Positions 1 to 51,920 of a DNA stretch of 51,920 bases are shown here, one piece after another; within the stretch, counting starts at the first letter, position 1, and every line of letters begins with the position of its first letter. Both the position numbers and the translations under genes were made by a program. Source of the stretch: Selenomonadaceae bacterium (GTDB taxonomy: Bacteria > Bacillota > Negativicutes > Selenomonadales > Selenomonadaceae); contig JAFSZS010000008.1 in NCBI GenBank assembly GCA_017455645.1, positions 1-51,920 of the forward strand, written 5' to 3'. Below the pieces are notes generated by a model that was not told the DNA's origin, ran no database searches, and was given only the letters and a program-made list of their open reading frames with translations.

Positions 1-38
1 CGCGTTAGTTAAACATTAATTTGCAGGAGGAAATTTTT

Positions 39-1889
39 ATGGCGATTTTTAAATTGAAACCGGCTTGCAAGGATTATCTTTGGGGCGGTCACAGACTGGT
101 TGACGAATACGGTGTTGACTACGACGGCGCAATTTTGGCGGAGGCGTGGGAACTTTCGGCGCACCCCGACGGCGCGTCAATTATTGCAAATGGCAAGTAC
201 GAAGGAAAAACCCTGCGCGAATATCTCGACATTGAAGGCTTGGAAGTTTTGGGCACGCACTGCCGCCGCTTCCGTGAATTTCCAATTTTGACAAAATTTA
301 TTGACGCCAAAGACAATCTGTCAATTCAAGTACACCCTTCAAACGCCTACGCACTCAAAAACGAAGGGCAATACGGCAAAACTGAAATGTGGTACGTGCT
401 TGACGCGGAAGACGGCGCGTTTTTGTATTACGGCTTTAAGCAGGAAATTTCTAAGGAAGAATTCGCGCAGCGTATCAAAGAAAATACTTTGCTGGAAGTT
501 TTAAACGCCGTACCCGTAAAAAAGGGCGACGTACTTTTCATTGAGTCAGGCACTTTGCACGCAATAGGCAAGGGAATTTTAATTGCCGAAATTCAGCAAA
601 ATTCAAACGTAACTTACAGAATTTACGATTACGGCAGAGTTGGCGCGGACGGCAAGAAACGTGATTTACACATTGAAAAGGCGTTGGCAGTTACAAACAG
701 AATCCCCATTGTTGCAAGTGCTGAAAGTTATCCGCACGTTGCAGACTGCGATTATTTCACTGTCGACAAATTAAATCTGGACGGCAAATTAACTTACCGC
801 GTACAAGGCAACGTCAATGAAAAATCTTTCCTTAGCATTTTAATTTTGGACGGCGCGGGCGTTATCAGTAGTAAAGGCGAAAAACTTGCTTACAAAAAGG
901 GCGATTCATTTTTCTTGCCCGCAAATTCCGGCGATTGGCAGATTGAGGGAACTTGTGACGCGCTTTTAACAACTATTCGTGAAAAGGCTAATCCAATTCG
1001 TGTAGGCGTGAATATCGGCAGTTCAGAAATTCAAATGGGAATTGTCAACGAACAAAATCAACTTTTAGCTATAAAAAAATATCCTACCAATCCTAAACGC
1101 CCTGCGCGAGAAATAATTGACGAAACAGCGGAAAATATTTTAAAACTTTTGGCAGAAAATAATATCCCGCTGGAACAGTGCGTAGGCGTCGGCGTTGGAG
1201 TACCCGGCACAATCGACAGGCGCAAGGGTACGGTTGTTTATTCAAATAATATTCGCTGGGAAGACGTGCAACTTACAAAAACTTTGGGCGAAGTTATCCC
1301 TTGCCCCGTACGAATTGCAAATGACGCAGACTGCGCGGCGTTGGGTGAAGCGGTTGCAGGCGCGGGCAAAAATTTTTCTGATGTTGTAATGTTTACGCTC
1401 GGAAACGGTGTAGGCGGCGGAATTATTTTGAATGGAGAAATTTTTGAGGGCGGCATAATGGGCGGCAGTGAAGTTGGGCACCAAGTCATAAGAGTTCACG
1501 GCAGATTGTGTACTTGCGGGCGTAAAGGTTGCCTTGAGGCTTACGTTTCAGTTCCTGCACTGTTGAAGGCGGCGGCGCAAGTTGCCGGTAAAGAATTGAC
1601 GCTTGACGAAATTTTCAGCCTTGCCAAAAATGAAAACGTCGAAATGATGGAAGTTGTGGAGCAGTATACTTTAATGCTCGGTCAAGGTATTGTTAATATT
1701 GTCAATATGTTTCGCCCGCAATTAATTTTACTAGGCGGCGCAATGAGTGCTTACGCCAAAGATTTTATTGAGCCGCTTACAGATATTTTGAAAGAAGATT
1801 GTTTCGGCGGCGTGCATGCTCCAATTCCTCAAATTGCCATTGCTGAACTCGGCAGTAACGCCGGAATGATTGGAGCCGCTAATCTTTAG
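39..1889 (+). CDS. Fusion protein: class I (Bacillus ManA-type) mannose-6-phosphate isomerase (N-half) + ROK-family sugar kinase (C-half)
   Basis: ORF 21..1889. AGGAGG at 25-30 favours ATG 39 (MAIFKL) as the start. The N-half has PMI motifs LSIQVHP, KTEMWYVL and GTLHAIGKG. The C-half (from about aa 325) has ROK motifs GVGVPGTID and ANDADCAALGE plus the zinc motif GHQVIRVHGRLCTCGRKGCLEAY. Confidence 0.8.
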   Translation: MAIFKLKPACKDYLWGGHRLVDEYGVDYDGAILAEAWELSAHPDGASIIANGKYEGKTLREYLDIEGLEVLGTHCRRFREFPILTKFIDAKDNLSIQVHPSNAYALKNEGQYGKTEMWYVLDAEDGAFLYYGFKQEISKEEFAQRIKENTLLEVLNAVPVKKGDVLFIESGTLHAIGKGILIAEIQQNSNVTYRIYDYGRVGADGKKRDLHIEKALAVTNRIPIVASAESYPHVADCDYFTVDKLNLDGKLTYRVQGNVNEKSFLSILILDGAGVISSKGEKLAYKKGDSFFLPANSGDWQIEGTCDALLTTIREKANPIRVGVNIGSSEIQMGIVNEQNQLLAIKKYPTNPKRPAREIIDETAENILKLLAENNIPLEQCVGVGVGVPGTIDRRKGTVVYSNNIRWEDVQLTKTLGEVIPCPVRIANDADCAALGEAVAGAGKNFSDVVMFTLGNGVGGGIILNGEIFEGGIMGGSEVGHQVIRVHGRLCTCGRKGCLEAYVSVPALLKAAAQVAGKELTLDEIFSLAKNENVEMMEVVEQYTLMLGQGIVNIVNMFRPQLILLGGAMSAYAKDFIEPLTDILKEDCFGGVHAPIPQIAIAELGSNAGMIGAANL

Positions 1890-1912
1890 GGAATAGTGGG
1901 TAGGGAATAGGG
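1887..1912. repeat. G-rich TAGGGAAT-family repeat copy (GGGAATAGTGGGTAGGGAATAGGG), four G3 runs
   Basis: Read directly. The TAG of the first TAGGGA is the stop codon of the PMI-ROK gene. A 24-nt core is repeated in inverse orientation at 5530-5553 with 1 mismatch. Confidence 0.8.
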
Positions 1913-1920
1913 ATTTTTTT

Positions 1921-2619
1921 ATGTTGGAAAAAATTTTGGCTTGTTTTGAATTTTTAAAAACGACGCTGATTTACATTGTCTACCCGCCAATTTGCCCCGT
2001 CTGTGAAGAAATTGTTGACGAACGCCACCAACTCTGCGAATCCTGCGCGACGAAAATTTTAAAACTCGATGAAGCAAAAGATTTTCCCGCGCCAATTAGT
2101 GGCGTCATGAGAATCACAAATTACAGAAACGGCACCAGACGCCTCCTACGCGCTTTAAAATTCGACGGCAATACAAATGTACTAAAGACCCTTCAGAGTA
2201 CCCTCTACGGCGTTACCAGACGCCCTGAAATCGATAATTTTTTGGCTAAGGTAAATTTTGCAACTTTCGTACCGCTCCACGAAAAAAGATTAAAAAAGCG
2301 CGGCTACAACCAAACTGAATTGATTTTCAAAGATTGGCTCCTCGCGCAGAATTTACCGGCTGAAAATTTATTGCTCCGTACCAAAAACACGCCGCACCTT
2401 TACGATTTAAACCCGCAGGAACGCAGGGAAGTTTTGAAGGGCGCGTTCACTCTGATTGAAGGCGTTGACGTTAAGGGCAAAAATATTTTGATTGTGGACG
2501 ATATTTTTACAACGGGCGCAACTGCCGCGGCTTGTGCCGAAATTTTGAAAAGTGCAGGCGCGGCAAAAATTTTTGTAATGGCGTTTGCATCTGATTTTGG
2601 AGAGGATAAAATTGCATGA
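1921..2619 (+). CDS. comFC: ComF-family protein (zinc-finger N-terminus + phosphoribosyltransferase domain)
   Basis: 232 aa. The N-terminus has CPVCEE...CESC cysteine pairs. The C-terminus has the PRT motif ILIVDDIFTTGATAAACAEILKSAGA. Confidence 0.7.
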   Translation: MLEKILACFEFLKTTLIYIVYPPICPVCEEIVDERHQLCESCATKILKLDEAKDFPAPISGVMRITNYRNGTRRLLRALKFDGNTNVLKTLQSTLYGVTRRPEIDNFLAKVNFATFVPLHEKRLKKRGYNQTELIFKDWLLAQNLPAENLLLRTKNTPHLYDLNPQERREVLKGAFTLIEGVDVKGKNILIVDDIFTTGATAAACAEILKSAGAAKIFVMAFASDFGEDKIA

Positions 2620-2950
2620 AGCGACACTTGCAGAAAATATTTTAAAAATCGCGCAGGAAGTAGCCGCCGAAAATCACGCACAAAAAATTTCTGCAGTAGG
2701 TTTAAAATTGGGAGATATGGCGGGCGTGGAAATTGACGCACTAAATTTTTCTTTCGACGTTCTCAAAAAAAATACAATCGCAGAAAACGCCGCGCTGAAA
2801 ATTAACCGCGTCCCAATTCAAGCGCAATGTAACAAGTGCGGCAAAATTTTTACCGTCGAAAGTTACAATTTTTTTTGCCCCGAATGCGACGGGATTTTAA
2901 TTTTAAAAAGCGGGCGCGAACTTTTGATTGAGTTCGTCGACTGCGAATAG
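2612..2950 (+). CDS. hypA: Hydrogenase nickel-incorporation / maturation protein HypA
   Basis: ORF 2585..2950. A TTG at 2612 preceded by GGAGAGG gives the canonical HypA N-terminus M-HE(ATLAENIL). A C-terminal zinc motif CNKCG...CPECDG is present. The length is then 112 aa. The gene overlaps the comFC stop by 8 nt. Confidence 0.8.
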   Translation: MHEATLAENILKIAQEVAAENHAQKISAVGLKLGDMAGVEIDALNFSFDVLKKNTIAENAALKINRVPIQAQCNKCGKIFTVESYNFFCPECDGILILKSGRELLIEFVDCE

Positions 2951-2961
2951 GAGGAAATTTT

Positions 2962-3813
2962 TTGGCAACGATTAAAGCGCACATTAACAACATTGCACTT
3001 TCACATACGATTTTTGATTTGCCCTTTGCATTTATTGCGGCGTTAATGGCGTCGAACGGCAAAGTTGACGCTGTAACTTTGATTTTAATTGCGCTTGCCG
3101 TAACTTCCGGCAGAGCGGCGGCAATGGCAATTAACAATCTTGCAGATTTAAAATATGATAAACTTCAGCCGCGTATGAAGTACCGCGCAATGGTCCGCGG
3201 CTTAATTTCAAAATCTGAAGCGTTAATTTTTATTTTGGGTTGTCTGCTGATAATGATTGTAACCGTCGCGCAGTTGCCGCCAATTTGCTTAAAACTTTTA
3301 CCGGTTGCCGCGCTGCCGTTTATAATTTATCCCTTCACAAAAAGATTTACCGGCTGGTGTCACGTAGTTTTGGGCGTGGCAATAGCAATGGCTCCGGCGG
3401 GCGGTTGGGTTGCAGTTACGGGCGAAATTTTTTCAGTACCAATGATAATTTTGTGTTTGGCGATAGTTTTTTGGATGGCGGGCTTTGATGCAATGTACGG
3501 CGCGCAAGATGAAAAATTTGACAGAGCGCACGGCTTGCACTCAATGGCGACTGAATACGGAGCAAAGGGCGCGTTCAAAATTTCAAAAATCCTGCACGTA
3601 CTTTGTATAATCTGTTTGCTGTTGGTAGGGATAATTTTAAATTTGGGCTCGATTTACTTTTTGGGCGTAGGAATTGCAACCGGCACTTTGATTTATCAAC
3701 ACAGTATCGTAACTCCAAAAGATTTTTCACAGGTTACACAGTCTTACTTTATGAGAAACGGGATTGTTTCAGTTGCAATTTTAATTTGCACTTGGCTGAA
3801 TTATATTTGGTAA
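2962..3813 (+). CDS. UbiA-family aromatic prenyltransferase (4-hydroxybenzoate polyprenyltransferase-like)
   Basis: 283 aa polytopic membrane protein. It has the two Asp-rich UbiA motifs NNLADLKYD and DAMYGAQDEKFD. The TTG start at 2962 is preceded by AGGAGG. Confidence 0.8.
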   Translation: MATIKAHINNIALSHTIFDLPFAFIAALMASNGKVDAVTLILIALAVTSGRAAAMAINNLADLKYDKLQPRMKYRAMVRGLISKSEALIFILGCLLIMIVTVAQLPPICLKLLPVAALPFIIYPFTKRFTGWCHVVLGVAIAMAPAGGWVAVTGEIFSVPMIILCLAIVFWMAGFDAMYGAQDEKFDRAHGLHSMATEYGAKGAFKISKILHVLCIICLLLVGIILNLGSIYFLGVGIATGTLIYQHSIVTPKDFSQVTQSYFMRNGIVSVAILICTWLNYIW

Positions 3814-4431
3814 AGTTTCAAGAAAATTTTTCCAAGTGTCGTGCTTGATAAAAAGTTTGAAACGCTCGCGCGGCTTTGCATTTTCTGAATAAAATTTTAT
3901 AACCGCGTCTACAATTTCATAAAGTTTTTCTTCAGTTTTGACAACCGGCGGGAATTTTTCGCCGCGAAAATAAATCAGAAAACCTGCGCGAGTTCCCTTA
4001 ATCCCAATATCATTTCCTTCAGCCTTCATACAATCGTTGGGACAACCGGTAACGCCTAAATTAAATTTGTGCGGTAAAACTTGCCCGGCGTGGCGTTTCT
4101 CAATTTCGGTTGCAACTTTCAAAGTGTCAATCTGCCCAAATTTACAAAATTGGTTGCCTTGACAAGCCGTGACAGTTTTAAAAGTTAAGCCGATTGTTGC
4201 CGCCTCAAGCGTACTTTCTGAAATAATTTTTTCGATTTGCGGAATGTTTTCAAATTTTATGGAAGGTACAGCAATTTCTTGGCGGCTCGTCAAATGTACA
4301 AAACCTTCACCGAAATTTTTTGCAACCTCTTGAATTTTTAAAAGTTGTTCAGCCGTAAAATTGCCGCCGTTGCCTTTGAATCTGACGGTTACAAATCCTT
4401 CCTGTTTTTGATTGGTATAAAATTTTTCCAT
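3781..4431 (-). CDS. Small nitrite/sulfite-reductase-domain protein (siroheme/4Fe-4S type, low-molecular-weight sulfite-reductase-like)
   Basis: 216 aa. It has the Cys-X5-Cys (CQGNQFC) and Cys-X3-Cys (CPNDC) cluster motifs characteristic of the NIR_SIR domain. AAGGAG lies upstream of ATG 4431. Confidence 0.65.
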   Translation of the reverse strand: MEKFYTNQKQEGFVTVRFKGNGGNFTAEQLLKIQEVAKNFGEGFVHLTSRQEIAVPSIKFENIPQIEKIISESTLEAATIGLTFKTVTACQGNQFCKFGQIDTLKVATEIEKRHAGQVLPHKFNLGVTGCPNDCMKAEGNDIGIKGTRAGFLIYFRGEKFPPVVKTEEKLYEIVDAVIKFYSENAKPRERFKLFIKHDTWKNFLETLPNIIQPSAN

Positions 4432-4481
4432 TGCGTTAAGCTCCTTTCTTGCAAGCTACGATATTTTTTGGGGGTGATAAT

Positions 4482-4826
4482 ATGAAAATTAATCCTGTCA
4501 ACGGCTGGAGTCAAAATTTCGCCGCGTATGAAAATTCACAAGGCAACTACTCAAAAACTTTTTCAAAAGTGCTTGACAATGTAAAACACGGCAGACCGGC
4601 TGACTACGACGAAGAAACTATGCAAACTCAAAAAACGCAAACTGTAACACAAATTCTTTCCGACGGCTCCACTTTAATCACGGTTTACGATGAAGGCGGG
4701 CGCGTCCTTTCTCAAACTAAAACCTCCGCAGTAAATCCCGATTCAAACGCTCAAATTGTCGATACTAAAACTGAAAATATTTTCGGCTTAAACGAACTTT
4801 CAAATTTTAATTTAATCTTGCGGTAA
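4482..4826 (+). CDS. Hypothetical protein (114 aa, Thr/Gln-rich, no recognised domain)
   Basis: ORF 4449..4826. ATG 4482 is preceded by GGGGGTGA. A strong terminator follows the ORF. Confidence 0.45.
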   Translation: MKINPVNGWSQNFAAYENSQGNYSKTFSKVLDNVKHGRPADYDEETMQTQKTQTVTQILSDGSTLITVYDEGGRVLSQTKTSAVNPDSNAQIVDTKTENIFGLNELSNFNLILR

Positions 4827-4877
4827 TTTCTCTTTAAGATTTTACCTTAATTTTAATTTTGTTTCAAAAAATTTTTG

Positions 4878-4902
4878 GAGCGGTTAACGCCGCTCTTTTT
4901 TT
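4878..4902 (+). terminator. Rho-independent terminator
   Basis: GAGCGG-ttaacg-CCGCTC stem-loop followed by T7 (4896-4902). Confidence 0.65.
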
Positions 4903-4904
4903 GG

Positions 4905-4932
4905 TTGACGTAAAATTTTTTTTTGTTAAAAT
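4905..4932 (+). promoter_or_regulatory. Candidate sigma-70-type promoter for bioY
   Basis: TTGACG (4905-4910), 16-nt spacer, TAAAAT (4927-4932). It lies directly after the terminator and upstream of the bioY RBS. Confidence 0.4.
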
Positions 4933-4954
4933 GAAAGCTGAAGGAGTGATAAAA

Positions 4955-5506
4955 TTGCAGAGCGATACAACAAAAAAAATCAGCACAGCCGCGCTTACAA
5001 AAATTTCAATGTGCGTGGCGTTGTGCTGTGTATCTGCGAATATTGTTTTCCCGCTGCCGTTTACACCCGGAATGGTAACGGCGTTGACAATCGTTTTGAG
5101 TTTGGCGGCGTACATTTTGACGCCCAAACAAACTTTCACGGTTATTGCGGTTTATTTAATGTTGGGAATTGCGGGCTTGCCGGTCTTTGCAGGTACGGGC
5201 GGAATTGGCAGGCTTTTAAGTCCGGTTGGAGGATTTTATTTGGCGTGGCTTGTAGCTTATCCGCTTTTAAGTTATTTCAAAGGCACGGAAATAAATTTCA
5301 AGCGTTACGTACTGATGAATTTTTTTATAGCAATGCCTGTAACTTACATTGGCGGATTGATTTCAATGATGGTAATGATGGAAATTGACATTTGGCAAGC
5401 GGCAACAATGGCTGTATTTCCCTTCATATTTGGCGACGTTTTGAAAACCTGCGCGGCGGCTTTTTTGGGCGTCAAATTAAATTCTGCCTTGCAATTCAGA
5501 GAATGA
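4955..5506 (+). CDS. bioY: Biotin transporter BioY (ECF S-component)
   Basis: ORF 4859..5506. AAGGAG at 4941-4946 favours TTG 4955 as the start. BioY-type sequence GLPVFAGTGGIGRLLSPVGGFYLAWLVAYPL is present and the protein is multi-TM. Confidence 0.8.
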   Translation: MQSDTTKKISTAALTKISMCVALCCVSANIVFPLPFTPGMVTALTIVLSLAAYILTPKQTFTVIAVYLMLGIAGLPVFAGTGGIGRLLSPVGGFYLAWLVAYPLLSYFKGTEINFKRYVLMNFFIAMPVTYIGGLISMMVMMEIDIWQAATMAVFPFIFGDVLKTCAAAFLGVKLNSALQFRE

Positions 5507-5529
5507 AAACCTGCGCGACCAAAAAAATT

Positions 5530-5553
5530 CTATTCCCTAACCACTATTCCCTA
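5530..5553. repeat. TAGGGAAT-family repeat copy (C-rich on plus strand)
   Basis: CTATTCCCTAACCACTATTCCCTA is the reverse complement of 1887-1910 with one mismatch. It sits between the convergent bioY and CAP-domain genes and overlaps the stop of the latter. Confidence 0.8.
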
Positions 5554-6024
5554 TTTAGTGCGGAAAAGTTGAGCCCAATAGTGTTTGTACTTTGAATCAG
5601 GCAAATATAAATATCCCATACCGAGTTCACGAAATTTGGGATTCATAATATTTTCTCTATGCCCGGGCGAATTCATCCACGCGGCGACAACTTCACTGGG
5701 CGAACGTTGACCGGCAGCGATATTTTCGCCAACTGTCCTGTAAGGTTTTGGAATGACTGTAAAGCAAGAATAGCCGCTTGGGCGAGTATGTGAAAATTTT
5801 TTGGTAATTTCTTTGGCGCGAATTTGCGCGTAGTGATTCATGGAGCTTGAAAGTTTCAGCGGCTTCAAATGTTCTTTGGCGCGTTCAATATTTACCAATT
5901 CCAAAACTTCCTGTGCGAAATTCGCCGAAACTTTATTTGAATTTTTCCAAGTACTTTGAGCAGAGACAATATTTACCGCGGCAAAAATAAAAATCATCAG
6001 CACGCTTGATAAAAATTTCTTCAT
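5551..6024 (-). CDS. Secreted CAP/SCP-domain protein (YkwD-like)
   Basis: 157 aa with an N-terminal signal peptide (MKKFLSSVLMIFIFAAVNIVSAQS). CAP motifs HTRPSG, GENIAAG and WMNSPGHRENI are present. Confidence 0.8.
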   Translation of the reverse strand: MKKFLSSVLMIFIFAAVNIVSAQSTWKNSNKVSANFAQEVLELVNIERAKEHLKPLKLSSSMNHYAQIRAKEITKKFSHTRPSGYSCFTVIPKPYRTVGENIAAGQRSPSEVVAAWMNSPGHRENIMNPKFRELGMGYLYLPDSKYKHYWAQLFRTK

Positions 6025-6096
6025 AAAAATCCCCCCCTACTAAAAAAACCGCCGTAAAATTTAGCGGCAGTTCTTTTAAATTTTTAAATTCAGTTT

Positions 6097-6173
6097 TGGT
6101 GCGATTGGGGCGATTTGAACGCCCGACCTACTGCTTAGGAGGCAGTTGCTCTATCCAGCTGAGCTACAACCGC
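6097..6173 (-). tRNA. tRNA-Arg (anticodon CCT), CCA encoded
   Basis: The reverse complement reads GCGGTTG-TA-GCTCAGCTGGATAGAGC-A-ACTGC-CTCCTAA-GCAGT-AGGTC-GGGCGTTCAAATCGCCC-CAATCGC-ACCA. This is a full cloverleaf with a 7-bp acceptor stem and anticodon loop CT-CCT-AA. Confidence 0.95.
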
Positions 6174-6261
6174 ATTTTTTAAAGTGTAACACTTTCGCAC
6201 TTCATTTGCAAGTTAAAAAATGATTAAAAACGAGATTCTTACTTTGTCCTAAATAAAAAAT

Positions 6262-7656
6262 TTAATGGTGGCGAATAACTTCAAATCTCCACAAAGCAAC
6301 TTTTTCATTGGCGGGAATACCGGCTTTTTTCTTGGCAATAGCAATTTGTTCTTGAACAGTATCAACGCCTTCCAAATCCGGCAACAGCAAGCCGCGGCGT
6401 CCGTTGTTTTCGACGATGACGCCGTATTTTTTTGCGTCACAGTCTTTAATGTCAAAAACTCTTTCAGGCTCGGCTAAAACGTCAACGCTAATTTCAATAT
6501 CTTCAAGTTCGGAAACTTCAACCGGCGAAAAGCGCGGGTCTCTCGAACAAGCCGAAATTGCATTTTGTAAAATTTCCTGCGCGATTGAATCAGTGGTAGG
6601 TAAAAAAGTTCCAATACAGCCGCGCAAATTTCCGTCCTTGTGCAAGCTTACAAAAGTACCTGCGCGACGGCTTGTCATTTCAGCGGGTAAATCTTTTGGC
6701 AATTCCGCAGGCTTGTGAGTTTTTACAAAAGTTTCCATACTAAGCCGCGCCAACTGTACAAAGGCGTCTTCATTTTTTTTGCGGTTGATATATTCTGCGT
6801 GATTGAAATTTTCCAGTTGCACGTCAAAATTTCTGGAAAGATTTTCACTGCCAATTTTAAACCAAACAACGCCGTAACCAACGCCGAAAGTCCCTTCATA
6901 AGAAAGTTTTTCAGCACTTACAGATTTTTTATCCAACGCGCCCGCCATTATCCAAAAACTACGCAAGCCACATTCAGCCGCGCGGTTGCAAAGTTTGTTA
7001 TCCATTGTCAACAATTTCAGAAAATCCGCGCCGCCCAAATTTTCCATAACAGCTTTATCAAATTGCGGTCCTTCCTCAACGAAGCCGTAAGGTCCATCAG
7101 ATTTTAATTTGTGCGATAAGTCGCCGCTTGCCACGAATACAACGCGCCGCTTAAGTTCGTCTGCAACTTTTGAAATTGTTTGCCCAAATTTATAATGAAT
7201 CGCCGCGCCTAAGCCGGAAAGTCCAATTCGTAAAAATTTTACCTTGTCTAAATCTAAGCCGGCTTGCTCCAAAAATCTAACCGGTATAAATGTGCCGTGG
7301 TCCAAATTTTTATCACGTTTGCCCAATTTGCCCGCGGGAATATTTTCAGCCATTGCGGCGTTGCTTAACTTGTCAACAAATTCTGTATCGTAATTGATTT
7401 TCAAATTGACTTGCGGCGCACGAAATCTTGACATATCGCCCTCGGCAGTTTCGCCCGGGGAAATGTGAAAATAATCAGCGTACAAAACAGAATGCGGGCT
7501 TGTGATTATAATTGTGTCGGGATTTAATTCAACGATACGGCGGGAAATTTCTTTGTAGGCGTTTGAAGTTGCAGAAATTTTTTGCTCTTCGCCGCGCCCA
7601 ATTTCTGGCAAAATTATTGGCGGGTGCGGTACTGCCACTGCGGCTAAAATACTCAT
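6262..7656 (-). CDS. Fusion of a class III extradiol-dioxygenase/Memo-like domain with an AMMECR1 domain (AmmeMemoRadiSam-type A/B fusion)
   Basis: 464 aa. The N-terminus AVPHPPIILPEIG is typical of LigB/Memo-like proteins. The C-terminus carries the AMMECR1 motif LRGCIGTFLP...SRDPRFSPV. Confidence 0.7.
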   Translation of the reverse strand: MSILAAVAVPHPPIILPEIGRGEEQKISATSNAYKEISRRIVELNPDTIIITSPHSVLYADYFHISPGETAEGDMSRFRAPQVNLKINYDTEFVDKLSNAAMAENIPAGKLGKRDKNLDHGTFIPVRFLEQAGLDLDKVKFLRIGLSGLGAAIHYKFGQTISKVADELKRRVVFVASGDLSHKLKSDGPYGFVEEGPQFDKAVMENLGGADFLKLLTMDNKLCNRAAECGLRSFWIMAGALDKKSVSAEKLSYEGTFGVGYGVVWFKIGSENLSRNFDVQLENFNHAEYINRKKNEDAFVQLARLSMETFVKTHKPAELPKDLPAEMTSRRAGTFVSLHKDGNLRGCIGTFLPTTDSIAQEILQNAISACSRDPRFSPVEVSELEDIEISVDVLAEPERVFDIKDCDAKKYGVIVENNGRRGLLLPDLEGVDTVQEQIAIAKKKAGIPANEKVALWRFEVIRHH

Positions 7657-7712
7657 TTAAATTCCTCCTAACAAAAAAAGCCCGCGACCTTCGCGCAGGC
7701 AGGGAAAAAATT

Positions 7713-8678
7713 TTATTCGTTGGGGTCTTTCAAAGGTTTACCGAAAATTAAATTATCTAACAGGCTGATTAACTGATTAATTTCAGGTTTAGAAATTTGC
7801 CCGCTTGCGCCGAGTGATTCGCCCTTCAAGCGCATTTCTTCACTAATTAAAGATGAGAATAAAACGAAAGGAACTTCATGCAGGCGTTCGTTGTCGCGTA
7901 CAAGTTTTAACAGGCGGTGTCCATCCATTTTCGGCATTTCAACATCAGAAACAATAACGCCGACGTGATTATAAATTGGACCGTCTTTGGTTGCAAGGTT
8001 GCGCAGATATTCCCAAGCGTCCATACCGTTGCCAAAATCACGAACAAATCTGTAGCCGGAATCGTGCAAAGTTGTAACCAATAAATCGCGCAGCATTGCG
8101 GAATCTTCAGCAACAACAACATGAATACCGGAGCGCAAAGTGCGGGTATCTTCGGTTGCGTCTTCAACTGTTGTAAGTTTTGCGTTAATTTCGGGATTAA
8201 TTTCGGCAATAATCGTTTCAAAGTCCAGCAACAAAACAATTCTGTCACTCATTTTGATAATACCGACAACGCGGGATTGGTCGCCGACTTCGGGCGCGGG
8301 TTCCATATCTTTCCAAGAAATTCTGTGAATACGTGAAACATTTTCAACCAAAAAGCCGACGTAGTAATTATTAATTTCAGTTACGATAATATTTTTGGCT
8401 TCTTCGCCGGACGCAACATTTAAGCAACGCGGCAGATTTACCAAAGGATGAGCCTTACCGCGCAGAGTGAAAAGCCCGTCAATATAAGGATGAGCTTGCG
8501 GCATTGCGGTAACCGGAACGCGCTGAATTACTTCACGAACTTTCGCAACGTTTATACCGTAATTAACTTTGCCAATGCTAAATTCCACTATTTCAAATTC
8601 GTTTGTACCTGTTTCAAGCAAAATACCCTTTTTATCGCCGGCGGTTTCATCGCCTTTACGCGCTTTATCATTTGCCAT
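7713..8678 (-). CDS. cheV: Chemotaxis protein CheV (CheW-like domain + receiver domain)
   Basis: 321 aa. The N-terminal half is CheW-like. The C-terminal half is a receiver (VVVAEDSAMLRDLL ... VSDVEMPKMDG ... FSSL). Confidence 0.85.
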   Translation of the reverse strand: MANDKARKGDETAGDKKGILLETGTNEFEIVEFSIGKVNYGINVAKVREVIQRVPVTAMPQAHPYIDGLFTLRGKAHPLVNLPRCLNVASGEEAKNIIVTEINNYYVGFLVENVSRIHRISWKDMEPAPEVGDQSRVVGIIKMSDRIVLLLDFETIIAEINPEINAKLTTVEDATEDTRTLRSGIHVVVAEDSAMLRDLLVTTLHDSGYRFVRDFGNGMDAWEYLRNLATKDGPIYNHVGVIVSDVEMPKMDGHRLLKLVRDNERLHEVPFVLFSSLISEEMRLKGESLGASGQISKPEINQLISLLDNLIFGKPLKDPNE

Positions 8679-8807
8679 TAAATCGCCCCCAAATTTTTCA
8701 ACTTTTTAACTGATTAACATTTCGCCGCCGATAATTTTTATCCTGCAAATGGAAAATTTTTTAACTTTATGATAAACTTTCGCCAAATTTTTTAAGGGGA
8801 AATTTTA

Positions 8808-9668
8808 ATGGAAAAACCGATAGTAGGCGGGCAAGCCGTAATTGAAGGCGTAATGATGCGCGGCTTCGGCAAAGTTGCAACCGCCGTAAGAGAGCCGAGC
8901 GGCAATATAAATGTTCAAGTGAAAAATGTACATTCAATCGCCGACCGATATAAAATTTTGAAGTTGCCGTTTCTGCGCGGCTCCGTTACATTGATTGAAA
9001 GTTTAATATTGGGGTTGCGCTCCCTGTCATTTTCTGCGCAGGCGGCGGGCGAAGACGACGAGCAACTTTCTGACAAAGAATTAATTTTGACAATGATTTT
9101 TGCATTTGCATTGGCGGCGGTTTTATTTATCGCAATTCCAACTTTCGCAGTAAAATTTTTGCACGATTTAACAGACGACCCTTTTATTTTTAATTTGGCT
9201 GAAGGATTTTTGCGGCTGATAATTTTTATTTTGTATATAGCGGCAATTTCGCAGACAAAAGATATGCAACGGGTATTTCAGTATCACGGCGCGGAGCACA
9301 AAACAATTTTTTGCTACGAGGCAGATTTACCCTTGACAGTAGAAAATGTAAAAAAATTTCCGCGCTTGCACCCGCGTTGCGGCACGGCTTTTTTGTTGAT
9401 TGTAATGATTGTAAGCATTTTTGTATTTGCGTTTTTGGGCTGGCCCGATTTATGGTTGAGAATTTTATCGAGAATAATTTTGTTGCCGGTAGTTGCGGGA
9501 ATTTCCTATGAAATAATAAGATTTGCCGGGCGTTCCAAAAATTCTTTGATAAGGTTAGCGATAATGCCGGGCTTGTGGTTGCAATATTTGACAACGCGCG
9601 AGCCTGACGATTCAATGATTGAAGTTGCAATAAAATCTTTGGAAGCAGTGCAAGTTAAATCTTGTTAA
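8808..9668 (+). CDS. DUF1385-family membrane protein
   Basis: 286 aa. It has the characteristic N-terminus GGQAVIEGVMMRG, the HGAEHK motif and several TM segments. Confidence 0.75.
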   Translation: MEKPIVGGQAVIEGVMMRGFGKVATAVREPSGNINVQVKNVHSIADRYKILKLPFLRGSVTLIESLILGLRSLSFSAQAAGEDDEQLSDKELILTMIFAFALAAVLFIAIPTFAVKFLHDLTDDPFIFNLAEGFLRLIIFILYIAAISQTKDMQRVFQYHGAEHKTIFCYEADLPLTVENVKKFPRLHPRCGTAFLLIVMIVSIFVFAFLGWPDLWLRILSRIILLPVVAGISYEIIRFAGRSKNSLIRLAIMPGLWLQYLTTREPDDSMIEVAIKSLEAVQVKSC

Positions 9669-9800
9669 ATTTGCGCCTAGAATCGATTTTAAGGCACTTT
9701 GAAATTTTTTGATATATTTGTACCCTTCACCCCTGCAAGGCGCGTCTACGGGCAAATGAGAGCGTCTGGAGGGGTAATAAAACTGTACGGGAGAAATTTA

Positions 9801-9986
9801 ATGATTGGGATAATTGCTGAATACAATCCATTTCACGACGGGCACGCCTGCCAAATTTCGGAAATAAAAAAATTTTCAAATGCAGAAATTGTGGCAGTGA
9901 TTAGCGGCAGTTTTACACAGCGCGGCACTCCCGCAATTTTGGATAAGTGGACGCGCGCGCGGCTTGCAGTTTTGGAATGGCGGTAG
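9801..9986 (+). pseudogene. Truncated duplicate of the tmcAL 5' end (61 codons, then EWR-stop)
   Basis: Positions 9801-9975 match 9991-10165 with 6 mismatches in 175 nt. The reading frame ends 11 nt after the homology breaks. Confidence 0.6.
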
Positions 9987-10165
9987 AAAAATGATTGGGA
10001 TAATTGCCGAGTACAATCCATTTCACGACGGGCACGTCTGCCAAATTTCGGAAATAAAAAAATTTTCAAGTGCAGAAATTGTGGCAGTGATTAGCGGCAG
10101 TTTTACACAGCGCGGCACTCCCGCGATTTTGGATAAGTGGACGCGGGCGCGGCTTGCAGTTTTGG
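9801..10165. repeat. Tandem direct duplication, period 190 bp (2 x 175 bp homologous + 15-bp junction)
   Basis: Direct comparison of the two copies. Both start with ATGATTGGGATAATTGC. Confidence 0.9.
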
Positions 10166-11148
10166 GCGGCGTCGATTTAGTTTTGGAATTGCCTTTTGTC
10201 TACGCGGTACGGAGTGCGCAAGATTTCGCACGCGGCGCAGTCAATCTTTTGTCAAAAGTTGGAATTGACACCTTGGCATTTGGCGCGGAAATTTCAAACT
10301 TGGAAAAATTAAAATTAGCAGCGTCAACTTTCAACGATAAAGATTTTGGCGAAAAATTAAAATTGGAAATGTCAACAGGTAAACCTTACGCGGCGGCAGT
10401 TTCAAAAATTTTATCAACCGTCGCGCAGATTGAAGTTGTACAGCCGAATACAATTTTGGCGATTGAATATTTGCGGGCGTTGCCAAAAAATATTACGCCG
10501 CTGTTAATCCCGCGCGGCAAAGTCATTTCAAGCGCAACGTCAATCAGGCAGGAAATTTATAAAAATCCCGTGCAGTGGCAAAAAATTTCAGTACCGCCAA
10601 ATGTTTTGGAAATTTTAAAATCCGCCGAACTTCCGCACGAAGATTTTTTATTTCGCCCGTTAATCGCAAAAATTTTGACTTCCAACTTTGCAGATTTAAA
10701 AAAAATTTACGGCATGAGCGAAGGAATAGAATTTAAGCTGATAGAATCTGCGCGAAGGGCGAAAAATTTTTCTGAACTTGCAGGCGGCGTAGTCAATCGC
10801 AGGTTTCCAATAAGCCGCGTCAAAAGATTGTTGCTGCACTTTTTACTGAATATCACGGCGGAAAAAATTTCTGAAGTTGGAGACTACGCAAGAGTTTTAG
10901 CCTTCAATGAGCGCGGGCAAAAAATTTTGAAAAAAATTCGCACGGCGGGCAATTTGCCAATAGTTACGAAAGTTGCACAGCATTTAAATTCAAAAGAAAT
11001 TTTAAGCGGGAAAATCTTTGAGCCTTACAAAAAAAGCCTCGCAACAGACCTGCTTGCTACAGACCTGCGCGAGACACTTTTTGATTTTCCCCAACATTTT
11101 GGGGAAGATTTTTTTCACGGAATAGAAATTATTTCTAAAAATATGTAA
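9991..11148 (+). CDS. tmcAL: tRNA(Met) cytidine acetate ligase TmcAL (UPF0348 nucleotidyltransferase)
   Basis: ORF 9964..11148. The start at ATG 9991 gives MIGIIAEYNPFHDGH (HxGH nucleotidyltransferase motif). The length is 385 aa. Confidence 0.8.
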   Translation: MIGIIAEYNPFHDGHVCQISEIKKFSSAEIVAVISGSFTQRGTPAILDKWTRARLAVLGGVDLVLELPFVYAVRSAQDFARGAVNLLSKVGIDTLAFGAEISNLEKLKLAASTFNDKDFGEKLKLEMSTGKPYAAAVSKILSTVAQIEVVQPNTILAIEYLRALPKNITPLLIPRGKVISSATSIRQEIYKNPVQWQKISVPPNVLEILKSAELPHEDFLFRPLIAKILTSNFADLKKIYGMSEGIEFKLIESARRAKNFSELAGGVVNRRFPISRVKRLLLHFLLNITAEKISEVGDYARVLAFNERGQKILKKIRTAGNLPIVTKVAQHLNSKEILSGKIFEPYKKSLATDLLATDLRETLFDFPQHFGEDFFHGIEIISKNM

Positions 11149-11251
11149 TTATAAAAGACAAAACACCCGGTTTTTCTATAGTCTCACGATTGTTATTTGC
11201 TGTCAAAGTTCACAGGGCAAATTATCCACGATAGCATAATCTATTTAACGC

Positions 11252-11536
11252 TTATTGAATACGGCTTTTAAGATTGTCAAGAATTTTATTTGCGGCGCGT
11301 TTCAGATTGTGCTTAACGAAATTTTCGGGCACACCCTTTAACTTTGCCTGCTTGGAGCGGTTGCAATGTTTGCATGTACACTGCAAATTATACAGTTCAT
11401 CGCTACCGCCGTATTTTTGCGGGATTATGTGGTCAATGTCAACGTCGCACTTGTGAATTTTTTTTCCGCACTTCGCGCAGGTGTACCAACCGTGATCTGA
11501 TTTATTCGCCGCAAACCATTTTTCCCTGTAATTCAT
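11252..11536 (-). CDS. Stand-alone HNH endonuclease
   Basis: 94 aa. It has CAKCGKK...DIDHIIPQKYGGSDELYNLQCTCKHCNRSK, i.e. a zinc-finger framed H-N-H motif. Confidence 0.8.
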   Translation of the reverse strand: MNYREKWFAANKSDHGWYTCAKCGKKIHKCDVDIDHIIPQKYGGSDELYNLQCTCKHCNRSKQAKLKGVPENFVKHNLKRAANKILDNLKSRIQ

Positions 11537-11640
11537 AAAATCACCACTCTAAATTTTTTCCAAATTATAAAGGAAATTTTCCGGCGCGGCAAGTGTTATT
11601 AATCTTTAACGCGCAGGAAATTTTATTGTAGCAAGTTTCA

Positions 11641-11675
11641 TTGACATTGACAGGGGGGAATTATAAAATTATATA
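11641..11675 (+). promoter_or_regulatory. Candidate promoter upstream of the activase-like gene
   Basis: A tandem TTGACATTGACA supplies two possible -35 boxes. Each sits 17 nt from a -10-like hexamer (TAAAAT at 11664 or TATATA at 11670). The choice is ambiguous and the leader would be very short. Confidence 0.3.
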
Positions 11676-11689
11676 GAGGTGAAATTTTT

Positions 11690-14600
11690 ATGAAAGTCGG
11701 GATTGACATCGGCTCCACGACGATTAAATATGTTGTCATGGACGGCGAAAAAAAAATTCTTCACAAAGATTATTCGCGGCACTTTTCAGAAATTGGTACC
11801 GCGCTGACAAATACTTTATCGACGCTGAAAAATATTGTCGGCGAAACAAAATTTAAAATTGCCTTGGCGGGCTCGGCGGGTATGGGAATTGCCAAAAAAA
11901 TTTCCCTGCCTTTTGTTCAGGAAGTTATCGCCTGTCAAACTGCCGTTGAAGAATTTATACCAAAAACTGATACGGTTATTGAATTGGGCGGCGAAGATGC
12001 AAAAATTATTTACCTGAATGGCGCGCCCGAAGTTAGAATGAACGGCGTTTGCGCGGGCGGCACGGGTTCATTTATTGACCATATGGCAAGCCTCCTTTCA
12101 ACTGACGCGCTCGGCTTAAATGCGTTGGCTGAAAAAGGCAAACAGATTTACACAATCGCTTCACGCTGCGGCGTCTTTGCAAAAACTGACATTCAAGCCT
12201 TGATGAATGACGGCGCAAAAAAAGCTGACATTGCACTTTCAATTTTTCAAGCGGTTGTCAATCAAACTATTGGTAACCTCGCGCAGGGCAGACCTATTGA
12301 AGGCGTGGTTGCATTTTTGGGCGGACCTTTGCACTTTTTGCCGGAACTCAAAAAAAGATTTATCGAAACGCTCAAACTTTCGCCGGAGCAGGTTGTCAAT
12401 ACCGATAACGGGAATTATTTTGTAGCGGCGGGCGCGGCACTTTCTGAAGAGGCAAAAGATTTTTCCCTTGCAGAATTGGAAGAATCTTTGAAAGGGGAAA
12501 GTGAAAAGGGAAAAGTGAAAAGTAATTTGGAGGCGCTTTTCAGCAACAATGACGATTATAAAAATTTCCGCACGCGCCACGATTCGGCAAAAGTTAGGCG
12601 CGGCGATTTAAAAAGTTACAGCGGAAAAATTTTTGTCGGAATTGACGCCGGCTCTACTACAACCAAAATCTGCGCGATTGGCAAAAATAAAGAAATTCTC
12701 TACACAAATTATAAATCTAATGGCGGCTCGCCTTTAAAAACCGTCGTAAGCCAAATTCAGGAGCTGTATAAAAATCTTCCTGAAAATGTGGAAATTGCAA
12801 AAGTTTTTACTACAGGTTACGGCGAACAAATTGTAAAAGCGGCGTTGCATGCGGACGGCTCGGAAGTTGAAACTTTCGCCCATTTGTGCGCGGCGCAGGA
12901 ATTTTGCCCGGAAGTTTCATTTGTTTTGGATATTGGCGGGCAAGATATGAAATGCTTTTTCGTCAAAGATGGCACGATTGGCAACATTACTTTGAATGAG
13001 GCTTGCTCGGCGGGTTGCGGCAGTTTCATTCAGAATTTCGCGCAGGGTTTAAATATGAGCGTCGGCGATTTTGCAAATAAGGCGTTGACTTCAAACGCGC
13101 CGGTAGACTTAGGGACGCGCTGTACAGTTTTCATGAACTCAAAAGTTAAACAGGCGCAAAAGGAAGGCGCAAGCGTCAACGATATTTCGGCGGGAATTGC
13201 TCTTTCAGTAATTAAAAACGCGCTTTTCAAAGTTATGCAACTTCGCAATGTTGAGGATTTGGGCGAAAATATTGTTGTACAGGGCGGCACTTTTTACAAT
13301 GACGCGGTTTTACGTTCGATTGAAGAAATTTTGGGTAAAAAAGTTATTCGCCCTGACATTGCGGGGTTAATGGGCGCGTATGGCGCGGCGATTCTTGCGT
13401 TGGAAAATGACAACGGCGAAATTTCAAAAATTCTTTCAGCAAATGAACTTACAAATTTTGAAGTTGTAACAAAGTCGTATCGTTGCGGGCGTTGCGGCAA
13501 TAACTGCTTGATAACTATGCAAAAATTCCCTGACGGCGGCAAATTTTTTACAGGCAACCGTTGCGAGCGTGGAGTTGGCGGCAAATTAAAAACTTCTGAA
13601 GAAATTCCCAACGCCTATGCTTACAAGTACAAGCGCGTTTTTGATTATCAGCCGCTTGAAAATCCTGCGCGAGGTGTTATTGGTATTCCCCGCGTACTGA
13701 ATATTTATGAAGATTTTCCATTTTGGCACACGTTTTTTACAAATTTGGGCTATCGCGTCGAAATTTCGGGAAAATCCAACGCCGAACTTTTTTATAAGGG
13801 AATGGCGACAATTCCCAGCGATTCTTTGTGTTATCCTGCGAAATTGGCGCACGGGCACATTATATATTTAATTGAACGCGGAATTGACAAAATTTTTTAT
13901 CCTTGCGAGCCTTACAATTTCGACACGCGCTCCGATAATTTTTACAACTGCCCAATCGTTGCAAGTTATACCGAAAATATCCGCGGCAATATGGATATTC
14001 TCAAGGAAAAAAATATTAAATTTATTCAGCCGTTCCTTCCCGTCCACGATATGAAAAAATTAAAAAGGCGGCTTGCAGAAGAATTAAAATCTGAAAATAT
14101 TTCTGAAAAAGAAATTTCGGCGGCAGTTGACGCGGCAGAAATTGAACTTGAAAATTACCGCAATGACGTTAAAAAATTCGGCGAAGAAATTTTAAAACGA
14201 ATTGAGCGCACGGGCGAACAGGCAATTTTGCTTGTCGGGCGTCCTTACCACATTGACCCGGAAATTAATCACGGTATTTCTGAAATGATTCAATCCTACA
14301 ATCTGCCGATAATTTCTGAAGATATGATTTACCACTTGCCGACAAAGTCCAAAAATATTTCGCTTGTCAATCAGTGGAGCTACCACGCCCGCCTGTACCA
14401 CGCCGCGCACTTTGCAACCGAACACCAAAATATTACTTTGATTCAGCTTAGCTCCTTTGGCTGCGGCTTGGACGCGCTGACAACCGAGCAAGTCAAAGAA
14501 ATTTTGGAAAGTCACGGCAGAATTTACACAATGATTAAGCTTGACGAAGTTTCAAATTTGGGGGCGGCGCGTATTCGTTTACGTTCACTTTTAGCCGCGT

Positions 14601-15883
14601 TGAAAAGAAAAATCCCCGTTGCTTACCAAGAAATTGAAATTCAACCGCGTCCGCGTTTTACTGCTGACTGCAAAAAAACTCATACAATTTTGGCTCCGCA
14701 AATGGCTCCAATTCACTTTGATTTAGTTCAAGCGGTTTTAAACAAATACGGTTACCGCGTCGAAATTCCGCCATTGCCTGATAAAGCCGCAATAGATTTA
14801 GGTTTGCGCTACGTCAATAATGATATGTGCTACCCGGCGATTGTGGTTATTGGTCAACTTTTGAGCGCGTTAAAATCCGGCGATTATGACGTTGACAACA
14901 CGTCGATTGTACTTTTTCAAACTTGCGGCGCGTGTCGAGCTACGAATTATATTTCAGTTTTGCGGCGTGCGTTGAAATTTGCGGGATTCGGACAAGTTCC
15001 GGTTTTCGCCTGTTACGGGCTTGAAACTGATGATTTTGTTTTGAGTAATGATTGTTTGATTGACGCAATTAAGGCGGCGATTTACGGCGATTTGTTAATG
15101 AATGTTTCAAACAGAATGCGCCCGTACGAATTGCGGCGCGGCGAAACTGACAGGCTTTTTGAAGATTGTATGACGCTTGCAAAGGCTGATTTACTGGGCG
15201 GCAACTATTTGACTTTCCGCCGCAATGTTAGAAATTTCGTCGCGCAGTTTGATAAAATTCAGATTGACGAAAATTTGGAAAAGCCGAAAGTTGGAATTGT
15301 CGGCGAAATTTTGGTAAAATATCACCCAATCGCAAACAATCAGCTTGAAAAAGTTTTGGAGGCTGAAGGCGCGGAAGTTGTAATGCCGGATTTTGCAGAT
15401 TTTTTCTTGTATTCGGCGTACGATTCAATTTCAAGGCAAAAACTTTTGGGCGGCAGTCGCAAGGATAAAATTTTTGGCGAAATTTTTATACAGTTTATGG
15501 AATTTTTCCGCCGTCCAATGAAAAACGCGCTTAAAGATTCAAAACATTTCCGCGCGCCGTATTCAATCAAAGAAACCGCCAAACTTGCCGCGCGTCACGT
15601 TTCAACAGGAAATATGGCGGGCGAAGGCTGGTTTTTGACGGGCGAAATGGTTAAGCTTATCGAAGAAGGAGTTGATAATATCGTTTGCCTTCAGCCGTTC
15701 GGTTGCCTGCCGAATCACATTACCGGCAAGGGCGTAATGCACAATCTGCGCGAAAGTTACAGCGGCGCAAATATCGTGGCGATTGACTGCGACGCGGGCT
15801 CTTCTGAAGTCAACCAACTCAACAGGATTAAATTAATGCTTGCCGTTGCAAAAAAATCTTTGACGAAAAATCAAGCAAGTTAA
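11690..15883 (+). CDS. Acyl-CoA dehydratase activase-related protein (two BcrAD/BadFG-type ATPase modules + CoA-enzyme-activase DUF2229-type domains)
   Basis: 1397 aa. There are two actin-fold ATPase starts (VGIDIGSTTIKYVV at aa 3 and VGIDAGSTTTKICA near aa 316). Cys-containing segments typical of the activase family are present (CAGGTGSF, CSAGCGSF). The C-terminal half is long. Confidence 0.8.
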   Translation: MKVGIDIGSTTIKYVVMDGEKKILHKDYSRHFSEIGTALTNTLSTLKNIVGETKFKIALAGSAGMGIAKKISLPFVQEVIACQTAVEEFIPKTDTVIELGGEDAKIIYLNGAPEVRMNGVCAGGTGSFIDHMASLLSTDALGLNALAEKGKQIYTIASRCGVFAKTDIQALMNDGAKKADIALSIFQAVVNQTIGNLAQGRPIEGVVAFLGGPLHFLPELKKRFIETLKLSPEQVVNTDNGNYFVAAGAALSEEAKDFSLAELEESLKGESEKGKVKSNLEALFSNNDDYKNFRTRHDSAKVRRGDLKSYSGKIFVGIDAGSTTTKICAIGKNKEILYTNYKSNGGSPLKTVVSQIQELYKNLPENVEIAKVFTTGYGEQIVKAALHADGSEVETFAHLCAAQEFCPEVSFVLDIGGQDMKCFFVKDGTIGNITLNEACSAGCGSFIQNFAQGLNMSVGDFANKALTSNAPVDLGTRCTVFMNSKVKQAQKEGASVNDISAGIALSVIKNALFKVMQLRNVEDLGENIVVQGGTFYNDAVLRSIEEILGKKVIRPDIAGLMGAYGAAILALENDNGEISKILSANELTNFEVVTKSYRCGRCGNNCLITMQKFPDGGKFFTGNRCERGVGGKLKTSEEIPNAYAYKYKRVFDYQPLENPARGVIGIPRVLNIYEDFPFWHTFFTNLGYRVEISGKSNAELFYKGMATIPSDSLCYPAKLAHGHIIYLIERGIDKIFYPCEPYNFDTRSDNFYNCPIVASYTENIRGNMDILKEKNIKFIQPFLPVHDMKKLKRRLAEELKSENISEKEISAAVDAAEIELENYRNDVKKFGEEILKRIERTGEQAILLVGRPYHIDPEINHGISEMIQSYNLPIISEDMIYHLPTKSKNISLVNQWSYHARLYHAAHFATEHQNITLIQLSSFGCGLDALTTEQVKEILESHGRIYTMIKLDEVSNLGAARIRLRSLLAALKRKIPVAYQEIEIQPRPRFTADCKKTHTILAPQMAPIHFDLVQAVLNKYGYRVEIPPLPDKAAIDLGLRYVNNDMCYPAIVVIGQLLSALKSGDYDVDNTSIVLFQTCGACRATNYISVLRRALKFAGFGQVPVFACYGLETDDFVLSNDCLIDAIKAAIYGDLLMNVSNRMRPYELRRGETDRLFEDCMTLAKADLLGGNYLTFRRNVRNFVAQFDKIQIDENLEKPKVGIVGEILVKYHPIANNQLEKVLEAEGAEVVMPDFADFFLYSAYDSISRQKLLGGSRKDKIFGEIFIQFMEFFRRPMKNALKDSKHFRAPYSIKETAKLAARHVSTGNMAGEGWFLTGEMVKLIEEGVDNIVCLQPFGCLPNHITGKGVMHNLRESYSGANIVAIDCDAGSSEVNQLNRIKLMLAVAKKSLTKNQAS

Positions 15884-15899
15884 AGGAGTTTTCTAAAAA

Positions 15900-16340
15900 A
15901 TGTTGAAAAAAATTTTTATGATAATCGGCGTCTTGGCAGTGCTGGGAATTGTCGGGATTATGTTTTTGGGAAATAAAATTGACTCGAAACTGAAAGAAAA
16001 AGAGCCGGAATTTCGCCAATATGTTACAATGACAACCGAAGAACAGAACGCTTACGTCGAAAAAAATTTTGAAAAATTCTTCAGTTCCCTTGCCAAAATT
16101 GACGATACAAATGAACAATTAAAATCCGCTGTCGAAAATTTGAAAGCCGACCCCGAAGCACTGCAAGCGGGAATTGCGGCGGGGCGTTCTATCGTTGCAC
16201 AATTAATTTTGGCGAATGAAGATATTTTAAAGGATTTAAGCGCGGAAGTTCACGACAAATTGACTGCTGAAGCCCGCGAAGGAGACAGCCGCGCCGAAAA
16301 ATTTAAAACCTACATGGATAAATATTTTCCAAAAGAATAA
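15900..16340 (+). CDS. Hypothetical membrane-anchored protein
   Basis: 146 aa with an N-terminal TM helix (IFMIIGVLAVLGIVGIMFLG) followed by a charged helical region. AAGGAG lies upstream. Confidence 0.5.
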   Translation: MLKKIFMIIGVLAVLGIVGIMFLGNKIDSKLKEKEPEFRQYVTMTTEEQNAYVEKNFEKFFSSLAKIDDTNEQLKSAVENLKADPEALQAGIAAGRSIVAQLILANEDILKDLSAEVHDKLTAEAREGDSRAEKFKTYMDKYFPKE

Positions 16341-16358
16341 TTTTAAGGAGTGTTTAAA

Positions 16359-16709
16359 TTGAGAAAAGGCGATATTATCGAACTCGCAAAAAAAATGGTT
16401 GCCGCGCCGAGTTGTTACAGCGGCTTGAAAGAGGCAGGGCAAAATTGGCTTGATGCCGTTGGAACCAAAGGCGAAAAAGAAGCCGCGCAAAAATTAATTG
16501 CTGAACTTGAGGGCGATATTACGGATATTGACGGGCTTGTGGCGTTTGCACATTCAGAAATTCCTGCGCAAATGTTCGGGGCTGAAGGCGCAAAAAAATT
16601 CGCCGCTCACGCTGATGAACTCAAGGCAAGCGGCGCGAAATTCTGCGATTGCGGAGCTTGTGCGCCCGGCTTAGAAATTCTCAAAAACAAATCTTTGATT
16701 CTGGACTGA
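16359..16709 (+). CDS. Hypothetical small protein with a C-terminal CDCGAC motif
   Basis: ORF 16350..16709. AAGGAG at 16345-16350 favours TTG 16359 as the start. Its last ~16 codons form the first unit of the downstream 89-bp tandem array. Confidence 0.5.
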   Translation: MRKGDIIELAKKMVAAPSCYSGLKEAGQNWLDAVGTKGEKEAAQKLIAELEGDITDIDGLVAFAHSEIPAQMFGAEGAKKFAAHADELKASGAKFCDCGACAPGLEILKNKSLILD

Positions 16710-17152
16710 ATTTTTTCATTTATATTTTTTAAAATATAAGAAAATCTTTCATTGCGGGCTTAGAAATTCTCAAAAATAAATCTTTGATTCCGGATTGAAA
16801 TTTTTTATTTATATTTTTTAAAATGTAAGAAAATCTTTCATTGCGGGCTTGGAAATTCTCAAAAACAAATCTTTGATTCTCGACTGAAATTTTTTATTTA
16901 TATTTTTTAAAATGTAAGAAAATCTTTCATTGCGGGCTTAGAAATTCTCAAAAATAAATCTTTGATTCTCGACTGAAATTTTTTGTTTATATTTTTTAAA
17001 ATATAAGAAAATTTTCATTGCGAGCTTGGAAATTCTCAAAAACAAATCTTTGATTCCGAACTGAAATTTTTTGTTTATATTTTTTAAAATGTAAGAAAAT
17101 CTTTCATTGCGGGCTTGGAAATTCTCAAAAACAAATCTTTGATTCTCGACTG
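16660..17152. repeat. Tandem repeat array, 89-bp unit x about 5.5
   Basis: The motif GCTT(A/G)GAAATTCTC recurs at 16669, 16758, 16847, 16936, 17024 and 17113 (periods 89, 89, 89, 88, 89). Units differ by a few substitutions or indels. Confidence 0.9.
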
Positions 17153-17174
17153 ATTTTAAAAATTCAAATTAAAA

Positions 17175-17204
17175 AGAGGCAGTAGGATTTTCCCTATTGC
17201 CTCT
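17175..17204. terminator. Bidirectional stem-loop terminator between convergent genes
   Basis: AGAGGCAGTAGG-attttc-CCTATTGCCTCT forms a 12-bp stem with one G-U pair. It is followed by T5 on the minus strand and by TTACTTTT on the plus strand. Confidence 0.6.
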
Positions 17205-17214
17205 TTACTTTTGC

Positions 17215-18180
17215 CTAATGCCTTTTTTTATCGTCTTTAATGTACTGTTCATAAAAATCTTCGACGGGCATAAACAAATACCGCACGCCTTCAATAAAAC
17301 TTATCCACGTCGGTAAAGTTGTCCAGAAAAACAACAGATACAGCACGCCCTGCAAAGTTTTTCCCTGATAAAATTTGTGTGCGCCGAGCGAGCCCAAAAA
17401 AATTGCAAGTGCAGATTGTACCAATTTTTTTTGAATAATTTGCGGGCGTTCGTTTTCGGGAAAAGTTGGAAGGTCTTCATCATCGTAACGGGCGCGGCGA
17501 TTTCTGCGCGGGCTTCTTACACTTGGAATTGTACCGACGGGCAAATTTTTTATTTCGACGCCGCCCAAAGGCTGATTAAGTAAATCTGTATCAATTCTGA
17601 CGTTGCCGTATTCGTCAACCGCGCCAACTTCAACCGTTTTATGTTTAATTCCTTCGGCGTCAAGTTGTTGCTGCATAACTTTCAATTCGGCGTCTGCAGA
17701 AATTATTTGATCGTTTAAAACGTGCTCAAATTGGTCTGCGTAGGCGTCATCGAGCGCGGCAAGCGTGGTTTTCATTCTGTTTTTTAAATCGCGCACGCGG
17801 TCTGTTGAAAGTTCGGTTTCTTCCAATTCTTGATATTGCTTGACGATTTTAACCGCGCGGTCTTGATAATAATCAATGAACTTGTAGGCAAGCGGGATTC
17901 TTTCGGGATTTTTTTCAAGATTAGCCAAAAGTTTTTTGGCAACGCGCTGCATTCTTGCAAGTTGCGCGGCAAGTTCTCTGTCTGAAATATTTTTTCGCGC
18001 AGATTCAATGAATTTAAAATCTTCCATTGCCTTGTCAAAATTTTCCTGCAGATATTCCGCCCTGTCTTCTTCCAATTCTTCCAAATCAAGTTGCGGCGTG
18101 CGATTTTTTTTCCAGTCCCAAGCAGCTTTGCCGCCAAATATCATTGCAACCGTTGCCAACATTACTAATAGATAATCCAT
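17215..18180 (-). CDS. TM2-domain membrane protein with a long N-terminal helical (XpaC/TelA-like) region
   Basis: 321 aa. The C-terminal TM2 signature is ALAIFLGSLGAHKFYQGKTLQGVLYLLFFWTTLP. There is an N-terminal TM helix followed by a coiled, charged region. Confidence 0.65.
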   Translation of the reverse strand: MDYLLVMLATVAMIFGGKAAWDWKKNRTPQLDLEELEEDRAEYLQENFDKAMEDFKFIESARKNISDRELAAQLARMQRVAKKLLANLEKNPERIPLAYKFIDYYQDRAVKIVKQYQELEETELSTDRVRDLKNRMKTTLAALDDAYADQFEHVLNDQIISADAELKVMQQQLDAEGIKHKTVEVGAVDEYGNVRIDTDLLNQPLGGVEIKNLPVGTIPSVRSPRRNRRARYDDEDLPTFPENERPQIIQKKLVQSALAIFLGSLGAHKFYQGKTLQGVLYLLFFWTTLPTWISFIEGVRYLFMPVEDFYEQYIKDDKKRH

Positions 18181-18197
18181 TGAAATTTATCCCTCCC

Positions 18198-18938
18198 TTA
18201 GGGCGAAAAAATTTTTAACCCCAATTCTTCAGCGAAATTTAAAGCAACGCCGAAATTCGCTCCCACAGCCTCTACAACGTGCGCATCCGAGCCTATAGTG
18301 ATAAATGTACCCCCGAGCTCTTTGAAGCGTTTGTAGACCGGCTCAAGCCCCTTTACGGCGGTTTTTTGAGCAAGTCGTCGAGTGTTAAGTTCCAAAATTT
18401 TTCCGCGCTCCACAATTATTTTCAAAACTTCGTCAATTTCCGGCTTGAAAGTTTGGTACTCAATATCAGAATTTGGATAGGGCGCAGTTCGGCAAATATA
18501 ATCAATGTGCCCCAAAACGTCAAAATCTGCAACGGCGGCTTCTTCTGCCATTACATTAAAATATTTTCGATACGCAGTCAATTTATCCTTGTCAGCAAAA
18601 AATTCCGGGTTGTAAATATCAATATCGTCTACCACGTGAATTGAGCCAATAATTAAATCAAATTTCGCCTGCGCGAGGAAATTTTTATTCTGCATTCGCG
18701 CAGATTTTCTTAAGCCAATTTCGACGCCCAATTTAACTTTTTCACTGCGAAATTTTTTGTATTCATTCATATAATCGACGGGATTAAAAGTAAAATCAAT
18801 ATCGCCGGGTAAATCGTAATCGAAATGCTCGGTAAAAATTATCCCCAAATTTAAACTTTCTGCGCGGTTAATTGCGTCCGCCGCCAACATTTCTGAATCA
18901 GCCGAAAATTTTGTATGGCTGTGACTGTCAAAAATCAT
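18198..18938 (-). CDS. PHP-family histidinol-phosphatase-like protein (HisJ/HisK family)
   Basis: ORF 18198..19142. The upstream 68 codons overlap rpe. The internal ATG at 18938 gives MIFDSHSHTKFSADSE (PHP metal-binding motif) and lies 4 nt after the rpe stop. Confidence 0.7.
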   Translation of the reverse strand: MIFDSHSHTKFSADSEMLAADAINRAESLNLGIIFTEHFDYDLPGDIDFTFNPVDYMNEYKKFRSEKVKLGVEIGLRKSARMQNKNFLAQAKFDLIIGSIHVVDDIDIYNPEFFADKDKLTAYRKYFNVMAEEAAVADFDVLGHIDYICRTAPYPNSDIEYQTFKPEIDEVLKIIVERGKILELNTRRLAQKTAVKGLEPVYKRFKELGGTFITIGSDAHVVEAVGANFGVALNFAEELGLKIFSP

Positions 18939-18942
18939 TTGT

Positions 18943-19629
18943 TTAATCCTCGTCGTGGTGATGGTGGTGATGATGAATTTCCTTGCCGCGAATATCTTTA
19001 ATCGCCTGTGCAACGTCAGCCGCGCCGTAAATTGCCGAACCTGCAACCAAAATATTTGCGCCGGCTTCACGTACAAGAACGGAAGTTTCAGCGTTAATCC
19101 CGCCGTCAACTTGAATATCGCAATCTGTTTCCATTTCTTCAATCATATGATACAGCATGTGAATTTTGCCGAGCTGCGACTCAATAAATTTTTGCCCCGC
19201 GTAGCCGGGATTTACAGTCATAACCAAAATCATATCTGCATCTTCAACAAGTTCTTCAATCATTGAAAGGGAAGTACCGGGATTCATTGCAACTCCCGCC
19301 TTGCAGCCGAGTTCGTGAATTTGCTGAATAATTCTGTGCGGGTGTTTAGCCGTCTCAACGTGAAAAGTAATAATATCTGCGCCCGCGTCTGCGAAAGATT
19401 TTAACTGCGTTTCGGGGTGTTCAACCATTAAATGCACGTCAAAAATTAAATCAGAAACTTTTCTTAAAGATTTTACAACTGGCGCGCCAATGGTAATTTC
19501 CGGTACAAAAGTCCCGTCCATTACGTCAATATGAATATATTCTGCGCCCGCCTCCTTGACTTTTTTTAATTCGTCTGCCAAATGTGCAAAATCCGCCGAA
19601 AGTATCGAAGGTGCTATTTTTGTTGACAT
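18943..19629 (-). CDS. rpe: Ribulose-phosphate 3-epimerase with a C-terminal His7-DED tail
   Basis: 228 aa. Motifs IAPSILSADF, HIDVMDGTFVP, DVHLMV, MTVNPGYAGQKF and VDGGI are present. The protein ends ...GKEIHHHHHHHDED. Confidence 0.9.
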   Translation of the reverse strand: MSTKIAPSILSADFAHLADELKKVKEAGAEYIHIDVMDGTFVPEITIGAPVVKSLRKVSDLIFDVHLMVEHPETQLKSFADAGADIITFHVETAKHPHRIIQQIHELGCKAGVAMNPGTSLSMIEELVEDADMILVMTVNPGYAGQKFIESQLGKIHMLYHMIEEMETDCDIQVDGGINAETSVLVREAGANILVAGSAIYGAADVAQAIKDIRGKEIHHHHHHHDED

Positions 19630-19653
19630 TTTGAAAAACTCCTTTATTTTTTA

Positions 19654-19724
19654 GGGTTAAAGGGATAAAGGGTTATAGGGATTAAAATTTTTTCTATGCC
19701 CTATTCCCTATATCCCTATATCCC
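19654..19724. repeat. G-arm / C-arm inverted repeat of the GGGATATA family (REP-like hairpin)
   Basis: Plus-strand GGG runs start at 19654, 19662, 19670 and 19678. CCC runs start at 19699, 19706, 19714 and 19722. The arms are imperfectly complementary. The C-arm overlaps the last ~9 codons and the stop of the MFS gene. Confidence 0.8.
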
Positions 19725-21055
19725 TGAAATTCAATTTCTTCAAGTGATTTTTGTTTACTTTCAATACCCAATCCAAGTACAATCGCCGAAATTATGACGA
19801 ATACCGAGGCAAACATTGCAAAAATCCAATTCATTTCCACGCCGTTAGCCAAAAGTACGCCAACCAACATTGGAGCCAACATTCCGCCAATCCTGCCGAA
19901 TCCTGCCGCCCAACCGGAACCTAACGCACGAATTGAAGTTGGATAAAGTTCAGGCGTATAAGTATAAATGACACCCCACGCGCCCAAATTGAAGAAACTC
20001 ATTGCTGCACCCCACATTAACAGCGAATTTGGATCCGCCGCGTTGCCGAAAAAGTAACTGCATACGCCCGACATTAACAGGAAAAGCGATAATGTGTATC
20101 TGCGCCCGATGACGTCAACAAGCCAAGCCGCCGCGTAATAACCCGGCAACTGCGCAAGCGTCATTACCAAAACATATTCAAAAGTTTTTACAACTGCGAA
20201 GCCCTGCGCGAAAACGATTGAAGGCAACCACATAAAAATCCCGTAGTAACTATAGACAATTCCGAACCACGCAAGCCAGAGCATAATTGTCCGCGTGCGA
20301 AATTGCGGCGACCATAAACTGGAAAATTTCGGTTGTGCGGTTTTTTCGGAGCCTAATTCGGCAGGGGATAATTTTTCTGCGAACGGCTCACTTTTTACCA
20401 ATAATTTTTTCTCCAAGTCTAAAATTATTTCCTTTGCCTCGTCAATTTTATTTTTTGAAATTAAGTAGCGAATTGACTCGGGCATGTGCATTCTGATTAA
20501 GAAAACGTAAAGCGCAGGAGCCGCGCCAATCCAAAAAGCAATTTGCCATCCGAATTTTGGAATTAATAAATATGAAATGCACGCGGCAACAAGCCAGCCT
20601 AAGCCCCAAAAACTTTCCAGCAAAACAATAAATCTGCCGCGTAAATGTGAAGGCGCGTATTCGCTCATTAAAGTTGCAGCAACCGGCAATTCGCCGCCCA
20701 AGCCGAATCCTACCAAAAATCTGAAAAACAGTAAACTTTCGTAGCTCCACGCAACCGCGCAAAGTCCCGTTGAAACGCTGTACAAAATTACCGTCGCCGC
20801 AAAAACTTTCTTGCGCCCCAATCTGTCAGCAACTGTACCGGCTAAAACCGCGCCCAACGCCATACCGATTAAGCCGATACTGCCTATCCAGCCGACTTGC
20901 TCCGGCGTCAAGCCCCATTCTTTCGCAAGAACCGGCAATACGAATGAAATTAATCCCGTGTCCATTGAATCGAACAACCAGCCCAAGCCCGTTACAACCA
21001 GCAATTTGTAATGAAATGAACCCACGGGCAAATTTTCAAGCCGCTCCAATATCAA
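19694..21055 (-). CDS. MFS transporter (metabolite/sugar:H+ symporter type)
   Basis: 453 aa with 12 predicted TM helices and the MFS loop motif DRLGRKKVF. A TTG start is preceded by AGGGGGA. Confidence 0.8.
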   Translation of the reverse strand: MILERLENLPVGSFHYKLLVVTGLGWLFDSMDTGLISFVLPVLAKEWGLTPEQVGWIGSIGLIGMALGAVLAGTVADRLGRKKVFAATVILYSVSTGLCAVAWSYESLLFFRFLVGFGLGGELPVAATLMSEYAPSHLRGRFIVLLESFWGLGWLVAACISYLLIPKFGWQIAFWIGAAPALYVFLIRMHMPESIRYLISKNKIDEAKEIILDLEKKLLVKSEPFAEKLSPAELGSEKTAQPKFSSLWSPQFRTRTIMLWLAWFGIVYSYYGIFMWLPSIVFAQGFAVVKTFEYVLVMTLAQLPGYYAAAWLVDVIGRRYTLSLFLLMSGVCSYFFGNAADPNSLLMWGAAMSFFNLGAWGVIYTYTPELYPTSIRALGSGWAAGFGRIGGMLAPMLVGVLLANGVEMNWIFAMFASVFVIISAIVLGLGIESKQKSLEEIEFQGYRDIGNRA

Positions 21056-21185
21056 TTTGAGTTCCCCCTTGTAAAATTAAAACCAATAAATCAAATATCG
21101 ATATATTTTAAGGTGTAAATTGTAAAGCAGAATTATACTTTTGGCAAGCGTTAAAAATTTTCTCAAATTGAACGGAGGCTTGATT

Positions 21186-23147
21186 ATGGATAATTATGAC
21201 GATACAGAAAATTTGGCAGTCGGAATAGATTTAGGTACAAGCAATTCAACCGTTGCGTACTTTCAAAATGGCGAATGTCATTTTCTGAAAATCCACGGTA
21301 AAAATTTTCTTTCGTCGGTTATATATTTTGCTGAAACTAAATGGATTTACGGCGAAAATGCTTTAAATTTCGGCAGTGCATACCCCGACGCGCTTTTTAA
21401 AAATTTTAAACTTTGCATTGGGGAAAAATCGCCGCAAATTTTTAAGGTAAAACCTGCCGCCGCCAAAACTAAGTATAAGTATATCATAGACGCAAATATT
21501 TTTATTGAATCGCCGTTTATCTTGGAAAAATTCGGCGAGGACGCAGAAATTATAATTCCAAAAATCGTAATTGAAGAATTGGAATACAAAAAAATTTTTC
21601 CTGAAACTGCCGACGAAGCCGAACTTGCTTTACAATCTATCGAAGAATATAAAAATATTATTTCGTTTGAAGATTCACATTTGGAACTTCTGAAAAATTC
21701 TTGCCTCAAAAATAATGCCAACGCCCTTTATCAAATTTTAAGCGTAGCACTCAGGCACGACGCCGCCGATACTGTTTTAATTTCCAATGATAAAATTCTT
21801 GCCAAAAAATCTGCCGATTTGACGCACAAATTTAAAATTCAAAATTATGCAATGTTCAACCTTTACCACAGAATAATTCAAAATATCAGCCACAAAGGCG
21901 AATTTCAAATTACCGGCAAAGACGCCGCCGCAATTTTTCTGCAACACCTGCGCGAAGAAATTTGCAAAAAAATAGGTTACGTCAGCAAGGCGGTTATTAC
22001 CGTGCCGCAGGAATTTTCGCCAATACAATACAACGAAATTAAAGACGCCGGTTTTACCGCCGGTTTTACTGAAATAGAATTGCAAACAGAACCAATAGCC
22101 GCGGCTGTTGCGTACGGAATGGAATTAATGGAAGATGCAATTATTTTGGTTTACGATTTCGGCGGCGGGACTTTTGACGTTTCAATTTTGAAAATTTCCG
22201 GCAATAATTTTACCCGCGTATCTTCGGGCGGCGATTCAAAATTGGGCGGCGAAAATTTTACTCAAGCAATTATCGAAGACTTCAAAGAAAAATTAATGGA
22301 CGCTGAAATTTTGGATATGTTCGACGAAGAAAATTCGGGGCTCTCGCACGAAGAATTTGCACAAAATAATTTTAAAATCTGGAAGGCTTGCGAAAATATC
22401 AAGTGCAATTTGTCTGAAACTCAAAACGAAAGTGAAACCATTCCGCTTTACGTGCGCCCTGGGCAAATTGAAGAAGTTGAATACAATCTTTCACGGGCTG
22501 AATTTGAAAATCTTACCGCCGAACTTATAGTAAAATCCAGAAAAGCCCTGGACCTTACTTTACAGCGTGCCAATTTGAAACGCGGCGATATTGACGTTGT
22601 AATTATGGCGGGCGGAACTTCTTTAATCCCTTGCATTGGTAATTTTGTCAGACAATATTTCGGTAAACAGCCGTATTCTGATAAAAATCCTGCTACTCTA
22701 ATTGCGGAAGGTGCCGCGTTTCTTGCAGATTTAAAATGGAATGACAATTCAACTTCCAATATTGAAATTTTCAATAAAACTATGACTGATTTGGGCGTTG
22801 CAGTCAAAGGGCATATTTTCAACGTGATAATTCCGGCTAATTCTGAATTGCCCATAGCCAAGGAAAGAGTTTATTTTCTGCAACGGGACGAACAAACAGA
22901 ATTGCTTATCGAAATTTTTACTCGTGATGAAGGCAGCAACGCAACACGAATTTTTGACAGCAGTATAAAATGTATTGGGCAGGTACAAATTTCAAACTTG
23001 CCGCCGCTGAAAAAAGACGAAGTTAGTATTTGGGTAAATTTCAGTTTGTCGCCGGAATATGAATTGGAAGTTGAAATTAATTTGAAAGATAATCAGGGCT
23101 TGGAAATTGAACAGGCGCAAGCTGTAATTAATTTGCTTGGAATTTAG
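21186..23147 (+). CDS. Hsp70/DnaK-like ATPase (lidless) with a PIN-like domain inserted in the nucleotide-binding domain
   Basis: ORF 21141..23147. GGAGG at 21174-21178 favours ATG 21186 as the start (653 aa). Hsp70 motifs VGIDLGTSNSTVAY, AVITVPQEF, EPIAAAVAYG, VYDFGGGTFDVSIL, LGGENF and VIMAGGTSLIP are present. The C-terminus is a beta-rich SBD-like region (DLGVAV...IIPANSELP). Confidence 0.85.
   Translation: MDNYDDTENLAVGIDLGTSNSTVAYFQNGECHFLKIHGKNFLSSVIYFAETKWIYGENALNFGSAYPDALFKNFKLCIGEKSPQIFKVKPAAAKTKYKYIIDANIFIESPFILEKFGEDAEIIIPKIVIEELEYKKIFPETADEAELALQSIEEYKNIISFEDSHLELLKNSCLKNNANALYQILSVALRHDAADTVLISNDKILAKKSADLTHKFKIQNYAMFNLYHRIIQNISHKGEFQITGKDAAAIFLQHLREEICKKIGYVSKAVITVPQEFSPIQYNEIKDAGFTAGFTEIELQTEPIAAAVAYGMELMEDAIILVYDFGGGTFDVSILKISGNNFTRVSSGGDSKLGGENFTQAIIEDFKEKLMDAEILDMFDEENSGLSHEEFAQNNFKIWKACENIKCNLSETQNESETIPLYVRPGQIEEVEYNLSRAEFENLTAELIVKSRKALDLTLQRANLKRGDIDVVIMAGGTSLIPCIGNFVRQYFGKQPYSDKNPATLIAEGAAFLADLKWNDNSTSNIEIFNKTMTDLGVAVKGHIFNVIIPANSELPIAKERVYFLQRDEQTELLIEIFTRDEGSNATRIFDSSIKCIGQVQISNLPPLKKDEVSIWVNFSLSPEYELEVEINLKDNQGLEIEQAQAVINLLGI
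21477..21860 (+). other. PIN-like (PhoH/YlaK-type) nuclease domain insert within the first Hsp70
   Basis: The insert reads YKYIIDANIFIESPFILEKFGEDAEIIIPKIVIEELEYKK ... LYQILSVALRHDAADTVLISNDKILAKKSADL. The pattern hhDxNhh / hIPxxVhEELD / hhh(S/T)xDxxLxxKA matches PIN domains. The three paralogues have no such insert. Confidence 0.65.
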
Positions 23148-23159
23148 GAGGAAAATTTT

Positions 23160-23777
23160 ATGGAAGATTATAACCCCGCAGAAGCTGAAAAATTGCTAAA
23201 TGACTTGAAAAATTTTTGCCTGTCAAATGGAGTTATTTTGGTTGAAAAAATTTCCGGCGAAGATAAAATTTTTGAAATTCAAACTGACAAACCAGCTTTT
23301 TACCTTGATATTAAATCTTTGGACGACGCCGCAAAACTCAACGAAATTTTAAAAGAGCACTTAGACACCTTGAAATCAGACAAAAAAATTTTTCTGCAGA
23401 ATCACAGCAAAATTGAGGAAAATATTTATAAAACAATCGACAGTATCAATTTAAGCCGCGCCCAAAAATTTATCGACAGTGGGCTGAAAAAATTTTTGAG
23501 TCAATATAAAACTGTTGAAGAATTACGCGAGGTGGCGGGGCAAATTTACGGCGATTTTATCAAGAGCCAATTAATCGACAGCTTTATTTCAAAATTGTAT
23601 GGCGAATTGAAAAAAAATCCCGGCGTTACTGCGTATATTTATATTGTTCGCAAATTTAATCAAATGTTTGCAGAATTGGGAATTACGGCGGTTGAGAGCA
23701 GCAGCGGGATTGTTTACAAGTTCAAGGAAAATTCCGGCGAAAAATTCATTGCCGAAGTAAAGGCGGGGGGCAAATAA
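23160..23777 (+). CDS. Hypothetical protein, partner 1 of the Hsp70 operon (205 aa, helical)
   Basis: AGGAGG lies 7 nt upstream of the ATG. The stop overlaps the next start (TAATG). No recognised motif. Confidence 0.6.
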   Translation: MEDYNPAEAEKLLNDLKNFCLSNGVILVEKISGEDKIFEIQTDKPAFYLDIKSLDDAAKLNEILKEHLDTLKSDKKIFLQNHSKIEENIYKTIDSINLSRAQKFIDSGLKKFLSQYKTVEELREVAGQIYGDFIKSQLIDSFISKLYGELKKNPGVTAYIYIVRKFNQMFAELGITAVESSSGIVYKFKENSGEKFIAEVKAGGK

Positions 23778-25282
23778 TGGCGTTATTTTTGGGAATTGAC
23801 TTTGGCACTTCAACAAATATGGTAACTTACTGGAATGAAGATAAAAAGCGCGCCGAGCCAATTTATTTGGGAGAGTACGGCGAAGCGGGATATTTTGCAA
23901 ATGTAATTTACTATGAATCTGAAAATAACATAATTGTTGGCGATGTTGCCTTGGCAAAGGGCAATTCAGATTTTTATAACGCTGTATTTTCTATTAAGCG
24001 GCGTTTGGAAAGTTCGGATTTTCGGCAGTACATACCAAATTTAAATCGGAGTCTCGGCACTGAAGAAATTGTGGCTGATATATTTTCTTGGATTAAAAAA
24101 AATGTTGAAATGAAATTTGGCGGGCAAAGTATTGACGGCGTGGTTATCAGCGTACCTTTTGCCTTTCAAAATACCGAACGTGAACGCATTAAAATTGCCG
24201 CTCGTCGCGCAGGGTTGCCGGTTTTAGGTTTGATTGAGGAACCGGTGGCGGCGGCGTTAAGTTTTGGGCTTTTTGAGGATGTCAAAAAATTGAAGGCTGA
24301 AAAAATTTTAGTCTTCGATTTAGGCGGCGGCACTTTCGACGTTACCATTTTTGAATTTTTAAAACAATCTGCCAAAAATTTTAAAATCCTCGTGCTTACC
24401 ACAGACGGCGAAAAGCAACTGGGCGGTATTGATATTGACGATGTACTTGTTAAAAAATTTCTGGAACAACTGAAGGCTGATTATCCTGATTATAATTTGG
24501 AAGCCGTCAGCACTGAAGAACAAGAAAAAGAAATTTTCAGCCTGCGCCAATTTGCCATTGACGTTAAAGAAAATTTGAGTGCTGAAGAAGAGTATGATTC
24601 ACTTTTTGAGAGCAGACTTGGAACGCAATATTTTTTGGAAAAAAATTTTACACGTGAAGAATTTGAAAATTATCTGCGCGAATTTTTGAATGAAATTGAA
24701 AATGTCCTTGACAGTACTTTAAGCGGGGCAGATTTGGAGCCGCAAGATATTGACAGAATAATAATGGTCGGCGGCACAAGTAATATCCCGGCGATTAATG
24801 AAAAAGTGCGTCAATATTTCGGCAAAGCTCCAGAAAAAATTGAGGATTTGGAAACAATGGTAGGCAGAGGCGCGGGGCTTTATTGCGGCTTAAAGTACGT
24901 TGAAAAAAATTTCGATTTTGATATTGCCGTTGGAATAAGCAAAACTACCGGCATTAAGTGGCGCGGAAAATTTCTTGAAATGTTGCCCAGAAATACTTTG
25001 TACGGTACGCCCTCCGAAGTTAAAATTTTGCAACTGCCCCAAAGTACAAAAGTTATAAAAATTCCGGTCGTACAAGGCAACAGTATAACAAATGTAAAAA
25101 TCGGCAGTGTAATTGTTACGCCCGAAATTCTTTCAAAATTAATTAACGGCAGAATCGGCGTCAAATTAAATACTGACGCAAATACCGGCACGATAAGCTA
25201 CGAACTTTATAAAATCGTTCTATTTAAAAATCAGTTACTGCCGGATAAAATTTTGAGCAAAGGCAATATAGGAGATGACTAA
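23777..25282 (+). CDS. Hsp70/DnaK-like ATPase, lidless (paralogue 2)
   Basis: 501 aa. Motifs LGIDFGTSTNMVTY, VVISVPFAF, EPVAAALSFG, VFDLGGGTFDVTIF, LGGIDID and IIMVGGTSNIP are present. Confidence 0.85.
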   Translation: MALFLGIDFGTSTNMVTYWNEDKKRAEPIYLGEYGEAGYFANVIYYESENNIIVGDVALAKGNSDFYNAVFSIKRRLESSDFRQYIPNLNRSLGTEEIVADIFSWIKKNVEMKFGGQSIDGVVISVPFAFQNTERERIKIAARRAGLPVLGLIEEPVAAALSFGLFEDVKKLKAEKILVFDLGGGTFDVTIFEFLKQSAKNFKILVLTTDGEKQLGGIDIDDVLVKKFLEQLKADYPDYNLEAVSTEEQEKEIFSLRQFAIDVKENLSAEEEYDSLFESRLGTQYFLEKNFTREEFENYLREFLNEIENVLDSTLSGADLEPQDIDRIIMVGGTSNIPAINEKVRQYFGKAPEKIEDLETMVGRGAGLYCGLKYVEKNFDFDIAVGISKTTGIKWRGKFLEMLPRNTLYGTPSEVKILQLPQSTKVIKIPVVQGNSITNVKIGSVIVTPEILSKLINGRIGVKLNTDANTGTISYELYKIVLFKNQLLPDKILSKGNIGDD

Positions 25283-25284
25283 AA

Positions 25285-26070
25285 ATGGCAACCAACCGCG
25301 GAAAAAATTCTTCTCAATATAATCAAGGAAATTTATGGTCAGAGGATTTTATTCCAATGAATGAAACAGAATTTCGTACCAGATTTGAATCCATTGACAA
25401 AAATTTGTTGACACTTGCAGAAAAAATAAAAGAGTTGCTGGATAAATTTAACGCGCCCAAAAAAGGCAGTAAAGCTCAAGAAATTTTGGAACAGTTGGAA
25501 AATTTGTCGGCGAAAATTGACAGTTTACCTAAATTTCAGGAAAAAAATCCCGTGTCAAATGACATTCCACAAGATGAAAAAATTATTGAAGAATTGGCTG
25601 AATACGGCGAAAAAATTATGCACCTTTTGGCAATAGCCGCCCGTTGTTACTCCCGCAAATTGCCGGAATTAAAAAAACATCAAGAAGATATTAAAAATAT
25701 CAATGACGCTAAAGAAAAAGAAAAAATTCAAGCCGAAAAAAAAGCCGAGGAACGCGGGCGTAAAGCCGTAATTAAAGACCTGCTTAATCTCTACAGTGAT
25801 ATTCACAACCATTCGGTACTTGCAACTTTTTTGGAAAATCAGGGCGTTGAAAAGCGTTACGAAATTAACGAAGAATTGGAAATTATCGAAAATAATATCA
25901 GAGAGTTGGAAACTTATATTGCTGAATTGCAAATTGGCAAAATTATTATCACTGCACCGGCGTATATTTTCGATGGTGAAGTAATAGCCAGGGCAACCTA
26001 CAAATTCGCGCAGGAAGATTCAACCGCCCAAAATTCGCAGGAAGATTCAGCCGCCCCAAAGGAAGTGTAA
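25285..26070 (+). CDS. Coiled-coil protein, partner 2 (possible GrpE-like exchange factor)
   Basis: 261 aa. It has a long charged helical region (KEKEKIQAEKKAEERGRKAVIKDLLNLY). The C-terminus QGVEKRYEI ... APAYIFDGEVIARATYKFA is reminiscent of the GrpE segments GVExI ... KGYxLxGRxIRxAxVxVA. The resemblance was judged by eye only. Confidence 0.55.
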   Translation: MATNRGKNSSQYNQGNLWSEDFIPMNETEFRTRFESIDKNLLTLAEKIKELLDKFNAPKKGSKAQEILEQLENLSAKIDSLPKFQEKNPVSNDIPQDEKIIEELAEYGEKIMHLLAIAARCYSRKLPELKKHQEDIKNINDAKEKEKIQAEKKAEERGRKAVIKDLLNLYSDIHNHSVLATFLENQGVEKRYEINEELEIIENNIRELETYIAELQIGKIIITAPAYIFDGEVIARATYKFAQEDSTAQNSQEDSAAPKEV

Positions 26071-26073
26071 ATT

Positions 26074-27738
26074 ATGGGCTTTTACGTAGGAATTGACTTG
26101 GGAACTACCAACAGTACAGTTTCTGTAATTCAAACAAAAAATACCGACGATTCACCACTTGACACGCTTACTACTTGCCCAATTTTTCAATATAAAACTA
26201 TTGGCGAATTTATAGCTGACGAATGTTTACCTTCCGCACTAAATTTTGATATTGATAACCGGCGAGTTTATACCGGGCTTTACGCCAAAAATATTTACGC
26301 TTCCGGCGAGCAATCGCTTCAAACTGCCGTATCTGTCAAAACTCGTATTGGCAGCGACGCAAGATTAGAAATTCCAAGCCGTTTTAGAAAAAATATTACT
26401 CAAATTTTCGATATGAAAGAATGCTCCGCGTTTTTTATTCGCACAATTGTAGATTCACTCAAGAAAAATTTTCCAAAATTGGCTGACATTATAACCAATG
26501 AATGTGTTGTAACAGTTCCGGCGGCTTTTAACGACGATGAAAGAGTTGCTACTCAAAACGCAGTTTTATTGGGCGGGTTCAAAAGTTGCAAAATTTTAGA
26601 TGAGCCGACAGCCGCTTTACTTTCCTATATCAACAGTGATTCTTATGACGACTCTGCAGACGACGATACAATTTACAAATTGGTTTACGATATTGGCGGC
26701 GGTACTCTAGATGTTTCAATAGCAAAATTGACAACAGATTTTTTTGGCGATTATAAAGTTGATATTGTGGCTTTATCAGACAGAATGAATTTGGGCGGAG
26801 ATAATTTTGACAGGTTGCTGGGCGCGTATTTTCTCAAGGAATTTGAAAATACCAATGAGCCGATACAATCTTACAGCAAAGAAAAGCAAGCTAAAATTAT
26901 TGCGCGTATAGTTTCGCAAGCTGAAGACTGCAAAATTAAACTTAACAAATTAATTTTGAATTGCGGCAACGATCAAAGAAAATTGGATAAAGTCAAGTTG
27001 GGGGTAGAATTTGAGTTAATCGATAATATGTACGTCAATGGAATTGTGCTGAATAAAAAAATTTTGGACGAATTATTTACTTGTTACACTTCGCCGGAGG
27101 AAAAATTTGGATTAATCGCCCCAATAAAAACTGCCCTTCAACGCGCAAATCTAAAAAAAGAAAATATCAGCGAAGTTATTTTAACCGGCGGAATGGCGCA
27201 ATTTTACGCTGTCAATGAAGCTATTCACAAATTTTTTAAGGACATTCCGATAAGCACTGTTGAAGATACACGAATTGCAGTTTCACGCGGCGCGGCTTTG
27301 TATCATTGGAGCCTTGACGAAGATAACGACGCTGACGACGTAAAAAAAATTTCTACTATCAGTAACAGATTAGCCGCAAATATTTATGTTCGCAATTCTG
27401 AAGGAATTTTTGAATTGCTTGTACCTTATGACCTTAGCGAAACTAAAGGCACTTTCAACTATATAATTTCAGATGACAATGTAACTTATTTTCCTTTTTA
27501 TTTATATTCGGGCAACGGAGATATTACTACTACCTACACGCAACTTGCCGGGCGTATGATTAAAGCCAAGCCGGAATACAAGCGCGGCTCCAAAATTCCG
27601 ATTGATTGGGAAATTGACGAAAACAAAGTTATTACGATAAAAATTCAAGACGACGACAATATAAAATTATCTCGCCTTTTAACGCCCGCCGAAATTTCCA
27701 ATAATGTAATTAATCGCTATTCAATCAACAGGAGTTAA
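26074..27738 (+). CDS. Hsp70/DnaK-like ATPase, lidless (paralogue 3)
   Basis: 554 aa. Motifs VGIDLGTTNSTVSV, VVTVPAAFNDDER, EPTAALLSY, VYDIGGGTLDVSIA, LGGDNFD and VILTGGMAQF are present. Confidence 0.85.
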   Translation: MGFYVGIDLGTTNSTVSVIQTKNTDDSPLDTLTTCPIFQYKTIGEFIADECLPSALNFDIDNRRVYTGLYAKNIYASGEQSLQTAVSVKTRIGSDARLEIPSRFRKNITQIFDMKECSAFFIRTIVDSLKKNFPKLADIITNECVVTVPAAFNDDERVATQNAVLLGGFKSCKILDEPTAALLSYINSDSYDDSADDDTIYKLVYDIGGGTLDVSIAKLTTDFFGDYKVDIVALSDRMNLGGDNFDRLLGAYFLKEFENTNEPIQSYSKEKQAKIIARIVSQAEDCKIKLNKLILNCGNDQRKLDKVKLGVEFELIDNMYVNGIVLNKKILDELFTCYTSPEEKFGLIAPIKTALQRANLKKENISEVILTGGMAQFYAVNEAIHKFFKDIPISTVEDTRIAVSRGAALYHWSLDEDNDADDVKKISTISNRLAANIYVRNSEGIFELLVPYDLSETKGTFNYIISDDNVTYFPFYLYSGNGDITTTYTQLAGRMIKAKPEYKRGSKIPIDWEIDENKVITIKIQDDDNIKLSRLLTPAEISNNVINRYSINRS

Positions 27739-27742
27739 AATT

Positions 27743-29110
27743 ATGAATACCGAAGAATTGAACGAAATATTTAACGCCTTAAATCGAATTAACAGGAGCC
27801 TTGACGAACGCTTTACAAAGGACGCAGATTTTTACATTGAACAGGAACAGATTGAAATTCTCAAAGATTTAATTTACCGTGGCGAATATGATAAAATTGC
27901 TGAAAATTTTAATTCCCGCGTGGTTTTGAATTGGATTGTAAAAAATGCGTGGCTGATTAAAAATGAAAATTACGCGGTACTTCAAAAAATTTTCGACGAT
28001 TGCCCGGACGATTATTTAAAAATTATAATGAGCCAAGATTTTTTTGATAACAAAATTGAAATGCCCGCAAGTTTCAGATTTTGGTTACTTTCAAATTATC
28101 TTAAGCGGCTTGATGAAAAAGCTTGCTCCGATATGTTGCAGGGTAATTTAATTTTTCTGAATCAGCCGACTTTAAGGGCAATTTGCGTCGCGCAGATTCT
28201 CAAAAATAAATCGATTGACGAACGCTACAAAATTTTCAATGAATATTCAATTCAAAGCCCCAATCTTTTATCGCAGGAAAAAATTTTTTCGCCGATATTT
28301 TCTAAACTTAATGACGCCGTAAGAAATTTTATTTTTGAAAATCATTTCGCCCAAGAAACGCCGGCAAGTAAATTTTGGGCTGATATTTTGTCTGCTGAAG
28401 ATGTTCCCTTTATGATGGAAAAATTCAAGCGATATTGTCAAACGCACTCGGCAAATTTGGACGCCTGCAAAGATGTAGACGTAAGATTGTTTTGGATTTC
28501 TACCAAAAATTTTCCGGTGTACGCCAAAGGATTTGCGGCGGCTTGTGCTTGTATGATTCGTACAAAAAATATCAATTTACAAAAAGCCTTGGCAATTTAT
28601 GAACTGAATCACTTTAGCAGATGGGAGCAAGAAAAAAATCAGCTTAAGGCAGAATTGGCAAAAGTTGGAATTACTGATATTGAGGGCGGCGGAGTTTTTA
28701 ACTTTGACGAAATAAAAGAGCGTCTGAATTATCACGGGGCTAATTTTGAAAAACTTTTGTCTGACAACGTTTACCGTTTCCTTGCAGTTTCTTTCAAAAA
28801 AACTTGCGCCCCCGAAGATTTAAAAAAACTTTTTAAGGAAGTTAAATTTCGTGACAGATTTGAGAAACTTTGTTGCCTTCTGATTAAGTTTACAGACAGC
28901 AATTACCAATTAAATTTTGACTATATAAATTGCATGGTTCAGATTATCCCGCAGGAAACCAACAAATATAATCCTTTGGTCGCGTACCTTTTGGATTTTA
29001 TCGCCAACAATAATATTTTGATAAAATACAGGCGTTTTGGAACTTACAATATAGAAAAATTTTTTAGAGAAAAAGATTTTGGGCGTTTTGTTAAAATTGC
29101 ACATTTTTAA
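27743..29110 (+). CDS. Hypothetical all-helical protein, partner 3 (455 aa, no recognised domain)
   Basis: A long ORF with only a 4-nt gap to its upstream neighbour. It is rich in F/K/N/L, with no motif I can name. Confidence 0.6.
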   Translation: MNTEELNEIFNALNRINRSLDERFTKDADFYIEQEQIEILKDLIYRGEYDKIAENFNSRVVLNWIVKNAWLIKNENYAVLQKIFDDCPDDYLKIIMSQDFFDNKIEMPASFRFWLLSNYLKRLDEKACSDMLQGNLIFLNQPTLRAICVAQILKNKSIDERYKIFNEYSIQSPNLLSQEKIFSPIFSKLNDAVRNFIFENHFAQETPASKFWADILSAEDVPFMMEKFKRYCQTHSANLDACKDVDVRLFWISTKNFPVYAKGFAAACACMIRTKNINLQKALAIYELNHFSRWEQEKNQLKAELAKVGITDIEGGGVFNFDEIKERLNYHGANFEKLLSDNVYRFLAVSFKKTCAPEDLKKLFKEVKFRDRFEKLCCLLIKFTDSNYQLNFDYINCMVQIIPQETNKYNPLVAYLLDFIANNNILIKYRRFGTYNIEKFFREKDFGRFVKIAHF

Positions 29111-29125
29111 AACGGGGTGTAATTT

Positions 29126-30580
29126 ATGAATTTCATTGGAATAGATTTAGGTACGACAAATTCGGTTGCTTGTACATTTCAGCGCGGCGATTTTAAATTT
29201 CTAAAATTTTCTGGGAAAGTTTTATTACCTTCGGCGGTTATGTTCAAAGACGGGAAAATTAAAGTTGGCGAGGCTGCCAAAAATTTTTCACAACGCTACC
29301 CAAATAACGTTATAACTTCTGCCAAAACTTATATGGGCGATAATGGTCATTTTTGGGAAATTGACGGGCGCAAATTTACGGCAACAGATGTAGCCGCGGA
29401 AGTTTTGCGGGAAATTTATAAATCTGCGCGAAAATTTTTTAATAACGCTGAAGAAATATCGGCAGTCATAACCGTACCGGAGCAATTTTCAGCCAATCAA
29501 CGAGCCGAAACAAAAAAAGCCGGCGAATCGGCAGGATTTACAGTAAAACAAATTTTGACTGAACCTGTAGCGGCGGCTATTGCATACGCTTTTGGAAATT
29601 CTAAGCCCAATGAAAAAATTTACGTTGTAGACTTGGGCGGCGGCACTTTCGACGTTGCATTACTTGAGGCGCGCGAAGATGATTATTACAAAACTTTGAT
29701 ACAGGGCGGAAATCGTTCCTTGGGCGGCGATGACTTCGATAAAGCGTTGGTAAATATAATGATAATCGAAATTTTTACAAATACCGGCGTTGAATTAACA
29801 GAGGCTGAAAAATCCGGCTTGAGTCCCGCGCAATATTCAACAACCATTCAAAAAATTTACATTGAAGCCGAAAAAGTCAAACGGGCGTTAAGTAATGCTG
29901 AATCTGCGCAAGTCGATATAAAAAATTTGTTCCCGTACAAGGACGGCGTTTTTGATTTTCATATGACAATAACCCGTGAAGAATTTTTAAAAGAAATTTC
30001 TCAATATGTGCAGGAAATTGAAACTGTAATAAAAAATTCATTTGAAGGTACAGAATTTAGCGCGGCAGATGTAGACCGTGTAATTTTAGTAGGCGGCTCT
30101 GCAATGATGCCTTTTGTCAGGGAATGCGTACAAAAAATTTTCAACAAAGAACCTTATTCTATTGACGACCTTTCAAAATTGGTTGCAATGGGCGCGGCAA
30201 TTTTCGCAGATGATACGCTCGGCAACGGGATTGAACACCACGATATTATTTCTCATTCTTTCGGCGTTGAATTAGTTGGTAAGAGAATGGAAAAAATGTT
30301 ACTGCAAAATGAAGAATACCCCTGCGAACGCACAAAAACTTTTTATACTGTCGAAGATAACCAAAAAGCAGTAAGAATTAATGCTTACGAAGGCGAAGAT
30401 ACCGAAGAAGTGGAGCAGAATCGTTATATAGGCGGATTTGTATTGCGGGGAATTGAAAAAGCTCCCGCCGGTAAAAAAATTGAAATACGATTTGCCTTTG
30501 ATAAGAATTGCATTTTGCACGTTATGGCGAAAGACCCAAAAAAGCCCGGCGTTGAAAAAGAAATTGATTTAACTACATGA
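29126..30580 (+). CDS. Hsp70/DnaK-like ATPase, lidless (paralogue 4, most DnaK/HscC-like)
   Basis: 484 aa. Motifs IGIDLGTTNSVAC, AVITVPEQFSANQR, EPVAAAIAYA, VVDLGGGTFDVALL, LGGDDFD and VILVGGSAMMP are present. An SBD-beta region follows (SHSFGVEL ... INAYEGED ... IEIRFAFDKNCILHVMA). Confidence 0.9.
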   Translation: MNFIGIDLGTTNSVACTFQRGDFKFLKFSGKVLLPSAVMFKDGKIKVGEAAKNFSQRYPNNVITSAKTYMGDNGHFWEIDGRKFTATDVAAEVLREIYKSARKFFNNAEEISAVITVPEQFSANQRAETKKAGESAGFTVKQILTEPVAAAIAYAFGNSKPNEKIYVVDLGGGTFDVALLEAREDDYYKTLIQGGNRSLGGDDFDKALVNIMIIEIFTNTGVELTEAEKSGLSPAQYSTTIQKIYIEAEKVKRALSNAESAQVDIKNLFPYKDGVFDFHMTITREEFLKEISQYVQEIETVIKNSFEGTEFSAADVDRVILVGGSAMMPFVRECVQKIFNKEPYSIDDLSKLVAMGAAIFADDTLGNGIEHHDIISHSFGVELVGKRMEKMLLQNEEYPCERTKTFYTVEDNQKAVRINAYEGEDTEEVEQNRYIGGFVLRGIEKAPAGKKIEIRFAFDKNCILHVMAKDPKKPGVEKEIDLTT

Positions 30581-30595
30581 GCGGGAGAGTTTTTT

Positions 30596-31507
30596 ATGCC
30601 TTTGGAAAGAAAATCTGATGCGCCCAAAAAAGTTGAAGAAGAAAATATTTTTGTACCGGAAGAGCCGCGCTACAGTCTTGACGATATTATTTTAACACAA
30701 TCGACAAGAGACCAAATTTTGGACGTGGCAACTTACGCCGAAAATTCGCAGTTGGTTTTTGACATTTGGGGATTTAACAAGACGCACAAATATTCAAAGC
30801 GCGTTGGAATAAATTTGTACGGCGCGCCCGGCACGGGTAAAACTATGGCGGCGCACGCAATAGCTAAGCAACTTGGCAAAAAAATTTTAATCGTCAACTA
30901 CGCGGATATTGAATCAAAGTACGTTGGCGAAACTCCAAAAAATATCAGAAAAGCATTTGAGGCGGCGAAAAATTCCGGCAGCATTTTATTTTTTGACGAG
31001 GCGGACGCAATTTTGAGCAAGCGCGTTACAAATATGACGCAAGCCGTTGATGTCAGCGTAAATCAGACGCGCTCGGTTATGTTAATGTTAATGAATGAAT
31101 ATCAAGATTTTATAATTTTTGCCACGAATTTTATTGAAAACTTTGACGCGGCTTTTATGCGCCGAATTTCTGTACACGTGAAATTTGAATTGCCTGATTT
31201 TGAGTGCAGGAAAAAACTTTGGCAAATGTACATTCCAACAGAATTTGCGGCGCAGTTTGAAAATCTTGACATTGACGAACTTGCAGGAAAATATTCCGGA
31301 ATTTCCGGCAGTGACATTTCAAACGCTGTACTCAACGCCGCTTTTAAAGCTGCGCGACTTGTTCCCGACGGCAACGTTCAAAACGCCGCGCTTAAAGCAA
31401 AATATAAAGCCTCCTACACCAATTCAAATAAACTCGACAAGAAAATTTTGTTTGACGCGGTAGAAAATATTTTGGAAAGTAAGCGTGCTAACGATGGAAA
31501 AATTTAA
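30596..31507 (+). CDS. Classical-clade AAA+ ATPase (single AAA module)
   Basis: 303 aa. It has Walker A GAPGTGKT, Walker B ILFFDEAD, sensor-1 FATN, and arginine-rich DAAFMRR of the second region of homology. Confidence 0.9.
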   Translation: MPLERKSDAPKKVEEENIFVPEEPRYSLDDIILTQSTRDQILDVATYAENSQLVFDIWGFNKTHKYSKRVGINLYGAPGTGKTMAAHAIAKQLGKKILIVNYADIESKYVGETPKNIRKAFEAAKNSGSILFFDEADAILSKRVTNMTQAVDVSVNQTRSVMLMLMNEYQDFIIFATNFIENFDAAFMRRISVHVKFELPDFECRKKLWQMYIPTEFAAQFENLDIDELAGKYSGISGSDISNAVLNAAFKAARLVPDGNVQNAALKAKYKASYTNSNKLDKKILFDAVENILESKRANDGKI

Positions 31508-31757
31508 GTGCGATTGTTGCGGCTTGTGTTGCAGGCACATTAACTGCAGTGAACTTTCAAAAAATCTTGACAGAGGCGACGGCGTTTGTAAATTTCTTGA
31601 CACTGAAAAAAATCTTTGTACGATTTATGACAGCCGCCCCGATTTTTGCAACGTCGAAAAAGGATATAAAAAATATTTCGCCGAATTTTACACTGAAGAA
31701 GAATATTTGCGCTTGAATTATGAAGCGTGCAAGAAACTTAGGGATATAGGGATATAG
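31494..31757 (+). CDS. YkgJ/UPF0153-family cysteine-cluster (putative Zn/Fe-binding) protein
   Basis: ORF 31485..31757. The start at ATG 31494 gives MEKFKCDCCGLCCRH...GVCKFL...CTIYDSRPDFC, and GTG 31485 is an alternative start. The gene overlaps the AAA+ stop by 14 nt. Its last 5 codons and stop lie in the GGGATATA repeat. Confidence 0.7.
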   Translation: MEKFKCDCCGLCCRHINCSELSKNLDRGDGVCKFLDTEKNLCTIYDSRPDFCNVEKGYKKYFAEFYTEEEYLRLNYEACKKLRDIGI

Positions 31758-31806
31758 GGATATAGGGAAAATTCTTGGAACCCTATGACCCTTTATCCCT
31801 AGCCCC
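31741..31806. repeat. G-arm / C-arm inverted repeat of the GGGATATA family closing the Hsp70 operon
   Basis: (GGGATATA)3GGG spans 31741-31767, a 13-nt loop follows, then CCCTATGACCCTTTATCCCTAGCCCC spans 31781-31806. The element has the same layout and orientation relative to the upstream gene as the one at 19654-19724. Confidence 0.85.
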
Positions 31807-31834
31807 TTAAAAACTACTGAAGGGAGTTTTTAAA

Positions 31835-32401
31835 ATGAAGGTTGCAATTTTATTGGCTAATGGATTTGAAGAGGCAGAAGCACTTGTTACGATTGATATT
31901 TTGCGTCGCGCAGGAATTGAAATTGAATCGTTTTCAGTGGCTGAAGAATTTGTTACAAGCAGTCGAAAAATTACTGTTAAAGCCGATAAAATTTTGGGCG
32001 ATAACAATTTGGCTGAATACGACATGGTAATTTTGCCGGGCGGTCAACCGGGCTCCACTACACTTTCAAAAGACGCGCGCGTTTTAAATATCGTGCGAAA
32101 CTTTATTGGCGATAAGAAAAAATTTGTGGCGGCAATTTGCGCGGCTCCGATGGTTTTAAAATCTGCGGGCGTAAGCGCGGGCAAAACTTTAACTTCTTTT
32201 CCTTCAGACGAATTAAAGGCAATGTTTACCGACGCAAATTACATTGACGATAAATTGGTTGTGCAGGACGGAAATTTAATTACAAGCCGCGGCGCAGGCA
32301 CTACCATGCCTTTTGCTTACAAAATCGTTGACGTTTTGGGCGGCAATTCCGAGCCGGTAAAAAAAGGTATGCTGTACGACAGACTTTTGGCGGGAAAATG
32401 A
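31835..32401 (+). CDS. DJ-1/PfpI-family protein
   Basis: 188 aa. The nucleophile-elbow motif AAICAAP is present. The N-terminus is typical of the family (KVAILLANGFEEAEAL). Confidence 0.85.
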   Translation: MKVAILLANGFEEAEALVTIDILRRAGIEIESFSVAEEFVTSSRKITVKADKILGDNNLAEYDMVILPGGQPGSTTLSKDARVLNIVRNFIGDKKKFVAAICAAPMVLKSAGVSAGKTLTSFPSDELKAMFTDANYIDDKLVVQDGNLITSRGAGTTMPFAYKIVDVLGGNSEPVKKGMLYDRLLAGK

Positions 32402-32700
32402 AACAAGTTAAAATTACAGTAATGAAAAAAGTCAGCCACGCGGATTTAATTTCAAAGTACGAAAACCCGCTTGAAAATCCCTGCGATATGGAAGTTGGGC
32501 AAATTTTTATTTCCAACGGCTGGGAAAAACCGGCGGGCTTGTGTCAAAGTGCGTGGGAAAGTATGGCTGAATTTGTGCGCGGACTTTCGCACGGCGCGGA
32601 AAATTTTTACAACGGCTGGATGAAAAACAAAAAAGCCGTCATGATTTCCTGCAATGACGGCTTCAGACCGGTTAGCTTTTTTATTGAAGTTGTTGATTAA
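32398..32700 (+). CDS. TIGR04076-family small protein
   Basis: 100 aa. The ATGA overlap with the DJ-1 stop suggests translational coupling. The sequence pattern CDMEVGQ...GLCQSAW...ISCNDGFRPV resembles that family from memory. Confidence 0.6.
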   Translation: MKQVKITVMKKVSHADLISKYENPLENPCDMEVGQIFISNGWEKPAGLCQSAWESMAEFVRGLSHGAENFYNGWMKNKKAVMISCNDGFRPVSFFIEVVD

Positions 32701-33935
32701 ATTTCGTTCATAATTTTTGAATTCTCTGCTGCAGAAAGTGCGGTGGAGAATTTTTTTAGTGCGGAAATTGCCCTGTCGAAAGAATCAGTTAAAACCAATT
32801 CGACGCGGCTGCCCAAAAGTTTTTTCGCCTGTTTGAAAACCAATCTGTAATCTTCACTAGACGAAACTAAAACGTAACTTGACGCCAAATCAGAATGAGC
32901 CGCGCCCACAATTTCGGCAAGCGAAGGCGAAGATTCAGCACTTCCCGAAACTAAAATTGTTGCGCCCGCGTCTTGTAACTTTTGCGCCTCTTCAGAATCT
33001 TTTGCAACTGCCAACGCGGCAACCGTTATCAAGGCGTCATTCGCCGGCAATGAATGTGTTTCACTCATATTTGTAATTTTTACGTCGCGCAGGGAACCCC
33101 AACCCAATGCTTGCTCCAATGCTTTTCCAACGTGATCTGTATGAAGGTGTACATCGATACCGCCGCTTAATCTTTCGACGATTGAAAAGCTACTGAAGTC
33201 TTTCATTTGGCGTTCAAGCTCGGCGATATTTGCATTGGAAGTTTTGACGCGCAGGCGCACGCAGTAAGGACGTACTAAATCATTTCGCGGGTCGGGCATA
33301 TTTTTATGAATACCTAAACCTAATGATAAACTAACTGTAGGCGATACAAAATTTCCGTCCAAGCCTTTCAAGCAGCCTTTCAAAAAGCTAATCATAATGC
33401 TTGCACCGGCGTTATCTTGTCCCGCTTCAGCAATAATTTTTTCGCCGGATTGAATCGCCTTTTGCAAAATTTCAACAATCGGCATATTTTCCCTAACTGC
33501 ATGGTACGCGCCCTTTGCAACCGCCTTAGCAACGATTATGAAAGGACTTTCGCTGTCGTCAGGCAGGGAGCGTTGGGCGTACAAAATCCCGTACTGAAAA
33601 GCCTTGCCAAATTCGGAGCCGGTGGCGTCATATTTTCCGGCTAAGCCTGTACCAATTCCGCGGAACATTTGCGCCAAAACAACTCCTGCGTTGCCGCGTG
33701 CGCCGAAAACTGCCGCGGTTGCAACCCTGCGCGAAAGTCCGCCAATGCTGTCATCTTTTGCCTCGGCAAGCGGCATAACTGCAGCCCCCATTGTCCGCAA
33801 AATGTGCGTGCCTGGCAATGTTCCCGCGCCCGGCTGTGAATTTATATTTTCATATTCCAACAGAAATTCACTGTACGCACCGGAGACCATTCTTTTAAAA
33901 TCCCCGCCGGTAATGACTTCCCGTATTCCCGTCAT
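32697..33935 (-). CDS. DAK2-domain protein, YloV-like but shortened
   Basis: 412 aa. GARGNAGVVLAQMFRG corresponds to YloV GARGNSGVILSQLFRG. DVHLHTDHVGKALEQALGWGSLRDVKITNMSETH corresponds to YloV KVHIHAEEPG...IKIENMREQH. The usual PDGDTGTNM motif reads PGAGTLPGTHI here. Confidence 0.65.
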   Translation of the reverse strand: MTGIREVITGGDFKRMVSGAYSEFLLEYENINSQPGAGTLPGTHILRTMGAAVMPLAEAKDDSIGGLSRRVATAAVFGARGNAGVVLAQMFRGIGTGLAGKYDATGSEFGKAFQYGILYAQRSLPDDSESPFIIVAKAVAKGAYHAVRENMPIVEILQKAIQSGEKIIAEAGQDNAGASIMISFLKGCLKGLDGNFVSPTVSLSLGLGIHKNMPDPRNDLVRPYCVRLRVKTSNANIAELERQMKDFSSFSIVERLSGGIDVHLHTDHVGKALEQALGWGSLRDVKITNMSETHSLPANDALITVAALAVAKDSEEAQKLQDAGATILVSGSAESSPSLAEIVGAAHSDLASSYVLVSSSEDYRLVFKQAKKLLGSRVELVLTDSFDRAISALKKFSTALSAAENSKIMNEI

Positions 33936-33963
33936 TTTTTACACCGCCTGTCTTTTTAAAATT

Positions 33964-34719
33964 TTAACCGTTTTTACTGAAAAATTGACTTAAAGTCGCC
34001 AAAATTTGGTCACTGTTCAAAGATTTTAATAAATACCCGTCCGGCTTGAGTGCCAAAACTTTCATGATACTTTCCTTGTCGCTTTTACCCGTCAAAAACA
34101 TTACGGGAACTTTGCCAACTTTTGTTTCACTGCGTATCATTTCCAAAACTTGAGGACCGCTTGTAACAGGCATTTCATAATCCAACAAAATTAAATCCGG
34201 CTTGTTGTCTGCAAGGTACATTAAAGCCTGCGTGCCGCTTGTTACGATTGTGACGCGGTAATATTTATCAAGCCAATTTTTCATCATCTTTAAAAAAGTT
34301 GTGTCGTCGTCAACAAGCAAAATATTTCGCTTAAATTCGTTGTTGTCAACGGAGCTTGCAATTTTGTCTACAGTTTGAGTAAGTTTTTTCAAGTCAACGG
34401 GACGCTCCAAACTTGCCGCAATTACAGTTTCGGGAATGACTTCCTTAACCGTTGCCAATTCGTCGGTATTGCCCAAAAGAATCAAAACTTTTGCCTCTTC
34501 AACGCAGAAATCTTTCAGATAGTATAAAAATTGCGGCATATCTTCAATAAATTTTCCGAGGTAAAAAACCATTATATCAGCGTTTCTTTTGTTCTCTGAA
34601 ACTTCCTCAACCAGCGGATCAATTCGCACAACTTTATAACCGGCTTTTTCCAAAGTTTTTTGAATTGAGTTGCCCATAAATGAAAAACCTTGCGTAATTA
34701 ATAAAATTTTTGTTGACAT
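33964..34719 (-). CDS. Response regulator with two receiver-like domains and no output domain
   Basis: 251 aa. The C-terminal receiver is canonical (ILLVDDD ... LILLDYEMPVTSG ... FLTGK). The N-terminal half is receiver-like but degenerate. Confidence 0.7.
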   Translation of the reverse strand: MSTKILLITQGFSFMGNSIQKTLEKAGYKVVRIDPLVEEVSENKRNADIMVFYLGKFIEDMPQFLYYLKDFCVEEAKVLILLGNTDELATVKEVIPETVIAASLERPVDLKKLTQTVDKIASSVDNNEFKRNILLVDDDTTFLKMMKNWLDKYYRVTIVTSGTQALMYLADNKPDLILLDYEMPVTSGPQVLEMIRSETKVGKVPVMFLTGKSDKESIMKVLALKPDGYLLKSLNSDQILATLSQFFSKNG

Positions 34720-34738
34720 TTACCATCTTCCTAACTTT

Positions 34739-35980
34739 TTAAAGATAACTGATTGGATTAACTCTTTGCCCGTTTACATGAACTTCGTAATGAACGTGCG
34801 GACCTGTGCTGAAGCCGGTACTGCCCATGTAGGCGATTAATTGCCCGCGTTTGACATATTGACCGGCAGTAACTACAACTTGCGAGGCGTGCCCGTAGCG
34901 AGTCATTAAGCCGTTGCCGTGATTTATATCAACCATATTACCGTAGCCGCCCGCATTCCAGCCCGCGTACTCAACAACGCCATCAGCCGTTGCAACAATA
35001 GGCGTGCCCATATCGTTTGCAATATCAATACCGGGGTGAAAATCAGTACCGCCCCAACGTAAACCGTAAGGCGAAGTTACAACGCCCGTGGTAGGCCATA
35101 TTGAAGGCATATTGGGATTGGCTGAAGGTGTACCGCCGAATTGTCCCAAATCCAGCGTTAAACTTGACGCGCTTGCAAAATCGCCTTCAACGATAATATC
35201 TTGATAAGTGCCGATTGCGGGAGCCGGTACAGCTGCAACAACCAACATTTGTTCGCGTTGATATTTTAATTCGTTTTGGAACTCGTCAAGACTTTCAAGG
35301 CGAATTGCCACGCGCTGCTCAATCATATGCAACGCCTCTGAAACGTCGGAAATTTCCACATTTGGCAAAGGTCCGCCCTGCCCGGTGTACGCGCCCTCAA
35401 CGTACGGCGGCAACCATTCAGATTGAAATTCTTGTGCAGGAACATTTTCAGTTGTAGGATTTTCAAGCGGCGGGGGCGGCGTCCATTCAGATTGAAATTC
35501 TTGTGCAGGAACATTTTCAGTAACAGGATTTTCAAGCGGCGGGGGCGGCGTCCATTCAGATTGATTTTCCGTCGCGGGTATTTCTTCAGTTACGGGAATT
35601 TCTTCAATAATTTCTTCAGTGATTTTATCTTCTTTGGCGGGTTTATTTAAGCCTGCTTGAATACGCAATTCTTCTTCCTGCTGTGCAAGATTCTGAACTG
35701 TTTCACTAAGGTTAGCGGCTTTTTTGGAAACTGCCAAAAGTTGTTCCTGTTGAATTTCGCCGGCGCGTTTTACTTCATTTATAATTTCAATATTTTGCTT
35801 GTGATGCAAGACGCTGTAAACCGAATAACTGCAAGTACCGATAAAAAGAAACGCGCTTGTCATAAAAATTAAAATTCCCAAATTAAACATAAAAGCCGAC
35901 AGCCGAATTTCTCGGCGTTTGTCTTTTCCTTCGATTGTTATTAAATAATCTTTTTTATCATCTTCCAATTTGTTTTCCAT
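34739..35980 (-). CDS. M23-family metallopeptidase (murein DD-endopeptidase type) with an N-terminal TM anchor, coiled-coil and Pro-rich repeats
   Basis: 413 aa. M23 motifs HPGIDIA, HGNGLMTRYGH and GPHVHYEV are present. Confidence 0.85.
   Translation of the reverse strand: MENKLEDDKKDYLITIEGKDKRREIRLSAFMFNLGILIFMTSAFLFIGTCSYSVYSVLHHKQNIEIINEVKRAGEIQQEQLLAVSKKAANLSETVQNLAQQEEELRIQAGLNKPAKEDKITEEIIEEIPVTEEIPATENQSEWTPPPPLENPVTENVPAQEFQSEWTPPPPLENPTTENVPAQEFQSEWLPPYVEGAYTGQGGPLPNVEISDVSEALHMIEQRVAIRLESLDEFQNELKYQREQMLVVAAVPAPAIGTYQDIIVEGDFASASSLTLDLGQFGGTPSANPNMPSIWPTTGVVTSPYGLRWGGTDFHPGIDIANDMGTPIVATADGVVEYAGWNAGGYGNMVDINHGNGLMTRYGHASQVVVTAGQYVKRGQLIAYMGSTGFSTGPHVHYEVHVNGQRVNPISYL
35414..35563. 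repeat. In-frame 69-bp tandem repeat (2.2 copies) inside the M23 peptidase gene
   Basis: CCATTCAGATTG recurs at 35414, 35483 and 35552. The repeat encodes ENP(V/T)TENVPAQEFQSEWTPPPPL. Confidence 0.9.
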
Positions 35981-35988
35981 TCCTCCCG

Positions 35989-36495
35989 TTATTTTGAAGT
36001 TGAAGCGTCGCGCAGGGCTTGTTCTTCTTCTTTTGTAAGTTTATATTTTTCGGATTCGCCCTTAACGATAGGCTTAACGTAACTGCGCGTAAATTCCCGC
36101 CCGTTGAGCGAAGAAATTATAACACCGGAATTTTCGGCGTCAAGAAGTGCGATACAGTAACTTAATTCTGCGGTGTCGCCTTGAAAAGCGTTGAATCTGA
36201 CAACTGCAACGCGGCTTATTGCGTGCGTCAACAGGTCTTTCATTTGGGTTAATTCGGTATTTAATTTTTCTTCAGTTTCTACGGCAGAATTAATTTTTTC
36301 GGCGTGCTTGAGTAAAATTTGCTGCGCGTTTGCATCGTCTTCATCGCTCATCAGCATTTTTCTATAACGCTTTTTCATATCAGAAAGGCGCGTTTCCAAG
36401 CTGATAATGAAGCCAATCATTACGCCAATTACAATTCCCAAAAAAATAAAAACGTACACTAAATTTTCAACAATAGCGGCGTTAAAATCGCCCAT
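35989..36495 (-). CDS. DUF4446-family protein
   Basis: 168 aa. An N-terminal TM helix is followed by VAVVRFNAFQGDTAELSYCIALLDAENSGVIISSL, which is typical of DUF4446. Confidence 0.65.
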   Translation of the reverse strand: MGDFNAAIVENLVYVFIFLGIVIGVMIGFIISLETRLSDMKKRYRKMLMSDEDDANAQQILLKHAEKINSAVETEEKLNTELTQMKDLLTHAISRVAVVRFNAFQGDTAELSYCIALLDAENSGVIISSLNGREFTRSYVKPIVKGESEKYKLTKEEEQALRDASTSK

Positions 36496-36546
36496 ACTTT
36501 TCCCTCCGCCCAGATTATAACATTTTTATTTTAGCAGTACAAAATT

Positions 36547-37194
36547 CTATTTTGCATTTTGGTTGAGATAAAAGCTAAGTGCGCTTAAACCTACCATTAA
36601 ATTTTCATTGATAACGGTAAAATCATTCGGCACTTCGATTTGAACGGCAGAAAAATTCCAAATCCCTTTGACTCCCGCCTCAACCAAAACATCTGCTACA
36701 TTTTGCGCCGCGTCGTCCGGAACGGCGATAACTCCAATATCAATTAATTTTCTGCCGGAAATTGGCACGAACTTTTTAAAATCGTAAATGCGCACGCCGT
36801 TAATATCTTCGCCGATTTTATTTTCGTCAATGTCAAAAAGCGCGGCAATGACAAAGCCCCAATCAGTAATTTTTTCAAATTTGGCAAGAGCCGCGCCCAA
36901 ATTTCCGACGCCGATAATTGCAATTCTCCAATAATTTTGCAAGCCCAAAATATTTCCAATTTTAAGCATTAAGTTAATTACGTCATAGCCCGCGCCCTTA
37001 ATTCCAAAGTGTCCGAAAAGGTTTAAATCTTTGCGAATTGTTTCGGGGGTAATTCCCAAAATTTTTGAAAGTTCAAGCGTGGAAGTTGTAACAACGTCTT
37101 CATTGTCAAGATTTTGTAAAGTTTTGTAGTACAGCGGCAAACGCTCAATCGTTGCACGCGGGATTTTTATTTGTTCTTTTACGCTTGACAGCAT
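36547..37194 (-). CDS. rex: Redox-sensing transcriptional repressor Rex
   Basis: 215 aa. It has a winged-helix N-terminus (IPRATIERLPLYYKTL) and the Rossmann motif IIGVGNLGAALA. Confidence 0.85.
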   Translation of the reverse strand: MLSSVKEQIKIPRATIERLPLYYKTLQNLDNEDVVTTSTLELSKILGITPETIRKDLNLFGHFGIKGAGYDVINLMLKIGNILGLQNYWRIAIIGVGNLGAALAKFEKITDWGFVIAALFDIDENKIGEDINGVRIYDFKKFVPISGRKLIDIGVIAVPDDAAQNVADVLVEAGVKGIWNFSAVQIEVPNDFTVINENLMVGLSALSFYLNQNAK

Positions 37195-37462
37195 TTTTAT
37201 TCAGCTCCTGTTTCAGAGTAATGTTTTTATTTTTGAATATACTTTTCTTTTTCCAAAGCAAAAAAGAAAAGTATCAAAAGAAAAGTGCTTTTTTCCGCCC
37301 GCTCGCGCACAATTCGTTGGTGAATTTGCAAACGAGTAAAAATTTCTAAATTTGACGGCGGCGCAAATGTGTTGGCAAAGTGCAAAAGCGGGCGGCTAAT
37401 TTTTTTCAAAAATTTTATTGCGCATCCTGCGCATATGGCGGCGCACGTCCTGTGCGCCTTTT

Positions 37463-39049
37463 TTAATTTTCATCGTCAATCAAAGTAATTGCAACGCCCA
37501 ACGCCCCCAACAGCCACATCAGCATTGAACTTGGTATGTTGAAAAGTAAATCGTCGCTCATACCGTTTAACGCCATTGACAAAAATGCAAGCCCTATTCC
37601 AAATTTCAGCCCCTCGACAAATTTTTTGTCTGAAGTCAATCTTTCGGTTTCAGTTTCAAAAAGTGAATCGTCGGCGAATTTTTGCACGTCAAAATTATCG
37701 TCGTCAGATTTTTTGTCGTCTTTGGATTTTTTCTTGGAGCTGAATTTTAATTCGTCGTGGTGTACCAATTCCGGTTCAGATTTTTTCGCCGGCTTTTTGG
37801 GTTCCTGTTCTTTTTGCGGCGAAAATTTATCAAGAATTTTGTTTGACAAGTCAGCCATTCGCAGCATCAGCATTGATTTTGCCTGCGCCAATTCCTGTAA
37901 AAATTTGCTCGTCGAAAAAGTTTTTATCAGTTGTTCGTTGAAAAGTTTTTGAAATTTGGATTCGCCGTCTGCAGTTTTTGAGTTGGAAGTCAACGCTGTA
38001 AACATTGTGCCGAAAAAGTACCAGAAATAAGAAAGTGCGCCCGCAATTCCAATTTCAGCCGCCGTTTGCAAATATAAATTGTGCGCGTGATTAATTGTCG
38101 CGGCAGAATTTGTGAGATAGTAATTGTACTGCGGAAAAAGCATTTCGTACGCGCCCCAGCCAATTCCGACAAATGGATGATCTGCAATCATTGAAATTGT
38201 ACTTACCCAAATTGCCGTGCGCGGAATTTCTGAAAAATCGTTTGGCGCAGTGAAAATCTCCATAACCTTTTCAAAAAAATTTGCGTCATTGTAATAAACT
38301 ACGCCGATAATCAGCGCAAGCAAGGTTAAAAATCGCCAATCCTGTAAAAAGCCGTAAAACAAAAAAATAATTGCAAGCGACAAAAATGCTCCGTGCGAAT
38401 GTGTCATTGCCAAACACGCCGCAAAAAATATTATCGCGCCCAATAAAATAAATTTTTCCCTGCGCGAGCCGAATTTTGCCAAAAATCCCAGTGCAAGGCA
38501 AATTATCGCGTCCAGATAACCCGCCAAAACATTTGGATTTTCCATTGTCGAAAAAACGTATTTGCGCAATTCGGGGTGTAATTCGCCGTCCGCCCAAGTC
38601 ATTTCTGCAAGGTCAATTCCAAAAATATATTGAAAGTAGCCGCCGAGTGCAACAATCACAGCCGACGCGGCTAAAACTTTTGCCAAGTCTTTTATTTGTT
38701 CAGCCGTGCGGATATTTTGCCCGACCAGCAGATAAGTTAAGCCGTAAACGCCGCCAACAGCGCAGTAATTGTAAATCAATTCAAAGTCTCGCGCAGGAGA
38801 ATTAAAAACCGAAATTGCGCCCAGCATTATAAAAATTGAAACGGGAATATCAAAAGGCAGGGAGCGAATTTTAAATTTCGTGTCAATTTGCAGGCGGAAA
38901 AACCAAAAAGTAATTCCGAACATTACAGCCGCCGCCGCCAAACTAGGGAAAATAGGCAAAAAAAATGCTTCCGCCCAAATTGCGCGGATTGTCCAATTTT
39001 CCAAATTTTTTATTCTTTGGCGTCTTACAAAAACATCGATTCTATTCAT
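37463..39049 (-). CDS. O-antigen-ligase/Wzy_C-family membrane protein with a Lys/Asp-rich C-terminal extension
   Basis: ORF 37463..39196. The internal ATG at 39049 (GAGGAG upstream) gives MNRIDVF and overlaps the VirK stop by 8 nt. The protein is multi-TM and has a MTHSHGAF loop. Confidence 0.7.
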   Translation of the reverse strand: MNRIDVFVRRQRIKNLENWTIRAIWAEAFFLPIFPSLAAAAVMFGITFWFFRLQIDTKFKIRSLPFDIPVSIFIMLGAISVFNSPARDFELIYNYCAVGGVYGLTYLLVGQNIRTAEQIKDLAKVLAASAVIVALGGYFQYIFGIDLAEMTWADGELHPELRKYVFSTMENPNVLAGYLDAIICLALGFLAKFGSRREKFILLGAIIFFAACLAMTHSHGAFLSLAIIFLFYGFLQDWRFLTLLALIIGVVYYNDANFFEKVMEIFTAPNDFSEIPRTAIWVSTISMIADHPFVGIGWGAYEMLFPQYNYYLTNSAATINHAHNLYLQTAAEIGIAGALSYFWYFFGTMFTALTSNSKTADGESKFQKLFNEQLIKTFSTSKFLQELAQAKSMLMLRMADLSNKILDKFSPQKEQEPKKPAKKSEPELVHHDELKFSSKKKSKDDKKSDDDNFDVQKFADDSLFETETERLTSDKKFVEGLKFGIGLAFLSMALNGMSDDLLFNIPSSMLMWLLGALGVAITLIDDEN

Positions 39050-39947
39050 TAAAATCTCCTCGTTTGCAAGCGTGAATATTTTTAAAAATCGCCGCGTCAA
39101 TTTCGTCAAGCAAAGTAAATCTGCGGCGATAAACCGCGCGTTTTTGCGTTGGAATTTCTTCAAAAGTTTTTCTTTTTTCGACAAGCGGCAATTCAAAAAA
39201 TCTTTTGTCGTTGGTAGGGGAGCCGCCGCATTCCTGCCAAAAATCGCTGAAGGAAGTTTTTAATTTTCTGTCGCTGCGAATGTGATTATTTGCGTAGTAG
39301 CCGTAATTTGTAACGGCGTAAATTTTTTTTAAATTCAAAGCGCGGGCGACGGCTTGAGCGGCGTACAGGATTAAATTTTTTGTGCGGTAGGCGTGACATT
39401 TTTTGGTTAAAATTTTTATTAAATCTTTGGAGTTTTCGACGTTTGGACCTTGCAACGCGCCAATCCACATTGAATTTTCAAAAATCCAAAAAATAATTTG
39501 GTAGACCGGTGTATTATTGGCAAGTTCCAAAACTATTGAAGCAAGCCCTTCCTTTTTTTGTCCGGAATGCATAGAAATTACAAGCCGCAATTCGCCCAAA
39601 TTTTCCTCAAGCGGCATTTTCCACAAAAAAATTTTTTCGCCGCCGTAAAGTTTCAGCAAAAAATTTTCTGTCATTGTGCGCGTTAAAAATTTGAAATGTT
39701 CTTCAATGATTTTAATTCGTTCGTCGAAAGTTGACTTGTAGTAAAAAAAGGCGCGTGTAGCTTGTTCATAGACAAAGGGAAATTTTTCGGCAATTTCGCG
39801 CAGATTTTCTGATTGTGAAAAAAAATTCTCAAGGCGTTGCATTTTTTGCGGGTGCAAATAACAACGCGCCACAAATACCGCAAAACGCCGAGCTTCCCGC
39901 GGATTTTTTAAATCGTAAATTTTTTTTCCGAGTTCAACAAATTTCAA
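39042..39947 (-). CDS. VirK/YbjX-family (DUF535) protein
   Basis: 301 aa. The segment WIGALQGPN...KILTKKCHAYRTKNLILYAAQAVARALNLKKIYAVTN matches the DUF535 pattern from memory. Confidence 0.6.
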   Translation of the reverse strand: MKFVELGKKIYDLKNPREARRFAVFVARCYLHPQKMQRLENFFSQSENLREIAEKFPFVYEQATRAFFYYKSTFDERIKIIEEHFKFLTRTMTENFLLKLYGGEKIFLWKMPLEENLGELRLVISMHSGQKKEGLASIVLELANNTPVYQIIFWIFENSMWIGALQGPNVENSKDLIKILTKKCHAYRTKNLILYAAQAVARALNLKKIYAVTNYGYYANNHIRSDRKLKTSFSDFWQECGGSPTNDKRFFELPLVEKRKTFEEIPTQKRAVYRRRFTLLDEIDAAIFKNIHACKRGDFNE

Positions 39948-39999
39948 ACAAAAGACCTCTTAAATTATTTTTGTAGTTTATTCTAAATTATTTTGCGCC

Positions 40000-40027
40000 T
40001 TGTGTAAATGAAAAATTTTGTTATAAT
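40000..40027 (+). promoter_or_regulatory. Candidate promoter for ilvBN
   Basis: -35 TTGTGT (40000-40005), 16-nt spacer, extended -10 TGTTATAAT (40019-40027). The start codon lies ~35-40 nt downstream, so there is no room for a leader or attenuator. Confidence 0.5.
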
Positions 40028-40064
40028 TGCTTGAAATAAAAAATTGGAGGGAAAATTTTTGAGA

Positions 40065-41741
40065 ATGAATGGAGCGCAGGCGTTATTGGAATGTCTGAAA
40101 AATGAAGGCGTTGATTTGGTTTTTGGTTATCCTGGCGGCGTCGTTTTGAAACTTTATGACGAAATTTATAAATCTAAATTCCCAAATATTTTAACCGGAC
40201 ACGAACAGGGCGCGGTACACGCGGCTGACGGCTACGCGCGCGCAACGGGCAAAGTTGGAGTTGTAATTGCAACTTCGGGACCCGGCGCGGCAAATTTAAT
40301 CACGGGTATTGCAACTGCGAATATGGATTCAGTGCCGCTTGTTTGTATCACGGGACAAGTTGCAAGCCCCGCAATCGGCAAGGATTCTTTTCAAGAAGTT
40401 GACGTTTGCGGAATTACCGCGCCAATTACAAAACACAATTACCTTGTAAAAAATGTTGCGGAATTGCCGCGCGTCGTCAAGGAAGCTTTTTTTATTGCGC
40501 GTACAGGCAGACCCGCGCCTGTTTGCATTGACATTGCGGCGAATGTTTTTAATACTGAAATTGATTTTGAATATCCCGAAAAAATAAATCTGCGCGGCTA
40601 CACTGATGAAAATCCCTGCGATGAAAAAGCGGTTGCCGAAGTTGTAACGGCGATTGAAAAGGCTGATTTTCCATTGGTATTTGCGGGCGGCGGCGTCATT
40701 TCTTCCAACACTTCAAATGTCCTGCGCGAAATTTTGGACAGGCTCGGTTGTCCCTGCACTTCAACTTTAATGGGCTTGGGCAGCATTGAACCGGAGCGCG
40801 AAGGCTATTTGGGATTTGCGGGAATGCATGGCAGTTACGGCGCAAATATAGCAATTCAAGAATGCGATTTACTTTTGTGCATTGGAATGAGATTCAGCGA
40901 CAGAGTTACCGGCAAAGTTGCAGAATTTGCGCCAAACGCTAAAATTGTTCATTTTGAAATTGACCCCGCCGAAATTAATAAAAATGTTCAAGTCGATATA
41001 AAAGTTTTGGGCGATTTAAAAAATTCCCTGCCGCTCCTGCGCGACAAACTCAACGCCTCTGAAACTAATTTTAAGCAAAAATTTAACAGTTGGCTGAATT
41101 TGTCCGTTGAAAAAGGAAACAAACACCCTTTCAGTTACAAAACTGACGGCGACAATATTAAACCCGGCGCGCTTATTTCAAAAATCAGCGAAATTTGCGA
41201 TAAAAATACAATAGCCGTTACTGACGTTGGACAACACCAAATGTGGGCGGCGCAATTTTTCAAAGTACAAGCCCCGCGCCAATTTTTGACAAGCGGCGGC
41301 TTAGGTACAATGGGATTCGGTTTACCCGCGGCGATGGGCGCAAAATTGGCTTGCCCCGAAAAAAATGTTGTACTTTTCACGGGCGACGGCTCCATTATGA
41401 TGAATATTCAGGAACTTGCAACAATCGCTGATAATGACATTGATATTAAAATTGTTATCGTACATAATTTTATTTTGGGAATGGTCGGGCAATGGCAAAG
41501 ACTTTTCTACAACCACCATTATTCGGCGTCAGAATTAAATTTGAAACGTGATTTTATAAAAATTGCCGAGGCTATGGGCGTACGCGGTTACCGGCTTACA
41601 AAGGCAGCGGAACTTGAGAAATTGCCGGAAATTTTGAACTCAAAGGGCGCGGCTGTCATTGATGTTTACGTTCCGCAAGATGAAAATGTTTTGCCAATGG
41701 TGCCGGGCGGCAAGCGTCTTGACCAAATGGTTTTAAGTTGA
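40065..41741 (+). CDS. ilvB: Acetolactate synthase (AHAS) large subunit
   Basis: ORF 40044..41741. The start is ATG 40065 or TTG 40059, after GGAGGG. The protein is ThDP-dependent, with motifs GYPGG and GLGTMGFGLPAAMGA...GDGS..MN. It is followed by the small subunit. Confidence 0.9.
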   Translation: MNGAQALLECLKNEGVDLVFGYPGGVVLKLYDEIYKSKFPNILTGHEQGAVHAADGYARATGKVGVVIATSGPGAANLITGIATANMDSVPLVCITGQVASPAIGKDSFQEVDVCGITAPITKHNYLVKNVAELPRVVKEAFFIARTGRPAPVCIDIAANVFNTEIDFEYPEKINLRGYTDENPCDEKAVAEVVTAIEKADFPLVFAGGGVISSNTSNVLREILDRLGCPCTSTLMGLGSIEPEREGYLGFAGMHGSYGANIAIQECDLLLCIGMRFSDRVTGKVAEFAPNAKIVHFEIDPAEINKNVQVDIKVLGDLKNSLPLLRDKLNASETNFKQKFNSWLNLSVEKGNKHPFSYKTDGDNIKPGALISKISEICDKNTIAVTDVGQHQMWAAQFFKVQAPRQFLTSGGLGTMGFGLPAAMGAKLACPEKNVVLFTGDGSIMMNIQELATIADNDIDIKIVIVHNFILGMVGQWQRLFYNHHYSASELNLKRDFIKIAEAMGVRGYRLTKAAELEKLPEILNSKGAAVIDVYVPQDENVLPMVPGGKRLDQMVLS

Positions 41742-41751
41742 GGTGTTGAAT

Positions 41752-42252
41752 ATGCAAAAATTTTTATTGGCAGTTTTGGTAGACAACAAGCCCGGCGTTT
41801 TAACGCACGTTGCAGGATTAATCAGCCGCCGCGCTTTTAACATTGAAAGTATTTCCGCCGGTTACACCGAAGAGCCCAGCGTTACAAGAATTAATATCGT
41901 TGTCAGCGTCGAAAGTGAAAACGAACTTGATCAAGTTGTTAATCAGCTCGGCAAATTAATTGACGTGATAAAAATTGTAAACTTGAGTAAAGCTCCTTCA
42001 ATCGAACGTGAACTTGTTATGATTAAGGTTAAGGCAACAAAGGAAGCTCGCGCAGATTTGGTTAGCATTGTCGATATTTTCCGCGCAAAAATTGTTGACG
42101 TGACAAGCGAAAATGTCATTATCGAACTTACCGGCAACGAAAGAAAAATTGACGCTATCTGCGAAGTTTTGAGCGATTATGAAATTGTGGAAATTGCCCG
42201 CACGGGAGCTATTGCACTTTCACGCGGTCCTATTCCCGTAAAAAAAATGTAG
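41752..42252 (+). CDS. ilvN: Acetolactate synthase small (regulatory, ACT-domain) subunit
   Basis: ORF 41743..42252. ATG 41752 gives MQKFLLAVLVDNKPGVLTHVAGLISRRAFNIESI, the classic IlvH/IlvN ACT domain. Confidence 0.9.
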   Translation: MQKFLLAVLVDNKPGVLTHVAGLISRRAFNIESISAGYTEEPSVTRINIVVSVESENELDQVVNQLGKLIDVIKIVNLSKAPSIERELVMIKVKATKEARADLVSIVDIFRAKIVDVTSENVIIELTGNERKIDAICEVLSDYEIVEIARTGAIALSRGPIPVKKM

Positions 42253-42261
42253 GTGATAAAA

Positions 42262-42828
42262 ATGACTGAAGTTGAAAAACTCCGCGCAGGGCTTGAATAT
42301 GATTTTTACGATCCTGAAGTTGACGCGCTGAAATTGAACGCGGTTAAACTTTGCCAAAAACTCAATGCAATACCCGTTACAGATTATCCCGCCAAAGAAA
42401 AAACTATTCGTGAACTTTTTGGCAGCGCGGGCGAAAATCCCGTTGTCTTGCCGGTTTTCAACTGCGATAACGGGAAAAATATTCACGTTGGAGACTTTTT
42501 TTTGGCAAATTACAACGTAACGATTTTGGATATTATGGAAGTGCAAATTGGCGATTACGTTATGATTGGTCCAAACACTTTAATAACAACGGTAAATCAC
42601 CCGCTGAATCCAATGGGCAGAAGAAAACATTTGGGAATTGGCAAGCCGGTAAAAATTGGCAACGATGTTTGGATTGGCGCAAATGTTACGATTTTGCCCG
42701 GCGTAACCATTGGTAACAACGTTATCATTGCGGCAGGCGCGGTTGTTACAAAAGATGTTGCAGATAATTCTTTGGTCGGCGGCGTTCCCGCAAAATTTAT
42801 CAAAAATATTCCAAATGACATAGAATAA
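42262..42828 (+). CDS. maa: Maltose/galactoside O-acetyltransferase (left-handed beta-helix, hexapeptide repeats)
   Basis: ORF 42253..42828, with ATG 42262 after AGGTGA. Hexapeptide repeats are visible (IGDYVMIGPN, IGNDVWIGANVTILPGVTIGNNVIIAAGAVV). The Mac-type N-terminus is present. Confidence 0.8.
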   Translation: MTEVEKLRAGLEYDFYDPEVDALKLNAVKLCQKLNAIPVTDYPAKEKTIRELFGSAGENPVVLPVFNCDNGKNIHVGDFFLANYNVTILDIMEVQIGDYVMIGPNTLITTVNHPLNPMGRRKHLGIGKPVKIGNDVWIGANVTILPGVTIGNNVIIAAGAVVTKDVADNSLVGGVPAKFIKNIPNDIE

Positions 42829-42847
42829 ATTTTTGGGGGTTTTTAAA

Positions 42848-43426
42848 ATGAAAAAAGATTTAGGCGTTGCTCCGTACCTTTTCCCGATGCCGGTTTTAAT
42901 GATTGCAACTTACAACGAAGATGAAACTGTTGACGTTATGAATATGGCGTGGGGCGGAATTTGCGCAGAAAATATGGTTGCGCTGAATTTGGACGAGGAA
43001 CATAAAACCGTTGCAAATTTAAAAAATACCAAGGCTTTTACACTTTCAATAGCTGACGCCGCGCATATCAAAGAATCTGACTTTTTCGGAATTGCAAGCG
43101 GCAACAAAATGAAAGATAAATTTGAGCGTTCCAAAATGACGGCGATTAAAAGCAGCCGCGTCAATGCTCCTATCGTTGAAGAATATCCCGTTACGCTTGA
43201 ATGTAAAGTTGTCGAATTTCAAAATCAACCGTACGGCTTGCGCGTTTTGGGCGAAATTGTCAACGTCATTGCTGATGAAAGCGTTCTTGACGAAAAAGGC
43301 AAAATTGACGCCGGAAAATTAAACGCCTTTGTTTTTGACCAATTCAGAAACGATTATTACAAAGTTGGAGAAAAAATTGGCAAGGCGTGGAACGCGGGTG
43401 CAAGTCTTATGAAGCCACAAAAGTAA
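42848..43426 (+). CDS. Flavin reductase-like (FMN-binding split-barrel) protein
   Basis: ORF 42833..43426, with ATG 42848. LFPMPVLMIATYNEDETVDVMNMAWGG is typical of the flavin reductase family. Confidence 0.7.
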   Translation: MKKDLGVAPYLFPMPVLMIATYNEDETVDVMNMAWGGICAENMVALNLDEEHKTVANLKNTKAFTLSIADAAHIKESDFFGIASGNKMKDKFERSKMTAIKSSRVNAPIVEEYPVTLECKVVEFQNQPYGLRVLGEIVNVIADESVLDEKGKIDAGKLNAFVFDQFRNDYYKVGEKIGKAWNAGASLMKPQK

Positions 43427-43448
43427 AATAAAAATTTTCAATAAAAAA

Positions 43449-43476
43449 GCGCGACGGATTTAACCGCCGCGTTTTT
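43449..43476. terminator. Stem-loop terminator between convergent genes
   Basis: GCGCGACGG-atttaa-CCGCCGCGT (one mismatch, one G-U pair) followed by TTTTT. An A-run precedes it, so it could act on the opposite strand as well. Confidence 0.6.
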
Positions 43477-43480
43477 AATT

Positions 43481-45031
43481 TTATTGCACTGCCGCCAAAT
43501 AAAATTCTTCCAACTCTTGAACATATTCTTTGGCGTTCATTAATGGGGAATTTTTCATACTGTCGCGCAGATTTTTTCGCAGGATTTTTATCAATTCTTT
43601 ATCGTCGGCAAGTTCCATCGCTCTTTGAATATATTCCTCAAAATTTGACGCGGCGAACTTTTCAAGCCCGATATTTTTTAAAATGCTGTAACCGAATCTT
43701 GTACCGTGTCTTTCGCCGTACAGTGAAATAACCGGCACGCCCATAAATAACGCCTCGCAAGTTGTCAAGCCGCCGTTGTAGGGAAAAGTATCAAGCGCAA
43801 TGTCAATTTCGTTGTACTGCTCCAGATAATCTGCGGAAAAGCCGCGCATTTCCACGCGGGCAATATCAATTTCAAGATTTTTCAGGCGTTCAATGACAAA
43901 ATTTTTACATTCGGCGGTATCAAAAATTTTATGCTTGAGAATTAATTTGCTGTTTGGCACGGCGTCCAGAATTTTTTTCCACGCCCTCAACATTGAATCA
44001 GTAATTTTGCTGAAATTGTTAAAGCAGCCGAAAGTTATAAAATCGTTTGAAGTGCACGGCGCAATTTTGGGCGCGGGCATTTTTTTTATTGGAGTGTAAC
44101 AAAAGTGGCTGTGCGTCATGCAGACCATATTTTCAGAAAAATAATTTTGCATTGCGGAAAAATTTTCGGCGCAGATTTCGTCAGACAAAAAATAATCGAC
44201 GCAATTTAAGCCGGTGCTGTTCATAAAACCAATACCGGAAATTTGAACATTTGCCGGACGATAAGCCATAATCGGCAGGCGATTGCCGTTGGTATGTCCC
44301 GACAAATCAAAAAGAATGTCAATTTCATCTGCGCGAATAAGTTTGGCGGCGTCAAAGTCGCTTAAATCCGAAATATCCCGCCAAATTTTTGCTGAATTTT
44401 TAATTTGCTCGGTTACGGCGTCAAAATTTTTTCCCGCGCTGTAACAGTAAATATCGAAAAGATTTTTATTGGCGTTGACAATTAATGAACGGGCAAAAGA
44501 CATTACGGGGTGTTCTTTGAAATCTGCAGACAAATAACCAACGCGCAATTTTTTATGATTGTAAGAAATTTTTTCATAGGGCTGAATGTCGGCAAGATTT
44601 TTTCTGTATTCGGCGTAAAGATTTTGGAACTCTTCCGCGGTAAAGTCTTCAACATCGCTTGCCGCAAAAATTGCGTTTGAAATTTCGGTACAAATTGCAG
44701 TTGGATTTTTTTCAAGTCGCGCAGAATTTAAAAAGCAATTAACGGCCGCCTTAGATTGTCCCAAATTTCGCAGGGCGGAGCCAAGGACACTGTAAGCATC
44801 AGCCGTCAAAAATCTTTCCTGCGCAATGTCAATCACTTCAAAAAATTTTTTCAGCAAGTTAATTTCTGACAGATACAATTTTTGGTCACGGCGAATGTAC
44901 GCTTCAAGCAAAATTGCCTTTGCCCAATTCGGCACGATTTTTTTAAATTCTTCCAAAATTTCTAAGGCTTTTTCGTAATTTTTATTTCTGTATTCGGCAA
45001 GAGCCGCCGCGTAAATTTCCAGCACTTCCAA
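43481..45031 (-). CDS. TPR-repeat protein fused to a GT41 (O-GlcNAc-transferase/SPY-like) glycosyltransferase domain
   Basis: 516 aa. The N-terminus carries TPR-like repeats. The motif RVGYLSADFKEHPV is typical of GT41 catalytic domains. Confidence 0.65.
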   Translation of the reverse strand: MEVLEIYAAALAEYRNKNYEKALEILEEFKKIVPNWAKAILLEAYIRRDQKLYLSEINLLKKFFEVIDIAQERFLTADAYSVLGSALRNLGQSKAAVNCFLNSARLEKNPTAICTEISNAIFAASDVEDFTAEEFQNLYAEYRKNLADIQPYEKISYNHKKLRVGYLSADFKEHPVMSFARSLIVNANKNLFDIYCYSAGKNFDAVTEQIKNSAKIWRDISDLSDFDAAKLIRADEIDILFDLSGHTNGNRLPIMAYRPANVQISGIGFMNSTGLNCVDYFLSDEICAENFSAMQNYFSENMVCMTHSHFCYTPIKKMPAPKIAPCTSNDFITFGCFNNFSKITDSMLRAWKKILDAVPNSKLILKHKIFDTAECKNFVIERLKNLEIDIARVEMRGFSADYLEQYNEIDIALDTFPYNGGLTTCEALFMGVPVISLYGERHGTRFGYSILKNIGLEKFAASNFEEYIQRAMELADDKELIKILRKNLRDSMKNSPLMNAKEYVQELEEFYLAAVQ

Positions 45032-45043
45032 ATTAAAATCCCC

Positions 45044-46153
45044 TTACAATAAAAAATCTGCCAAAATAATATTCCCCAACTTCATACCGCGCGGCGTCAA
45101 AAAAATTCGCCCGTCAGAAAAATTCAGCAATTCCAATTTTAAATATTTGTCGATAACCGCGCCGTAAACTTCAAAAATATTTCTGCCAAATTTTTTAGAA
45201 AAAGTTTCAACGCTTAAACCTTTGGCAGTTCGTAAACCCAAAAAACAAAATTCTTCCATTGCCGCGTTTGGTGAAATAATTTCCTCAACCAAGGAAACAC
45301 TTTCGCCGGCGCGGATTTTTTTTATATAAGTTGCAACGTCACGAATATTTGAAGTACGAATTTTGCCGTTGTAAGAATGTGCGCCCGCGCCGAATCCCAA
45401 ATATTTTGCGCCCGTCCAGTAGCCGAGATTGTGCCGACTCTCAAAATTTTTCTTTGCAAAGTTGGAAATTTCGTAGCGTTGAAAACCTGCGCGAGGTAAA
45501 TTTTCTGTAATGTAATCGTACATTTTTTCGTCGTCAGGCAAAATTAATTTTCCGGCGGCGTAAAGTTTGCCAAAATTTGTACCCTCTTCAATTTCCAAGC
45601 CGTAAATCGAAATGTGCTGAATATCCTGCGCGACGGCAATTTCAACGGCTCTTTGAACGTCAGAAAGTTTTTGGCTCGGCAAGCCGTACATTAAATCAAT
45701 ACTGATATTGTCAAAAAATTTTTTCGCATTTTGAATTGTTTCAAGCGCGGTTTTTGAATCGTGAATCCTGCCCAAAATTTTTAAAATTTCGTCGTTGAAA
45801 CTTTGCACGCCCAAACTTAGGCGATTAAATCCCAATTCGCGCAGATTTTTTAAATAATTTTCGTCAACAGTGCCGGGATTTGCTTCAATGGTAATTTCTG
45901 CCGCGCTGTCAATTTTTAAGTTGGAAATAATTTTTTCAAGCTGCGAAATTTTTAAAATAGTTGGCGTCCCGCCTCCAAAATACAGGGATATAGGGGAATA
46001 GGGATATAGGGAATAGGGAATATTTTTTATTTCGGTTATCAGTGCGTCAACGTAAGCAGAAATTTCTTCTTCGTTTGAAACTTTGGAATTGAAGGCGCAG
46101 TAGTTGCATTTTTTGGCGCAAAATGGAATGTGAACGTAAATTGAATCAATCAT
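45044..46153 (-). CDS. hemW: Radical SAM heme chaperone HemW (HemN-like)
   Basis: 369 aa. It has the radical SAM motif YVHIPFCAKKCNYCAF, the LYFGGGTP motif and a HemN_C-type C-terminus. Confidence 0.85.
   Translation of the reverse strand: MIDSIYVHIPFCAKKCNYCAFNSKVSNEEEISAYVDALITEIKNIPYSLYPYSPISLYFGGGTPTILKISQLEKIISNLKIDSAAEITIEANPGTVDENYLKNLRELGFNRLSLGVQSFNDEILKILGRIHDSKTALETIQNAKKFFDNISIDLMYGLPSQKLSDVQRAVEIAVAQDIQHISIYGLEIEEGTNFGKLYAAGKLILPDDEKMYDYITENLPRAGFQRYEISNFAKKNFESRHNLGYWTGAKYLGFGAGAHSYNGKIRTSNIRDVATYIKKIRAGESVSLVEEIISPNAAMEEFCFLGLRTAKGLSVETFSKKFGRNIFEVYGAVIDKYLKLELLNFSDGRIFLTPRGMKLGNIILADFLL
45985..46018. repeat. GGGATATA-family repeat copy inside the hemW coding sequence (G-rich on the template strand)
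   Basis: GGGATATAGGGGAATAGGGATATAGGGAATAGGG has five G runs. On the hemW sense strand it encodes PYSLYPYSPIS, immediately before LYFGGGTP. Confidence 0.85.
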
Positions 46154-47876
46154 TTTTTTTCACCGGTACAAAAATGTAGCCGTGATTAATTTTGCCATTA
46201 TAATCATTATCTTGAAAATCATATTCAAATACCGCACGGTAGTTTTCCGTGTCATTTTTTAACATAAGAAAAAGTATCAAGTCAATTCTGGTTACAAAAA
46301 TATGAGTGAAATTGTAGCGTGACATAAATTCCTTGTAGTCAAGCTTGCCCGATTTTAGTTGGTAATATTCCTTAAAAATATCTTTTTTATGATTGTTTGC
46401 AGGTATAAAAACTTCGGCACGCGGGTCTAAGTAAGTTTTAATTCCACGAAATTCAAAGTAGCCGCCGCTATTGTAGCCTGTCCAAAGAACAATATCTTCG
46501 GCGCGGTAATTTTCCAATAAAAAATCTGCCGCCGGTTTATATTGCTCGTCGTCTCGCGGCGTGAAATTGAAATATATCACTGAAGAAAAAATTGACGCTT
46601 GCAAGACAACCAAAGCGATTAACGGCTTCCTGCGTAAAACAGGAATTTCTTCACTAAATAATTTACCCTCTCGCCGATAAAAAAAAGTAAAGCATATCAA
46701 AAAAAATATCGAAGCCAAAATTACAAATTTTATTGGGAAGTGCATTTCAAAAAAATTATTTTCCGGATTTGAAAAGATTAAATAAAATTCCGGTATGCAA
46801 ATTAAAAACAGCGGCAAAAATAATTTGTGCCGAATGTTAAAAAATTTGTCGAATGGATGACAATCTTTGGCAGCGTATGCAAGCGGGAATGTTCCCAAAA
46901 CAAAAAACAAATATATCACTCTGTTTACGTGCAAGGCTAAAACCATAAAACCGAAAGTCAGAAAAAAATATCGTACCGGCAAATTTTTTTTTGAGTATGC
47001 AACTATCAGCACTGAAGAATAAATCAAAAAGAATATACACCAAATATCACCTGCAGAAATGGGTAACATTTCAGCTACAACATTAGATATATTTGAGTCA
47101 ATGGAATTGAAAAGATAAATCATAGCCCCCCAACCGTAAGGATTAAAAAAGCCGACCAAAAAAATTCCAATTCCCGTAAAAAATAACGGCGCAAACGATA
47201 TTTCAAATTCTCGCGCAGGTTTTATTTTTTGGTACAAACTTTCAGCTATAAAGGGCAGCAAAACAACTGTCATCATTGGCCATAGCGCGGAGTGCATATT
47301 GACAAAAATAATTGACAGAAGCGGCAAAGTGCAAAGCCGCCAAATTTTTTTGTCGTGCACGTACTTTTCAAGCAAAAAAATTTCTGTCAGCAAAATAAAA
47401 GTCGAAAATAACTGCGGGCGAGTGGTAATAAAATGCAGAGAGAGCATCATACTCAATATCAACGCCATTATCGCCGAAATTTTTTTATTGCCGTTGCTGA
47501 CAAAAAGACATAGCCTGAAGTAAACATAAACCATAATGAAGCCTACAGCCCAAGCAAAAATTATCAAGGCGTCTTCGCCCAAAGTGCTGTAAATTTTCCA
47601 AAAAATAATCGCCGTCAACCATTGGTCCATAACATAGTCCAAGCCTTCGTGAATGGTGGCAAATTCTGTATGTGGAAATGTGCCCGTTTCAAGCACGTAT
47701 CGCCCGCAATTCAAAAGAAACCAAGTATCGTTGTTGAGAAACCAAGTTTTTAAAATTGTCATTCCGCAGGCAAGCATTATAATCAAGCCGCTGTAACCGA
47801 GTTTACCAATTTTGTCTGTCAAGAAAAATACCCCTTTAAATCGTTCCAGAATCGCCGCAGACGCACGCTTGAGCAC
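46146..47876 (-). CDS. Large polytopic membrane protein of unknown function (possibly glycosyltransferase-C-like)
   Basis: 576 aa with about 12 or more hydrophobic segments and a soluble C-terminal ~130 aa. Its stop overlaps the hemW start by 8 nt. No motif I can name. Confidence 0.55.
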   Translation of the reverse strand: MLKRASAAILERFKGVFFLTDKIGKLGYSGLIIMLACGMTILKTWFLNNDTWFLLNCGRYVLETGTFPHTEFATIHEGLDYVMDQWLTAIIFWKIYSTLGEDALIIFAWAVGFIMVYVYFRLCLFVSNGNKKISAIMALILSMMLSLHFITTRPQLFSTFILLTEIFLLEKYVHDKKIWRLCTLPLLSIIFVNMHSALWPMMTVVLLPFIAESLYQKIKPAREFEISFAPLFFTGIGIFLVGFFNPYGWGAMIYLFNSIDSNISNVVAEMLPISAGDIWCIFFLIYSSVLIVAYSKKNLPVRYFFLTFGFMVLALHVNRVIYLFFVLGTFPLAYAAKDCHPFDKFFNIRHKLFLPLFLICIPEFYLIFSNPENNFFEMHFPIKFVILASIFFLICFTFFYRREGKLFSEEIPVLRRKPLIALVVLQASIFSSVIYFNFTPRDDEQYKPAADFLLENYRAEDIVLWTGYNSGGYFEFRGIKTYLDPRAEVFIPANNHKKDIFKEYYQLKSGKLDYKEFMSRYNFTHIFVTRIDLILFLMLKNDTENYRAVFEYDFQDNDYNGKINHGYIFVPVKKND

Positions 47877-47949
47877 TTCAGATACATTTACCTATACTCA
47901 AAAATAAAAACGCGCTACGGGCGTTACAGCGCGTCTACAGCCATATCAA

Positions 47950-49748
47950 TTAAACTTCGTCATTGACTGTCAAAACTGCCATAAAAGCTTCCTGCGGCAA
48001 TTCGACACTTCCAACGGCTTTCATACGTTTTTTGCCTTCCTTTTGCTTTTCAAGGAGTTTTCTTTTTCTTGAAACGTCGCCGCCGTAACATTTCGCCAAA
48101 ACATCTTTTCGCCGCGCCTTGACAGTTTCACGCGCAATTATCCGCCCGCCAATCGCCGCCTGTACAGGAATATCAAAAAGTTGTTCGGGGATAATTCTTT
48201 TCAGTTTCAAAGCCAAAGTGCGCCCGACTTTCGCCGCGCGGGTACGGTGAACAATGGAGCTTAAAGCGTCAACCAAATCGCCGTTCAGTAAAATATCCAG
48301 CTTAACTAAATCTGATTCAGAATAACTTGACGGTTCATAGTCTAAACTTGCATAGCCGCGCGTCATTGATTTTAACTTGTCGAAAAAGTCATAAATAATT
48401 TCGTTCAGCGGTATTTCGTAAGTAAGCAAAACGCGCGTCTTGTCGATATAATCCATACTTTTATAAATCCCGCGCTTTTCCCGGCAAAGTTCCATAACCG
48501 CGCCAATATAATCACTCGGTACAATGACTGTTGCTTTTACAATCGGTTCTTCGATAGATTTAATTTCTGTAATTGGCGGCAAGGCGGCGGGATTATCAAT
48601 CGTCAAAATTTCGCCGTTGGTTTTGTTGACGCGGTAGACAACTGAAGGCGCGGTTGTAACAAGTTTTAAATTATATTCACGTTCAAGGCGTTCCTGTACA
48701 ACGTCCATATGTAAAAGCCCCAAAAATCCGCAACGAAAACCGAATCCCAACGCGGCTGAAGTTTCCGGCTCGTAGACAAGCGCGGCGTCATTCAGTTGTA
48801 ATTTTTCCAACGCCTCTTTTAAATTGTCGTAGTCAACACTTTCAGTAGGGTACAAGCCGCAAAAAACCATAGGAACCGGCGCGCGGTAACCTTCCAACGC
48901 TCGCGCAGGTTTTTCTGAAGTTGTGATTGTATCGCCGACTCGAACGTCGCGCACGTCTTTTAAACTGCCGCAAATGTAGCCTACTTCGCCCGCGCTTAAT
49001 TCTGCAACTTCATTCATCGACGGCGTAAAAATTCCAATTTCGGTACAGTCAAATTCTTTACCCGTTGCAATGAGTTTCAGCTTATCGCCCTTTTTAATTT
49101 TGCCGTTCATCAAGCGCACGTGAGCAACCGCGCCTTTGTAGCTGTCAAAATAAGAATCAAAAATCAAAGCCTGCAAAGATTTATTTTCGTCCCCTTCAGG
49201 CGGGGGAATTTTTTTACAATCGCCTCTAAAATATTTTCGACGCCCGCGCCGGTTTTCGCACTGCAAGCAACCGCGTCTGAAGCGTCAAGCCCTATTGCCT
49301 CTTCAATTTCAGTTTTGGCGCGTTCAATATCTGCGCTCGGCAAGTCAATTTTATTTATTACGGGAATAATTTCCAAATCGTGATCCAGTGCAAGATAAAC
49401 ATTTGAAAGAGTTTGCGCCTCGACGCCTTGAGTTGCATCAACTACCAACAGCGCGCCTTCACAAGCTGCCAAACTGCGCGAAACTTCATAAGTAAAATCG
49501 ACGTGCCCGGGTGTGTCAATCAAATTTAAAATATATTCGTTGCCGTCCTGCGCGACGTATTTTAAGCGTACAGTTTGCGCCTTGATAGTAATTCCGCGCT
49601 CGCGTTCCAATTCCATATTATCCAAAAGTTGCTCCGACATATCCCGCTTTTCAACCGTGCCCGTCATTTCAATAAGTCTGTCAGCCAAAGTTGATTTGCC
49701 GTGATCTATGTGCGCTATGATTGAAAAATTTCTGATTCTGTCACTCAA
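47950..49748 (-). pseudogene. lepA: Elongation factor 4 (LepA) interrupted by a 1-nt frameshift in an A7 run
   Basis: Two overlapping ORFs (49164..49832 and 47950..49266) together give a full LepA. The TTG start at 49748 (AAGGAAG upstream) gives [20 protein letters not shown]. The frames switch at 49209-49215. An eighth A would restore ...[26 protein letters not shown]... Confidence 0.85.
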
Positions 49749-49815
49749 AAAAATCTTCCTTTCAAAAAGTAATTGGTTTAGAATTATAACATAATCATTT
49801 TGGAGGGTAAACAAA

Positions 49816-50970
49816 TTGAAAGATACAAGCACTTTAAAATATTTATTGGCGTTCGGACATACTTGCTCGGATATAAATCAGGGCGCGTTGGCGGCGGTAC
49901 TGCCGTTTTTAATTGCGGCGTACCATTTCGATTATCAAACAGCGGCAACTTTAGTTTTGGTTGCAAATGTTGTAGGCTCGGTAATTCAGCCGCTTTTTGG
50001 AAATTTGGCGGACAAATATAACAAGCCGTATTTAATCGCAGTAGGATTAGTTTTGGCGGGCGGCGGAATGGCTTTAACCGGATTCATTGAAAATTTTTAC
50101 GGCTTATGTTTTGCGGTAATGATTAGCGGCGTTGGTATCGCAATGTTTCACCCGCAAGCCGCGCAGTTAATAAATCGTGCTTCAACTGACAATGACAGGG
50201 CGCAAAGTATCGGCGTATTTTCATTCGGCGGAAATTTGGGCTTTTCGCTCGGTCCAATTTTAACGACGGCTTCAATTACGATTTTTGGTTTGGCGGGCAC
50301 GCTGATTTTTATTGTACCGGAAATTATTATTTGTATTCTGCTGAAAAAATATTATAATGACTTGAAAAATTTAAACCGCCCAAAAATTTCAAAAGTTGGA
50401 AGTAAAGGCGCGGGAGTCGATAATTGGAGCGCGTTTACCAGATTAACGGCGGTTGTAATTGGGCGTTCGATAATTTTTCACGGGTTCAATACTTTTTTGG
50501 CGTTGTACTGGATTCACGAACTCGGACAAACTGAAACAATCGGCAATACGATTTTGAGCGCGTATTATGCAATTAGCGCAATTTGCGTTTTGATTGGCGG
50601 GAAATTAGCTGACAGTTTCGGTTATCGCACAATGATTAAAATTAGTTTTGCAATGTTGCTTGTAACGATAATTGCGCTGGCAAGTTCAGACAGTTTATTA
50701 ATTTCGACAATTTTAATTTTGCCGTTGGGCGCGGCGATAAGTTTTACATACAGTCCAATGGTAGTTTTGGGACAACTTTACCTGCCAAACAGAGTAGGCT
50801 TGGCTTCCGGCGTAACTTTAGGCTTGGCAATTAGTATGGGCGGAATTTTTGCGCCAATTTTGGGAGCGGTTGCAGATAATTTCGGCTTGCTTATGACAAT
50901 TTATGTAATTGCTGGAATTGCAATTTTGCCGCTTGCAGTTGCGTTTACTTTGCCGCCTGTGAAGAAATAA
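49816..50970 (+). CDS. MFS transporter
   Basis: 384 aa with about 11-12 TM helices. The TTG start at 49816 lies 8 nt after GGAGGG. It is transcribed divergently from lepA. Confidence 0.8.
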
Positions 50971-51012
50971 AAAAAAATGCCATTGGAAGATTAGGAAGAT
51001 TAAATTTAAAAA

Positions 51013-51432
51013 TTAAATATTTAAGCCGTTTAATAAATCTTTTAACGCTCTAAGTTTAGGTTTCAATACCTCGTCATTTTTAGCTAAATATTCGCGCAGT
51101 TCCTCCATATAGTCCACATAATGATATTCTTCGCAGGGCTGAATACGCGGCTCCAAATGCGGCGCGTGGTTTTTAGTTGGATCGTCGTAATAAAGTGATA
51201 CTATAAGCGCGGCTAAATCTATTACTCTGTGCAATGGGAGCTCTTCGCTTTGACGACTCCATTTTTCGCCGGTATGACGCCAAATTTTTGCAGAAATTTC
51301 ATTGCGATTGTATTGAGCGTACCCAATCGAAAGTGCTTTAGCATCTGAATTGTTGGCGTAAATACCGTCAACTTTGTCATAATCGTCAACACCAATAATT
51401 GGCTTGTGTTGCAAGTAGCTTGGAAACCTCAT
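51013..51432 (-). CDS. Hypothetical protein (139 aa)
   Basis: A clean ORF with GGAGG upstream of the ATG. No motif recognised. Confidence 0.45.
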   Translation of the reverse strand: MRFPSYLQHKPIIGVDDYDKVDGIYANNSDAKALSIGYAQYNRNEISAKIWRHTGEKWSRQSEELPLHRVIDLAALIVSLYYDDPTKNHAPHLEPRIQPCEEYHYVDYMEELREYLAKNDEVLKPKLRALKDLLNGLNI

Positions 51433-51540
51433 AATTAAAAACCTCCAGTAAAAAAATTAGTATATCTTTTAGTAAAAATTTTACTAATCTTTTTTAAATC
51501 TGTCAATATAAACTTTTTAAAATATTAACGAGGTGATTTT

Positions 51541-51920
51541 ATGGAAAATAAAATTGAAAATCTTGAAACGGCTGAAGAAATTTTTGAAAAGCCGCGAATT
51601 ATAATTGTAACGGGAATGAGCGGGAGCGGCAAAACTCAAGCTTGCAGATGTTTGGAAGACTTGGGCTATTTTTGCGTCGATAATCTGCCGCCGGTTTTTA
51701 TTCCAAAATTTGTAGAATTGTGTTCGCACGCCTCCAGCCACGTCAATAAAGTTGTTTTTGTTGTCGATACGCGCAGCAGAGAATTTTTTGATAACCTTAT
51801 ACAAATTCTTGAGGATATGGACAAAAAAAATCTTGACTACGAAATGCTTTTTATTGACGCCTCGGACGACGCAATTATTAGACGCTACAAAGAAACGCGC
51901 CGCCGCCACCCTATGGCTCC
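51541..51920 (+). CDS. rapZ: RNase adapter protein RapZ (YvcJ), 5' partial that runs off the window
   Basis: This ORF is not in the supplied track because there is no stop before the window end. My own translation from ATG 51541 (GAGGTG upstream) reads MENKIENLETAEEIFEKPRIIIVTGMSGSGKTQACRCLEDLGYFCVDNLPP...RRYKETRRRHP. That is the P-loop and conserved RapZ N-domain. Confidence 0.85.
   Translation, partial: MENKIENLETAEEIFEKPRIIIVTGMSGSGKTQACRCLEDLGYFCVDNLPPVFIPKFVELCSHASSHVNKVVFVVDTRSREFFDNLIQILEDMDKKNLDYEMLFIDASDDAIIRRYKETRRRHPMA

Follow-up and report, generated by a model that had tools for sequence, protein, structure and literature searches.

A rare, horizontally mobile cassette of four lidless Hsp70 genes in a Selenomonadales chromosome, with a predicted sensor or switch function

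Why should a bacterial chromosome carry four Hsp70 genes side by side, and what might their products do together? The question is raised by a stretch of Selenomonadaceae DNA (the window; 51,920 nucleotides) in which nine close-set ORFs, all on the + strand, include four that encode Hsp70-like products (H1-H4; Table 1). An original prediction had described these ORFs as a nine-gene system with the layout 4 x (Hsp70 + partner), the AAA+ ATPase serving as the fourth partner. The ORF coordinates bear out the nine same-strand genes and their junctions, with H1 starting at either 21141 or 21186 and ending at 23147. The G/C-armed hairpin predicted after the Cys-cluster gene is also real (-33.5 kcal/mol, z -4.4 by RNA folding); no U-tract lies 3' of it, and the terminator scan did not call it.

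Table 1. Coordinates of the features of the four-Hsp70 locus in the window.
Feature	Position	Strand	Evidence
H1: lidless Hsp70 with PIN_4 inserted in NBD lobe IB	21186..23147	+	Pfam HSP70 1e-75, PIN_4 2.9e-11
p1: 205-aa partner	23160..23777	+	positional orthologues, without family match
H2: lidless Hsp70, short SBD-beta	23777..25282	+	Pfam HSP70 2e-58
p2: coiled coil, probable GrpE-like C-terminal domain	25285..26070	+	hhalign
H3: lidless Hsp70, most divergent of the four	26074..27738	+	Pfam HSP70 6e-44
p3: 455-aa all-alpha solenoid, HEAT/ARM/TPR-like	27743..29110	+	AF2, Foldseek
H4: lidless Hsp70, nearest of the four to DnaK	29126..30580	+	Pfam HSP70 5e-94
Classical-clade AAA+ ATPase, resident, co-transcribed neighbour	30596..31507	+	AAA 106 bits
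CxxCxxCC (YkgJ-like) Cys-cluster protein, resident	31485..31757	+	Pfam CxxCxxCC 25.3 bits
Accessory insertion: 127-nt leader + seven-gene Hsp70 cassette	21059..30591	+	blastn vs empty-site alleles
Imperfect G/C-armed hairpin of GGGATATA repeats, 3' of Cys-cluster gene	31738..31810	+	RNA fold

The evolutionary unit is seven genes rather than nine: H1-p1-H2-p2-H3-p3-H4 (~9.5 kb). Syntenic relatives without the cassette have the order MFS / AAA / CxxCxxCC / DJ-1, and blastn homology between the window and two of them (L016 and L022) ends at 21058 and restarts at 30592/30626, with the ribosome-binding site of the AAA gene kept at the insertion junction. The alignments show that the intervening stretch is a horizontally mobile accessory cassette, placed between the promoter and ribosome-binding site of a resident AAA+/CxxCxxCC pair. 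At the same site, the L010 allele shares only 38-68% amino acid identity with the window in its cassette genes, against 92-95% in the flanks and AAA (AAA+ itself, 94%). Two further copies of the window's allele were recovered (L011 and L012), and all seven ORFs are intact in all three. GC content is 37.2% in the cassette versus 41.3% in the remainder of the window, in agreement with the predicted AT-richness of the block; the patchy distribution that the original prediction had proposed to look for takes the form of presence/absence alleles at one site. Copies of a second form, variant B, lie in differing contexts; an XRE/C-protein-like HTH gene precedes them, and in one case there is a transposase.

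The AAA+ and Cys-cluster genes, by contrast, diverge like the flanks and occur without the cassette in close relatives (AAA+ in L016, L017, L022 and L023), so neither the nine-gene layout nor the AAA+ as fourth partner stands. The AAA family has 4924 homologues at E<1e-20 and is abundant in Selenomonadaceae. It pairs with a CxxCxxCC gene in many genomes, that gene lying directly 3' of AAA or within ~1-2 kb in many cassette-less loci.

In alignment with E. coli DnaK, each of the four Hsp70s keeps D8, K70, E171, D194, GGG196-198, T199, D201 and GG341-342, and each stops near DnaK residue ~500 and therefore lacks the helical lid; both the full ATPase motif set and the missing lid had been predicted. 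They also lack the VLLLD linker, and DnaK R167 is replaced. Pairwise identity of their nucleotide-binding domains (NBDs) is 24-33%, the distance among paralogues equalling that of each to DnaK, so the predicted strong divergence holds. H1-H4 are ancient, catalytically intact paralogues, predicted to be functional ATPases. Values of dN/dS are 0.11, 0.17, 0.09 and 0.19 for H1 to H4, respectively. The catalytic residues of H2 are intact in every locus but L010, where the gene is truncated. H3 is the best-conserved cassette gene (68-72% identity among Selenomonadales loci, 38-47% in remote loci). Orthologues of H4 in five loci (L001, L005, L009, L104 and L108) measure 655-669 aa and carry a C-terminal VWA domain, and H4 is absent from L007. 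An intact MIDAS motif (DNSGS) is present in vWA.

The original prediction regarded H1 as a nuclease-bearing member. A PIN_4 insert is present at aa 99-209 (about nt 21480-21812; 44 bits against a Pfam cut-off of 21.9), but the window copy has lost the third of its four acidic residues, because the motif NDxKIL has become ALYQIL. Other family members retain this residue, and the PIN domain of the window is probably catalytically impaired.

Among the partners, p1 matches no family in Pfam, PADLOC or NCBIfam; it is C-terminally shorter than its orthologues (256-280 aa), which occupy the same position in L001, L005, L007, L010, L102 and L104. A GrpE assignment for p1 was set aside: one orthologue matches Pfam GrpE at E=0.009, and hhalign against GrpE was not significant. 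For p2, hhalign of its family (nine members) with a GrpE alignment of four sequences gave a probability of 75.9% (E 2.3e-5) over 125 columns (GrpE 56-193), versus 0.9% for the reversed control. A GrpE-like C-terminal domain at aa ~126-241 is thus probable, which speaks against the earlier view that the locus has no co-chaperone, while the predicted absence of an HPD J-domain tripeptide holds for all nine products. The AF2 model of p2 has a pLDDT of 43, and p2 orthologues total 356-518 aa, with a much longer N-terminal coiled coil. The model of p3 (pLDDT 82.6, about 30 helices) identifies it with confidence as a HEAT/ARM-like alpha-solenoid; Foldseek against PDB returned generic helical-repeat proteins only (best E=0.012). 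p3 is the signature protein of the four-Hsp70 system. Its relatives comprise 10 clusters in a word-indexed search and 92 representatives of 1.84 billion in an exhaustive one, and it is a separate protein of ~445-515 aa in 92/92 representatives. Values of dN/dS for p1, p2 and p3 are 0.37, 0.61 and 0.18.

The four-Hsp70 system is rare and conserved. Rather than occurring singly, homologues co-localise in all loci recovered: gene order is identical in L001-L013 and L102-L104, and partly so in L107 and L108. Hosts of the ordered cassette are Selenomonadales from rumen and bioreactors and unrelated genomes of 24-29% GC, in which H1-H4 have one-to-one orthologues at 41-50% identity. Fuller variants also encode a kinase-like N-terminus, a HerA-like ATPase and small proteins, and their H4 bears a vWA domain, which gives a 10-11-gene order of kinase-like Hsp70 with PIN, p1, Hsp70, coiled-coil/GrpE-like p2, Hsp70, p3, Hsp70-vWA, small protein, HerA-like ATPase and 1-2 small proteins. 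The HerA-like ATPase matches PADLOC mad8 at 4e-22, as well as defence HerA models. Variant B ends in a HerA/FtsK-like ATPase with a long Ser/Gly/Thr-rich region and also encodes a pair of ~200-aa paralogues whose N-termini are hydrophobic. In one remote locus (L107), the Hsp70/p3 genes are followed not by the HerA module but by a ZorA-like (2.6e-12) and a ZorB-like (1.2e-19) gene. These comparisons show a larger conserved system that is pared down in the window cassette; the deeply divergent L010 allele has the same reduced architecture.

Given one-to-one conservation across distant hosts and full ATPase sites, we read H1-H4 as a hetero-oligomeric, ATP-driven sensor or switch and not as a general folding chaperone. 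A role in conflict or defence seems to suit the cassette better than that of a housekeeping chaperone. Our leading interpretation, held at somewhat under even confidence, is a mobile Hsp70 sensor/switch of this kind with its own exchange factors, predicted to serve in conflict or defence. The vWA, HerA-like and ZorAB-like modules of related loci strengthen this still indirect inference. The PIN_4 insert also counts in its favour, as do the Hsp70 modules that have been published for predicted defence systems (PMC11090510, PMC7159879; lidless ones in PMC12642450). The ZorAB link is drawn from L107 alone. Counted on the other side are the flanks of the window, which are housekeeping genes and not a defence island; the absence of p3 relatives from the phage collection, the plasmid collection and IMG/VR; the probably impaired PIN; the basis of the p2 assignment in a GrpE profile match of 76%, with p1 unassigned; decay in relatives (L010 H2, L007 H4); and the finding of no PADLOC system or curated model that ties the components to defence.

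In such a machine, the beta-basket domains would bind exposed peptides of foreign or aberrant proteins and, having no lid, would neither trap nor refold them. p2 would act as a GrpE-type exchange factor that resets the nucleotide state, with p3 and p1 as possible further exchange or adaptor factors. Output modules would then receive the conformational change, leading to defence or abortive infection against invaders; the PIN RNase set into H1 lobe IB would be one such module, and fuller variants would add the vWA domain paired with either the HerA-like ATPase or a ZorAB-like motor. Because the output side is eroded in the window (no vWA or HerA, PIN minus one acidic residue), the cassette here may act via the downstream AAA+ unfoldase, or in weakened or modified form.

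The strongest alternative, to which we give roughly one chance in four, is specialised proteostasis, with the lidless paralogues acting as Hsp110-like co-chaperones or exchange factors, or as holdases, for housekeeping DnaK, together with the GrpE-like factor and the adjoining AAA+ unfoldase, and aiding some strains under particular stresses. Intact ATPase sites and beta-baskets under purifying selection, the GrpE-like domain of p2 and an AAA+ with a classical Y-V-G pore loop directly 3' of the cassette all agree with it, and a 2026 review (PMC13580251) proposes exactly such a role for the 'DnaK derivates' that complex bacteria have in truncated or lidless form. In another lineage (L061-63), the housekeeping hrcA-grpE-dnaK-dnaJ operon is followed immediately by an AAA homologue, a hint of a plain link to proteostasis. 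However, the PIN, kinase-like, vWA, HerA-like and ZorAB-like modules found in related loci do not belong among the accessories of chaperones; members of the family are exceedingly few; at one site the cassette is polymorphic for presence and its alleles diverge deeply; and neither the linker nor the residues through which DnaK is coupled to J-proteins are conserved.

An assembly or export machine is improbable. On this reading, the Hsp70s would be substrate-specific chaperones whose clients are received by a HerA/FtsK-type ATPase and by small proteins anchored in the membrane, in a loose analogy to type VII-like secretion modules, the window holding the chaperone half only. The Ser/Gly/Thr-rich ATPase and the paired small paralogues of variant B, the vWA fused to H4 and the possible secretion role suggested for vWA-flanked EssC/HerA/SpoVK modules (PMC11090510) fit this picture; yet neither recognisable secretion substrates (WXG100-like) nor channel components were detected, the HerA-like protein scores best with defence-type HerA/mad8 models, variant A does without the HerA module and L107 has it exchanged, and the PIN insert is left unaccounted for. 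Equally poor odds attach to an eroding remnant that now does little or nothing and persists as a passenger of the AAA+ transcription unit: set against fuller variants, the window copy is without vWA, the entire HerA module and the kinase-like N-terminus, its PIN has lost an acidic residue, p1 is C-terminally shortened and p2 has lost most of its coiled coil, and relatives show more decay (L010 H2 and L007), but seven ORFs are intact in three copies, dN/dS is low for the Hsp70s and p3, and the reduced architecture persists in L010.

The predicted sensor/switch cassette matches no named system in the databases and literature searched, as originally proposed: PADLOC called none (weak PDC-M61B matches only), all NCBIfam scores are far under cut-off (H1-H4 142-332 bits against at least 620 for DnaK, HscA and HscC models), and no published description of a four-Hsp70 system was found. 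Like DnaK-DnaJ-GrpE, it combines an Hsp70-type NBD bearing all catalytic residues with a beta-basket substrate-binding domain (SBD) and probably a GrpE-type exchange domain in p2; unlike it, the cassette lacks lid, VLLLD linker, R167 equivalent, J-protein and hrcA, and gathers four ancient paralogues in one mobile unit with PIN, kinase-like and vWA domains inserted or fused. The 'DnaK derivates' share DnaK ancestry, shortened or missing lids and extra N- or C-terminal domains, but the review (PMC13580251) describes no conserved ordered four-paralogue operon, cognate partners or nuclease/vWA/HerA modules, and the four-Hsp70 set is mobile and patchy. IetAS resembles the locus in the classical AAA domain of IetA (PADLOC 8.8e-36); the window AAA+ was rejected as IetA/IteA (120 bits against an NCBIfam cut-off of 510), no IetS protease is present, and this AAA+ is a widespread resident gene, also found without the cassette. 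One suggestion for a lidless DnaK-like domain on EACC1-protease defence modules is that it recognises misfolded or foreign proteins and sets off an effector (preprint PMC12642450); that domain, part of a fusion with a protease-effector pair, shares ~50% identity with DnaK, whereas H1-H4 are 30-35% identical to DnaK (NBD), stand-alone, in four copies and without a protease. CoCoNuT type III CnuD / NxD-McrB fusions (PMC11090510), also of predicted defence function, have Hsp70-like NBD/SBD and HEAT-like helical repeats, with vWA, HerA and SpoVK-type ATPase add-ons in the same operons, but the cassette lacks McrB GTPase, McrC/DUF2357 and HEPN, has four Hsp70s rather than one, with ATPase motifs intact where those of CnuD are degenerate, and encodes p3 separately. 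Finally, GTPase-centric conflict systems (HSP70/GrpE, tubulin/HSP70), some with HSP70+GrpE pairs, and MoxR-vWA ternary systems (PMC7159879) likewise have patchy, diversifying operons in which chaperone-type NTPases are combined with effector domains and vWA; the cassette has no GTPase, tubulin or MoxR AAA+, and its Hsp70s are the core of the system rather than accessories.

The original prediction placed nine packed ORFs in a single operon built around four Hsp70 genes. All nine are present on the + strand, separated by gaps of -23 to +15 nt; their shared orientation stands, but the unit itself comprises seven genes, four Hsp70 paralogues (H1-H4) alternating with three partners (p1-p3), and the AAA+ ATPase and Cys-cluster (YkgJ-like) genes that follow are resident. 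Each Hsp70 product carries the full nucleotide-binding domain (NBD) motif set that had been claimed for it. In alignments to E. coli DnaK, H1-H4 have the actin-fold NBD of a canonical Hsp70, with D8, K70, E171, D194, the GGG motif, T199, D201 and the adenosine-site GG all kept, and these ATPase-site residues are intact in every paralogue at every locus compared, with the sole exception of H2 in L010, a Selenomonadales MAG locus. All four sequences break off close to DnaK residue ~500, and their Pfam matches extend no further than profile position 440-496 of 599; they thus keep the beta-basket and lack the alpha-helical lid that would cover it, as predicted. The copies are also strongly diverged: pairwise identity over the NBD is 24-33%, equal to the distance of each from DnaK. 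Judged from their sequences, the four lidless Hsp70s are non-redundant and predicted to be catalytically competent. In L010, H2 is truncated at 378 aa and its phosphate-2 motif is broken; in another related locus, L007, H4 is entirely missing and housekeeping genes follow p3. Both are signs of erosion.

Membership of the Hsp70 superfamily does not extend to its named families. The best NCBIfam equivalog scores of H1-H4 against DnaK, HscA and HscC were 142-332 bits versus cut-offs of 620-1019, and by these tests the cassette proteins would fall outside all three. In DnaK, the hydrophobic interdomain linker (DVLLLD) and R167 couple the protein to J-domain proteins. The linker equivalents in H1-H4 are IEIFN, FDIAV, VKISN and IEHHD, compared with VLLLD in DnaK, and the R167 position is occupied by E, G, K or Q; thus the DnaK features for J-protein coupling are not retained. 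A J-domain partner had been thought absent, and neither a DnaJ Pfam match nor an HPD motif was found in any of the nine products.

Coordinates and properties of the cassette genes and of neighbouring or related features (identity, window versus L010; dN/dS, window versus L011)
Feature	Location	Pfam	Identity (%)	dN/dS
Cassette (indel)	window 21059-30591		
H1	window 21186-23147	HSP70, E 1e-75	60	0.11
PIN_4 insert in H1 (aa 99-209)	window 21480-21812	PIN_4, 44.2 bits (cut-off 21.9)		
p1 (205 aa)	window 23160-23777	no match	38	0.37
H2	window 23777-25282	HSP70, E 2e-58	53	0.17
p2 (261 aa)	window 25285-26070	no match	43	0.61
H3	window 26074-27738	HSP70, E 6e-44	68	0.09
p3 (455 aa)	window 27743-29110	no match	44	0.18
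H4	window 29126-30580	HSP70, E 5e-94	62	0.19
AAA+ ATPase gene	window 30596-31507	classical AAA domain		
Cys-cluster gene	window 31485-31757	CxxCxxCC		
AAA/CxxCxxCC pair	window 30596-31757			
Hairpin	window 31738-31810			
Truncated H2	L010:6083-7219			
Stretch without H4	L007:5482-7100			
AAA homologue behind dnaK operon	L061:4815-10879			
Kinase-like H1 extension	L001:1652-2300			
Kinase-like H1 extension	L104:2021-4660			
HerA-like ATPase	L001:13752-17072			
Third variant	L107:1001-13314			

The limits of the cassette were drawn by comparison with loci that share its flanks. The MFS transporter, AAA, DJ-1 and a 100-aa protein of the window are 92-95% identical to those of L010, and the intervening cassette genes have the identities listed in the table. 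The AAA family is abundant (4924 matches at E<1e-20; >120 clusters at about >=70% identity in Selenomonadaceae), and L016, L017, L022 and L023 encode an AAA 90-93% identical to that of the window in the order MFS, AAA, CxxCxxCC, DJ-1, with the Hsp70 genes missing. The cassette occurred in 0 of 80 metagenomic AAA loci. The indel was mapped by blastn, and junction alignments showed that the AAA ribosome-binding site is kept directly 3' of the H4 stop codon, so that the cassette separates the old promoter region of AAA from this ribosome-binding site. Given its abundance, its flank-like identity with L010 and its presence in loci that lack the cassette, we dropped the AAA+ ATPase as a cassette component; both it and the Cys-cluster gene belong to the resident neighbourhood, are now co-oriented with the cassette and are probably co-transcribed with it. 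Sequences resembling internal promoters lie at window 30453-30508. The suspected AT-richness was confirmed by computation, GC being 37.2% in the cassette versus 41.3% in the remainder of the window. At one site, where flanks are ~93-95% identical, deeply divergent cassette alleles exist alongside empty alleles, a pattern typical of accessory, frequently exchanged loci.

The AAA/CxxCxxCC pair is itself widespread as a resident of Selenomonadaceae genomes, and its upstream neighbour varies: nothing in L016, the Hsp70 cassette in the window, a radical-SAM gene in L020 and, in L018, genes for a 1758-aa STAND/AAA_16-like protein and a 344-aa protein, a set that adjoins HTH, protein-kinase and HicB genes. 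This variation may reflect an insertion hotspot; alternatively, AAA may act as a partner common to these neighbours. In another lineage (L061, also L062 and L063), a canonical hrcA-grpE-dnaK-dnaJ operon is followed ~220 nt later by an AAA homologue (62% identity), a hint that the AAA family may have a functional affinity for Hsp70 systems and a tie to Hsp70 function more generally. The spacer that separates the Cys-cluster gene from DJ-1 holds a stable hairpin (-33.5 kcal/mol, z -4.4), built from three tandem GGGATATA units and a 3' arm of partial complementarity, with no U-tract after it; in L011 this spacer is missing and the two genes overlap.

No co-chaperone had been recognised among the partners, and p2 may be co-chaperone-like. 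GrpE itself combines a long helix, a four-helix bundle and a C-terminal beta-domain. When nine p2 family members were compared by hhalign with a four-sequence GrpE alignment, the C-terminal ~125 residues matched GrpE 56-193 at 75.9% (E 2.3e-5), with 0.9% in the reversed-sequence control. Shallower alignments gave 30-40%, and the match to a single E. coli GrpE sequence was insignificant; that query was validated by its finding the grpE genes of L061-63 at 2e-20. The match was not seen by HMMER-level searches: p2 had no Pfam match, member-wise scans included, and no PDB sequence match. Its AF2 model, built on a 4-sequence alignment, reached a pLDDT of 43. We read p2 as a variable coiled coil followed by what is probably an exchange domain of GrpE type. 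For p1, one orthologue gave a marginal GrpE match in member-wise Pfam scans (E=0.009), and hhalign against GrpE was not significant. Profiles of p1 and p2 searched against PDB sequences returned coiled-coil noise only, and homology between the two was not supported.

The third partner, p3, is confidently modelled as an all-alpha solenoid (AF2 pLDDT 82.6) whose Foldseek neighbours in the PDB are generic HEAT/ARM/TPR proteins only; HspBP1/Sil1-type exchange factors do not figure among the 50 matches listed. Among its partners, the cassette counts a solenoid protein and a probable GrpE-like one. Six p3 cysteines (C87, C128, C148, C232, C268 and C377) are invariant in 11 aligned sequences despite an overall identity of only ~36-41%, and may serve metal or redox chemistry.

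The nuclease-bearing member of the original prediction is H1, in which a PIN_4 insert occupies lobe IB. A PIN-domain nuclease is expected to have the PIN fold and a tetrad of conserved acidic residues. The insert scores above the Pfam PIN_4 cut-off, and the effector side is eroded in this copy. On a provisional assignment of the PIN_4 motifs, the D of IID, the E of EEL and the D of SND are kept, and the third acidic residue, the Asp of ND-x-K-IL, is replaced by Leu in the window and in L011 (NDxKIL to ALYQIL). H1 of L010, L001, L005 and L102 retains this Asp, giving a complete D, E, D, D set. The Leu would probably impair the nuclease, and the PIN domains of the window and L011 copies are thus probably inactive or weakened.

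Across genomes, p3 is the signature protein of the system. A word-indexed search recovered 10 clusters; when 1.84 billion representatives were searched exhaustively with a profile, 92 clusters came out (22/92 at E<1e-30), all of them standalone proteins of ~445-515 aa. Among GTDB representatives, p3 occurs in four Selenomonadales/Selenomonadaceae MAGs, and no relatives were found in plasmid, phage and IMG/VR collections. Gene order is common to every locus recovered. Variant A (the window, L011, L012 and L010) is the seven-gene form H1-p1-H2-p2-H3-p3-H4. Variant B (L001-L006, L102, L103, L104 and L108) is fuller: it has longer forms of p1 and p2, and its H4 is extended by a fused vWA domain whose DxSxS MIDAS motif is intact. 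Downstream of H4 come a protein of ~176-197 aa, a HerA/FtsK-like ATPase of ~1100 aa and, at the end, one or two proteins of ~200 aa whose N-termini are hydrophobic. The system counts 11 genes in L001 and 10 in L104. Against PADLOC models, the HerA-like ATPase matched mad8 at 4e-22 and defence HerA models. Variant-B copies of Selenomonadales occupy differing chromosomal contexts, with an XRE/C-protein/CapH-like HTH gene upstream in L001 and L004 and a transposase too in L004. The genomes of L104-L108 have 24-29% GC, and one-to-one orthology is maintained (H1 41%, H2 47%, H3 47%, H4 50%). The seven-gene cassette is mobile and a member of a rare, ordered and widely transferred system, whose output modules vary among PIN, vWA plus HerA-like ATPase, or ZorAB-like.

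Variant-B H1 also carries a ~200-aa N-terminal extension weakly similar to a protein-kinase C-lobe (YSAPE...VFSYG; Pfam Pkinase E=1.9e-4), possibly a pseudokinase that acts as sensor or adaptor. Within the HerA-like ATPase of L001, a low-complexity stretch of ~230 residues rich in Ser, Gly, Thr and Gln separates the ATPase core from an unassigned N-terminal domain. The third variant, L107, consists of three Hsp70 genes, p3, a 306-aa protein, genes resembling ZorA (2.6e-12) and ZorB (1.2e-19) and an unassigned protein of 1515 aa; its Hsp70-Hsp70-p3 stretch, joined to the ZorA/ZorB-like genes, resembles a hybrid of an Hsp70 module and a Zorya-type motor.

The reading we favour, at a little under even confidence, is a hetero-oligomeric Hsp70 sensor or switch with a conflict or defence role, in which peptide capture and nucleotide cycling would control effector modules and private exchange factors would reset the nucleotide cycle. 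Somewhat more tentatively, the cassette may be an undescribed mobile immune or conflict machine of four specialised lidless Hsp70s, each served by an exchange or adaptor factor of its own, that would detect invaders by chaperone-style peptide capture and gate an embedded PIN RNase and interchangeable motors (vWA plus HerA-like ATPase, or ZorAB-like). A specialised proteostasis or DnaK-co-chaperone module is unlikely, even with the GrpE-like p2, the AAA neighbour, the AAA homologue adjoining a dnaK operon in another lineage and the role proposed in PMC13580251 in its favour. That the cassette is an assembly or export machine we regard as improbable. In a comparison of the window with L011, where flanks are ~96% identical at the nucleotide level, dN/dS values (see table) show that the cassette genes are maintained by selection, the small partners evolving fastest, and we give little credence to an eroding remnant in the window's genome.

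Hsp70 is among the best-studied protein machines, and many bacterial lidless 'DnaK derivates' have no role that we know of. The locus is a tractable case, with four paralogues in fixed order, cognate partners and distant hosts, and as a mobile cassette it offers natural empty-site controls. Should it prove to serve defence or conflict, prokaryotic immunity would count Hsp70-type peptide sensing among its core logics, next to STAND, AAA+ and GTPase switches, and hetero-Hsp70 assemblies of the kind of Hsp70-Hsp110 and the ribosome-associated complex (RAC) would have a bacterial counterpart. As a stress module, it would still be the first operon devoted to several Hsp70s and equipped with exchange factors of its own.

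Literature searches, PADLOC and NCBIfam yielded no paper or curated model for a four-Hsp70 operon, in keeping with the claim of an Hsp70-centred locus matching no named system. No PADLOC v2 system was formed, the matches being weak PDC-M61B hits to the Hsp70 NBDs and generic AAA. A CoCoNuT type III (CnuB/CnuC/CnuD) operon encodes a McrB-like NxD GTPase together with a McrC N-terminal DUF2357 protein, and neither had a Pfam or PADLOC match in the window cassette, L001 or L104. IetAS requires an equivalog-level IetA AAA+ and the subtilisin-like protease IetS; the window AAA scores 120 bits versus the NCBIfam IteA cut-off of 510, and no protease gene lies near it. The MoxR-vWA and GTPase-tubulin-HSP70 systems (Kaur et al. 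2020) have a MoxR AAA+ or TRAFAC GTPase core and a vWA or tubulin partner; MoxR, GTPase and tubulin domains were not detected, and vWA occurs in variant-B H4 only. Zorya combines a ZorA/ZorB motor with ZorC/D, ZorE or ZorF/G effectors, and ZorA/ZorB-like genes, absent from the window, occur only in the remote L107. As read from its gene content, the architecture is outside every named kind of system tested, and its likeness to CoCoNuT, IetAS, the Kaur et al. systems and Zorya is one of logic only (chaperone-type NTPase, vWA and effector). The closest conceptual precedents are CnuD, which pairs Hsp70 with HEAT (PMC11090510), the lidless DnaK-like domains attached to EACC1-protease modules (PMC12642450) and the HSP70/GrpE pairs of GAP1-N2 GTPase systems (PMC7159879).

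Follow-up and report, generated by a model that had tools for sequence, protein, structure and literature searches.

An Hsp70 ATPase with an embedded PIN domain in a mobile seven-gene cassette of a Selenomonadaceae bacterium

Gene content of the cassette

The window, a stretch of 51,920 nucleotides from a Selenomonadaceae bacterium (contig JAFSZS010000008.1), carries on its forward strand a cassette of seven genes: four distinct Hsp70 paralogues, with one helical accessory protein encoded between each successive pair. The order is Hsp70-PIN, acc1, Hsp70, acc2, Hsp70, acc3, Hsp70, and it recurs identically, with 1:1 orthologues, in 9 other loci. All seven open reading frames are intact and tightly spaced. 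Delimited as an insertion against an empty site, the whole cassette occupies positions 21059-30591 and includes its own upstream region (21059-21185).

The first gene, Hsp70-PIN (21186-23147, forward strand), is a single open reading frame encoding 653 amino acids from an ATG; an alternative TTG start at 21141 gives a product of 668 residues. An ATPase domain (NBD) with a PIN domain in its subdomain IB is followed by a β-sandwich substrate-binding domain (SBD-β). The Pfam HSP70 profile (PF00012) matches with E=1.2e-75 in two stretches that flank the PIN_4 match and ends at profile position 478 of 599. In both Pfam and the AlphaFold2 (AF2) model, the protein stops straight after SBD-β and has no C-terminal α-helical lid. 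The full-length model (pLDDT 90.1, pTM 0.91) has a β-rich C-terminal domain at residues 527-651, and Foldseek places it close to ATP-state DnaK and BiP (target-normalised TM 0.66-0.80) in an alignment of about 650 columns that includes SBD-β of those chaperones.

The ATPase chassis is strongly conserved. Residues D15, E302, D324, T329 and D331 are invariant among 117 aligned homologues, and K75 is invariant in alignment A1 and nearly invariant in A2. They are the equivalents of the catalytic and phosphate-binding residues D8, K70, E171, D194, T199 and D201 of DnaK, and the full set of ATPase catalytic residues is intact. Hsp70-PIN has the NBD and SBD-β folds and the catalytic and phosphate-binding motifs in common with canonical Hsp70s (DnaK, HscA, BiP), but it lacks their α-helical lid and C-terminal tail, has about 150 residues inserted in subdomain IB, and is one of four paralogues within a cassette. 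Its NCBIfam score, 247 bits, falls well below the equivalog cut-offs of 648-822 (DnaK 648, HscA 708). The window contains no DnaJ or GrpE gene.

The remaining genes all lie on the same strand. The first accessory gene, acc1 (23160-23777, 205 amino acids), has 1:1 orthologues downstream of Hsp70-PIN in 8 other loci and no Pfam, PADLOC or PDB match. The second Hsp70 (23777-25282, 501 amino acids; Pfam HSP70 E=2.4e-58) has orthologues in loci L001, L002 and L003. The coiled-coil-like acc2 (25285-26070, 261 amino acids) corresponds to only the C-terminal half of orthologues of 356-581 amino acids, matching residues 233-412 of L1_481 by blastp, and yields nothing beyond coiled-coil noise against PDB profiles. 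Orthologues were also found for the third Hsp70 (26074-27738, 554 amino acids; E=5.6e-44). The product of acc3 (27743-29110, 455 amino acids) has no family or PDB match and is 36% identical over its full length to the orthologue L1_453. The fourth Hsp70 (29126-30580, 484 amino acids; E=4.5e-94) is 71% identical to residues 1-482 of a 668-residue Hsp70-VWA protein in L001, and it lacks the C-terminal VWA domain carried by its orthologues in L001, L003 and L090.

Two assignments for the accessory proteins were considered. The acc1 product is not a split-off C-terminal domain of the Hsp70-PIN homologues of about 860 amino acids, as the extra 200 or so residues there are N-terminal. The idea that the accessory proteins are analogues of J-domain proteins or nucleotide-exchange factors found no support: they have no HPD motif and match no Pfam or PDB profile. 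The window system is a reduced one, with no N-terminal extension on Hsp70-PIN, an acc2 of half length and a fourth Hsp70 without VWA.

The PIN domain and its active site

An earlier note, made from the letters of the window, had proposed that a PhoH/YlaK-like PIN domain is inserted in the ATPase domain of the first Hsp70. The segment it singled out, 21477-21860, is in frame and encodes residues 98-225 (KYIIDAN...AMFN). The PIN_4-type domain itself extends over 21471-21845 (forward strand, residues about 96-220) and is followed by a connecting helix at 21846-21896 (forward strand, residues 221-237). Pfam PIN_4 (PF13638) matches residues 99-209 with E=2.9e-11 and 44.2 bits, against a gathering threshold of 21.9, and the N-terminal PIN of PhoH2 (NCBIfam NF053827) matches weakly (E=5.7e-6). 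The AF2 model refines the insertion site from subdomain I to the tip of the β-hairpin of subdomain IB, between the strands at residues 84-87 and 239-242, with PIN secondary structure running from the strand at 97-101 through that at 217-219.

Structural evidence agrees with the profile matches. Modelled in isolation, the PIN domain reaches a pLDDT of 91.2, with alternating strands and helices, and the loop at residues 171-180 is its sole segment of low pLDDT. Disorder, which would have spoken against a nuclease fold, is therefore not predicted, the insert being ordered at a pLDDT of about 90. The isolated model matches 3ix7, the SMG6 PIN (2dok, 2hww), the Rrp44 PIN, VapC and Nmd4 in Foldseek with probability 1.0 and TMq of 0.56-0.75, and it has the compact α/β/α architecture with a parallel β-sheet, superposable on solved PIN structures, that characterises the superfamily. 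A profile of the family also finds the solved SMG6 PIN structure (2hww) with E=2.6e-7. The other three Hsp70 genes (23777-25282, 26074-27738 and 29126-30580) have no PIN match in Pfam, in line with the earlier note, which saw no insert in them. Taken together, the Pfam match above threshold, the SMG6 profile match, the Foldseek results and the recurrence of this insert at an identical position in 120 clusters of homologues establish far beyond chance that the insert is a real PIN domain of the PIN_4/PhoH2/SMG6 type. The observation behind the earlier note is confirmed, and its interpretation is supported in part.

Three of the four acidic residues expected of this PIN type are strictly conserved. 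D102 in the motif IIDAN (codon 21489-21491, checked; forward strand, as are the following) corresponds to SMG6 D1251 and aligns with the PDTN Asp of 2hww. E131 in IEELE (21576-21578) corresponds to SMG6 E1282, the residue mutated in 2hwx (E1282C). D202 in ISND (21789-21791) corresponds to SMG6 D1392 and aligns with the TDD motif of 2hww. All three had been put forward as candidate acidic residues and are invariant in the 117 aligned homologues. The fourth is lost. At the position of the SMG6 catalytic Asp D1353, the window has a CTT codon (21726-21728) for L181, a mapping taken from an HMM alignment. The earlier warning that a metal ligand may be missing at NANALYQIL was well founded: the consensus N-D-[NS]-[KR]-I-L, with the Asp kept in about 117 of 121 family sequences by motif counting and curated alignments, is absent from the window protein and from its 98%-identical twin P0001. 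Both have NNANALYQIL there, in a loop that is 6 residues shorter in the window copy. The family at large therefore has the complete acidic set D1251, E1282, D1353 and D1392, and the window copy does not. Its PIN_4 score is likewise lower, at 44 bits against 59-66 bits in homologues.

With Leu in place of a catalytic Asp, the window PIN is probably dead as a nuclease or strongly impaired. The proposal that the insert is a nuclease effector is thus plausible for the family and probably does not apply to the copy in which it was made. Loss of the Asp together with 6 residues, the missing N-terminal extension, the short acc2 and the absence of VWA might suggest that the whole cassette is a decaying, non-functional remnant whose PIN insert has no present function. 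We consider this very improbable. The seven reading frames are intact and closely packed, and comparison with the twin strain L085 gives a dN/dS of 0.11 for the whole Hsp70-PIN gene and 0.24 for its PIN part, values that indicate purifying selection rather than a pseudogene. Moreover, the divergent allele at L084 has the same reduced layout and an intact PIN motif, which identifies the short layout as a stable variant rather than a product of decay. The window PIN may instead persist in this reduced system as a domain that binds RNA or has a structural role.

An alternative is that the embedded PIN does not act as the effector nuclease, and serves as a nucleic-acid-binding or docking module that guides a multi-Hsp70 remodelling machine to RNA, ribosomes or a partner. 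The output would then be ATP-driven remodelling or sequestration, or would come from add-on proteins (VWA, HerA, dynamin, MBL). Inactive PIN domains that serve as binding modules are well known, and the Foldseek matches of the PIN include those of SMG5 (2hwy) and Nmd4 (8rdd), both of them catalytically inactive. The window copy and its twin lack the D1353-equivalent Asp under purifying selection, and in the family member P0118 the PIN has degenerated fully, with most motifs lost, although both the insert and the Hsp70 are kept. In some lineages at least, nuclease activity is therefore dispensable, and the case for the PIN as the effector is weaker for it. The extra enzymes beside the cassettes differ from locus to locus. 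On the other hand, the two degenerate cases are rare, terminal lineages, and about 117 of 121 members keep all four acidic residues, three of them without exception in sequences down to 33% identity, which is hard to explain without catalysis. We regard docking and its associated outputs as unlikely.

Family distribution, mobility and genomic context

The earlier note knew of no precedent for this architecture. It turns out to define a conserved family that has been sitting in sequence databases without annotation: PF00012 and PF13638 occur together in at least 120 protein clusters, with the insert in the corresponding place and identities down to 34%; at 50% identity the family forms about 20-25 clusters with several hundred sequences. 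Its members come from Firmicutes, Gammaproteobacteria and metagenomes and are named merely 'Hsp70 family protein'. No description of the Hsp70-PIN fusion or of the four-Hsp70 cassette was found in the literature searched, whose coverage leaves out most subscription journals; the family and the cassette are apparently undescribed. A contig search with the full-length family alignment returned essentially ordinary DnaK loci, matching only residues of about 243-621. In profile searches, the PIN sequences closest to the family but outside it are those of SF1 helicases and KH-S1 proteins (E about 1e-20 to 1e-26) and of OST-HTH proteins.

Homologues vary at their N termini, where some carry a pseudokinase C-lobe or LRR; in those of about 860 amino acids, the additional 200 or so residues are a kinase C-lobe remnant. 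Other cassettes are accompanied by a VWA domain on the fourth Hsp70, HerA/DUF87, a dynamin-like GTPase or an MBL-fold gene; SNF2 and radical SAM/GreA-like genes also count among the add-ons. Variable N-terminal and add-on modules of this sort are typical of immune systems.

Comparison with relatives shows that the cassette is an accessory, horizontally mobile and rapidly diversifying locus. In the sister Selenomonadaceae locus L091, the site is empty and the AAA gene adjoins the MFS gene across a 226-bp spacer, with blastn breakpoints at window positions 21058 and 30592. The allele at L084 has 38-68% amino acid identity to the window within the cassette and 90-95% in the flanks; the corresponding nucleotide identities are 65-68% and 83-90%. 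The GC content is 37.2% in the cassette and 41.5% in the flanks. The downstream AAA+ ATPase gene (30596-31507, forward strand) was considered as an eighth cassette gene and rejected, as its product is 93.7% identical to that of L084, against 38-68% for cassette genes, and the gene is present at the empty site of L091. This resident ATPase matches PADLOC IetA (8.8e-36) and scores 120 bits with NCBIfam IteA, for which the cut-off is 510; with no adjacent protease, it does not belong to an IetAS (Gao_Iet) system.

These features bear on whether the cassette might be a housekeeping or stress system that monitors the quality of RNA or protein, such as a ribosome-associated group of Hsp70s working with a nuclease of RNA surveillance. 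Its PIN is closest to PINs of RNA surveillance (SMG6, Dis3/Rrp44, Nmd4), which would be analogous in logic, the ATPase motifs and SBD-β are kept in all four Hsp70s, the cassette lies among metabolic genes in Selenomonadaceae, and searches found no Hsp70-PIN copies on plasmids or phages. Against this stand the presence/absence polymorphism between close relatives with its empty site, the strong divergence of alleles inside well-conserved flanks, the lower GC content, the patchy distribution across phyla, the restriction-modification (RM) and BREX neighbours elsewhere and the variable, sensor-like N termini, all of which are atypical for housekeeping functions. We judge such a role improbable.

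Neighbouring genes may point to a conflict role in some genomes. PglZ/BrxL lies directly upstream of the cassette in L001, type I RM genes lie beside it in L002, an Eco57I-ResIII enzyme in L086, and SNF2 helicases in L087 and L089. The window, L084, L003 and L090 have no RM, BREX or SNF2 neighbours, and the cassette of the window and its relatives is flanked by housekeeping genes rather than set in a defence island. By simple count, clear defence neighbours occur at only about 4-5 of roughly 8 distinct loci examined. In PADLOC-DB v2, Hsp70-PIN, the third Hsp70 and the three accessory proteins match no system model; the candidate PDC-M61B gives only weak matches, to the second and fourth Hsp70s, and none to Hsp70-PIN.

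A proposed Hsp70-gated nuclease and its relatives

The cassette is most likely a conflict (anti-phage or anti-mobile-element) system. The best explanation we can offer for its design, which we hold at about even chances, is that the Hsp70 ATPase cycle gates the embedded PIN RNase. We infer that the Hsp70 paralogues and their partners would form a complex acting as an ATP-driven sensor and switch. Binding of a peptide or client at SBD-β, or signals from the variable N-terminal or accessory modules, would shift the nucleotide state of the NBD, and the resulting movement of subdomain IB would expose or assemble the PIN active site, which could then cut RNA. A bolder version of this model, in which the cassette represents an unrecognised class of immune system built on Hsp70 mechanics and the sensing of a phage-derived client switches the embedded RNase through subdomain IB, is put forward tentatively and seems to us somewhat less probable than its opposite.

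Several known proteins resemble parts of this design. PhoH2 (YlaK-type; PIN_4 plus a PhoH RNA-helicase ATPase) has the same PIN subfamily and likewise couples a PIN RNase covalently to an NTPase, and the insert also matches phage PhoH proteins weakly. In PhoH2, however, the PIN is fused N-terminally to a P-loop ATPase, whereas in Hsp70-PIN it is internal to an actin-fold NBD; Hsp70-PIN has no PhoH domain and scores 25.6 bits against the NF053827 cut-off of 680, through its PIN part only. The closest solved relatives by profile and fold are the PINs of SMG6/EST1A (2hww, 2dok) and Dis3/Rrp44. The acidic residues D/E/D/D of SMG6 align one-to-one with the family consensus, the window copy differing by its Leu at D1353. 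SMG6 and Dis3/Rrp44 are eukaryotic RNA-decay factors with a terminal PIN, in contrast to the internal PIN described here.

Hsp70-like components have been reported in predicted defence systems, among them CnuD of CoCoNuTs and McrB-Hsp70 fusions (PMC11090510), and DO-GTPase systems with HSP70 are among predicted conflict systems (PMC7159879). Together with PDC-M61B, these are precedents for Hsp70 NBD/SBD homologues in conflict systems, as proposed for the cassette, although none has an embedded nuclease. RNA targeting has been proposed for CoCoNuTs, and the ATPase motifs of CnuD are described as degenerate (PMC11090510), unlike the invariant motifs of the Hsp70-PIN family. No McrB/McrC, GAP1 or tubulin gene was found at the cassette. 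Combinations of PIN with SF1-helicase and S1/KH effectors have also been described for conflict systems (Kaur et al. 2020, PMC7159879). The systems in that study also use VWA domains, FtsK/HerA-like ATPases and GTPases, types that recur beside the Hsp70 cassettes, but their cores are of the MoxR-vWA or GTPase kind and their effector domains are terminal, whereas the cassette has a four-Hsp70 core with the PIN internal to one member. DnaJ-dependent sensing is reported for bNACHT25 (PMC12169576).

Few allosteric ATPases have been studied as well as the Hsp70s. A natural enzyme insertion in subdomain IB would be a ready model for harnessing NBD motions to gate a second catalytic site, and designers could take the Hsp70-PIN family as a template. 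Should the cassette prove to act in defence, bacterial immunity would gain a sensing principle based on chaperones, a parallel to the Hsp70-like proteins of CoCoNuTs and to the DnaJ-dependent sensing reported for bNACHT25. Should the reading as a new immune class prove true, this would be the first nuclease allosterically gated from within an Hsp70 NBD. A single chromosomal locus offers an allele with an intact PIN (P0010), a degenerate allele (the window) and a natural empty site, and thereby makes the system directly testable.

A PIN domain within an Hsp70 ATPase domain

The open reading frame at 21186-23147 (+) encodes a 653-residue Hsp70 from its ATG (an alternative upstream TTG start at 21141 would add 15 codons) and contains, in frame, the segment 21477-21860 (+) that the earlier note had read as a PhoH/YlaK-like PIN nuclease inside the ATPase domain (NBD). 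Pfam bears out the placement: HSP70 (PF00012; whole-protein E=1.2e-75) flanks on both sides a PIN_4 (PF13638) match on residues 99-209 (E=2.9e-11, 44.2 bits; gathering score 21.9). The PhoH/YlaK-like label is apt because residues ~99-209 weakly match the N-terminal PIN of PhoH2 in NCBIfam and PhoH proteins were the sole tblastn matches in phage genomes. The SMG6 PIN sequence is matched by a profile built from 16 PIN segments of the family (E=2.6e-7). As had been noticed, the insert is missing from the other three Hsp70 genes of the operon, in which Pfam detects no PIN.

An AlphaFold2 model built from 117 homologues has a mean pLDDT of 90.1 and a pTM of 0.91, residues 1-7 and 171-180 being its only low-confidence parts. 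Strand 84-87 leads into an alternating strand/helix module (97-219), a connecting helix (221-237), and strand 239-242, after which a long helix runs to AVITVP. DnaK runs from KRLIGR through a PFKII/AWVEV hairpin to PPQISAEVL, and comparison with it places the modelled PIN insertion point at the tip of a beta-hairpin in NBD subdomain IB. The full model superposes with ATP-state DnaK, BiP, and Ssb over ~650 columns (target-normalised TM 0.66-0.80); the protein terminates after the beta-sandwich substrate-binding domain and therefore has no helical lid. Modelled in isolation, the PIN segment (pLDDT 91.2) matches solved PIN domains (3ix7, SMG6/EST1A, Rrp44, VapC, and Nmd4) with probability 1.0 and TMq 0.56-0.75, so the insert is, as expected, ordered and PIN-like. 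By profile and fold the protein belongs to both the PIN_4 and Hsp70 superfamilies, although it lacks two of their defining features, the Hsp70 lid and, in this copy only, a complete acidic tetrad.

The supposed uniqueness of this architecture was overstated. Homologue searches found at least 120 clusters (built at 90% identity) with both PF00012 and PF13638, at identities down to 34%, from sources including Lachnospiraceae, one gammaproteobacterial MAG, and many metagenomes. Members are named only "Hsp70 family protein" or "molecular chaperone DnaK", and no description of the architecture or of a four-Hsp70 cassette was found in the literature searched, coverage of which was incomplete. Of 1.84 billion representatives searched with a PIN profile, 19 matched at E<=1e-30 and 528 matched at E<=1e-10. 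About 22-25 of the best 150 are Hsp70-PIN proteins; other best matches carry PIN_4 C-terminally on SF1 helicases, KH-S1 proteins, or OST-HTH proteins. Among the effector themes described for NTP-dependent conflict systems are PIN-SF1 helicase combinations and S1/KH modules (PMC7159879).

The N-termini of the family are variable. In many homologues (P0002, P0017, P0039, and others) ~200 N-terminal residues match the protein kinase C-lobe only, with an APE-like DEYSAPELL motif and an apparently lost catalytic-loop Asp. One member, P0129, begins with ~600 residues of BspA-type LRRs, Lachnospiraceae members have an acidic N-terminal region, and the window protein has no extension. The kinase fragment and LRRs are sensor-like modules.

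Active sites of the ATPase and the nuclease

D8, K70, E171, D194, T199, and D201 of DnaK correspond to D15, K75, E302, D324, T329, and D331. K75 is invariant in homologue alignment A1 and nearly so (>=90%) in A2, in which the other five are invariant. This Hsp70, lid-less and ATPase-competent, carries its PIN fold within subdomain IB, and the architecture is conserved.

PIN residues were mapped to SMG6 by HMM alignment to 2hww, the mutant entry 2hwx (E1282C) setting the chain numbering offset at 1238. D102, E131, position 181, and D202 correspond to SMG6 D1251, E1282, D1353, and D1392. D102, E131, and D202, the acidic residues proposed earlier, are invariant in 117 aligned homologues, and the third Asp lies within a conserved N-D-[NS]-[KR]-I-L motif kept in ~117 of 121 sequences. 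In the window protein and in its twin P0001 (98% identical) this stretch is NNANALYQIL: Leu181 (codon CTT, 21726-21728) stands at the third Asp position, and 6 residues immediately before it are deleted; the earlier caveat that one metal ligand may be missing was correct. This degenerate loop is the sole low-confidence segment of the modelled PIN domain and lowers the PIN_4 score to 44 bits, versus 59-66 bits in homologues. Mutation of the third Asp inactivates SMG6 and VapC-type PINs, and VapC D98N structures are among the fold matches of the isolated PIN model. Because Leu181 replaces this Asp, the window copy is probably nuclease-dead or strongly impaired, contrary to what had been inferred, whereas the family in general is likely to be catalytically competent.

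A 695-residue member, P0118 (contig 177856), keeps the insert with most PIN motifs gone (YLVDAA, no E-L, SQQACLAL), and PF13638 no longer matches it. Its PIN is fully degenerate, and this second loss of the nuclease site arose independently.

Against the twin strain, dN/dS is 0.11 over the whole Hsp70-PIN gene; the PIN value, 0.24, rests on just 4 non-synonymous and 4 synonymous changes. That two lineages keep degenerate sites under selection favours a PIN that serves as a binding or docking module, the output lying elsewhere; this has a low though appreciable probability.

A conserved, mobile, and hypervariable cassette

The order Hsp70-PIN, acc1, Hsp70-2, acc2, Hsp70-3, acc3, and usually Hsp70-4 is found in the window and nine other loci, each position being one-to-one orthologous. 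The accessory proteins acc1-3 have no match in Pfam, PADLOC, or PDB profiles and no HPD motif. Elsewhere Hsp70-4 bears a VWA domain that the window Hsp70-4 lacks, and the window acc2 is the C-terminal half of its orthologues. With no N-terminal extension, a short acc2, and no VWA, the window cassette is a reduced version. That it is a decaying remnant is improbable; dN/dS against the twin strain indicates that its Hsp70-PIN gene is not decaying.

A related genome, L084, carries its own cassette there. The flank proteins of L084 are 90-95% identical to those of the window (MFS 95, BcrAD 94.6, TM2 93, DJ-1 92.6, AAA 93.7), versus only 38-68% for the seven cassette genes, and DNA identity is 83-90% outside and 65-68% inside the cassette. 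L091, another relative (MFS 94% identical), has an empty site, where the AAA gene and MFS are divergently oriented neighbours separated by 226 bp, and blastn against it puts break points at window 21058 and 30592. GC content is 37.2% in the cassette (21059-30591) versus 41.5% in the flanks. The divergent allele, empty site, break points, and lower GC indicate that the cassette is accessory and exchangeable; besides being conserved, it is mobile and hypervariable. A plasmid search found no copy.

The alleles (L084 10001-19490, window 21186-30580) differ in gene lengths, not sequence alone: Hsp70-2 has 378 residues in L084 versus 501 in the window, and acc2 has 356 versus 261. These differences suggest cassette swapping rather than in-place divergence.

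An IetA-like classic AAA+ ATPase gene (30596-31507) just downstream of the fourth Hsp70 was rejected as a component because it is a resident flank gene, 93.7% identical in L084 and present at the empty site. There (L091 8856-9767) it forms a unit with CxxCxxCC (YkgJ-like) and DJ-1/PfpI genes; it has no IetS protease partner. Elsewhere in the window, 5.5 tandem copies of an AT-rich 89-bp unit (16668-17153, 93% matches) lie between genes, upstream of TM2/Halogen_Hydrol; L084 has only ~1-2 copies. A ribulose-phosphate 3-epimerase gene (18943-19629, -) encodes a natural His-rich C-terminal tail, HHHHHHHDED, and overlaps the start region of a downstream PHP-family gene.

Neighbours, known systems, and a possible function

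Cassettes adjoin PglZ/BrxL in L001, a type I RM system in L002, an Eco57I-ResIII enzyme in L086, and SNF2 helicases in L087 and L089. Add-ons seen in other loci are a DnaJ protein, HerA/DUF87, SNF2 helicases, a dynamin-like GTPase, a protein of MBL fold, or radical-SAM genes together with GreA/B-like ones. A housekeeping role of the cassette in RNA or protein quality control is improbable.

In L002 (Lachnospiraceae bacterium C1.1), a metallo-beta-lactamase-fold gene directly after Hsp70-PIN (12312-13460) matches the Anti-Pycsar Apyc1 family and is followed by a 945-residue Hsp70 paralogue; it may be an extra effector or cyclic-nucleotide link. Radical-SAM (Fer4_12) genes of ~290-310 codons repeatedly adjoin cassettes in distant genomes (L089 20392-22007, L090 971-3694, L087 6120-9542), accompanied by GreA/GreB-like, deoxynucleoside/thymidylate-kinase-like, and AAA_28 genes. 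The radical-SAM and kinase-like genes recall viperin-plus-kinase pairs, although the L087 gene may simply be NrdG adjoining NrdD. The sole J-protein seen near any cassette, a 279-residue DnaJ-domain protein (L089 4978-5817), has an SNF2-type helicase on one side and a DUF87/HerA ATPase on the other. It lies shortly upstream of the cassette, a hint that some variants use J-domain regulation.

The Hsp70 paralogues and their partners would work together as a sensor and switch, the embedded RNase would be gated by the nucleotide cycle of the NBD, and the role of the system would be conflict with mobile elements, phages included; taken jointly, these proposals have roughly an even chance of being right. 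PhoH2 and helicase-PIN proteins share this working principle, an NTPase coupled to a PIN_4 RNase, and the Hsp70-like components of CoCoNuTs (PMC11090510) and DO-GTPase systems (PMC7159879) likewise bring an Hsp70 into a conflict system, but the window protein belongs to none of these groups. The cassette would combine known kinds, a PIN effector coupled to an NTPase and a conflict system that includes an Hsp70, and there is a realistic chance that it represents a new class of system.
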